NCBI RefSeq assembly: GCF_009914755.1
Contig: NC_060927.1
Length of the DNA stretch: 64,000 bases
Reading direction: 5' to 3' (one strand)
Source of the DNA: the human T2T-CHM13v2.0 reference genome, Homo sapiens
Shown here: positions 1-64,000 of the stretch, piece after piece
How positions within the stretch are numbered: the first letter of the stretch is position 1
How the letters are laid out: each line of letters begins with the position of its first letter
Notes under the pieces: generated by a model
What the model was told of the DNA's origin: nothing
The model's input: only the letters and a program-made list of their open reading frames with translations
The model's database searches: none
Translations under genes and position numbers: made by a program

Positions 1-596
1 TTCAGATTTAAAAAATAATAACAGAATTCACTGCTAACAGACTTGTACTACAAAAAATGCTAAAGAAGTTCTTCGGGATGGAGAGAAGTAATATCAATAT
101 GAAACAGAGCTTCAAGAAATAATGAAGAGCATCAAAAACAATAAATGGCTATTTTCTCTAAATTTCTTTAAATTATAAATGACCGTTTAAAGAAAAAAAC
201 AATATACACACATTATGTGGTGGTCATAATGTATGGAGATGTAATCAATATGACAATTACAGCTTACCAGATAGTGGGGGAAAAGTAAAGGGAGCTATAT
301 AATTAAAAGATTTCTACATGTTACATAAATTGATATAACATTAACTGTAAATAGATTGTGAAAGTAAAGAATATATATTTTAATCCCTAGATTAATCGCT
401 AAAAAATGCAAAGAGGTATAGCCAGAAAACAAGTAGGTAAATTATAACAGAATTCTAAAAAATATTCAGATATTCAAAAGAAGGCAGAAAAAGGGGAACA
501 TAGGAATGAAAAGCAAAGAGGAAACACAGGAAATTAAAATTGTAATTATAGACCTAAAGCTAATCATATAATAAGTACATTAAATGCTAGTGGTCT
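1..596 (+). mobile_element. Old L1M fragment (end of ORF1, inter-ORF spacer, start of ORF2)
   Basis: gaattcactgctaacagacttgtactacaaaaaatgctaaagaagttctt resembles the L1M ORF1 C-terminus; ends in acattaaatgctagtggtct (TLNVNGL-like ORF2 start) and resumes at about 8262. Confidence 0.6.
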
Positions 597-1538
597 GTCT
601 ACTTTCATGCTTCAAAGGATATTATCAACTGAGTAGAAAGGCAACCCACAGTATAGAAGAAAATATTTGCCAATCACATATCTGATAATGGATTAGTATC
701 CATGATATGTAGAGAACTCCTAAAATTCAACAATAACAAAACAAACAAACAACTTGATTCAAAGATAAGCAAATCAAAAGAGATAACATTTCACACCCCC
801 TAGGATGGATATTATCAAAACAGAAAATAACAAGTATTGGTAAAGATGTAAGAAGTTGGAAACTTTGCACACTCTGATGAGAATACAAAATAGTGGAACT
901 GCTTTAGAAAATAACGTGTGGCTCCTCAAAAAATTTAAAAAAGATTACCATATGATCCAGTAATTTCACTTTTGGATATATATTCAAAATAATTGAAAGC
1001 AGGGACACATTTGAACACCCATGTTTATAGCAGTACTATACATAACAGCCAAGAGGTGGAAGCAATCCATGTCCATTAATAGGTGAATGAATAAACAAAA
1101 TGTGGCATATACACACAATAACATATTATTCAGCCTTAAAAGGGAAGGAAATTCTGACACATGCTACAACATGAATTAAACCTGAAGACATTATGCTAAG
1201 TGAAATAAGTTAGTCACAAAAGGGCAAATACTGAATGATTCTACTCATATAAGGAACCTAGAGTAGTCAATTCATAGAGACAGAAAGCAAAATGATAGGG
1301 CTGGGAAGGTGAGAATGAGGAGTTGTTTAAAGTTATGGAAACTTTTTGTTTATTTCTTTATCTCTAATTTCTGACATTTCTGAAGATTTTTCAGGAGTTT
1401 ACAAAAGTTCTGAAGATGGATGGCGGTGATGGTTGCACAACAATGTGAATATGTTTAGTGCCACTGAATATTAGATGGCTAAAATGATAAATTTGATATG
1501 TATATTTTATACAATTTAAAATAAATAAATACATTTTT
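597..1538 (+). mobile_element. L1MB-type 3' fragment (ORF2 C-terminus plus 3'UTR)
   Basis: aaaggcaacccacag...atatttgccaatcacatatctgataa; gaaattctgacacatgctacaacatg; gatggttgcacaacaatgtgaat; A-rich end. Confidence 0.75.
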
Positions 1539-1657
1539 AAAAAAGACACTTGGGTCCCGTTCCAAGATGGCCAAATAGGAACAGCTCCACTCTGCAGCTC
1601 CCGGTGTGATTGATGCAGAAGATGGTGATTTCTGCATTTTCAACTGAGGTACCTAGT

Positions 1658-1990
1658 TCATCTCACTGGGACTGGTTGGACAGTGGGTGCAGGCCATGGA
1701 GAGTGAGCCAAAGCAGGGTAGGGCATCATCTCACCTGGGAAGTGCAAGGGGTCAGGGGATTTCCCTTTCCTAGCCAAGGGAAACCATGACAGACTGTACC
1801 TGGAAAATTGGGACACTCCCACCCAAACACAGCACTTTTCCAACAGTCTTAGCAAATGGCACACCAGGAGATTATATCCCGCACCTGGCTCGGTGGGTCC
1901 CACACCCATGGAGCCTTGCTCACTGCTAGCCCAGCAGTCCAAGATCAACCTGCGAGGCAGCAGCCTGGCTGGGGGAGGGGCATCTGCCAT
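1658..1990 (-). CDS. Antisense ORF0-like reading frame (110 aa) in the L1 5'UTR
   Basis: gcaATGg at 1990; MADAPPPARLLPRRLILDCWASSEQGSMGVGPTEPGAGYNLLV resembles primate L1 ORF0; open to the stop at 1658; no expression evidence. Confidence 0.4.
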   Translation of the reverse strand: MADAPPPARLLPRRLILDCWASSEQGSMGVGPTEPGAGYNLLVCHLLRLLEKCCVWVGVSQFSRYSLSWFPLARKGKSPDPLHFPGEMMPYPALAHSPWPAPTVQPVPVR

Positions 1991-2823
1991 TGCTGAGGCT
2001 TGAGTAGGTAAACAAAGCAGCCAGGGAAGCTCAAACTCGGTGGAGCCCACTACAGCTCTGCAAGGCCTGCTGCCTCTGTACACCCCACCTCTGGGGGCAG
2101 GGCATAGCTGAACAAAAGGCAGCAGAAACTTCTGCCGACTTAAAAGTCCCTGTCTGACAGCTCTGAAGAGAGCAGTGGTTCTCCCAGCTTGGTGTTTGAG
2201 CTCTGAGAACGGACAGACTGCCTCTTCAAGTGGGTCCCTGACCCCCGTGTAGCCTAAGTGGGAGACACCTCCCAGTAGGGGCTGACTGACACCTCATACA
2301 GGTGGGTGCCCCTCTGGGACGAAGCTTCCAGAGGAAGGATCAGCCAGCAATATTTGCTGTTCTGCAATATTTGCTGCTCTGCAGCTTCTGCTGGTGATAC
2401 TGAGGCAAAAAGGGTCTGGAGTGGACCTCCAGCAAACTCCAACAGACCTGCAGCTGAGGGACCTGATTGTTAGAAGGAAAACTAACAAACAGAAAGGAAT
2501 AGCATCAATATCAACAAAAAGGACATCCACACCAAAACCCTATCTGTAGGTCACCATCATCAAAGACCAAAGGTAGATAAAACAACAAAGATGGGGAGAA
2601 ACCAGAGCAGAAAAGTCAAAAATTCTAAAAACCAGAGTGTCTCTTCTCCTCCAAAGGATTGCAGCTCCTCGCCAGCAATGGAACAAAGCTGGATGGGGAA
2701 TGGCTTTGACGAGCTGACAGAAGTAGGCTTCAGAAGGTCGGTAATAACTAACTTCTCCGAGCTAAAGGAGAATGTTTGAACCCATTGCAAGGAAGCTAAA
2801 AACCTTGAAAAAAGATTAGATGA

Positions 2824-3143
<320 letters not shown>

Positions 3144-5373
3144 CTAGAATAAACAGTGTGGAGAAGACTTTAAATGACTTGATGGAGCTGAAAACCATGG
3201 CATGAGAACTACATGACACATGCACAAGCTTCAATAGCTGATTCGATCAAGTGGAAGAAAGAGTATCAGTGATTGAAGATCAGATTAATGAAATAAAGCA
3301 AGAAGAGAAGTTTAGAGAAAAAAGAGTAAAAAGAAACAAACAAAGCCTCCAAGAAATATGGGACTATGTGAAAAGACCAAATCTATGTCTGAATGGTGTA
3401 CCTGAAAGTGACGGGGAGAATTGAACCAAGCTGGAAAACACTCTGCAGGATATTATCCAGGAGAACTTCCCCAACCTAGCAAGGCAGGCTAACATTCAAA
3501 TTCAGGAAATACAGAGAACACCACAAAGATACTCCTCCAGAAGAGCAACCCAAGACACATAATTGTCTATTCACCAAGGTTGCAATGAAGGAAAAAATGT
3601 TAAGGGCAGCCAGAGAGAAAGATCGAGTTACCCACGAAGGGAAGCCCATCAGACTAATATCAGATCTCTTGGCAGGAACTCTATAAGCCAGAATAGAATG
3701 GGGGCCAATATTCAACATTCTTAAAGAAAAGAATTTTCAACCCAGAATTTCATATCCAGCCAAACTAAGCTTCATAAGTGAAGGAGAAATAAAATCTTTA
3801 CAGACAAGTAAATGCTGAGAGATTATGTCACCACCAGGCCTGCCTTACAAGAGCTCCTGAAGGAAGCACTAAACATGGAAAGGAAAAACCGGTACTAGCC
3901 ACTGCAAAAACATGCCAAATTGTAAAGACCATCAATGCTAAGAAGAAACTGCATCAACTAACAGATGAAGTAACCAGCTAACATCATAATGACAGGATCA
4001 AATTCACACATAACAATATTAACCTTAAATGTAAATAGGCTAAATGCCCCAATTAAAAGACACAGACTGGCAAATTGGATAAAAGAGTCCAGACCCATCA
4101 GTGTGCTGTATTCAGGAGACCCATCCCATGTGCACAGACACACATTGGCTCAAAATAAAGGGATGCAGGAAGACCTACAAGGCAAATGGAAAGCAAAAAA
4201 AAAGTAGGGGTTGCAATCTTGGTCTCTGATAAAACAGACTTTAAACCAACAAAGATCAAAAGAGACAAAGAAGGCCATTACATAATGGTAAAGGGATCAA
4301 TTCAACAAGAAGAGCTAACTATCCTACATATATATGCACCCAATACAGGAGCACCCCGATTTGTAAAGCAAGTCCTTAGAGACCAACAAAGAGACTTAGA
4401 CTCCCACACAATAATAACAGGAGACTTTAACACCCTACCGTCAATATTAGACAGATCAATGAGACAAAAGGTTAATAAGGATATCCAGGACTTGAACTCA
4501 GCTCTGCACCAAGCAGACCTAATAGACATCTAAAGAACTCTCCACCCCAAATCAACAGAATATACATTCTTCTCAGCACCACATCACACTTATTCCAAAA
4601 TTGACCACATAGTTGGAAGTAAAGCACTCCTCAGCAAATGTAAAAGAACAGAAATCACAACAAACTGTCTCTCAGACCACAGTGCAATCAAATTAGAACT
4701 CAGGATTAAGAAACTCACTCAAAACCGCACAACTACATGGAAACTGAACAACCTGCTCCTGAATGACTACTGGGTACATAACAAAATGAAGGCAGAAATA
4801 AAGATGTTCTTTGGAACCAATGAGAACAAAGACACAATGTACCAGAATCTCTGGGACACATTTAAAGCAGTGTGTAGAGGGAAATTTATAGCACTAAATG
4901 CCCACAAGACAAAGCAGGAAAGATCTAAAACTGACACCCTAACATCACTATTAAAAGAACTAGAGAAGCAAGAGCAAACACATTCAAAAGCTAGCAGAAG
5001 ACAAGAAATAACTAAGATCAGAGCAGAACTGAAGGAAATAGAGACACAAAAAACCCTTCAAAAATCAATGAATCCAGGAGCCGGTTTTTTGAAAAGATCA
5101 ACAAAATTGATAGACTGCTAGCAAGACTAATAAAGAAGAAAAGAGAGAAAAATCAAATAGATGCAATAAAAAATGATAAAGGGGATATCGGCACTGATCC
5201 CACCGAAATACAAACTACCATCAGAGAATACTATAAACACCTCTACACAAATAAACTAGAAAATCTAGAAGAAATGCATAAATTCCTGGACACATACACC
5301 ATCCCAAGACTAAAGCAGGAAGAAGTTGAATCTCTGAATAGTCCAATAACAGGCTCTAAAATTGAGGCAATAA

Positions 5374-5995
<622 letters not shown>

Positions 5996-6363
5996 TAGTG
6001 TTGGAAGTTCTGGCCAGGGCAATCAGGCAAGAGAAGGAAATAAAGGGTATTCAATTAGGAAAAGAGGAAGTCAAATTGTCCCTGTTTGCAGATGATAAGA
6101 TTGTATATTTAGAAAACCCCATTGTCTCAGTCCAAAATCTCCTTAAGTTGATAAGCAACTTTACCAAAGTCTCAGGATACAAAATCAATGTGCAAAATTC
6201 ACAAGCATTCCAATAACAGACAGAGAGCCAAATCATGAGTGAACTCCATTCACAATTGCTACAAAGATAATACCTAGGAATCCAACTTATAATGGATGTG
6301 AAAGACCTCTTCAAGGAGAACTACAAACCACTGCTCAGCGAAATAAAAGAGGACACAAACTAA

Positions 6364-6888
<525 letters not shown>

Positions 6889-8297
6889 TAAAAAGCCTAG
6901 AAGAAAACCTAGGCAATACCATTCAGGACATAGGCATGGGCAAGGACTTCAGGTCTAAAACACCAAAAGCAATGGCAGCAAAAGCCAAAATAGACAAATG
7001 GGATCTAATTAAACTAGAGAGCTTCTGCACAGCAAAAGAAACTACCATCAGAGTGAATAGGCAACCTACAGAATGGGAGAAAAATTTTGCAATCTACCCA
7101 TCTGACAAAGGGCTACTATCCAGAATCTACAAAGAACTTAAACAAATTTACAAGAAAAAAACAAACAACCCCATCAAAAAGTGGGCAAAGGATATGAACA
7201 GACACTTCTCAAAAGAAGACATTTATGCAGCCAACAGACACATGAAAATAAGCTCATCATCCCTGGTCATCAGAGAAATGCAAATCAAAACCACAATGAG
7301 ATACCATCTCATACCAGTTAGAATGGCAATCATTAAAAAGTCAGGAAACAACAGATGCTGGAGAGGATGTGAAGAAATAGGAACGCTTTTACCCTTTTGG
7401 TGGGCGTGTAAAGTAGTTCAACGATTGTGGAAGACAGTGTGGTGATTCCTCAAGGATCTAGAACTAGAAATACCATTTGTCCCAGCAATCCCATTACTGA
7501 GTATATATCCAAAGGATTATAATTCATGCTACTATAAAGACACACGCACACGTATGTTTATTGCGGCACTACTCACAACAGCAAAAACTTGGAATCAACC
7601 CAAATGTCCATCAATGATAGAGTAGATTAAGAAAATGTGGCATACATACACCATGATTGAATACTATGCAGCCATAAAAAGGGGTGAGTTCATGTCCTTT
7701 GCAGGGACATGGATGCAACTGGAAACCATCATTCTGAGCAAACTATCACAAGGACAGAAAACCAAACACCACATGTTCTCACTCATAGGTGGGAATTGGA
7801 CAATGAGAACACTTGGACACAGGGCGGGGAACATCACACCCTGGGGCCTGTCCTGGGGTGGGGGCCAGGGGGAAGGACAGCATTAGGAGAAATACCTAAT
7901 GTAAACGACGAGTTAATGGGTGCAGCAAACCAACATGGCACATGTATACGTATGTAACAAACCTGCACATTGTGCACATGTACCCTCGAACTTCAAGTAT
8001 TAAAAAAAAAGACACTTGGAACAAATACATTTTTTAAAAGATATTCAACTATATTGGCCCTTTTTACTTGTCAGGAGTTTACATACTTTTATTAACATTC
8101 CATTACATCTCCTAAGGAGTAGGTGTCATTAGTCCTGTTTTACTGATACAGTTATCAAAGCTCAGTGAAATTTTTAATAAGAAATATAAGTGCTGAGATT
8201 TATTGAACTCTTATTCTATACCTAGCCCATGCTGAGCTCTTTACATATATATATGTGTGTGTGCTAGTAACCTAAACATTACAATTAAAAGGCAGAG

Positions 8298-8879
8298 TTG
8301 CAAAGAACTTGAAAGAGAACTACTATTCAATCCAGCAATCCCATTACTGAGTATACACCAAGAGGAAAATAAATTGTTTTACCAAAGATACAGGCACTCA
8401 TATGTTGATCTCAGCACTATTCACAATAGCAAAGGCATGGAATCAACCTAAGTGCTCATCATCAGTGGATTGAATAAAGAAAATATGGTGCATATACATC
8501 ATGGAATGCTATGCAGCCATAAAAAGAATAAACTCATGTTTTTTGAAGCAACATGGATGCAGCTGGAGGCCATTATCCTAAGCAACTTAATACATGAATG
8601 GAAAACCAAATACCACACATTCTCACTTATAAGGGGGAGCTAAATATTGGGTACTCATGGACATAAAGATGGCAACAATAGACAGTGGGGACTATTAGAG
8701 GGGGAAGGGAGGGAAGGGATAAGGGTTGATACACTAACCAATGGATACTATGCTCACTACCTGGGTGATAGGATCAATCATAGCCCAAACCTCAGTAACA
8801 CACAATGTACCCATGTAACAAACGTGCAAATGTACCCCTGAGTCTAAAATAAAAGTTGACATTATAAAAATAAATAAAT
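8298..8879 (+). mobile_element. 5'-truncated L1 3' end (L1PA15-16/L1PB4-like)
   Basis: ggacataaagatggcaacaatagac and tactatgctcactacctgggtga 3'UTR motifs; TSD aaaaggcagag (8287-8297) / aaatggcagag (8880-8890). Confidence 0.8.
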
Positions 8880-8890
8880 AAATGGCAGAG

Positions 8891-10530
8891 ATTATCAGAA
8901 TGAATACAAATGTAGAACCCAACTGTATGTTGCCTACGAGAGATACACTTTAAATAGAAAGACACATATAGCTTAAAAGTATATGAATGGAAAAATATAT
9001 ACAATGCTCAGTCACATAAGGAGACTAGAGTAGCCATATCAGATAAAATAGACTTCAAGACAAAAGAGTATTACAGAAATAAAAATCTTCATAAGGATCA
9101 AATAATCAATGCATTAGGAAGATATAACAATCATAAATATGTTAACATAAACATATTAACAATAGAGTATCAAAAAAAATGAAGTAAAAAAAGTGACAGA
9201 ACCCCTGCAAGCATGCTTTTTCTATGGTCTTGGTGTGAGCTGAGTGTATTTCTCCACATCTTGACTTCGGCCAAATGACTTAGTTGGACCAATGACTTGA
9301 AAGTGAAAGAGATAGAGTGCCAATTCCAACCCTAAGTCTTTAGAGTCATAGCAGATTTCTGCTTGCTTTCTTGTGTCTCAGCCTTATCCATGAGAAGAAT
9401 ATGACCTGGCTGGCCATTGGTCCAAATATAGTAAGGGACACATAGAGGAGAAATATCTGGCTAACCAGCAGACTTGCAGCTTAAAGCAGAGCCACCCAGC
9501 CAAGTCAAGATGAGCTTAGCCATGACTAGATGAACCCTGGACTCTGCATAGGTACTTAAGCAAGTTCATTTGAGATCAGTAAAATCATCCTAGCCAGCCT
9601 GCAGAAACATGAGAAACAAATGCTTACTGTGAAACAAAAAAAAATGACAGAACCAAGTGTAGACATCAACAGTTCTGCAATAATGGTAGAAGGTGTTCAC
9701 GCTTCTCTCTCAGCAATTGATGAACAACTAGTCAAAAGATCATTAAAGACATGGATGATCTGTATAACATCACCAAACTCTTTGGCCTAATTGATATTTA
9801 TACTATTTATACAAATTACATCCCAAAATGACACAATACACATTCTTTTCAAGAGCCTATCATACATTTATCAAGATAGAATGTATTCCGAACCATAGAA
9901 AGTTTCAATAAATTTAAAATCATTGAATCCGTGTTCTCTGACTACAACAAAATTAAACTAGAAGCCAATAGATATATTTGGAAATTAGATAACATACTTC
10001 TAAATAATTCATTGGTCAAAAAAAGAAATCACAAGAGAAATCAGAAAATATTTTAAACTGAATTGGGAATAAAAATACAACATAACAATGTGTTAGATGC
10101 AGTGAAGACAATGATTATAAAGAAATGAGCTTCTTCAAATGCTTATATGAGAAAAGAAGAAATACTATGAAATTGATTGCTTAAACTTCCACCTTTATAA
10201 GCTAGAGAAAGAGGAAAACACAAAGTAAAACAAAGGAAGTAGAAAAGAAATAGAAATAAAAGCAGAAATCAATGAAAAAGAAAACTAACAAAAAACATAG
10301 AAAATTAACACAGCCAAAAGTTGGTTCTTCAAAAATATTAACAAAATTGACAAGCCCATAGCAAGTCTAATCATGGGTAAAAGAGAATACACAAATCACC
10401 AACATCAGAAGTGAACAAGATTCTATAGATATTAAAAGATCATAAATTCTATAGATATTAAAAGAAAAATTAAAGAAATTAAGAAAAATTAAAGAATATT
10501 GTGAACAACTTAATACCGACAAATATGACA
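8891..10530 (+). mobile_element. Old L1M ORF2 endonuclease-region fragment, continuing the element at 1-596
   Basis: cccaactgtatgttgcctacgagagatacac; cagataaaatagacttcaag; tgttctctgactacaacaaaattaaactagaa; aaaagttggttcttcaaaaa. Confidence 0.7.
9204..9636 (+). mobile_element. MLT1(H/I/J)-like MaLR LTR fragment with A-tail and long TSD
   Basis: ccatgagaagaatatgacctggctggcc; gacttgcagcttaaagcagagccacccagcc; ends catgagaaacaaatgcttactgtg plus A-run; 18-bp near-identical flanks. Confidence 0.6.
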
Positions 10531-10942
10531 ATCAGATTCAGTGTCCAGGACAGTGAAACCAGCTACTGAAAAGAGGGATGTTTATGGAGGACTCTAAGAG
10601 ACATCACCAAGGTTTCCCATAATAATGTGTTTATACAGGAATCCCTTCAGGAGACCCTCTAATTTGGGCACATTGTGCTGAAGATTATTAGCCTTACAGG
10701 TTTTTTATGGTGGCTCAGAAAAATCAGGAAAAAATGAGATACATGCAAATTTCAAATTATATAGGTGCTTCTTCTCTTTCTGAGAATTAAATGCAACTGC
10801 AAGAGTCCCTTCATTCTGAGTGGGATGATCAGTGGCAATCCATCTGTAAAGTATAATCAATCAACTTCTAGATAATGTATTTGGATCACTGTGCAAAGTT
10901 CTGGTAAAATATACAAAAAGATCTGACTACCGTGGAACTTAG

Positions 10943-11377
<435 letters not shown>

Positions 11378-11419
11378 TGATACTCAAAATTTTATAGATA
11401 TTTGCCCACCCAGTCAAAA

Positions 11420-11730
11420 AGAAGCCCTATGCAGTTGATATCATTAACTTCATTTTAAAGGCCAGAAAAATGAGGCAACATGCCCAAAGTCACAATCATG
11501 ATTCAAGCTGGGTCCACCTACTGTCAAAGTGCACATGGTAGCCAAGTGGTTAAGAATATCGAGTCTGAAACCAAGCAGACCATCACTTCCAGACCTCCAA
11601 ACTCCCCACCACTTCTGTCTGAGCCTCATTTTCTTCACCTGTAAATGGAAATAAGAACAATTACCCTTCAGATTCACAAGGGAATTTAGACAAGAGACAT
11701 GTTGATAAAACATGGTAACACTTTAACTAG
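11420..11730. mobile_element. MIR fragments
   Basis: tgcccaaagtcaca; ctgagcctcattttcttcacctgtaaatggaaataa core. Confidence 0.6.
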
Positions 11731-11735
11731 AGTTT

Positions 11736-12205
11736 TGTCTTGGTTTGTGTTCCCTAGAAATAGACCCTGAGGTAAAGATTCAAACACAAGTAGTTTATTT
11801 GGGAAGTAGTCCCCAAAATATAAGAGAGTGAGGAATGAGATAGGAATTGGAAGGAAGCCAATAAATGGTATGTTATCAAACAAGTCATCACTCGACCACT
11901 GGAGCACACTCCTGCTGGGAAACCACAGGAGACAGCGTAAAATATGCCTAGAGCTACCCCAACTGAGAGGTGGGAGTATTCATCCACCAGCTCCCTGTCC
12001 ATCACTGGTTGAGAACAGCTTCTGAGAGCATTAGCTTGTTGCTGTTGGCTTGCTCTTGGCCAAGCATGTTCCCAAAACCAGAGGAAAAAAAAAAAAAAAA
12101 AAAAACCTTCAGGCATAGATTTGGAGACATTCACGGTAAGGAACTTTCTGTGTATAAAGGTGGGTGCTGAGAGTTATGGCCAGGGTACCAATAGCAGCTG
12201 CTACA
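11736..12205 (-). mobile_element. ERVL LTR16-family solo LTR
   Basis: tgtcttggtttgtgttccctagaaatagaccctgaggtaaagattcaaacacaagtagtttatttgggaag matches the reverse of the LTR16 3' end with its AATAAA. Confidence 0.6.
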
Positions 12206-12844
12206 ACACTGAGACAAGAACTGGATTCTGAGACAAAGAAGCAAAGAAAAGAGATTTACTTTTTTTTTTAACTTCATCAGGAGCCCAGAATGTCTAGATA
12301 AACCCCAAGTCTATTTCATTTTGTACCAACGTTTCCTTGTTGAATATTTCCAAGCATGATTCCATTTCCTGGACTCCAGAGTGAAATGATCTGGTGAAGA
12401 AAGGCTATCCATTAGTCTCCACCTCCAGGTCAACCTAAGGATTCTTGGCTTGAGGTGGTGAGGCAACCAGTGCTCAAATCCACAGTGTACCCAAAACTAC
12501 CCCGGCATCGTTGCACATCCACCCAAGCCTCAGCTTCCTTACCTAAGAATGATGCCTGCACACCATCTCCCTCTATGTAAACACAAAGCTTTTCCTAAGC
12601 CCCCACTATGTGCCCCACTCCAGGATAGGAATTGAAAGATAAATAAGACAATGTTCTCGTTTTAAAAGACTTTCCTGCCTAGAAGACAAATAAGTAAACC
12701 AACAATGACCATACAATGAAAATAGTGCTATAACAAAGGCAATCACATAAGGCTAAAAGAGCTACAACAACAACAACAAAAAGTAATCAATTAATGCGCG
12801 GGAGAGAAAGAGCACATCTGAAGGAGGTGACACAAAGTCGATCT

Positions 12845-13254
12845 TTGTGGTGGCCTTACACACCTATTACAGAGGCTGCAGCAGCTGTTGCTCTGAGCTC
12901 CATTCTAGCACTCACACCAAGGTCATGTCTCCACAAGCTGCTCCATTCCCATAACTCAAAAGAGCAGGGATACTAAGGCAGGCCCATTCCAGGAAGCCAA
13001 GGCTGGCTCAGGGATGATGCCTTTGCTTAACCTTTCTTAAACTGTGAGACAGGCCAGATACTCCCACTATCCAATGTTCTCTCCTTGTCTCCTTCACTCT
13101 GGATCAGAGTTGCATTGCAGTCTGATGACTCCTTCAGTCCTTTCCAGCTTCCTCCGAATTTCATTTCACACAGGCATTTCCCCCTAAAGAAAAAATATAT
13201 ATATTTGAATGTTTAATCTTGCCTTGGCATTTTTTGGATGATCTAGACTAACTG
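12845..13254 (+). mobile_element. ERVL LTR16/LTR33-like solo LTR within L2 debris
   Basis: tgtggtggcc start; tgtttaatcttgccttggcattttttggatgatctagactaac end. Confidence 0.5.
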
Positions 13255-14312
13255 TCTTGAAGGATTAGTAGCAGTTAGATAGGCAGAGAAGGCCAGAAAA
13301 TGCACATTAACCAGGAGAAATGGTGTGAGCAAAGGCAAGGAGGAAGGGAAAGCTATCCCTGTTCAGTGTAAGCAAGGACAACAAGTGGATAGAGTTTAGG
13401 ACACTAGGGTGGGAAGTAAGAGGGTATGAGTGGGAAATTAGTTTTTGAGCTAAATGATTTTTGCCATTAAAATGAATGGCAAAAACAGCAATTGCTTTTG
13501 CACCAACCTAATATATTAGAAGGAAAAGGGCTAGAACCAGATCATCCAAAACCTGTTAGGAAATTTGAATCTTTTCCATATGACACTGAGGAGACTTTAG
13601 GGAGTTTTAGGGAAAGAGAACAAAATCAGGTCCTCACTGCCTAGGCCACAGGAGCAAATGGATCAGAGGACATCGGAACCAGGGACTGGGAGGTCAGATA
13701 GAAGACACTGCAGTAACTCTAGTGAGCTATCATGAGAACCTGACCTGGGGAGAGCAAAGCTGACAAAGAAGAGAGAAAAGACCCAAGTGATATTTACAAG
13801 GTAAAATTACTAGAACTTAGACACCACTGAGTATGAAGAATGGATGAAAGTGAGGAATTGGGGAAAATACCCAGGTTTCTATTGCATGGAAGCAGACGAC
13901 TTCACTGGAAATGAACTGGCAGAGAGAGACCCACACTGCTCTTCACTATGTTCCATGACATTCACAACTCACAGTTCTTCTGAAATTTAAAAATCACAAC
14001 TAAGTTGGCATTTCCCAAAGGCACACCCCCAAATCCTCAAAAGCCACTGAGACCATCTCATGCAACACACATTGCTAGAAATGTGGTTTTCCAGTTCAAC
14101 AATTTGGCCAACCAGTAATGGAATGAAGAATGCATGTGGTGGTGTCAGCAGTGCCTGGGGGAAATGGAGGTGGAGAGCCCAGTTGAGACATGCCTTAGTC
14201 ATAGAAAGAGGCCAAGGCTAGAGATGAAGAGTAAGGAATCATCAACACACAGGTAGAAATCTAAGCCACAAGGCTTTAATAGCTCACCCAGAAAGAGAAG
14301 AACAGAAATCCT

Positions 14313-14790
14313 GTGTATGTTTCCTATGGCTGCTGTAGCAAATCAACTCAATCTTGGTGGTTAAAACAACACATATTTATTATCACAACAAAGCTCTGGA
14401 GGTCAGAAGTCAGAAATGAGCTTTATGGGACCAAAATAAAGGCAACAGCAGAGCTGCATTCCTTTTCGAGGCTCTAGGGGAGAATCTGTCCCTTGCCTAT
14501 TCCAGCATCTGGAGACTGTGCCTGCATTGCTCAGCTCATGGTCTCCTCCCAGCAATGGCTTCACTCCAACTTCTTTTTTCGTCGTATTTTCTTCTCTGAC
14601 TCTCCTGCCTCTCTCACACACAACTTAAAGGCTCCTGTGATTACATCTCGCTCACTCAGATAATCCAGAAATATCCCCCCATCTCAAGATACTTAATCAT
14701 ACCCACAAAGCCCTCTTGCCATGTAAGGTAACATATTCCCAGGTTTTGGGGATCAGGACATGGATATCTTTGGGTGACCATCATTGTGCC
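14313..14790 (-). mobile_element. MLT1C/D MaLR LTR
   Basis: tgtgtatgtttcctatggctgctgtagcaaat...tctggaggtcagaagtc...gaggctctaggggagaatc...ggacatggatatctttggg. Confidence 0.75.
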
Positions 14791-15555
14791 TCTGGCAGCT
14801 AGGGACTAAGCCCTGGAGAACATGACTATTTATGGAACAGGCAAGCCTTGGAACAAGATAAAGAACTAAAGACAGGAATGAATTCCAGACAGTCAGTTAC
14901 CGGTGACATTTTCAATTTCAAGGGTATCTTAGCTCCAGTTAAAATCACTGCATTGAGAAGTGAGGTTTGGCTTTTTTCCCCTCCCTTCCTATCTGTGATC
15001 TACATCACCAACTCAAGAGTAAAAAGCTATTTCGCGGTGGAAAAAAAGCACAGGGATATGCATAAAGAAGCATTGCAAGAATCATAATTATCATTCTGAA
15101 GTTACTCCTCCTCCGAGAAAAATAGGCATCTTCCCAAGGCCTCCTCTCCCTCAGTGAAATGCTGTGGCCCCATGAGGTTGTTCTTGATCGTGGGATAAAT
15201 CTGGGTCCTGTGTGGACTCCTAGAAGCCCTTGAAGCTCTCTAGCTCAGTTCCTCCCTACCATTGAGAGGTCTCCTCTCCATTTCTAACTGATAACTTTAA
15301 GGCTTGATGGCAAACACAGTCAAGCTAGGATGTCACACTCTTCCCCTGACTCATGGTTGAACTCAGCAGCCTCTCCCTGACAGTTCACTTGGAAAATGGC
15401 TGGCTTCAGACATTTGCAAAGGATGGGATAATTTACTGAATTTTCTCCTCCTCAGCTTCAAGCAGGGAGTCTGGCCCTGGAAATTTCCTTGCCTTAAGAA
15501 TTTTCTATCATCTGTGGCAGGGCAAACAGTAAGATGAGGCCAGAGTTCACAAAGT

Positions 15556-15855
15556 GTGTCTTAGGTCAAATTCTCCAGAACAAAATCCTGACACAAGAAT
15601 TCACTTGCGAGTGATTTATTAAGAAAGTGTTCCCAGGAGAAACTGATAATGGAATAGGGAAATCAAGAAAAGGGAGAAGAAAAGGCTAAATAGGGTACAA
15701 TATCAAGCAAACTTGCAGTTTTAGACTGATCCTATTACTCCTCAGAATTTGCCCTGCCAAAAGAAAGGAAGCCAGGCTTTTAAATGCCCTCCACTAGTCA
15801 GTCACTAGCTGAGAGTAACCTTGATAGGATGTGTACTCCTGGCCCCTGACAGCTC
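15556..15855 (-). mobile_element. ERVL LTR16-family LTR fragment
   Basis: tgtcttaggtcaaattctccagaacaaaatcctgacacaagaattcacttgcgagtgatttattaag. Confidence 0.5.
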
Positions 15856-16270
15856 TCTGTACATATACCTTGAACACAAAACAGTGCCTGGCACAGAAGA
15901 TCAGGAAATATTTGTTGAATAAAATAATTAATATTATGATGATTACTGTCATCGTCTTTTTGTTGTTGTAGCATTAAATAATATATATAGCAGAAGTGCA
16001 AATATGAACATGTGCACTGCAGGTCTGCACAGGGCATCATCTCAACTAAATGGTTTGTTTTGTCAAAATAAATGAAGCGGGTGTTGCCACTCTAAAACCA
16101 TCACCAACAGTTTTACTGCCATTTCTCTGCAGCTAAACACAAATGTGACAATGAAAGGAAAGGACACAAAACTGGGCATCTTTCACTGGAATTTGCCTGA
16201 GAAAGAAGAAAATGACAAGAGGTGGAGGGAGAAGAGAGGACTAAGAGGCCCTGTAAAAATATGTGGTCGA

Positions 16271-16556
16271 GGCCAGGTGCTGTGGTTCACACCTGTAATT
16301 CCAGTACTTTTGGAGGCCGAGGCAGACTTGATCACCTGAGGTCAGGAGTTCAAGACCAGCCTGCCCAACATGGTGAAACCTCATCTCTACTAAAAATACA
16401 AAATTAGCCAGGCATGGTGGCACGCGCCTGCAGTCCCAGCTACTTGGGAGGCTGAGGCAGGAGGAACCCAGGAGGCTGAGGTTGCAGTGAGCCAAGATCG
16501 TGCTACTGCACTCCAGCCTGGGTGACAGAGCAAGGCTCCATCTCAAAAAAAAAAAA
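16271..16556 (+). mobile_element. AluS (small right-arm deletion)
   Basis: ggccaggtgctgtggttcacacctgtaat...ctccatctc(A)n. Confidence 0.92.
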
Positions 16557-16609
16557 CATGGCCGATTTGCCAATTTACACCTGAGGCTCCATTATTGCCC
16601 ATCAATTGC

Positions 16610-16860
16610 CTTGGCAATAGAGTCCAGCTCTGAAATTAGACAAACCTGAGTTCAAAAGATCCTCCAGCATTTATTATTGGGTGGCCTCAGATGAGTGGCT
16701 TAACTTCTCTAGGCCTCAGTTTTTTTCATTTGTAAAATGAAAGTAATAATAATAACCTTCTCCTAGGATGATTCTGAGGAATGAATGAGTTAGTGAATGA
16801 CCAAATGCATTTACCATGCCTCACAGAGAGTACTCAATTATTATTGTTATTATTTTTGTT
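16610..16860 (+). mobile_element. MIR
   Basis: cttaacttctctaggcctcagtttttttcatttgtaaaatg core. Confidence 0.7.
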
Positions 16861-18409
16861 GTTGTTGTTTGGGCTTTAGTCCCTCAGGTCTTTTCCTCTG
16901 TCCAGTTCACTTATCCACTCACTCAATTAATATTTATTGAGTGCTGACACAATGTGATGTTATCAGAGGAGGCTCAGGAAATACAGTAGAAAATAAGACA
17001 AGTATTTAACAGACTAACACAGTTAACATTGGTAATAATTAAACATTTGTTGAACATTTACTCTAACCAGCTTCTATTCCAAATGCTTTATATACATTGT
17101 CCCATTTAATATTCTCACAGCACCTCCATGAAGTTGACCATTTTGTCATCCTTGTTAGAGAACCCAAGATTAGATAGATTAAGCTACTTGTACAAGGTCA
17201 TGCAGCCAAGTGGTACAGTGAGGTAGACCTCTGTTTAATCGTAATTAAGCAGACTCCTCTGTTTAATCACAAGGGGTTATGATGCCCCCACCGCCAGGGC
17301 TCTGCCAGAACTTTAGGTTGATCTCCAATATGTGACGCAAAGTTGTCAACCAGTCTCTAAGCCTGAGGCTCTGGAACAATACTCAGCACTCAACAAATTG
17401 GGGAAGATAACAAATTTTTCTACTAAACCAAAGCTGTGACAGATCTAATTGAATGCTGGAAGCAGTATGATTGCTTGTGATTTGCCCAGGATGAATGGCT
17501 CTGCTTGTCTTCATTTCAAAAGGCATTGCTTCCTGCCTGTGACACAGCCCTGGAGAATACATATTCTTTCCCCAGAAAAATCAGCAAAAAATAATTTCCA
17601 AAATATTTCCAACATTCCTCCAACCCACAAGCCCAGCTAAATGAAATTAAATTTCACCTTTCCTGAAGGTGAGTCTGTTTTTAAGTTTGAGCGATAGACT
17701 GATGTTTAATTTCAAATCCCCAAACATTGAGGCTATTGATTTTGGTAAGTATAAAGATTAATATTTCTGAAGAGGATAGATGGAAGAAAATATCCAGGCA
17801 ATTACAAGTAACATCCATTAAAGAAACAATAAATATTTAATAAGTTGAAGGAACTGCTAATATAGGAGAAGCTGAGAAGAGTTGGAAGATCAGTATGTGG
17901 GGTGGGGTAGGGGGAGAGAGAAAGAGAGTAAGAGAGAGAGAATTTACTACTTACAAAATTCTACTTCCTCAATTTGTACATTTATTAGGCCAGAGGACTG
18001 GTTCAGCCCTCTTTCCAGAGTTTGCACCTCTCTTTCCAGCCCCCTCTATTAAAACCTAGAAATTCAGGCATGTGATGAAAAGTAAAGATAGAACACCTTA
18101 CTTTTGCAGTGGGAAATGTGGCACTGGGAGCTGGAAATGTGTTAGCAAGATGGAAGAATTACATCCTAGAATAATCTAAGCAACAAGAAGTTAGACTTGA
18201 TGTTTACACCCTCTGAAATACACAGTGATACTTAACTAGAGGCAGGCCTTTGAATAATTTTTTAATTTTTTTATATTGAGAGAAAAATATTTCCTGCTTA
18301 CAGCTTCTGCCTAGGTTCTGGCATAAACCAATTCTGTGTTAAAAGAAGAAAAAGGCACTGTATCATAGGGAGGTTATAAGAATTAATTGAATGATTCATA
18401 AAGGAGTGC

Positions 18410-18790
18410 CTGGCACCTAGTAAGTGCTGTGTATTAGTTTAAGATTGGTTTGAAACTTAAATAGAAGATTGGCCCATAGAGAATTACATTTTAATAAGAT
18501 CACTTGAGAATCAGGGTGGGTGGAGGATGGACTGGAAGGATGAAATTGAAGGTGGGAATATGTGTTGGAGGGCTGCTACAGGAATCCAGGAGAGAGACGA
18601 TGGTGGCCTGAACCAGCTGGCCGCACTGGGGATAGAAAGAAATAAGGAAATTCTCTTTAATTCAGGAGATAGAACCCACAGGTCATGACAGTGGTTGACT
18701 ATGAGTATACAAGTAAATGGAGAAGTCCTGGGTGACATCCAGGTTATTTAAGCAAATTGCAGCACCATTTACTAAGAAGGGAAATGTGAA
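18410..18790 (-). mobile_element. L2 fragment
   Basis: ggagggctgctacaggaatccaggagagagacgatggtggcctgaaccag. Confidence 0.6.
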
Positions 18791-18879
18791 ACAAGAGTGG
18801 ACTGGTGTAAAGTTCAGTCTTTATGCCCCACTCCCTCTATTTTTCATGCTACACAGTCACCAAGTGGTTTCAGATCAAA

Positions 18880-19100
18880 GGTTTGGAGAGTGGACTCTTT
18901 AATCTGAAGGCTTAGTGTCTAATCATGACTCTTCCATATACTAGTTCTGTTTCCTTGGATAAATTATTAAGCCTCTCTGTGCCTCAGTTTTCTCATCAGT
19001 AAAATGGAACAATAATAGTAATCTAACTTATGGAAGCATAATTAATTCCTTATGTAAGGCACATAGCATGGAATCTGGCATATTGAAATACTCTCTATAC
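18880..19100 (+). mobile_element. MIR
   Basis: ctctctgtgcctcagttttctcatcagtaaaatgg. Confidence 0.7.
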
Positions 19101-19814
19101 ATTTTACTCCTTGGTATCACTACATGATTATTGATTACAAAATCAATATGCATAGTGAACATCTGAATTACTCTCCTTTGAATGGATTCAGCTGGTCTGA
19201 ACCTTTTTCAAATTATTGGTCCCCAGTACTACAAGGGCAAAAGCAGACATTTCAGGTGTTGCCGTGAGCATACTATTCACACCTCAGGGTCTTCTCTATT
19301 TCCTCTTGCTGGAACATTCTTCCTTCTGTCTTCATCTTTCACATCACAATTGAAAGTTTACTTCAAAACTCCTAGAAGAAAACGTAGGTGAACAACTCAA
19401 TGACATTGGTTTTGGCAATGATTTTTTGGATATGACACCAAAAGCACATGTAACAAAAGTAAAAGTAAATAAGTGTGACTAGTACATCAAACTAAAAAGT
19501 TTCTGCACAGAAAAGGAAACAGTCAACCAAATGGGAAGACAACTCATAAAAAAGGAGAAAATATTTGCAAATCATATATCTGATAAAGGGTTAATATCCA
19601 AAATATATAAGGAACTCAAACAACTTAATAACAAGAAAACAAATAACCTGGTTGAAATATGGGCAAAGAACTTGAATAGATTTTTTTTCCAAAGAAGACA
19701 TACAAGTGGCCAACAAGTATATGAAAATGTGCTCAACATCACCAATCATTAGGGAAATACAAGATAAAATCATAATGCAGTAACATATCACACCAGATAG
19801 GATAGCTATTATCA

Positions 19815-20112
<298 letters not shown>

Positions 20113-20339
20113 GTGAAAAGATAAGTGTTGACAAGGATATGAAAAAAAAGGGGGATCCTTTTACATTGTTGGTGGGAATGTAATTGGTAAAGCCATTATG
20201 GAAAGCAATATGGAAATTCCCCCCAAAATTAAAAATATAGCTATCATATGATCCAGCAATCCCACTTTTTTGAGTATATATCCAAAGAAAACGAAATTAG
20301 TATCTCAAAGAGATACCTGCCCTGTCATGTTCATTACAG

Positions 20340-20623
20340 TTTTTTTTTTTTTTTTCTGAAACAAGATCTCACATTGTCACCCAGGTTGGAGTGCAGTGGC
20401 TCAATCTAGACTCACATATTCAAGCAATTTTCCTGCCTCAGCCCCACCAAGTAGCTGGAACTACAGGCATGTGCCACTATGCCTGCTTATTTTTATATTT
20501 TTTTGTAGAGATGGGGTTTCGCCAGGTTGCCCAAACTGGTCTCGAACTTCTGACCTCAAGCAATCTGCCTGCCTTGGCCTCCCAAAGGGCTGGGATTACA
20601 GGCGTGAGCCACCACACCTGGCA
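20340..20623 (-). mobile_element. Alu (J-like)
   Basis: Reverse Alu with T-run; perfect TSD tcatgttcattacag at 20325-20339 and 20624-20638. Confidence 0.9.
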
Positions 20624-21068
20624 TCATGTTCATTACAGCCTTATTCACAATACCAAAATATGGAAACAACCTAAGTGTCCACCAGTGGATGAATAGATAA
20701 AGAAAAGATTGTACACGTATACAATGAAATGTTATTCCATCTTCAGAAAGAAGAAAATCCTGCCATTTGTGACAATGTGGGTAACCCAGATGACATTATC
20801 CTAATTGAAATAAGCCGGACACGGAAAGACAAATACTGCATGATGTCACTTATAAACGGAACCTGAAAATACTCAAACTCATAGAAACAGAGCATAAGGG
20901 TACTTACCAGGGGTTGGTGGAGTGGGAGAAAAGGAGAGATATTTGTCAAAGGCTATTGGAAATTGCCAAGTTACATTGGTAATTGTAAGATGAATAAGTT
21001 CTGAAGACTTAATGTAAAACATGATGACTATAGTTAATAATAAGGTATACTTGAAATTTGATAAGACA

Positions 21069-21372
21069 AGCTGGGAGCAGTGGCTCACACCTATAATCCC
21101 AGCACTTTGGGAGGCCAAGGCAGGTGGCTAACTTCAGGTCAGGAGTTCAAGACCAGCCTGGCCAACATGGTGAAATCCCATCTCTACTAAAAATACAAAA
21201 ACTTAGCTGGGTGTGGTGGTGTGCACCTGTAATCTCAGCTACTCAGGAGGCTGAGGCAGGAGAATAGCTTGAACTCAGGAGGCGGAAGTTGTAGTGAGCC
21301 AAGATCGTGCCACTGTACTCCAGCCTGGGCGACAGAGCAAGTCTCTGCATCAAAGAAAAAAAAAAAAAAGAA
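21069..21372 (+). mobile_element. AluSx-like
   Basis: ggtcaggagttcaagaccagcctggccaacatggtgaa; A-tail. Confidence 0.92.
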
Positions 21373-21810
21373 GAAATCTTCTAAGACAGTAAATTTTAAG
21401 TAGTCTCATCACCAAAAGAAGGGGGTAATATGTTAATATGTAAGGTGATGGATGTGTTAAATAGTTTGATTGTGGTCATGATTTCACAAAGTTTATGTAT
21501 GTCAAGACATCACATTGTAGTCTTTGAATGTATAAAAAGTGTGTTTGTCAATTATACCTCAACAAAGTTAAAAAAAAAATTAAAAGGTTACCTCCCCAGG
21601 GAAGCTCACCGTGAAACACTCTAGCCTTACACTAGATGAGCAGCGTGTGCTCGGATACTCTTATAGTATAGTACCATGGTGTTTTTCTTTGTATCATTGT
21701 CACAAACCTAATGTCGATCTCCTCAAACCAGACTCTAAGCCCCATAAGGACGGGAAGCATTTTATGATCTTATCCCCAGTGCCCAGGCTAGGGCTTAGCA
21801 CACAATCAAT

Positions 21811-22015
21811 ATAGTTGACTCTTGAACAACACAAGTTTGAACTGTGAGAGTCCACTTATACGTATATTTATTTCAACCAGAGATGCAAAATACAGTATTT
21901 GGGGGATGTGAAACTCCAGTATCCAGAGGGCTTTTTGTATGTGCAGTTTCTACAGGGCTGACTGCAGGACTTGAGTATGTGCACACTTTGGTATATGAGG
22001 GGCTCTTGCAATGAA
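21811..22015 (+). mobile_element. MER8/Tigger2-derived MITE
   Basis: agttgactcttgaacaacacaagtttgaactgtgagagtccacttatacg resembles the Tigger2/MER8 terminus. Confidence 0.65.
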
Positions 22016-22985
22016 TCCTTACTAGCTGTGTGATTTCAGGCAAGCAGGTTCACCTGTCTAAGCCTCAATGTATTTATCTGTAGAATGAGGACAATTATAT
22101 AATGATACATTCTACTCTGTAGAGTTGTCATAAATGTTAAGTGAGAACAGATGTGCAGAGTTCTGTGCACAAGGCCTAGAACAGCTAAGTGCTCCAAATG
22201 CGTGATCTACTACTAATATTATTATGACTGTTTTTGTATTTGATTCCAGGTTATACCCTCAGTAAGAAGAACTCATCCTCCACCCTCCTGTATTTACAGA
22301 ACAAGGCTTCCTTGCTTTTCACTAGCCTATTCACCAGTTCTTTTAAGCACCACATACTAACAAATTTCTAGAACTATATTAGCAAGAAGAAAAACTTTCC
22401 CGGATTCTCATATTATCCTCAGGTCAGGGAAAAAGCCAAAGTAGAAAAGGAGGATTATTGCCACTGGGAATGTTATATAATTTTTCATGCAATTAGACCA
22501 TCCTCCCCAACTTTGTTCCAAAAGTTCCAGTAATCAAATTCTGATTTTTTTTATCACAAGCATAAAAGCAAAGAAGGGTGAAGAAATCTCTCTCTGACAA
22601 ATGAGGAGAAGACTGGTTCTCTCAACTTACAAGAGTAAACAATGGCTCTATTCCCAGGTCGTTTTTCACAGAGGTTATTGATGCTCTCTCCAGATCTTTC
22701 TGTTTCTGGCCTATACCATCCCCCAGCTTCTGCAGTTATTGGATGCTGATTGCTCATACCTGTGTCTGTCTCCAGATGCTGAAGGGTTGCCTAGTCCAAA
22801 CATATCTGGGAGTTTTGACCTCCACTCCCAAGGATAGTGTGTGGCCAATGGCTGACTAGGTGGAGATATAAAAGCCAGGCCCTGAGAACCTAGGCAGAAC
22901 AACCTCTGTAGTGCAACTTACACTCAAGAGCATATCCTGAAATCAGGCTGGACGTTGCCAAAAAAAAATAATAATAATCTATGCA

Positions 22986-23346
22986 CCTATGGGGGGGCTG
23001 TGTTCCCACCCAAATCTCATCTTAAATTGTAGCTCCCATAATCCCCATGTGTCAGGGGAGGGACCTAGTGGGAGGTAATTTCATCATAGGGGCGGATTTT
23101 TCCTGTGCTGTTTCCTGATAGTGAATAAGTCTCACTAGACCTGATGGTTTTATAAAGGGCAGCTCTGCTGCACACGTTATCTTGCCTGCTGCCTTGTAAG
23201 ATGTGACTTTGCTTCTCCTTTGCTTTCCACCATGATTGTGAGGCCTCCCCAGCCATATGGAACTGTGAGTCCACTAAACCTCTTTTTCTTTATAAATTAC
23301 CCAGTCTCAGATATTTTTCATAGAACTATGAAAATTGACTAATACA
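22986..23346 (+). mobile_element. THE1 MaLR LTR nested in an older ERVL-type LTR (about 22570-23460)
   Basis: cccacccaaatctcatcttaaattgtagctccc...ccaccatgattgtgaggcctccccagcc...gactaataca. Confidence 0.85.
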
Positions 23347-24584
23347 CTTACCCTTCGTTCCCTCCCTTACAGATCCCACCTGAGGCACCACTGTAATAAA
23401 CCTCTTGCACAAGAATCCACATCTTAGACTCTGCTTTTAAGGAGCCCAAATTAAGATACTGGACTCTAATTAAACCAGCTATTAATAGGCTTAATGTGAC
23501 GATTGTAAAAGAGGCTAATCTTAGCTCATGAGGATAATGTAAAAAGTATTTTAAAAGGAGATATTTAAAATAGTAAATCAGATCATCATTACTCCTTAAT
23601 TTTCCATCACCATATAGTTTGAAAAATCCTTTTACATATACTGAAAGGAGGTTAATATTGTCCTTCTCCTTTTTGAGGTGGATAAACTGAGGCTCAAAGA
23701 GGTTAAACTCATCATATTCAAATACATCTTAAACATTTGGTGACTATTGCTTGAATTAATTGTTTAAGCCCTGTGCCAGATATTGTAAGTTCACTTATTC
23801 AACACCCACCCCAACCATCTTCCCTTCCTCTGCTCTAGAGGCTAGAAAGTACAATGTATGCTTGCATGCTTTCCCAGTCTTCTCAGCATCTCATGGTGTC
23901 CATGTGATGTATCTCTGGTCAATGAAATGAAAACTCCTAGTTAGGGCTTTTCTCCCAAAATAAACAGCAAAGTCTCAAAATGAAGTGCACTTCTCCTTCT
24001 TCCTGCCTGCCCAAACATGACACAAGGCCGGAAGTGGAACAAGTATCTGGAAAGAGTAAGGAGGATGAAGAATAAATATAGATGTGGGAGACGATGGAGC
24101 AGAACAAGACAGAGAGCCTGGAACACTGAAAACACCATGGATCTGGTACACAAGCTGTAGGCGGCCTGCCTCTTGTGACCAGCAGCCAAACGTAAATATG
24201 AACGGAGACAAATCTTGATATCGGTTTAGGGAAACTTAAAAATGCTGCACATGCACACGGCTGGAATAGAAGTTCAAGTGTTATTTTAAAAGCTAGAAAG
24301 GGACATGTATGAAAAAAGCCAACATACTAGCAAAATTACTCAGCGTGCTAAAGGGAATGTCATGGAAAATCATGAAAAAAAGTTCTTGTTTTCCAGTGAT
24401 GTATTGCCTAACTCCAACTCTCCATAAAATGAAATGTCTTTGCACAAGTGGATGCAAATGCTTTCTTTCCTTCTTAAAATAGTCCAAATATTATTTTACA
24501 TATATTGATCAATAAATAGCAGCCATATATAATAGGTTCTATTATTACCTCCTCTTTGTAGATGACAGAACCAAGGCTGTGAGA

Positions 24585-24793
24585 CTATGCTGTCTGGTAT
24601 GATACCCACTACCCATATGAGGCTATTTTTAATTTTAATCTAAATTAATTAAAATTAAATCATATTTAAAATTTAGTTTCTCAGTCACTCTAGCCACATT
24701 TTAAACATATGTGGCTAGTGACTGTCACATTGACCAACACAGCTTTAGAGTATTTTCATCACCACAAAACCTTTCATTGGACATGTTGCTCTA
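24585..24793. mobile_element. MER3-like hAT-Charlie MITE
   Basis: aaattaattaaaattaaa...ttagtttctcagtcactctagccacattt...gtggctagtg. Confidence 0.65.
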
Positions 24794-24889
24794 ATTGGCA
24801 AAGTAATTTGTGTAAGATTCTATGACTATTAAAAATTTGAGCTTATCCCAACTTCTACCTCATAGAACAAACAAGCTCACTTTAGGACA

Positions 24890-25407
24890 GTGTTTTGTGT
24901 CCTGCTTGTTGTTGTAACAAATCACCACAACTCTAATGGCTTACAATCGTACAAATTTACTGCGTTGTAGCTCTGGAGGTCAGGCATCTGAAATGGGACT
25001 CACTGGGCTAAAATTAAGGTGTTGGCAGAGCCGTGTTCCTCCTGGGGGTTCTAGGAGATAATCTGTTTTTTTGCCTTTTCCATCTTCGAAAAGTCCCTAA
25101 TACCTTGGCTAGCAGCCCCATTTTCCATATTCAAAGTCACCAACCATGAGCTGCATCTTCCCCACGCTGCTCTCTCTCTGGTTCTCCCTCTTCTGCCTCC
25201 CTCTTCCATTCATAAGAACATGTGATTACAGTTTGCAGTGTCCCCACCTAGATAATCCAGGATAATATGTCCATCTCAAGGTCCACTAATTAGTGATCTT
25301 AATTCTATCTGCAAACTCAATTCTCCTTTGCCTTGTCACCAAACATGTTCACAAGTTCCAGGGATTAGGACATGGACATCTTTGGAGGTCATTTTCTGCC
25401 TCCCACA
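24890..25407 (-). mobile_element. MLT1D MaLR LTR
   Basis: Minus-strand start tgtgggaggcagaaaatgacctccaaagatgtccatgtcctaatccctggaac. Confidence 0.75.
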
Positions 25408-27324
25408 AGCAGCATTCCCTCCGTGATCTGACCCCATCTGTTTTTCAGCCTTTTTTTTTCCCTTGAATTCTTTTTTATATTCCTTGTGCTCCAGCCAAAC
25501 AAAAACGTTCACTGTCCCCCAGCAATACCATTCAATCCAACAAACACAATTAAAACATCTTCTATGCTCTTCAACCCTAGAGAAACAAAATACATTTAGA
25601 GCAGGCCCCTCTCTAGAGGACCTCTTCTCCAGGCCCTTGTTTCTTAGATGTTCCCTTTTCCACAAACAGCATTTTAAGCCCCACCCATAGCCCAACCTAA
25701 GTACACCTTATCTTTTAATTCTAATCCTAAAAATTCTGTTCAAATAGCAACAAATCCACCAGACAATGTCTGAGATCACTCCAGAATCAGATGGTGGTCA
25801 ATGGTGGAGCATTTGGCTGCAGCTCCAGAGATGTTTCCAGCCACATCTAGGTGTCCCGTTTGGTGACTCTGGGAGACAGGATATGTACAGGCTATGGCAT
25901 ATGAATAGAAACATGGACTCTAGAGTCAGAAGGCCTGTGTTTGAATCCCATAAGAAATGACTTTACCTTTTAATAATGGAATCTCTTTCTCCTCCTCTCT
26001 GTTGTGTGTATGTGTGGAGAGAAGAGTGGGGGCTAAGAAGGGTCCATGTGACTATTAAGATACTTACTTCATTTCAACTTGTTTATTTGATTTGTTTATT
26101 GTAACTCTTCTATTTAGATGAAATGGACCTTGCTAATATTCTTTATCCTTACATTTACCTATGTCCTTCTCAGGATCTTTGTTGAGTGCCTGGGTAGAGC
26201 ATCCAGAAAGGGTCTATGAACACACAATGTCACAACAATGCCAAGGACTTTATGATAGTGATAAATGAACTTCAACACAAAAGAAATGTAAGACCCTACC
26301 AATGAGGACAGATGGAAAATAAAATCACATTTTCCAGGGTGATTTATCTAAAGTCATTTATGAGAAGACATTTCAGGGCAAACAGGCCACATCAGAGGAG
26401 CATATCTCTCAGGGTAAGTCAACCACCAAGGAGGGAAAGATTGTTTTTATACAGCATGGCCCCTAAATGCAAGACAATACTTAATCTGTTATTAAACTGA
26501 AAAATAAGAAACTTATTCAACACTAGAAAGGGAAAAATCACTTTTTAGCTTTTTGGGCTTAGTGAGAGAGACTACAGTGTACATGATGCTTTTTTTGGCA
26601 CTTTATTGATAATTTAAAGGATTTTCAAGGGTAATTTTGATGCTACACAATTTTTGCCATATGTGCTGACTTTAAACACTAACTCCCACATAAGATATGA
26701 CGCTACCCTTATGTCTTTTAGCACCTCAGGCCTCAAAAGTCATTCATATTATATTAGTTTCTTCAAAGGCTCTCTGATTCTAATAGAAATCGGCCCCACT
26801 AAATCCTAGTATTCATGTTTGCTTTTAAACAACTCACACCTTGGTTTAATGCAGAGGAGCTGTTTCCAGTCTTATTTTGACTGCTTTTAGCATCCTGGGC
26901 CCAGGCCCTAAAGAGCTTAGGGTCAGATGGGCCTTGAAGTTTAATTATTAAAGCAGCAATTATACAACTGAGAAGAATGAAATTGAAAATGAATCCAGCA
27001 GCTGATAGTGGGGTGAGTTTGAGGGGAGTCAGGGGAACTGTAAGGACTAAAAGCCACAGACACAACCAAACAGAGATTTGCATAAGCAAATGAAAACAAA
27101 TACAATGCACTTTACAAAATTACGGAATGGAACTTTCTCTTTATTATTTCCACCATCTTATCAAAAAAATGGATGTAATTCTAAAACATTGCCTGGTCAT
27201 TGGGAGATAGAGTATGGAGCTGGAAGGAAGGAGACCTCCGATTCAGACCTAATCTTTTAGCTCAGGCTCTGGGGAACTTGGCAAATGACTTCATTTTCCT
27301 GTCAAAAAGAGAAGAGTGTTTTCT

Positions 27325-27592
27325 CACAGTGTGTTTCATGTAACACCCGGTGTGAAAAGTATTATGTATGTAAAATTGTCTATAGTCAAATAAATTTGGC
27401 CTTGCATGTTTGTCTTGCCATATTCCCGTCTTAGAAATTCACCATGTCCATTAGCATATTAAAGACTCTGAGAAGTCCTGCAGCAAATTAAGCACTTTGC
27501 TTAAATTCAGTATTTCCAAATATCATTGAGCATAGATATCTTTTTTGGTGAGACATCATTTAAAGTGTGTTTCAAGGAACACACTTTGAGCA
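27325..27592. mobile_element. MER103-like hAT-Charlie fragment
   Basis: cattagcatattaaagactctgagaagtcctgcagc; gaacacactttgag. Confidence 0.55.
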
Positions 27593-27673
27593 ACCTGAAC
27601 AACTTCATATAAACTCTGTGAGGGTAAAGGTCGTGTCTGTTTGTTCACAGAGTGCCTGGTACAGAGTAAAATG

Positions 27674-27983
27674 AGGGGCTGGAAAACTACGATCTGGAGG
27701 CCAGATCTAGCTCATGAGTTCAGTATGGTTTTTACATGTTTAATATTTGGGAAAAAAAATAGAAAACACAATATTTTATGACACAAAGAATATAAAATTC
27801 AAATTCCAGTGTCCACCCATAAACGTTTAATACACCACGCCCATTTGTTTATTTACCTTTTATGACTGCTTTCCAAATGGCAATGGCAGAGTTGTGTAAT
27901 TGCAACACAATGACAGTAATGGCCCCACAAAGGCTGAAATTTTTACTATCTGGCCCTTTATAGACAAAGTTTGCAGATCCCTA
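27674..27983 (+). mobile_element. MER58B-like hAT-Charlie MITE
   Basis: ggggctggaaaactacg...tttactatctggccctttatagacaaagtttgcagatccct. Confidence 0.7.
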
Positions 27984-28607
27984 GAGTAGACTCTCAACTA
28001 AATTGTGCAGATGAATAAATATCTTTAAAATTCACTATTCTTGCCACTTTCCATGCCAAGCTGCCTCATTTTCTGGGGAGAAGATCGAGGCCTTCCTTTG
28101 TTTAATTGGTCTTGTCTTCTTTTTTCTGGTCTCTGCTGTAGTTCATCTAAGCAGTTACTTGAGGTGAGCAAATGTTTGAAATCCAGGTCTTCTCTTCACA
28201 CCTCACATGTTCCCTAGTTTGCTTCATGAGAGTCTTTCTCAGATATTAAGTATAAACACGCAATGTCAGGAAGGAGAGAAAAAAGGAATTAAGGCTTGGG
28301 TGGTTTTGACTGGGATGTCAGAGTTCCCACCATTTTTGTTTGAAAGGGACGAACATAGCAAGAAGAGGAAAGGTGGGACAGGGCACTTTGGATTTCTTTT
28401 TAACATTCTGATGTAAAGCACGCAAATCAGCCCCCTAAGAAAAGACCTGGAACACAGATTCTCATTACCACAACCCAAGCTGAAGAAGCAGCACAGGGAA
28501 CTGGAGTCAGAAGGAAAGAACATGGTCAGAACCCTGGCCCCTGCCACTTAGTTTTCATGTAACCTTAGGCAACAAACTTAACTCTTTTCCTTAGAAAATG
28601 GGCCTCC

Positions 28608-31127
28608 CCAGCATCAACCTGATACCAAAACCTGGCAGAGACATAACAAAAAAAGAAAACCTCAGGGTAATATCCTTTATGAACATTGATGCAAAAATCC
28701 TCAATAAAATACTGGCAAACCAAATCCAGCAGCACATCAAAAAACTTAACCAACACAATCTAGTTGGCTTCATCCCATGGTTGTAAGGCTGGTTCCACAT
28801 ATGCAAACCATAAATGTGATTCATCACATAAACAGAACTAAAGACAAAAACCACATGATTATCTCAATAGATGCAGAAAAGGCCTTTGATAAAATTCAAC
28901 ATCCCTTCATGTTAAAAAAGACTCTCAATAAACTACGTATTGAAGGAACACAACTCAAAATGATAAGAGCCATATATGACAGACCCACAGTCAGTATCAT
29001 ACTGAATGGGCCAAAGCTGGAAGCATTTCCTTTGAAAACCAGCACAAGGCAAGAATGCCCTCTTTCACTAATCCCATTCAACATAGTATTGGAAGTTCTG
29101 GCCAGGGGAATCAGGCAAGAGGAAGAAATAAAGGGTATTGGTATTTACATAAGAAGAGAGGAAGTCAAATTATCTTTGTTTGCAGATGCCATGATCCTAT
29201 ACCTAGAAAACCTCATCATCTCAGCCCCAAATCTTCTTAAGCTGATAAACAACTTCAGCAAAGTCCCAGGATACAAAATCAATGTGCAAAAATGGCTAGA
29301 ATTCCTATATACCAACAACAGGCAAGCAAAGAGCCAAATCATGAATGAACTCCCATTCACAATTGCTACAAAAAGAATAAAATACCTAGGAATACAGCTA
29401 ACAAGGGAAGTGAAGGACCTCTTCAAGTGGAACTACAAACCACTGCTCAAAGAAATCAGAGAGGAAACAAACAAACTGAAAAACATTCCATGCTCATGGA
29501 CAGGAAGAATCAGTATGGTGAGAATGGCCATACTACCCAAAGTAATTTATAGATTCAATGCTATTCCTATTAAACTACCCTTGACGTTCTTCACAGAATT
29601 AGGAAAAAAAATGTAATTCATATGGAACCAAAAAAGAGCCCAAATAGCCAAGATAATCCTAAGTAAAAACAACAAAGCTGGAAGCATCATGCTACCCAAC
29701 TTCAAACTATACTACAAGGCTATGGTAACCAAAACAGCATGGTACAGTTACAAGAACAGACACATAGACCAATGGAACAGAATATAAAACTCAGAAATAA
29801 GACTGTGTACCTGTAAACATCTGATCTTCGACAAACCTGACAAAAACAACCAATGGGGAAAGGATTCCTTATTTAATAAATGGTACTGGGAGAACTGGCT
29901 AGTCCGATGCAGAAAATTGAAACTGGGCCATTTCCTTACACCATAAACAAAAATTAACTCAAGATAGATTAAAGACTTATATGTAAAACCCAAAACTATA
30001 GAAACCCTAGAAGAAAATCTAAGCAATACCATTCAGAACATAGGCATGGGCAAAGATTTCATGATGAAAATGCCAAAAGCAATCGCAACAAAAGCAAAAA
30101 TTGACAAATGGAATCTAATTAAACTAAAGAGGTTCTGCACAGCAAAAGAAACTATTATTAGAATGAACAGACAACCGATAGAATGGGAAGAAAGTTTTGT
30201 AATCTATCCATCTGACAAAGGTCTAATATCCAGAATCTACAAGAAACTCAAGAAAATTTACAGGAAAAAGCAAACTATCCTATTAAAAAGTGGGCAAAGG
30301 ACATGAACAGCCACATCTCAAAAGAAGACATACATGTGGCCAACAAACATATGAAAAAAAGCTCAACATCACTGATCATTAGAGAAATGGAAATCAAAAC
30401 CATAATGATATAACATCTCATGCCTATCGGGCTATTATTAAAAAGTCAAAAAGCAACAGATGCTGGTGAGGTTGTGGAGAAAAAGGAATGCTTTTACACT
30501 GTTGATAGGAGTTTAAATTAGTTCAACCACTGTGGAAGACAATGTGGTGATTCCTCAAAGACCTAGAGGCAGAAATACCATTTGTCCCAGGAATCCATTA
30601 CTAGGTATATATCCAAAGGAATATAAATCACTCTATTATAAACATACATGCACACATGTGTTTATTGCAGCACTATTCACAATAGCAAAAACATGGAGTC
30701 AGCCTAAATGCCCATCAATGATATACTGGATAAAGAAAATGGTGGTACATATACACTATGGAATTCTATGCAGCCATAAAAACAAATGAAATCATGTCTT
30801 TTGCAGGGACACGGATGGAGTTGGAAGCCATTATCCTCGGCAAACAAACACAGGAACAGAAAACCAAACACTGCATGTTCTCACTTACAAGTGGGAATTG
30901 AATGATGAGAACACATGGACACATGGAGGAAAACAACACACACTGGGGCCTGTCAGGGGTTGAGGGGTTATGAGGTAGCACCAAGAAGAATAGCTAAGGG
31001 ATCCTGGGCTTAATATCTAGGTGATGGGATGATCTGTGCAGCAAACCATGACGGCACACGTTCACCTATGTAACAAGCCTGCACATCCTGCACATGTACC
31101 CCAGAACTTAAAGTAAAAGTTGAAAAA
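28608..31127 (+). mobile_element. 5'-truncated L1 (L1PA10-13-like), RT region to 3'UTR
   Basis: ORF 28777-29616 is RT (FADA instead of FADD); 3'UTR gggcttaatatctaggtgatgggatgatctgtgcagcaaacc; TSD agaaaatgggcctcc at 28593-28607 and 31552-31566. Confidence 0.92.
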
Positions 31128-31551
31128 AATTTTTCTAAAATAGATGCTTTCAACAGGCAAAATAAATAAATAAATAAATAAAAGAAATGTAAGTAATTAG
31201 ACTGTATAACAGAGATAAAAAGTTAAAACTTACGTACTATATGAAATAAGTCTAAACTAATACTGACAATAACTAACACAGTTTTACACTAATTTTAGTA
31301 GTGGGTTTCTAGGCAATCAAAATTTTAAAACTTAATGAGAGGCTGAACTTTCATTAATGGAAAAATGGATACATACAAGTTCCTCCATAGGTGAGCTTCC
31401 TCCTTAGAACACTAACTCTTAATTGAAAGGTATTACATGAATCCTGTATACAGGCAAAGACTAATTATCTGTTTCTCATAGTGTGAAGAAGTTGGCTGGT
31501 TTGTATAGAAGAAATAAAGTACTTAAAAATATAAAAAATAAAAAAAAAGAA
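31128..31551 (+). other. L1 3'-transduced sequence with poly(A) signal and tail
   Basis: Non-L1 sequence between the L1 3' end and the downstream TSD; AATAAA at 31513-31518 followed by an A-rich tail 31525-31551. Confidence 0.85.
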
Positions 31552-31860
31552 AGAAAATGGGCCTCCACAGCCCTCTCCATGTCTTCCCTTTCCCTGCTGT
31601 ACTCAGCCACCCCAGCCCTCCTTCTCTTTCTCAAACTTACCGACTCATATTTGCTATTGTTTTTGTCAGGAAGGTCCCTCCCCTCCTACCCTTAGCTTTC
31701 TCTTTACCTGGCTCACTCTCTCATCTTTGAGGAACCCCTGGGAGGAGGTCCCATGCTTCTCCTGACTACCTCCACTGCACCCTGTACTTCACAGCACTTA
31801 GCACCATTGGAACCAAGCACTTGGATGCCTATGTTGTATTCCTTGTGTCTCCCCTTTAGA

Positions 31861-32185
31861 CCAGCACTGCCCGATAGAACTGTCATGTGAGCCATAAATG
31901 TAATTTTAAATGTCCTCATGGTCACATTTTTTAAAAAATGAATGGAAGCCGATGAAATTCATTTTTATCATTTACTTTATTTAACCCAATATCTAAAATG
32001 TTGCCATTTCAATGTGTCATCAATATTAAAAAACTATTAAAGGTATATTTTACATTTTTTTCACACTAAGTTTTAAAGATCCAGTGTGTATTTTACACTT
32101 TACAGCGCAATAAAATTTGGACCAACCCCATTTCAAGGCTCGGTACTGTCACGCAGCCAATGGCTTCGTAATGGACAGCCCAGCT
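31861..32185. mobile_element. MER33-like hAT-Charlie element
   Basis: cagcactgcccgatagaact...ttaacccaatatctaaaatgttgccatttcaatgtgt...tggacagc. Confidence 0.7.
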
Positions 32186-32619
32186 GTGGACACTTAACTC
32201 CCTGAAGACACACAGCACATCTATCTTACTGCTGAGTCTCCAGCACCAGACTGTTTTGCTCAGAGAAAGAGCCAGATAAGTACTCGCTTTGGGGTGGTTT
32301 TTTTTTTTTTTTTCGCTTTTTTGAAGAATATTTGTACTGAGGAAGAAATGGAGGTACAGAGAGAGGAAGTGATTGGCCCAAGGTCACAGGAATAATTAAT
32401 GCTAAAGCAATTCTAGCTCCCAACTGCCAACTGTGAAAAGGAACTGTATCGCCCCTGTGCCTCATGGAAACTCTTTGCAACAATCTCACAGGTCAATCTG
32501 CCATTCTTGATGCAAACAGGCTCTCAAAGTTCAGCCCAAAGCACATTTATTAAAAGCTTTACCTTGAAAGATAGGAAAAGTTTGGTTTTATGAGAAAAGT
32601 TGTCATTCTATTACCTTGT

Positions 32620-32780
32620 AAATCCTATCAATTGATAGGTATTATGTAATGGCATTAACAGGCTCTGTGCTGACTACTGCGGATGCTGTTTTGAAGCTCC
32701 TGTACAGCTATTATATTATCAGTGGTGATTTCCTTCAGGATTCAGGATTCTAGGCAGAGCTAAGTGAGTCAGCATTAGCC
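32620..32780. promoter_or_regulatory. Candidate enhancer motif cluster
   Basis: 16-bp palindrome cctatcaattgatagg (32624-32639); attatgtaat PAR-bZIP-like site (32641-32650); gtgagtcagca NF-E2/ARE consensus (32764-32774); all in non-repeat DNA. Confidence 0.25.
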
Positions 32781-33766
32781 CTCCCTCCCCAGGATTGCGA
32801 GGGTGTGAGGAGCGGTGTTGGGTGTGTGGGTGCTGGTGAGGCAGCCAGAAATGTGGTCAGCATACTTCACATTCCTAGCCTTGATTTACCCCCTCTGAAA
32901 ATCAGAGTGGGGTTAGTCATAAGAAAAATCTCCCTCCTTCAGAAGGTTTCATTGTAAATGAAGGCACAGCAATCACCCCCCATCAAAAAAGAATGTAGAG
33001 ATGCAAAAAATATAGGCTCAGCCTAAACTTATAAGTAGAACAAAGAGAGTTGCAAAACAATATCACAATATGATCCTACTTTCATCATAAAATGCATATT
33101 TCATATATTTATATTAAAGGAAAGTAATTCAGAAGATTGCTTTTCAAAATATAAATTATATTTATCATTAGATGGTAAAATTATGCATGATTTTTAATTT
33201 TTCTGCTCTTAGTTCACTCATAGTTTTGAATTTTCTTCAGTAGGTATGTATTACTTGTACAGAAAAGTAATGACTGAATATTTAAATAAGCCTGTGCACA
33301 CATACATACACTCATATATGATCCCAAACATTCCAACAGTCTTTAAGTGCTAATTATTTTGGGAAGTGCCCATGAAACCCATTATTTCTTTAGCTTTTCA
33401 GTAAATGACTTTGGCCCTTTCAAGCTCACATAGTCCCAAGGACAGAAAATCTGCTGCCCTCAGTGCTATCAACAGCATGAGGAATGTAGCCTCCTGCAAT
33501 GTGTAAACAGAAACCGCCACCCACCTGCAAGCCACTGGGGGTGAGGGGGCCTTCCCCAGGATGGAGATATGGGAGTCGGAGAGCTAGCCTGAGATTTGGC
33601 ACAGCTGCCAGCAGCCTTGTTAGAAATTCAACATCCTTAACTAGGAAACAGGTTTTGGGGTAGGTTGCCAAAGAAGGTGTTAAACAGGTAATTGACCTTC
33701 TTCTGTTTTGGTGATGATTAATTCAAGTAGCCATTTCCCACTTTCTTGAGATAAGAGTTCAGATCA

Positions 33767-34126
<360 letters not shown>

Positions 34127-34174
34127 TTAGATTACTTTACCAAGAGGCTGCTACTGCAGGCAGAACTCTTAGAC

Positions 34175-34381
34175 CAGTGGTTATCAACCAGGTAGACTTT
34201 GCTTTTCAAGAGACTTTCGGCAATGCCTGAAGACAATTTTGGTTGTCACAACTGGTGGGAAGTGGGTGCTACTGGCAGCTGGTGGGTAGAGTCCGGGGAT
34301 GCTGCTAAGCCTCCTACAAGGCACAGGACAGCCCACTACAACAGTCAGGCCAATGTTAATAGTGCCAAGGTTGAGAAACTG
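34175..34381 (+). mobile_element. MER20 hAT-Charlie MITE
   Basis: cagtggttatcaacc...tttggttgtcacaactgg...gtgccaaggttgagaaactg with inverted termini. Confidence 0.85.
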
Positions 34382-34616
34382 TATATTCGACAATGAAAGA
34401 AATTCTTCGATGCTTTGAAAGAAGGCCTACTTTTTTTTTTGCTAAAGTGAGCCATATCACTGGTATCTGGCTGTATTCCCCCCATTGGCCAACAGGCCAA
34501 AAGGAATTCTCTGAATGTTCTTAGTATCTTGTATCAGTGTATCACCTATCAGTGAACCCTCGCCTTAGGACAGGCAGGCAAAGTGAGCTTCCTTCTGCAA
34601 GCCAGCTCCAATCTGT

Positions 34617-35046
34617 TGGTAGTGACTTCTAGGATTGGTTCTCTGGAAGCAGATCTTGAGATGGTGTTTGAGGTAGGAGATGTTTATTAGGGATCAATGG
34701 TTGCAAAGGGAGAAGTTTTGGCAGAGGGAGAAGACAAACGCAATTCAAGTCTGACAAAACCGCGGCCACCCTGGAGAAGAGCTCTGGAGCTGGTACTGGT
34801 ATTTCCCATTAGAAGGAAGAGCTGGGTCTTTATAAACCCCCTCACCTAGCAGCCACCTGGCTCAGTCACTAGGTGAATGCTGTTCCAGGAGAGGCATGAC
34901 TTTCAGTCAGGGAGTGCACTGTAGCTGAGGCTAAACTTAAAGTTGCTGACATCTGGAATGGCTGCTAACCACACTCCCTACAGCTGGACATCAAGGCCTT
35001 CCTTGAAAGGGAATCTGGATTTCACACCTTCACATATATACCACAG
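34617..35046 (-). mobile_element. ERVL LTR16A-like solo LTR
   Basis: ttctctggaagcagatcttgagatggtgtttgaggtaggagatgtttattagggatcaa ... accaca. Confidence 0.55.
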
Positions 35047-36669
35047 GGTGCATCCATACTCAGCAAATAGGCATGCTACAGCCCATTAGCAATGCCTGCC
35101 ATGGTCCATGTGCAGAACAGCAGCATCTGTGCTAGGTATTTGGCAACCCTACATTAGAAACAGGGGCCAATGAGTAAGACCTATAATTGCAATATCATGG
35201 TGGTACCTGAAAATCAACTGGGTCTGGAAGAAAACCAAAAAGCAGGTATGCCAATGAGAAATGGAACCTGCCTGCCATCTAGTTAACTGTCTATCTATTG
35301 GGCTGGATTGAAAATGGAAGTGTTCCTTTGGTTTCTCATGATAAATTGCTTACCCTTCCTTTGTTTATTCCATGTCACTTATTACACACCCACTATGTGA
35401 AGAATTTGGCTTTTACCCAATTCATTAAATTTGTGCCCTCAGCCCCATGGGCTTCTTCAGTCTCTGCAGCCCTAACTAGAAAAGCCTAGTATTATAATAA
35501 GTGGCCTTTAAGAGTCGACCTAACCTTCTCTGCTAAGCATCCACACCACTAGCTTTGACTTCGGAAGGTAAGTAAGAAGAGGGTTTTGCCATACTTACGT
35601 TATTTTTGTGGATTAGATTAACATGGTCCAAAACTGTTGAGAAAGAGAGAATTATTTCCTTTTCTAGTAGGCAATCATTTGAAGATGCAGTGTTTTGTGT
35701 GAGGAGCTAGACAGCTCACACAGCTAATAACAAGAATAGTACTAGTGACTTGGGTTATTATAATAAATATAATTAATGACTTTTCAAACACTATTGGTTA
35801 GATGTTATGCTAATCATTTTAAATAAATTTATTACTGTGTTCCATGTTGATTTTTTAATTAAAATAAGAAGAGGGATTTTTTTTTAAAAAAAGTTAAATT
35901 GATAGTCTTTATCCACAAGCATTACCTGCAATCAGGTAGGTTGGTGCCTTTGAAGATACTGCATAATGTTAAATAAAGAACTGTGTAAACCTAATGTTAT
36001 TATTCACTACAATAAACGCAAACTAAACCTGTTTTAGGTCCAATGGGACATCTAGACTGGCCCTACAGTCAGGTGCACTAGGAACAATGTGTGCAATATA
36101 TCAAGAACACAATAAAACTGCCAATTTTTCCTATTTAAAGCGATCCACAGAGAGTTTAGATGATGAGCTAACAAAATGAGATGTTGTTAATTACATTCCT
36201 TGATAATTTTGATCCAAAAGGGATCATTTTGCTTTTTCCAACTGAAAGTAAATCATTTATTATAGATGAAGGAGTATAATTTTGGAGCTGGATGAAATAT
36301 CATGTAACAATACTTCATGGAAGCCATTATGCATATGTCTCGGTCCATAGCAGCTTTATTTTCAACTGGTGAAAATATGCTGGTCTGGTCCAAGGAGCCT
36401 TCTTAATGAGGAAAAACCTAATGTTTTTGAAATATCTAGGTCAGATTTCAGAGTCAACTAGATTTCCCCTTTGCTTCAATTATATAATTCTAATGATTAC
36501 TTTTGCTTCACAACAAAAAAAAAGCTGCCTGGTAGATAGTGAGCTTCCTATCTTGAGGATATTTAAGCAGACCTAGGATCAACACCGAAAACATTGTAGG
36601 AGAAAGTCATCTCAGTCTATCAAACAAGGATTTGGCTAGCAATATTTCAAAGGTAATTTATTTATTAAT

Positions 36670-37335
36670 TCTACTAGGTCTTTATCCAAAGGAAAAGAAA
36701 ACAATATATCAAGGGGATACCGGCACTCACATGTTTATTGCAGGACTATTCCAATAGCAAAGATATGGAATCAACCTATGTGGCCATCAACGAACAAACT
36801 GATAAAGGAAATGTAGTACATATATACAATGGAATACTATTCCACCATAAAAAAGAATAAAGTCATATCATTTGTAGCAACACACAACACAGATGGAACC
36901 AGAGGTCAATATGTTAAGTGAAATAAGCCAGACACAGAAAGACAAATTTCACATGTGCTCACTCATCTGTGGGAGCTAAAACAATTGATTTCATGGAGGT
37001 AGAAAGTAGAATGATGTATACCATAGCCTGGGAAGGGTATGTGGGTGGGAGTGGGGATAAAGAGAGGCTGGTCAATGGGTGCAGACATACAGTTAGATAG
37101 AAGTAATAAGTTCTAATGTTCAATAGCAGACTAGGGTGACTATACTTAACAACAATGTATTATATATTTCAAAGTAGTGATGAGGACTTGAAATGTTTGC
37201 AACATGTAGAAATATTCAAGATGATGGATATTCCAAATACCTTGACTTGATCATTATACACTCTATGCAAGTAGCAAAATATCACATGTTCCTTATAAAT
37301 ATAAAAACTTTACACACAGTAAATATGTAAAAGAA
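36670..37335 (+). mobile_element. L1MA 3' fragment
   Basis: gtgaaataagccagacacagaaagacaaat; acagttagatagaagtaataagttctaatgttc. Confidence 0.8.
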
Positions 37336-38420
37336 AAGTGTTGAGCCTTTCTCTTGAGCCTAGCATTATGGGATGAAACTGTGTGTAAGTTGCAGCTCCT
37401 ATCTTTAAGTAAAACACAGTCTAGTAATTCCTTTTAACTTTGAGATTCTATAACTTTATCTTAATAAAATTTATATCAGATCTCTATTTTCCACTTTTAA
37501 ATATTTTCTTTAGGGACAATTTTTAAAATAATACTTCTTTGTGCTTTTTTAATATAAAGAGAAATGCAGGAACATATCATCTCACCTTTTTTCCTGGTGT
37601 AAGTTAGCTATTGCTATATAACAAAGAGGTGGCTCTGAACAGCCATTATTTATTATTGTAGTTCACTTGTCTGTGGGCCAGCTAAAGGATAGGTGATCTA
37701 GGATGGCCTGAGTTGGGCAGTTCTGTTCATCTTGGCTGGGCTCATGTATCTGCAGGTTGCCTGGAGATTTTGCTGTGGGTTAGGCTTGAATGGAGCAGCT
37801 CCAAATAGTATGTAGATAAGGACTGGAGAAAGTGATTGAAAAGCTATCACAATTTTCTTTCGTCTGAACCAAAAGGAACTTTAGGATCTGCACAGGAGAG
37901 CCTTACTGCGTAGATATGAAAGAGTCTCATTTTTGCGGAAGAGACTTAGATAGAGTTTACTCCATCACCTACCCCATTCCTCACAAAAAGAGTAGGACTT
38001 GACAGTTATAAGGTAAAGCTCCTCTGTCCCTGGAACTGAGACAGCAAGGAACACCCTGTTATTATGACAGATTTGATGGCCTGCCTCACTCCACCATCAA
38101 TCCACACAGGGGAGTCAGAAGTGCCTCCACTCCTGCCTCAGAAAGATCCATCACGACTCAACCTCAGCCTCAAAGTAAACAAAGAAAAATGATAATTAAT
38201 CCAAGGGAGCCAAGAGCCCCGAGGAAGAACAAATAAAACAATAAGAACAGACCGATACTGAAAAGGAACTGCTGGAAGAGACAGGCAAAAACTTCAATAA
38301 AAACAAAACAAGATGACCTAGATTCATATATAACATGCACTGGTGCATATCTTCCCCCCACACATAGACACACACACACAGACAGACATGTACACTTTTC
38401 TGGAACTAAAAACATGATTT

Positions 38421-40063
38421 GGGGCATCCAAATCAGTAAAGAGGAAGTCGAACTGTCACTATTTGCTGATGACATGATTGTATACCTAGAAAACTCTAAA
38501 GACTACTCTAAAAAGCTCCTAGAACTGGCAAATAAATTCAGCAAATTTTCAGAATACAAAATTAATGTATGCAAATCAGTAGCCCTGCTGTATACCAACA
38601 GCAACCAAACTGAGAATCAAATCAAGAAGTCAGCCCCTTTTACAATAGCTGCAAAAGAAAAATAAAACATTTAGGAATAAACTTCATCAAGGAGGTGAAA
38701 GATCTCTACAAGGAAAATTACAAAACACTGCTGAAAGAAATCATAGATGACCCAAACAAGTGGAAACATATCCCACGCTCATGGATGGGTAGAATCAATA
38801 TTGTGAAAATGGCCATATTGCCAAAAGCAGTCTTCGAGTTCAATGCAATTCCCATCAAATTCCACCATCAATCTTCAAAGAACTAGAAAAAAAATCCTAA
38901 AATTCCTATGAAACTAAAAAAGAGCCCACATAACCAAAGCAAGACTAAGCAAAAAGAACAAACCTAGAGGCATTGCATTACCTGACTTCAAACTATGCTA
39001 TAAGGCCATAGTCACCAAAACAGCATGGTATTGGTGTAAGAACAGGCACATAGACCAATGGATCAGAACAGAGAACCCAAAAATAAACCCAAATGCTTGC
39101 AGTCAACTGATCTTCAACAATAAAAACAAAAACATAAAGTGGAGAAAAGACACCCTATTCAACAAACAGTGCTAGGATAATTGGCAAGCCACGTGCAGAA
39201 GAATGAAACTGGATCCTCATCTCTCACCTTATACAAAAATCAACTCAAGATGAATCAAAGACTTAAATCTAAGACCTGAAGCCATAAAAATTCTAGAAGA
39301 TAACATTAGAAAAACCCTTCTAGACACTGGCTTAAGGAAAGACATCATGACCAAGAACGCAAAAGCAAACACAACAAAAACAAAGATAAATAGATGGGAC
39401 TTAATTAAACTAAAAGGCTTCTGCACAGCAACAGAAATAATCAGCAGAGTAAACAGACAACCCACAGAGTGGGAGAAAATCTTCACAATCTTTACATTTG
39501 ACAAAAGACTAATATCCAGAATCTACAAGGAATTCAAACAAATTAGCAAGAATAAAACAAACAATCCCATCAAAAACTAGGCTAAGTACATGAACAGACA
39601 ATTCTCAAAAGAAGATATACAAATGCCCAGCAAACATATGAGAAAATGCTCAAAATCACTAATGATCAGAGAAATGCAAATCAAAACCCCAATGTGATAC
39701 CACCTTACTCCTGCAAGAACCGCCATAATCCAAAAATCAGAAAATTACAGATGTTGTTGGAGATGTGATGAAAACGAAACACTTTTACACTGTTGGTGGG
39801 AATGTAAACTAGTGCAACCACTATGGAAAACAGTATGGAGATTCCTTAAAAGAACTAAAAGTAAATCTACCATTTGATCCAGCAATCCCACTCCTGGGTA
39901 TCTACTCAGAGGAAAAGAAGTCGTTATACAAAAAAGATACTTGCACACATATGTTTATAGCACCACAATTCGCAATTACGAACATATGGAACCAGCCCAA
40001 ATGCCCATCAATCAACAAGTGGATAAAGAAAATTTTATATATACCATATATACTACTCAACCA
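38421..40063 (+). mobile_element. L1PB-type ORF2 fragment (from RT FADD), lacking its own 3'UTR
   Basis: [24 protein letters not shown] at about 38423; L1PB-type agaggaaaagaagtcgttatacaaaaaagatacttgcacac; stops at tactactcaacca. Confidence 0.88.
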
Positions 40064-40314
40064 TACACAGTGGTGGCAAGGCTTATCTGCTACAAAGAAG
40101 ACATGTTTTAGACAAATACTCATGTGTATAGGCACAACACTCAAGGACTGTATTTGTGACTAATCTTATAACAGGTTATTTTAGTTTCTTTTCTGTGGAA
40201 AGTATAAAGCATTCCAATAAAGAGTTTAATACAGATTTTTTTTTGCACCTATGCTGTTGACTGCTAAATGTAATAGTCTGATCAAGATGCTGAATAAATG
40301 TGTATTTTTAAAAA
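40055..40314 (+). pseudogene. HNRNPA1: HNRNPA1 3'UTR retrocopy fragment
   Basis: cacagtggtggcaaggcttatctgctacaaagaagacatgttttagacaaatactcatgtgtat...ggactgtatttgtgactaat...ataacaggttattttagtttc...gctaaatgtaatagtctgatc...gctgaataaatgt matches the recalled HNRNPA1 mRNA 3' end; AATAAA at 40293-40298. Confidence 0.88.
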
Positions 40315-41844
40315 TATATATTATTTTAAAACTTAAAACATCAGTAGATGAGCTGAAACTGAAGGTGGTCACCACTGATGAGACTCGAATTAGTGACTGA
40401 AGATCAAGTGAAAGAAATCTCTGAAATAGCAGAGCACAAATTTGATGGATTAGAAACTATGAGAGAAGAGAGAAGAGATCCAGTTACTAAATCCAGGAGA
40501 CCCAAGAATCAGTTTCACAAGGAGAAAGAGACAGATGGAAGAGTCACACTAATTATACAAATTGGGGGATTAAAATACCCCAAGCAGTAGAGAGACCTGA
40601 ACCTAGGTTCAATCTGATTTAAAAGAAGAGTCTCAGATCTGTATTAAAATTCCAGAACTCCAGGAATAAAGTATTTAAAAAGAAAACCACGCCCTAAATT
40701 ATCACCACCAAAAAAATCCCTACTTATTTTATTAAGTATAGAAATAATATTTATACAAGGTTAGAAAATTCAATGATACGTAAAACTATGAAAGGGAAAG
40801 TAAAAATCTTACTTTATCCTCTGCATTTTCCTCCCCGAGACTTTTCTAGGAAAATGGAATCATTTAATAATGATTAATATAGTTTCCTGAATTTCTCACA
40901 GCCCTCTAAAGTTTATGCATGTAACATACATATACCTGGTGGGAGGAGCCAAGATGGCCGAATAGGAACAGCTCCGGTCTACAGCTCCCAGCCTGAGTGA
41001 CGCAGAAGACGGGTGATTTCTGCATTTCCATCTGAGGTACCGGGTTCATATCACTAGGGATTGCCAGACAGTGGGCACAGGTCAGTGGGTGCGCGCAACG
41101 TGCGCGAGCCGAAGCAGGGAGAGGCATTGCCTCACTCGGGAAGCGCAAGGGGTCAGGGAGTTCCCTTTCCTAATCAAAGAAAGGGGTGACAGAAGGCACC
41201 TGGAGAATCGGCTCACTCCCACCCGAACACTGCGCTTTTCCGATGGGCTTAAAAAACAGTGCACCACGAGATTATATCCCGCACCTGGCTTGGAGGGTCC
41301 TACCCCACGGAGTCTCGCTGATTGCTGGCACAGCAGTCTGAGATCAAACTGCAAGGCGGCAGCGAGGCTGGGGGAGGGGCGCCCACCATTGCCCAGGCTT
41401 GCTAAGGTAAACAAAGCAGCCGGGAAGCTCGAACTGGGTGGAGCCCACCACAGCTCAAGGAAGCCTGCCTGCCTCTGTAGGCTCCATCTCTGGGGGCAGG
41501 GCACAGACAAACAAAAAGACAGGAGTAACCTCTGCAGACTTAAATGTCCCTGTCTGACAGCTTTGAAGAGAGCAGTGGTTCTCCCAGTATGCAGCTGGAG
41601 ATCTGAGAATGGGCAGACTGCCTCCTCAAGTGGGTCCCTGACCCCTGACCCCCGAGCAGCCTAACTGGGAGGCACCCACCAGCAGGGGCACACTGACACC
41701 TCACACTGCAGGGTATTCCAACAGACCTGCAGCTGAGGGTCCTGTCTGTTAGAAGGAAAACTAACAAACAGAAAGGACATCCACACCAAAAACCCATCTG
41801 TACATCACCATCATCGAAGACCAAAAGTAGATAAAACCACAAAG

Positions 41845-42831
41845 ATGGGGAAAAAACAGAAGAGAAAAACTGGAAACTCTAAAAATCAGAGCGCCTCTCC
41901 TCCTCCAAAGGAACACAGCTTCTCACCAGCAACGGAACAAAGCTGGACAGAGAATGACTTTGACGAGCTGAGAGAAGAAGGCTTCAGACAATCAAATTAC
42001 TCTGAGCTACGGGAGGACATTCAAACCAAAGGCAAAGAAGTTGAAAAATTTGAAAAAAATTTAGAAGAATGTATAACTAGAATAACCAATACAGAGAAGT
42101 GCTTAAAGGAGCTGATGGAGCTGAAAACCAAGGCTCGAGAACTACGTGAAGAATGCAGAAGCCTCAGGAGCCGATGCGATCAACTGGAAGAAAGGGTATC
42201 AGCAATGGAAGATGAAATGAATGAAATGAAGCGAGAAGGAAAGTTTAGAGAAAAAAGAATAAAAAGAAACGAACAAAGCCTCCAAGAAATATTGGACTAT
42301 GTGAAAAGGCCAAATCTACGTCTGATTGGTGTATCTGAAAATGATGGGGAGAATGGAACCAAGTTGGAAAACACTCTGCAGGATATTATCCAGGAGAATT
42401 TCCCCAATCTAGCAAGGCAGGCCAATGTTCAGATTCAGGAAATACACAGAACGCCACAAAGATACTCCTCGAGAGGAGCAACTGCAAGACACATAATTGT
42501 CAGATTCACCAAAGTTGAAATGAAGGAAAAAATGTTAAGGGCAGCCAGAGAGAAAGGTCGGGTTACCCTCAAAGGGAAGCCCATCAGACTAACAGCGGAT
42601 CTCTTGGCAGAAACCCTACAAGCCAGAAGAGAGTGGGGGCCAATATTCAACATTCTTAAAGAAAAGAATTTTCAACCCAGAATTTCATATCCAGCCAAAC
42701 TAAGCTTCATAAGTGAAGGAGAAATAAAATCCTTTACAGACAAGCAAATGCTGAGAGATTTTGTCACCACCAGGCCTGCCCTAAAAGAGCTCCTGAAGGA
42801 AGCACTAAACATGGAAAGGAACAACCAATAA
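41845..42831 (+). CDS. L1 ORF1p, 328 aa, truncated by 10 residues
   Basis: MGKKQ start, coiled coil, REKG, ARR and YPAKLS all present; TAA replaces a Tyr codon before QPLQNHAKM*. Confidence 0.85.
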   Translation: MGKKQKRKTGNSKNQSASPPPKEHSFSPATEQSWTENDFDELREEGFRQSNYSELREDIQTKGKEVEKFEKNLEECITRITNTEKCLKELMELKTKARELREECRSLRSRCDQLEERVSAMEDEMNEMKREGKFREKRIKRNEQSLQEILDYVKRPNLRLIGVSENDGENGTKLENTLQDIIQENFPNLARQANVQIQEIHRTPQRYSSRGATARHIIVRFTKVEMKEKMLRAAREKGRVTLKGKPIRLTADLLAETLQARREWGPIFNILKEKNFQPRISYPAKLSFISEGEIKSFTDKQMLRDFVTTRPALKELLKEALNMERNNQ

Positions 42832-42924
42832 CAGCCGCTGCAAAATCATGCCAAAATGTAAAGACCACTGAGACTAGGAATAAACTACATCAACTAACGA
42901 GCAAAATAACCAGCTAACATCATA

Positions 42925-46750
<3,826 letters not shown>

Positions 46751-47489
46751 ACAATGAGATCACATGGACACAGGAAGGGGAACATCACACTCTGGGGACT
46801 GTTGTGGGGTGGGGGGAGTGGGGAGGGATAGCATTGGGAGATATACCTAATGCTAGATGACGAGTTAGTGGGTGCAGCACACCAGCATGGCACATGTATA
46901 GGTATGTAACTAACCTGCACAATGTGCACATGTACCCTAAAACTTAAAGTATAATAGTAAAAAAATAAAAAATAAATAAATAAATAAATAAAAAACATAC
47001 ATATACCTATACTTACTTTTATTTTTAAATTTATATTAATAATAATTCTGTAGTTTATCCAACTTTATTACTTAATGTATTTTTCATATAAATATAAGCT
47101 TAATTATTTTTTCTTTATATTCTGCTTATGTAACCTAATTCTTTCTAATAGCCACATTGTACATTCCATAATACTGACATGATATGCTTTTTCAACGAAT
47201 TTCTTATTAATGGACACTTTTATTTTATGCAAGTTGTTTTTCTCTTACAAACAATGCTACCATGAGCAAATACCTAAATACATTTTGTAGATCTTCTGTA
47301 AGCACCTCCACAGGGAAATTTCAAGCAGTGAAATTGCCAAGTCAAAGATATTTGCATTTTTATTGATTAAAGGCCTTGAAAATTTTCTGTTACTTAGTAG
47401 GCACTCAAATACTTTTAAAACTAAAACAGTTATATTGTCTATCAGAAAGATTGTCTTGATTTATCACAAATATTAAAATATTTTTAAAC

Positions 47490-47949
47490 TGTGATAGTGT
47501 AATTGTGACTCTCCCCAAAGGATATATTTATTTCCTAATTTCCAGAACCAGTGAACATGATCTTATTTGGAAAAAGAGTCTTTGCAGATGTGATTAAGTT
47601 AAGAATCTTGAGATGAAGGGATTACCCTGGTTTTGTAAGTGGGCCCTAAATCCAAAGAGAAGTGTTCTTATAAGAGGGAAACTTGACAGATACATAAAGG
47701 GAAAAGAGTTATGAAGGGGGAGACTGAGATTAGAGGGATGTAGCCACAGTCCAGGAAGCAGGGACAGAAACCAGGAGCTGAAAGTGGCAAAGAACAGATT
47801 TTCCCCTAGAGCCTCCAAAGGTCATGTGGCCCTGCCAAAACCTTCATTCCAGAATTCTAGCCTGCAGACCTGTGACAGAATACATTTCTGTTGCTTTAAG
47901 ACACTAAGTTTGTGCTAATTTGTGATGGCAGCCTCAGGACACTAATACA
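47490..47949 (+). mobile_element. MLT1C-like MaLR LTR
   Basis: cttatttggaaaaagagtctttgcagatgtgattaagttaagaatcttgagatg...acactaataca. Confidence 0.8.
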
Positions 47950-49815
47950 ATGATTATTACTCAATTGAAGATGGTCAGTATGATAGGAAAGAGCATCTAG
48001 AGTTTGGAGGCAAATTGATTATGACACAAAGAGGGGTCAGGCTGCACAGTCCTGCCTCTGTGGACACCCTTTGTAGCTCTCTCCAGTGACCACTGTCATC
48101 TCCAGTTCATGCATTCTCCCAGATACATCTGAAACTGAGACCCAAAAAACTAAACAAGGGAAAACAAACACTAACTTACCGATTTTTCTTGGTTTGGGCA
48201 CAGGCAGATCAAATACAAATTGATCCAATCCAACTTTGAAAAGAAAGTTAATCAATGCTTTTCCTTTTTTTTTTTTTAAAGCCCAGGTGGTGGCAGATGG
48301 AGACTCACACATCTATATCCATCAAATCATAATTGATCCAGAGAGAGCCTTGCTGGAGAGAGGAGAGCATTTTCCCAGACAATTTTTGATCTCTCCCCTG
48401 GTGGAGAATTATCATGCCATCTGGAAAAAGACAGTATACTCCTTTCGCAGACGTTATGCAGCTAATTACCAACCAATTCCAACTTAGATTGGCCTAGAAC
48501 CATGGAGTGACCCCCTCTGTATTCCCATGTCCCAAGCCACTGCTCTCTCAGCAACCAATTTTAATTTAATGAAACTGATCCTACTTTATGCTTAAATAGT
48601 GCTTACAGTTTAAAAAGCACTGCCAAAGGTGGAACTACAATTGTTTTGTGTTGTTTCTCATGGCAAAACTATGAGATACAAATGGGGCAGATATTATTGT
48701 ATACATTTTCCAGAAGAAGAAGCAACGAGGTTTAGAGAGGCTACGTGATTTGCCACAAGCTTTAGACTTCAAATTCACTGATGTCCTCTGCACCATAATG
48801 CCTCCTGAGAATGGACCCATTTGAAGTAGACATCAAGAAAAAATGAGTCGTTTATTTTCAGATGCTCTCTTTCATTAGGAGGCCTGGTGTCTCTGAGCTG
48901 AAAAGGAATCCTCTGTGTGTATACATGCAAAGGAAGACAAATAAGACATTTCTTATCATCCAAGCCCCCAATATGCTCTGAGTCAAATAGTTCATTGCTC
49001 ATTATATGTTTTACTTTGGATAAGATTAATTTTTAAAAAATTATTCCAAGCTGAACTCCATCATGGACTAAATGTAAATTTAGCCTCTATCATCAACAGC
49101 ATTTCTGGCCTCCTTCTATCATATATCTTCTGATATCCAAGGCAGGAGATAATCAGAGAGTCCATATGTATTTTAAAACTTATTGTCTAAGTACATAGCT
49201 CTTGTAAGACTTGATTTTGACATTTCCTTGGCAATTCACTAATAAGTAAAGTTTTCAGGTGGTCATTCTCTATAGGGCTATAAAAAGAAAATTAAAAGCA
49301 AGATCAATTGTGTTTTGAAAAGTGCTGAAAAAATCCTGAATTTTTTATGACTACCAGACACCAAAAAAGTTATTTTCTAAAGATAATTCTCCTTTCTGTT
49401 CCATGAGTCATGGAGGAATAAGCAATTTGAATTAAAGGCAAGAGATCTGAATTCATATATTCAAATTTATTTATTCACAAATGTATACAGAGCCCCCACT
49501 CTGTGCCAAACATGCACTGGGGCTAAAGCAGTGAGCAAAATAGTCTCTGATCTTAAAAAGCATATACTCTACTGGGCAAAGTAAGACAATGAACATATGT
49601 CAATTTAGTATCTTGTTTTCAGCAAAACATATTCAGAGATTCAAAGCTCACCACTCCTGCCGCCTTCACACAGACACCCTGAAATGGAAGACCACAGAAA
49701 GCTATAAACACAGACAAAGCAGCTGGCCTCATGTCTATAATTTTAGGTAGCCAAGAAAAACTGCCTGTGACAATCATATACACAAAAAAGCAATCATTCA
49801 GGAGCTGGAAAAATG

Positions 49816-49973
49816 CTATCCTTGCAAATGAATTTTTAAGGATGTGGACTCCTCTAAAGGATGGACCTCTAGGAGGGAATGTATGTTTGCCAAGGGCTCC
49901 TTCTGGTGCCTGGAGGTCTTCTTCCACTTTCTTGCACCTGTTCTGCTATTATATTAATATACGTTCCCAGAGA
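49816..49973 (-). pseudogene. Terminal coding exon with premature stop
   Basis: tttttccttcccacag|TC; (L)SGNVY*YNSRTGARKWKKTSRHQKEPLANIHSLLEVHPLEESTSLKIHLQG* (compare CDHR3 VTGETYEFNSKTGARKWK). Confidence 0.88.
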
Positions 49974-50189
49974 CTGTGGGAAGGAAAAAACAAAACACAG
50001 ACAAAGTGAATTACAGTGAACTTGCAAAGCACTTATTTTTCCCATGAAATGTTTATTGAGCATTTGCTAGATAGCTGGCGTAGTGACAAGTTTATCTTCT
50101 CAAGTCTTGTTCTTTTACCAAAGGAAAAACTAGAAGCAGAACCTGAAGCAGTATGTGGTTTCACATGCATTAAAAATTGCCCCTTTAAC

Positions 50190-50510
50190 ACAAGGGAGTT
50201 ATTTCGTGGTATCGGAACAGTGTTGCATCTTGACAGTGGTAGTAGCTATCTGAATCTATAAAGGTGATTAAATGTCATACACATAGACATATAAAAAATA
50301 AATATATGCAATAACTGGGGAAATCTGAGTAAAGTCTGTGGTCTAGTTAGTTGTATTGTACCAACGTCAATTTCCTGATTTTGGCAATGCCCTACAGTAA
50401 GGAAAGATGTGACCTATGGGGAAAGCTGGGTGATGGGTACACAGTACCTCTCTGTATTATTTTTTTTTTTTTGTAGTTTTTTGTGAGTTTTGTAATTATT
50501 TGAAAAGCAA
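50190..50510 (+). mobile_element. L1MC-type 3'UTR fragment
   Basis: actggggaaatctgagtaaagtctgtgg...ggggaaagctgggtgatgggtacacag. Confidence 0.6.
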
Positions 50511-51929
50511 AAGTGTTTTTAATTCAAATGGGTTTTTTTAATTGAAATTAATCTGCCATGTACAGGATCTGAGGTTTAATTAACCAACCCTTCCCAGAAA
50601 CAATAATGTAATAACAGTAATATACAAGAGAAAAGAAATAAGGTAAAAAATGGCCTGATATAGTAGGAAATCAACCAATTATTTCTTAGGTGACTGAGGT
50701 GTTAATTAATGAATAAAAAGAATAATGATAACAATAATAACTGATCCTATAGTATTTACTATATGCCAGACTCTGTTTTCATATATCAATTTATTTAATC
50801 TGCTCAATGTCCTTTTTAGGTAAATATTATGTGCCACATTTTAGAAATAAGAAAGCTGGAGCACAGATACATTAAGTAATCTGCCAATACCACATCATCT
50901 ATAACTGGCAGACCTAGATTTGAATCCCAACAGTCCAGCTGCAGACTCTAAATACTAATGACCTAGGGTAGGGGGCCACATCTTATCTCACTTTAGGTTG
51001 GGCTCCATGAACAAAATAGTGCCTTATGCATCATATTTTAGATTCCACGGAACATTTGATAAATGATAGTATGTTCTAACACATATAGGTAAACCTATTT
51101 TTATTTTAAAATATTTCTCTTCTTTAAATGTCATGTGAAACTTCACAGCACTGAGTCTGCTCTCAAAGATACATTAATTGAAAGGTGATTCTTCTGCCAG
51201 GACCACTGTACTAGAGTGAATAATGCACTTCCCTTCCTTCATACACACACAAATCTATACCACCAAAAAATCTACACCGTCATTCAACAGTTCATGTTGG
51301 AACTGAAAACAAATTGCTGAGGCACACATCAAACATCCAGGTTCAAAATAAGCCAAATGCATCCATCCAAACATACAGTAACAATATCCTCCTATTGAGT
51401 AGACCAAAGGTGACAAGTATCTGTCAAACACTGAATCAACAGAAAGTGACTGCAATAGCTTGTTGTCTTTATTGGATCATGTATACTTGTTTTTTTTCTC
51501 TTGAAAATGGAAGTACCTAAAGCCAAGTCTTTGTTGATGCACTGGTTTTCTGCCAGGCCATTCAATGATAGGAGAGGTCATGAATAGTGTTAGGGATAAA
51601 GGTTTCTGTGTCAGACTGCCTAGCTTCTAATCCTGACTCCTTCCTCTCACTAAACTATGGTTGTAGGGAAGTTGCCTTGTCTCTCTGGGCCACAGTTTTC
51701 TCATTTATAAAATGAGGATAATAATACTAGTCAGTACCTCATAAGTAGTTATGAGAATGTGCAATTCATGTAGAAGCATTTTGACCACACTCAGAATTCA
51801 GTAAATGTTTACTTTATTTTGATATTAGAAATACCCTAAAAACATCTTGCAATAAGTCTGCAACTGCATAGTTAAATATAAACATTTTCAGTTTGCTAAG
51901 AATAATAATGTTAAAATTAAATAGATTAC

Positions 51930-52405
51930 ATAGCAGCATTATTCACAATAGCCAAAAGGTGGAAGCAATGCAGATATCCATTGATGGATGACTGGACAAA
52001 CAAAATGTGGTATGTAAGTACAAGGCGATGTTATTCCACCTTAAACAGGCAGGAAATTCTGACACATGCTGCAACATGGATGAACCTTGAAGAAAGACAT
52101 TATACTAAGTAAAACAAGTCAGTCACGCAAAAACAAATATTGTATGAGTCTACTTATATGAAGTACTTAGAGTAGTCAAATTCACAGAGACAGAAAGTAG
52201 AATGGTGGTTAACAGAGGCTGTGGGGAGGGAAGATTAGAAAGTTATTGTTTAATGGGTATAGAGTTTCAGTTAGGGAAGATGAAAAAATTCTGGAGATAG
52301 TGGTGATGGTTGCACAGCAATGTGCATGTACTCAGTGCCACAGAACTGTACATTTATAAATAGTTAAAATGATAATTCTATGTTGTATATATTTAACACA
52401 ATAAA
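51930..52405 (+). mobile_element. L1MB 3' fragment
   Basis: gaaattctgacacatgctgcaacatggatgaacc; gtttaatgggtatagagtttcag. Confidence 0.8.
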
Positions 52406-52495
52406 GGTTTAAATAACTTAATAATTATGAACTGCTTAGAACAAGCCTGGTACACTGTAAGTACTAAATGAGTATTTATAAAATACACTTTTTTA

Positions 52496-53251
52496 CGGAT
52501 CATCACTGGTCATTAGAGAAATGCAAATCAAAACCACAATGAGATACCATCTCATGCCAGTTAGAATGGTGATCATTAAAAAGTTAGGAAACAACAGATG
52601 CTGGAGAGGATGTGGAGAAATAGGAATGCTTTTACACTGTTGGTGGAACTGTAAACTAGTTCACCCATTGTGGAAGACAGTGTGGCAATTCCTCCAGGAT
52701 GTAGAACCAGAAATACCATTTAACACAGCCATCCCATTACTGGGTATATACCCAAAGGATTATAAGCCATTCTACTATAAAGACACATAAAAACCTATGT
52801 TTATTGCAGCACTATTCACAATAGCAAAGACTTGGAGCCAACCCAAATGCCCATTAATGATAGACTGGATAAAGAAAATGTGGCACATATACACCATGGA
52901 ATACTATGCAGCCATAAAAATGGATGAGTTCATGTCCTCTGCAGGACATGGATGAAGGTAGAAACCATCATTCTCAGCAAACTAACACAGGAACAGAAAA
53001 CCGAACACCACATATTCTCATTCATAAGTGGGAGTTGAACCATGAGAACATATGTACACAGGGAGGGGAACATTACACACCAGGGCCTGTCAGGAGGTGG
53101 GGGGCTAGGGGAGGGATAGCATTAGAATAAATACCTAATGTAGATGACAGGTTGATGGGTGCAGCAAACCACCACGGCACGTGTATACCTATGTAACAAA
53201 CCTGCATGTTCTGCACATGTATCCCAGAACTTAAAGTATAATAATAAAAAA
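52496..53251 (+). mobile_element. 5'-truncated L1PA7/8-like 3' end
   Basis: [11 protein letters not shown]...[10 protein letters not shown]; cctaatgtagatgacaggttgatggg; TSD-like atacactttttta / atatactttttta. Confidence 0.88.
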
Positions 53252-53256
53252 ACTTA

Positions 53257-53320
53257 AATATATATATATGTGTGTGTGTATGTGTGTGTATATATATGTG
53301 TGTGTATATATACATATATA
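53257..53320. repeat. (TA)n/(TG)n compound microsatellite at the L1 tail
   Basis: atatatatatatgtgtgtgtgtatgtgtgtgtatatatatgtgtgtgtatatatacatatata. Confidence 0.9.
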
Positions 53321-54739
53321 CTTTTTTAAAGAAGGAAACAAAAAATGGCATACAGTAATTTTTGTTAGTTCCAATAATAACAAGAAAGTAGAGGAAGGAG
53401 CCCAGAGAAGGGCACGGCTCTCATTGCAGGCTGCTCTGTTATTCTTACACCAAGAAGTCTGGTACAAGACACTCCACCCTCGGCTGTCACACAACAGTCA
53501 TCTTGCTGCCCTTGTACCTAAGGACCTAGCTACCTACTCCTTATCTGACTCTTTTCTACCACTATTAAGATTCAATCTCTGCTCTAAACATTTCCACTAA
53601 CTCTTTTCCTCCCTGTCTTTGAAAGGAAAGAAAGCCATGTTACTCTAGACACATTTATTCCATACTCTAGACTCTAAGCCTTGTTTTAATATGCATAAAA
53701 TGGGGACAATAATGGTACTTCTTTCACAGGAAGATAGAATATGAAAATAGAATGTTAATTCTCATTGTTTGGAACTTCAATGGGACAAGTCATATTTGGC
53801 ATAGGTGAACACTCAATAAATGTTCATGTATGCTTTCAATGAATTCCTGGAAATTGGAACTCATTAGAGCCAGATTATTTAATATAGGTCAGATAAGGAT
53901 ATAAACAGTATGTTTTTAATTTTACAAAATACTTTTTAAAGGAATGACTTTCTTTAAGGAGAGCCTGGCAGTCAGTAATAAAGCATCAATAATTTCATGC
54001 CAAGCTATCCAGAGCTGTCAGGATTTAACTTGCAGTAAAGTGTCACAAGCTGTTATCATACCAATGAGTCTTTTATGGCTAATATCTCATGTTGAGTGAC
54101 ACTTTACAAAATGACTTTTACTTTATTATATTCATGTTTAAACTTCACAACCACCCCATGAAAGACAGAAAGCCCACACTGTCATGCCTTCTTTGCAGCT
54201 AGTAAAAGGGAGACTCAGGGAGGTTAAGTGCTTTCTCCATGTTCACATGGAGTGCTAGCAGTTGTGTCAACACTCAAACCCTAGTCTTCTAACTCTACAC
54301 CAAGGCTTTTCCAATAACTCTGATGACTTTCTATTTCTGCCTCTTTCTTTAGGGAAGAAATGCATGAAAAAAAAAACTTCAAAATGTTTTGTAAAATGGA
54401 GGTATGATCTGCTCTGCAATTCCAGGTATCATAACAGATAAATATTTAGACCAGGTATTGCAAATCCACGACCCATTTGGACTGTAGATGTGGTTGATTA
54501 AAGATGGCCACAAATTCTTTGACTCCCATACCTTGAGAACAGGGGTGTATGCTCCTCTCTTTGAATCTGGATAGACTCTGACTGCTTTAATTAGGCAGAA
54601 GTGATGCTATGCCAATTTCCAGGCCTGATCCTCAAGAAATCACAACTTTCCCTCCTATCTCTTGGCTTTCTCTGAGAGATCTAAACTGCCACATAGGATG
54701 TCCACCTATCCCTGCTGGAGCAACTACATGAAGAGTCCC

Positions 54740-55096
54740 TGTATTAGTCTGTTCTCATGCTGCTAATAAAAGACACACCCGAGACTGCACAATGTATAAA
54801 TGAAAGAGGTTTAATGGACTCACAGTTCCACATGACTGGGGAGGCCTCACAATCATGGCAGAAAGCAAAAGAGAAGAAAAGGCACATCTTACATGGCGGC
54901 AGGCAAGAGAGCTTGTGCAAGGGAACTCCCATTTATAAAACTATAAGATCTCGTGAGACTTATTCACTACCATGAGAACAGTATGGGGGAAACTGACCCC
55001 ACGATTCAATTATCTCCATCTGGCCCCACCCTTGACATGTGAGGATTATTACAATTCAAGGTGAGATTTGGGTGGGGACACAGCCAAACCATATCA
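54740..55096 (-). mobile_element. THE1 LTR nested in an MLT1F-like LTR (about 54490-55380)
   Basis: tgtattagtctgttctcatgctgct...cagccaaaccatatca; 5-bp TSD gtccc / ggccc. Confidence 0.9.
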
Positions 55097-55763
55097 GGCC
55101 CTGAGATTATAAGAAGAGGAAGTGGAACCCAGAAGGGCCAAACTGTAACTGTCCCCACCAAGCTGTCATGCTTGTGAGTGAAGCCACTGTGGACCCACAA
55201 GACCAGACAGGCTGCCAATTGAATACCATTGAAGTGACCCTTCATAAAGAAAAAAAAGAAGAAGTCCAGGTAATACCTGCTCAAATTCCTGATGCAGAAA
55301 AGTGTGAGATATAATAAAATGGTGCTTATTCTAAGCTAGTAAGACTTGGGGGAAGTTTGTTGCACAGTATATAACTAGGGAATGAGGCAGATGTGTTTTA
55401 TTTGGCCCATACAGTGGAGTTTAATTGAATTATTTGCCTACTTTTAAAAGTGGGTGGATTTCATGTAACAATTTGGATTTCTATCTTCCTTTTGAAGTAT
55501 CAAAATTATGGCAACACAAGGCCTCTTCCCAGTAATTTGATGGAGCTGAGTGACAGCCATGTCCCCCAAGTATTAGCTGCCATTGATGATTGAATTTGCT
55601 GTTTTATCTGACCCCTTACAGTCATTTATTTACCTGCCTGGCCCTAAAATAGTATGCCTTAGGACCCAGTCTCATTTTATAAAAGAATAAGTAATTCATT
55701 CACATAGTTTAATATCTAAATAGGTGAAATGCACTTAAATCAAAAGATATTTAAACACCATAT

Positions 55764-55812
55764 GTGGATCAATGGCTTCTGCATCAAACACAGTCTCATA
55801 TACAGTGGTTTC
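55764..55812 (-). pseudogene. 49-nt cytoplasmic exon with mutated donor
   Basis: ctttttaaaag|GAA; ETTVYETVFDAEAIDP (compare CDHR3 ETIQMNTIFDGEAIDP); followed by c|atatgg rather than c|gtatgg. Confidence 0.85.
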
Positions 55813-56036
55813 CTTTTAAAAAGCACAGTGTATTAGCAGTAAAATCAGCTTTATAAGATTTGTTTTTACAAGTGTTGAAGACTTTGAGCAGATGACTTAT
55901 TATAAGTTACCTCATCTTTCTAATTTATAGAGGGCTAGCAGCCTCAAGACAAAAGACTTCCCACTGTTTGTATCACCTCCTAATCCCATCCCCCACATCA
56001 GTCTGCCTGCCATACCCTCTTATCATGTATGGGAGG

Positions 56037-56403
56037 TGCTATGGGCTGAATTATGTCCCCCAAAATTCGTATGTTGAAATCCTAACCTCAGAGTGTGACT
56101 GTATTTGGAGATAGAGTGATTAAGTTAAATGAGATCACAAGAGTGAGACTTAATCCAATATGACTGATGTCCTTCTAAGAAGAGGAGACTAGGACACAGA
56201 CAGCACAGGCTGAGGGACAACTGTGAGGACGTAGTAAGAAGGTGGCCATCTGCAAGCCAAAGAGACAGGCCTCAGAAGAAACCAAATCTGCTGGCACCTT
56301 GATCTTGGACTTCCAGCCTCTAGCACTGTAAGAAATAAATTTATGTTGTCTAAGCTACCCAGGCTGTCATATTTTGCTATGGCAGATGGAGCAGACTCAT
56401 ACA
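56037..56403 (+). mobile_element. MLT1A/B MaLR LTR
   Basis: tgctatgggctgaattatgtcccccaaaattcgtatgttgaaatcctaacc...gactcataca; TSD ggagg / ggaga. Confidence 0.85.
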
Positions 56404-56702
56404 GGAGATGAGCTGGCTTCAGTTTACTAAAGAGGCAGAGGTAGGAAGCATTGAAAGAGAAGAAGTTTATGAAACAATGTTGGGTCAGTTAGGATTCATC
56501 TAGAAATGTTCTTGGTTTATGAGGAGGCAAGCAGAGAGAAAAAAGGAAATGAAGACTAAAAATGCCCTTCCTTGTTCCATTCTACATTTGCTTTTCCTGG
56601 AACCAGCCTTACCCTTGTATAGTCGTTTAAATGGATCATTTAGTAAATGAGCCTCAGTCAATTTGAAGATGGTTTGCATACTCTAGGGTGTAGATTTTTT
56701 AA

Positions 56703-57089
<387 letters not shown>

Positions 57090-57413
57090 TAATTTTTATT
57101 TTCAAGAATGGTGAATAATGCTAAGTTTCCCATTGTCTACAGTTTTTTGTTTGTTTGTTTTTTTCTTGAATGCACTTGTAGTACTTGAGGCAGATTTTGA
57201 CCTAAGCCAAATTCTAAAACTTAACCTGAATTTACAGTTTTGTAATGCATACAAATTCAGCAAAAGGAGATAAATTGAGATGCTTTTACTTCCTATGGTG
57301 ATTGAGTATATTTACCATATGTTTACATGAAAGAAATTTTCATTGAACAACAATTACAGGGAAAAATGTAGTTCTCTTTCTTTTACTATAGAGGGTCACA
57401 AAAATGTACTTAC

Positions 57414-57478
57414 TGTTAATACTTCTAATTTTTTATTTCTGTGTCCTGTGACAATATTTTCCTTTTGATTTCCATCGC
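57414..57478 (-). CDS. 65-nt cytoplasmic exon, phase 1 to 0
   Basis: ttctttattttggaatag|GC...ACA|gtaagt; (G)DGNQKENIVTGHRNKKLEVLT. Confidence 0.75.
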
Positions 57479-57582
57479 CTATTCCAAAATAAAGAAATAA
57501 AAGTCAGGTACTAGATGAGTGGCATTTTAAAAATCACACAATTCAAGCATAATCATGTAACAATTAGCAATCTGTATCTTAC

Positions 57583-57602
57583 CTGCAATATACTTAATTC
57601 CT
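57583..57602 (-). CDS. 20-nt microexon, phase 2 to 1
   Basis: ttttcttttcatacag|AGGAATTAAGTATATTGCAG|gtaaga; (K)GIKYIA; required for frame continuity. Confidence 0.72.
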
Positions 57603-58101
57603 CTGTATGAAAAGAAAATTTGACAAAATATCAGCTTTATTATGTTAACACATGACAAAAATAATTTCATTCAATAGTCAGCACATGATTATCCCATCTC
57701 CAAGAAAAAAGAAATACTGTATAAGAAGAATAAAATGGTCTTCATTAACCATCACCACCTCCTTCACTGCACCATAAATAAATTCTATTTAGTTAATAAA
57801 CATTCATGTCCAACTCTATTTTTGAAGTCATGATATTCTGCACTCTGAAGAAATATTTTTAGATGGTGAGGAAAGTAGCTACATTTTCTACCCATTTATT
57901 TGTCCTCTCTGCCCTGCTCCAGATATGCTTCAGATAGACTTAAAACCAGTCAGATGTGTGGAGAGGGTACCTGCATTTATCACCAGTCCCTCAACTAGTT
58001 TATGGTGCTTCTCAAACACCTATGAAACCACTTACATTAAAATAATATGAAAAATTGTTTGTTTGTTGGCTCACAAATTTATTTGTTTAAAACATAATCT
58101 T

Positions 58102-58403
<302 letters not shown>

Positions 58404-58662
58404 CTCTCTCACAGAAAATCTGTTTCATGTGTTCTAAGGTAGAACTCAATAACATGTTGTTGCTGTTTTTCAAAGAAAGCTCCCCAACTCTTTCTGGGAT
58501 AGAGTAGGTTTGAGATCATTGGTAAAAGGAACCATCAGGTTTCGTATACCAAGTACTTTCCTCTGCCCTTCAAAAGCATACATAAGTCCTTAGAGTAAGT
58601 TTACCAAACCTCAACTGGTTTTAGCTCTTTATATCAAAAGCTTAGAAAGAAAAATCACATAC

Positions 58663-58862
58663 TTGGGTTTGGCCTTGGAGACTTCCTTGGTCATTTTCTG
58701 ACAGCATTCCATAATGTTCCCATATTTCCAAAGCAGGAAACATACCCAGGAAATCAACCCAGCAAAGAAAATAGCCATCAGAGTGAAGATAAGAGGAATG
58801 TACCAGTCATTGGATTTGTACGTGTTTATAGCTGTGTACAGGACGATCAGACCTTTTCTTTG
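58663..58862 (-). CDS. Transmembrane exon, 200 nt, phase 0 to 2
   Basis: tttcccag|CAA...CCCAA|gtatgt; QRKGLIVLYTAINTYKSNDWYIPLIFTLMAIFFAGLISWVCFLLWKYGNIMECCQKMTKEVSKAKP (compare CDHR3 WYVPFVITLG). Confidence 0.9.
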
Positions 58863-59578
58863 CTGGGAAATATCGTTTCAAAGGAAACAGAGCATTAGTT
58901 GTGTTTTCAGAAAGCATTTGTTTACACATAGTAGCATCGGTACAGAACCACAGTCCTTTACAGACAGGAAGATACTGTCTAACATATATATATATTTTAA
59001 AACACTACAGGTATTTTAAAATACCGAGGAACACCCTTGCATACAGAAGGCCCCAAATTAAGGAAGTGAATACTTGAATTGTATGCAATGACCACTCTAT
59101 GATCTTGAACAAACCATTTCTCCTCCTTGTCTTCAGTTTTCTCATTTGTAAAATCAAGGGTTTTCACTAGGTGGTATCTGAGGTCCTTTTAAGTTTATAT
59201 GCCCCATTATCTGCTCTACACACAGTAACTGCTTTTGTGCAGTTTAAGAGAACAATGTGTTCTTGAAAACCAAGCATTCTGTTGGGAGGATTTACCACCC
59301 ATGTTTTTTTCAATGCTTCTATTTCAAAGGATAGAAAACAACAAAATAAACTAACCATTATGTTTACTGAACAGTTTATCTGTGCATTATTCAGGAGCCA
59401 TTCTGGAATTCTGCAGAGGCTTTACATACCTATTTTTTTTAAATAATGAAATACTGAAAGGTCTGCTAAACTTCATGGGGTTTGGATTGAAGATAAAATG
59501 AAATGATGAATATAATACATGCAGTACAGTGCCTGGCACATGGTATGTGCTCATGACTGTGAATATCATGGCTACTAG

Positions 59579-59884
<306 letters not shown>

Positions 59885-60243
59885 CGAGAATAAACTTTCA
59901 AAGTACCCATTTGTAGAGATTTTTTAATTGATAAAATTCACTGAGTAGTGGGCCCTTCTGATGGGCAGGACTTTCAGATCATTCAGATGACATAATTAGT
60001 TTCTTAGGAGTTCTCTATGCTCTACTTGCAATTCTCATAAATTCTGTTTCACCTCTCAATTTATACTCATAGATGTACACTCTAAAATGTGGTCCTGTGG
60101 CTGGATGGGGTAGCGCCCAAGTGGAAAAGCATATGGGTGAAGGTGCTGCCCTGAGTAGCCCTTTAGCCTTTTTAGATGAAACTTGAACTTACAGTAGAAC
60201 ATTTCCCATACAGAGACCCAAATTAAATTCTATAACTCTTTAC

Positions 60244-60488
60244 TTCACAACTAGTGGTTGGAGGAGGTGGCATATTGGCTCTTCTCACATAAATATCTAT
60301 AACAGCGGTGCCTGTCCTGGGCTTGGTGGATTTGCCATATTTCAAGTTATCATCAATTATATGCACAACAAGATGGTACTGCTGCTGTACTTCAGCTCTA
60401 CATTCAAAGTTGAAAGGATTCTTCACAATTAATTTTGGAGTATTTGAACCTCGAGTTGGGTCAAATCCAAAATGATGGTTCTCTTTTC
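60244..60488 (-). CDS. Cadherin exon (rest of last EC repeat and Pro/Thr stalk), 245 nt, phase 1 to 0
   Basis: ttttaaag|GA...GAA|gtaaag; GKENHHFGFDPTRGSNTPKLIVKNPFNFE...YHLVVHIIDDNL...TGTAVIDIYV...PPPPTTSCE, similar to recalled CDHR3 EC6. Confidence 0.88.
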
Positions 60489-61677
60489 CTTTAAAAGTGA
60501 TAATTGAGAAGTTAGAATTATTTTAAGGTATATTGAAAGATTTTCTCAAACTACCTTAAATTGCTATTAAAACACAGTAGGCGTAAATTTTTTTAAAATT
60601 TCCATTGCACCCTGAGTTTTTATATCTATACATGGCTTATAATAAAGCTGAGATCAAATGAGCAACAATTTCAGTTGGTTAGGAAAAAAAAATTTTGAAG
60701 ATTAAGATCATGAATCTGATCCCATATATAGCCAGCAAGCCTCAAATTATTATCTAATTGATTCTCCTTTCCTTCTACTCAGATCAATTTGATTCCCATC
60801 TTCAACTTAGTCTAGATCAATATCAAATGGGCCGGTCAGATCATAAATATCTATTGAGCCCCTTCTAATTTTAAGTTATCTCCATAGCCCTGGAGACATT
60901 GTTGATACACAGGGTCCCTACCTTCATGGAGCTTATCACCCAGCAAGGGAATAAGACATCAAACTAGTCTTTATAATCAATTGGCAATGTCCTTACTGAT
61001 TTCCAAGCTTCTACTCCTTCAGATACATGACAGCAGGTCTGATCTCCATAATTTAAATAGGTCTCCACGTTATGCTGTCTCATGATACCCAGTAGTTTTC
61101 TTTTATAGAACTTATCACAGTATGTAATTTTATAATTGCTGGTGTTACTACTAGTTTAGTAAACAATGAGTGCCGTGAATATCTGTCTCATATACTTCTG
61201 TGTACACATTTCCGAGCACATTGCCTGATACATAGTTGGTCCCAATATATGCCTTTCGTAAAAAATAAGATGGCTTAAGTTGATATGGATCTGTGCAAAT
61301 CCAAAAATAACACAGTTTGAAACCACGCATCCTACTGAATCTGTACTAATAGCATCAAATGGAAAGGTGGCTGTTGTTATCCAGTACCATGGACAGCAGA
61401 CTTCATTCCTTGTAACTTAACCTTCAACATTTCCCATCCAGGTTCAAAGTCCGTTGTCAAAGCATCTGTAAAATTACTGATACTTCCATTATGGGAGGAA
61501 TTAGATTTGATATGTGAAAGTAAAAAAGATGCCTTGAGGAAACAATGCTATAGATATTAAATAGTTTAACTGTTATAAACATAATTATTTCTGAAGTTAT
61601 ACATAATATCTAACAGGGCAAAACTAATGTCAATTTGACATATGCTCACGATTAAAAGAAATAATAAAATTATGCAC

Positions 61678-61849
61678 CAGAAACCATCTCAAAACGCATT
61701 TCAAAATCTTGTGACTCTCCGTCGTGGCAGTTCAGGGTGAAGCCATTGACATTTGTCCCAAGAACAACATTGTCAAAAATGACTGTCTTATATAGAGAGG
61801 GTGTGCAGACAGGTGCTTCATCATTCTCATTTTCAATGTCAACAGTGAT
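61678..61849 (-). CDS. Cadherin exon (EC linker and start of last EC repeat), 172 nt, phase 0 to 1
   Basis: ctgacag|ATC...TCTG|gtgcat; ITVDIENENDEAPVCTPSLYKTVIFDNVVLGTNVNGFTLNCHDGESQDFEMRFEMVS (xxNDxxP motif). Confidence 0.88.
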
Positions 61850-62879
61850 CTGTCAGCCATGAGGGAAGAAGAAACATCAAATCCACACCATGTGACTACT
61901 TATACACAATATCAGAAATAAGCATAAGGGTAGAGACGGATCATTTGGAATTATTAAATAAAAAGTCTAGAGATTTGGATTTAAAAAAAATGTTCCTGCA
62001 GATTGGAATTCTGGCCATCAATCAACTAGTCAGTGGTTTATTATTCCTGGGTTAACTGTGACATTCAATGTAGCCGTTAGGTAGGATTTTGGCTCATTAG
62101 ATAAGCTTGTGGAAAGCTCACAAATTATGTAAATGATGAGAAAAGGAAAGCTGAAGAATGATGCCTCTAGAAATTGTAATCCCTTGAACTCTTTAAATAT
62201 CTATGCTTAAAGGCATAGATAAATTTGCTTCCTCTTTCTCAAAAGAACTTCCTCAGTACTACTCTCTCAAACTCAATATTTTATTGGTAACAATATGATT
62301 ACTTCAAAGTATGCTCTGACCTTAATTAGGGACTGTTATCAACCTTTTCTTAATTAAAATACCATAAACTAGGAAACTATAATTTACGTAGAAAAAGATC
62401 AAAATATCAAGAATTTTTAAATGTCAGTGATTGAATACCAGTCAGCCTAGAAAGGTTATCTACCCACTTCTTAGATGACTAATAACTGTCTCAATAATAC
62501 TTGCAGAAGAATCCGTGGTGCACCAATATTTGCAAGTATTATCTTTTTAAAGTGTTTTATGTAATGTTTTAAAAACATAGCTAAATTCTTAAGGAATGGT
62601 TCATTCTTTAATGCTACTTCTATAGACTGAATACAGCTATGTGTCTCACCAAGTATGTGAGACTTTTTACATAATAATTAAACGGATTTTAAGGAGATTT
62701 CTGGAATAGTCCAGTGCTATTTCCATTATATCACAGAAAGATATCAGGAATCTTTATTAAAATCCTGGGCCTGACACTTATTGATGACTTTATTTGGCAC
62801 TAGTGACTTACCTTTTCTTTCTTCAACTGCAAAAAGCAGATCTCAATCTCTACCTTCTCAGGACTGTCAGAAGGATCAG

Positions 62880-64000
62880 TTCATTCATTCAGTGAATATT
62901 TATTGAATACTTACTATGTGCCAAGCACTGATCTAGACACCACAGAAGCTACAGTGGTAAACCAAAAACAAAGACCCTGATCTAATATAATTTATTCTAA
63001 TGACGAAAGCAAAGCAATAACTATACTGACAAATAAATATATTAGGCAAAATCATAGGATAAGCTGATGCTATTTGGGTTAAGGAGATAGAGAATAGCTG
63101 ATGGAAGTATTTTAAGAGGGATTTATTTCTTTGACCCACTCACCTATTCCCTCTCTCTCATGTTTGTTATATGTCCTTAAGCATGTATGTATCCTCATAG
63201 AATATGTAGCTTTTAGTTGTATAATTTTGACTTGCACAAATGATATGGTGCTATAGACCTTTTGTGTTTCTTACTTTTCTCACCCAGCGCCATATATGTG
63301 CTTTCCATGTTTTTGTTTGCAGAATTCATTTGCTATTTCTGGAGTCTGTATTCTGTAGTATGCATCTACCATATTTGCTTGTTCATTTCCCATGATGAAC
63401 ACACATGGATTGCTTCAAATGCCCACCATTACACACAATATAAAAGGCCCTTAGAAACAAATTTCATTTGGGCAGAGATATGATTAAAGTGAGAATATGA
63501 GCCAATGGAAGATAAGCATTACAGTCTTTGGCAGAGGTTCTGAGGTAAAACATTGTTGGTGTGTTGGAAAAACAACAAATGTTTCATGTGGCTGGATTGA
63601 AGTAAGTAAGAGGGAGAGAGCTAGGAGCTAAAGACAAATTGGTAGCCAGGGCCCAGATCATAGAGGGCACTGCAGACTTTGAAGATGACATTGGAGCTTA
63701 ACTAAGCATGATGGGAAGCCAATGGAGAATGTTGAGGAACAGGATGATTTATCTTTTTAAAAGGTCACTCTGGCTGTGGTGTGAAGAGTAGGCTGTGAAG
63801 GGCACAAGTAGGAATGGGGGTTCTAATCAAGAAGCTGCTACACTAGACCAGGTGAGGTATGGTAAAGGCACAGTTGGGGTATTAGCAGTAGACAAGTTAG
63901 AAAAGTAAGAAGTGGAAGGACTTAAGGTACATTCTGAAATTAGAGAAGACAGAAATTGCTGTTGGATTGGAGAAATAATTTAGGGTACATGATAGTGATT
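62880..64000 (-). mobile_element. L2 fragments with a nested L1ME piece (about 63130-63440)
   Basis: tcattcattcagtgaatatttattgaatacttactatgtgccaagcact; gggaagccaatggagaatgttgag; aaaggtcactctggctgtggtgtg. Confidence 0.6.

What the first reader, a model, noticed from the sequence alone, without database searches (positions are those of the whole stretch)
38421..40327. Chimeric L1PB-HNRNPA1 retrocopy joined at a microhomology
Seen: an L1PB ORF2 fragment stops at tactactcaacca (40051-40063) and runs directly into the HNRNPA1 mRNA 3' end, which supplies AATAAA and the A-run. Both flanks look like one interrupted old L1M ORF1-like sequence (tggaactaaaaacatgattt | taaaacttaaaacatcagtagatgagctg), with a degenerate TSD aaaaacatgattt / aaaaatatatattattt. 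Recalled: L1PB has TACTACTCAGCCATA and HNRNPA1 has AACTCAGCCAAGCACAG at this point, giving about 9 nt of shared ACTCAGCCA. Inference: one TPRT event primed on HNRNPA1 mRNA that template-switched to L1 RNA, which is the reverse order of the usual U6-L1 chimeras.
Basis: partly seen in the sequence, partly recalled or inferred. Interest (0 to 1): 0.7.

Follow-up and report, generated by a model that had tools for sequence, protein, structure and literature searches.

The report
L1 fragment wearing an HNRNPA1 tail
This is a single, dead, old insertion in human DNA in which part of a LINE-1 jumping gene is fused to the tail of the HNRNPA1 gene's message; the seam suggests the message was likely copied into an existing LINE-1 and the hybrid then likely jumped here, a curiosity of mechanism with no sign of function.

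Summary
The structure is real. 38422-40065 is a broken, 5'-truncated L1 ORF2 piece lacking its last ~330 nt. It runs into 244 nt of the HNRNPA1 last exon (40066-40309), ending at the proximal poly(A) site. The junction lies in register on a 9-mer shared by both parents (chance 2e-5 to 7e-5). Both halves are about 8% diverged. The flanks rejoin as one old L1 ORF1 within 1 nt. No second copy was found. The two bases right of the shared block are L1-type (21 of 27 L1 relatives; 0 of 71 other HNRNPA1 copies), whereas a first-strand switch predicts HNRNPA1-type. The break also sits on an L1 T|AAAAA endonuclease site that three Alus used in other L1 copies. Best reading (0.40): HNRNPA1 cDNA landed in L1 DNA at that site, and the hybrid was re-copied here from a source not found. 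Rivals: RNA template switch 0.33; formation in place with loss of the L1 end 0.17. Primate orthologs were not available. New variant of a known kind; low to moderate interest.

The parts
38170..38420 (+). Left flank, decayed old L1 ORF1-like host sequence
   Evidence: Joined flanks align across the site to L079, score 156.5 vs best of 200 shuffles 138; not above shuffles for the other 3 of 4 loci
38408..38420 (+). Likely 5' copy of a 13-nt target site duplication, starting at a CT|AAAAA endonuclease-like site
   Evidence: Sequence; register against old ORF1 copies 27 vs 28 nt; weak alone
38421..38421 (+). One extra G at the 5' junction (most relatives have A here)
38422..40065 (+). 5'-truncated, frameshifted L1 ORF2 fragment from the RT domain to about 40 codons before the stop; L1PB-like (name recalled); last ~330 nt absent
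40055..40063 (+). 9-nt block shared by L1 and HNRNPA1 (one change in the window)
   Evidence: Only match of 9 nt or more between 2.1 kb of an L1 relative and the HNRNPA1 last exon
40064..40065 (+). L1-type TA; in L1 relatives the start of a T|AAAAA endonuclease site
40066..40309 (+). HNRNPA1 last-exon 3' UTR up to the proximal poly(A) site; AATAAA at 40293-40298
40310..40326 (+). 5-nt A-run and degenerate 3' copy of the likely target site duplication
40327..40717 (+). Right flank, continuation of the old L1 ORF1-like host
   Evidence: Two-part motif found at 4 other genomic places, 0 in the reversed control; alignment

Best explanation
This is a dead composite retrocopy that likely formed in two steps: HNRNPA1 mRNA was likely reverse transcribed into an L1 DNA copy at that copy's own endonuclease site, and the hybrid was then likely transcribed and re-inserted here as one unit. 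Step 1 (inferred): ORF2p nicked a source L1 at T|AAAAA near the end of ORF2 and primed on the HNRNPA1 poly(A) tail. After ~250 nt the cDNA reached a 9-nt match to the DNA just upstream of the nick, paired there and was joined at the nick, which keeps the L1-type TA. Step 2 (inferred): transcripts of that L1 now ended at the HNRNPA1 poly(A) signal, which drops the last ~330 nt of L1; one was retrotransposed with 5' truncation into an old L1 ORF1 on chr3. The source has since been lost or was never fixed (inferred). Shown: the parts, the seam, equal divergence within error, rejoining flanks, single copy.
For: TA follows the block in 21 of 27 scored L1 relatives and in 0 of 71 other HNRNPA1 copies (63 AG, 4 AA, 2 GG, 1 CG, 1 TG); two independent changes to TA would have a chance near 0.001, perhaps 0.005 allowing for age (my estimate). 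T|AAAAA is intact in 18 of 27 relatives, and such sites cover 0.5-2.6% of possible break positions, by motif strictness. Three Alus start 15, 15 and 16 nt after this nick in other L1 copies, in a range that allowed 5-27 nt, the usual TSD length (PMC2912911); a control motif gave 0. L003 shows an HNRNPA1 retrocopy nested in sense in an L1 ORF2. Non-CpG divergence: L1 121/1518 = 8.0%, HNRNPA1 17-18/229 = 7.4-7.9%, Fisher p about 0.9-1. The flanks rejoin within 1 nt. cDNA annealing to the target's 5' end is a published model of 5' truncation.
Against: No source or sibling: 1 match (self) for the junction at up to 3 mismatches, no junction-spanning hit among 40 scored of 4472 candidates, 0 for an HNRNPA1 end followed by the L1 remainder (exact pattern only). 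Step 1 needs almost no duplication at the source (break 0-1 nt from the nick), where about 15 nt is usual, and a chance 9-nt match (about 0.7% within the last exon). The source's ORF2 would lack about 40 C-terminal residues, so it probably needed help in trans. The endonuclease-site argument was noticed after the fact. The Alu test rests on 3 vs 0, and the TSDs of those Alus were not checked. The second base of TA mutates G to A in 4 of 71 copies, so only the T is strongly L1-type.
Confidence: 0.4

Rival explanations
1. One TPRT event primed on HNRNPA1 mRNA; the cDNA switched to an L1 RNA at the 9-nt match and copied 1.64 kb more.
For: Needs no lost source; single copy. The seam uses the only 9-nt match available. 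Equal age of both halves. ORF2p jumps templates in vitro (PMC10830420), and nine de novo insertions from two RNAs were seen in cells (PMC11702581).
Against: The cDNA must copy HNRNPA1 AG before it reaches the block, so AG is predicted and TA is seen (0 of 71). The endonuclease site at the break is then a 0.5-2.6% coincidence.
Confidence: 0.33
2. HNRNPA1 cDNA joined an L1 already sitting at this site, at the same endonuclease site, and the last ~330 nt of L1 were lost at insertion (target-site deletion) or later between the two A-tails.
For: Explains TA and the endonuclease site without a lost source. Target-site deletions are known (PMC10760644). TTTTAAA occurs in the tails of 7 of 28 relatives.
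Against: Needs the two insertions close in time (equal divergence, though the HNRNPA1 interval is wide, 4.4-12.1%) plus a precise loss. Two fused tails would be expected, yet at most 5 A remain. No trace of the L1 3' end at the site.
Confidence: 0.17
3. A complete L1 and a longer HNRNPA1 retrocopy in its tail were fused later by a microhomology-mediated deletion.
For: A 9-nt in-register match suits end joining; a retained mismatch is possible in a DNA heteroduplex (inference).
Against: Needs nesting in the tail, matching ages and a deletion; the endonuclease site stays unexplained; the flanks show no loss.
Confidence: 0.06
4. Homology-free joining: RNA ligation, end-to-end template jump or trans-splicing.
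For: HNRNPA1 sequence starts right after an AG; ligation is proposed for U6/L1 chimeras.
Against: The in-register 9-mer would be chance, 2e-5 to 7e-5; no GT follows the L1 break.
Confidence: 0.04

Closest known systems
U6/L1 and other chimeric retrogenes (described in PMC2104539, PMC4476161, PMC13174262)
   Same: Two transcript copies in the same orientation, directly joined, inside one likely TSD, with a 5'-truncated 3' part.
   Different: Order reversed: L1 is 5' and the cellular RNA 3'. The 5' part is truncated at both ends instead of full length. The seam has a 9-nt match.
L1 3' transduction (PMC10760644)
   Same: In the best reading a source L1 transcript ends at a downstream non-L1 poly(A) signal and carries unique sequence to a new site.
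   Different: The carried sequence replaces the L1 3' UTR and tail instead of following them; no source found.
5'-truncated processed pseudogene nested in an L1 (e.g. L003 here)
   Same: HNRNPA1 3' end with poly(A)-site terminus, in sense, in L1 ORF2 at an endonuclease site.
   Different: L003 keeps L1 sequence downstream and has its own short duplication; here the downstream L1 is absent.
De novo two-RNA insertions after L1 induction (PMC11702581)
   Same: One insertion from two transcripts with TSD and poly(A) features.
   Different: Those are somatic cell-culture events; whether any has L1 5' and mRNA 3' could not be read (figure and Fig. S7 not held).

Membership tests
Chimeric retrogene (Buzdin type) | 5' part is a full-length cellular RNA | tested here: not met
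   5' part is an L1 ORF2 piece cut at both ends; feature list
Chimeric retrogene (Buzdin type) | 3' part is a 5'-truncated copy of an RNA | tested here: met
   Last-exon 3' UTR only
Chimeric retrogene (Buzdin type) | Directly joined, same orientation | tested here: met
Chimeric retrogene (Buzdin type) | Flanked by one pair of direct repeats | tested here: inconclusive
   Degenerate, about 3% by chance alone; flank register supports it
Chimeric retrogene (Buzdin type) | Both parts arrive together in orthologs | not testable with these tools
   No other primate genome is held
HNRNPA1 processed pseudogene | Derives from the mRNA and ends at a poly(A) site | tested here: met
   Ends where 12 of 28 other fetched copies switch to an A-tail
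HNRNPA1 processed pseudogene | Intron loss | tested here: inconclusive
   The piece lies within one exon
L1 3' transduction | L1 3' UTR and tail precede the carried sequence | tested here: not met
   Last ~330 nt of L1 absent
L1 3' transduction | A source element with the same junction exists | tested here: not met
   human assembly only, limited sensitivity
L1PB subfamily | Best match to an L1PB consensus | not testable with these tools
   No repeat library; name recalled. 86% to best hits vs 75% to the neighbouring full-length L1

The most novel reading that the evidence does not exclude
An L1 swapped its own 3' end for a host mRNA's 3' UTR and poly(A) signal after that mRNA was copied into it, and the hybrid still moved: a route to L1-5'/mRNA-3' composites that 5'-only catalogues would miss and that would be misread as template switches.
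Probability: 0.4. Interest if true: 0.5.

Novelty: new variant of a known kind. Interest (0 to 1): 0.33.

Why it matters
The element itself is inert: no open L1 frame, no HNRNPA1 coding sequence, no annotated gene over it. Its value is as a mechanistic fossil. The recent genome-wide catalogue of L1 chimeras defined candidates only 5' of L1 (PMC13174262, methods section), so the reverse order was not surveyed there. The seam gives a simple rule to sort such cases: which parent owns the bases just 3' of the microhomology, and whether the break sits on an endonuclease site.

Tried and rejected
A family of copies from a surviving source: rejected. An ancestral HNRNPA1 allele with TA: 0 of 71. Trans-splicing: no donor GT after the L1 break. 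Naming the flanks by Pfam: no hit at E up to 1 for 3 flank frames. DNA search with the right flank: self only. Protein search: 4 weak hits, E 0.3-10, not useful. Aligning the joined flanks to ORF1 of L1 relatives and window L1s: 0 of 8 above shuffles. The left-end 36 nt alone matched upstream of the motif in 1 of 4 old copies (p 0.007; others 0.11, 0.59, 0.83). The repeat finder gave only a 71% pair near the TSD. Dating cannot split the models because the HNRNPA1 interval is wide. Literature: 9 searches listed no paper on this locus or on L1-5'/mRNA-3' germline chimeras; HNRNPA1 has 0 occurrences in the main text of PMC13174262. The original chimeric-retrogene survey, the cultured-cell L1 intermediates paper and the large de novo target-site study were not held, and no supplements were read, so absence from print is not shown.

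Full report
What is there. The insert spans 38421-40326. 38422-40065 is L1 ORF2 from just before the RT FADD motif to about 40 codons short of the stop, broken over several frames. Its best genomic relatives are 82-86% identical (40 scored of 24623 candidates); the neighbouring full-length L1 is 75%. Relatives continue about 330 nt beyond the break to their tails; that piece is absent at this site. 40055-40309 matches 39 other places at 85-90% (40 scored of 96). One, L011 on chr12, has introns and encodes a peptide matching solved hnRNP A1. The window holds only last-exon 3' UTR, ending where 12 of 28 other fetched copies switch to an A-tail.

One site. A two-part motif from the right flank found 4 other copies, 0 in the reversed control; they read as decayed L1 ORF1 coiled coil (the L1M label is recalled). 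With a 13-nt duplication counted once, the spacing across the site is 27 nt against 28 in L076 and L079, so the flanks rejoin with no real loss. The joined flanks beat 200 shuffles for 1 of 4 copies, and the search motif inflates that score. The duplication alone is weak (about 3% by chance). It starts at CT|AAAAA, close to the TT|AAAA endonuclease consensus.

Age and copy number. Without CpG-prone columns the L1 part differs from the majority of its 6 closest relatives at 121 of 1518 sites (8.0%, 6.7-9.4), and the HNRNPA1 part from the parent at 18 of 229 and from the majority of 29 copies at 17 of 229 (7.4-7.9%, 4.4-12.1); there is no difference. The junction is unique at up to 3 mismatches, among 72 HNRNPA1-type matches and among 40 scored junction-spanning candidates. 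An exact pattern for a source layout found 0.

The seam. ACTCAGCCA is the only match of 9 nt or more between 2.1 kb of one L1 relative (L035) and the HNRNPA1 last exon. A random join falls in register within 2 nt of such a run in 14 of 593,280 pairings, or 70 of 1,038,240 with three exons. So homology guided the join. But the two bases to the right of the block are TA. That is the L1 state (21 of 27 scored relatives; 2 of 29 dropped for lacking the motif), never the HNRNPA1 state (0 of 71). Reverse transcription runs from the 3' end, so a first-strand switch must copy HNRNPA1's AG before reaching the block; TA then needs two mutations (1 of 71 and 4 of 71 singly). Further, in L1 this T begins T|AAAAA (18 of 27), a motif class covering 0.5-2.6% of break positions. 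In three other L1 copies an Alu starts 15-16 nt after that nick (control 0), which is what target-primed insertion with a ~15-nt duplication gives (PMC2912911, background section). The site is therefore likely a real endonuclease target in L1 DNA; the numbers are small and those duplications were not checked.

Mechanism. These two facts fit an L1 DNA partner. I infer that HNRNPA1 cDNA was primed at this nick in a source L1, was captured by the 9-nt match just upstream and was joined at the nick. L003 shows the ordinary version of this step, an HNRNPA1 retrocopy nested in sense in L1 ORF2. A transcript of such a source would end at the HNRNPA1 signal, and its 5'-truncated retrocopy would have exactly this layout: one site, equal ages, no L1 3' end. 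The costs are a missing source, a near-blunt first insertion and a source ORF2 lacking its tail. These weights are judgement; the top two are close.

Known kinds. Chimeric retrogenes have a full-length cellular RNA 5' and mostly L1 3' (PMC2104539, background section and passages; PMC4476161, passages); this one fails the first feature. PMC13174262 (abstract, sections 6, 10, 23, 39 and passages) catalogues partners 5' of L1 only. PMC11702581 (section 7 and passages; later version passages) reports nine two-RNA insertions in cells; its supplement was not available and may hold this order. PMC10830420 (passages) shows ORF2p template jumping and tolerance of terminal mismatches. PMC10760644 (passages) covers transductions and target-site deletions. 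PMC5470649 and PMC9252281 (passages) added nothing specific.

Verdict. A real, dead, single-copy composite in an unusual order. New variant of a known kind, interest 0.33. Orthologs would settle most of what is open.

Noticed in passing
window 40941-about 47050: Full-length younger L1 with an open 328-aa ORF1 (41845-42831) and ORF2 broken over several frames; the annotated enhancer 40601-41236 overlaps the start of its 5' UTR.
   Followed up: partly
window 2591-3892: Older broken L1 ORF1, 55-58% amino-acid identity to the ORF1 above.
   Followed up: no
L007 (G000:C8:115153105-115156362) and L068: A young L1 with a sense-inverted-sense layout and intact 3' end is followed directly by an HNRNPA1 last-exon-only piece that runs to the distal poly(A) site. 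No 5' half of the retrocopy within 7 kb upstream and no clear duplication around either part. A second L1-then-HNRNPA1 join of unexplained origin.
   Followed up: partly
L003 (G000:C8:82721487-82724742): 5'-truncated spliced HNRNPA1 retrocopy nested in sense in an L1 ORF2, with a short duplication and L1 continuing downstream.
   Followed up: partly
L002 (G000:C16:61516890-61520147): HNRNPA1 copy that begins exactly at the last exon's splice acceptor AG and holds no other exon.
   Followed up: no
L023 (G000:C10:48815299-48818556): HNRNPA1 retrocopy in which the far 3' UTR is inverted and placed before the coding part.
   Followed up: no
window 38360-38388: CA-rich microsatellite inside the left flank, just upstream of the insertion site.
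   Followed up: no
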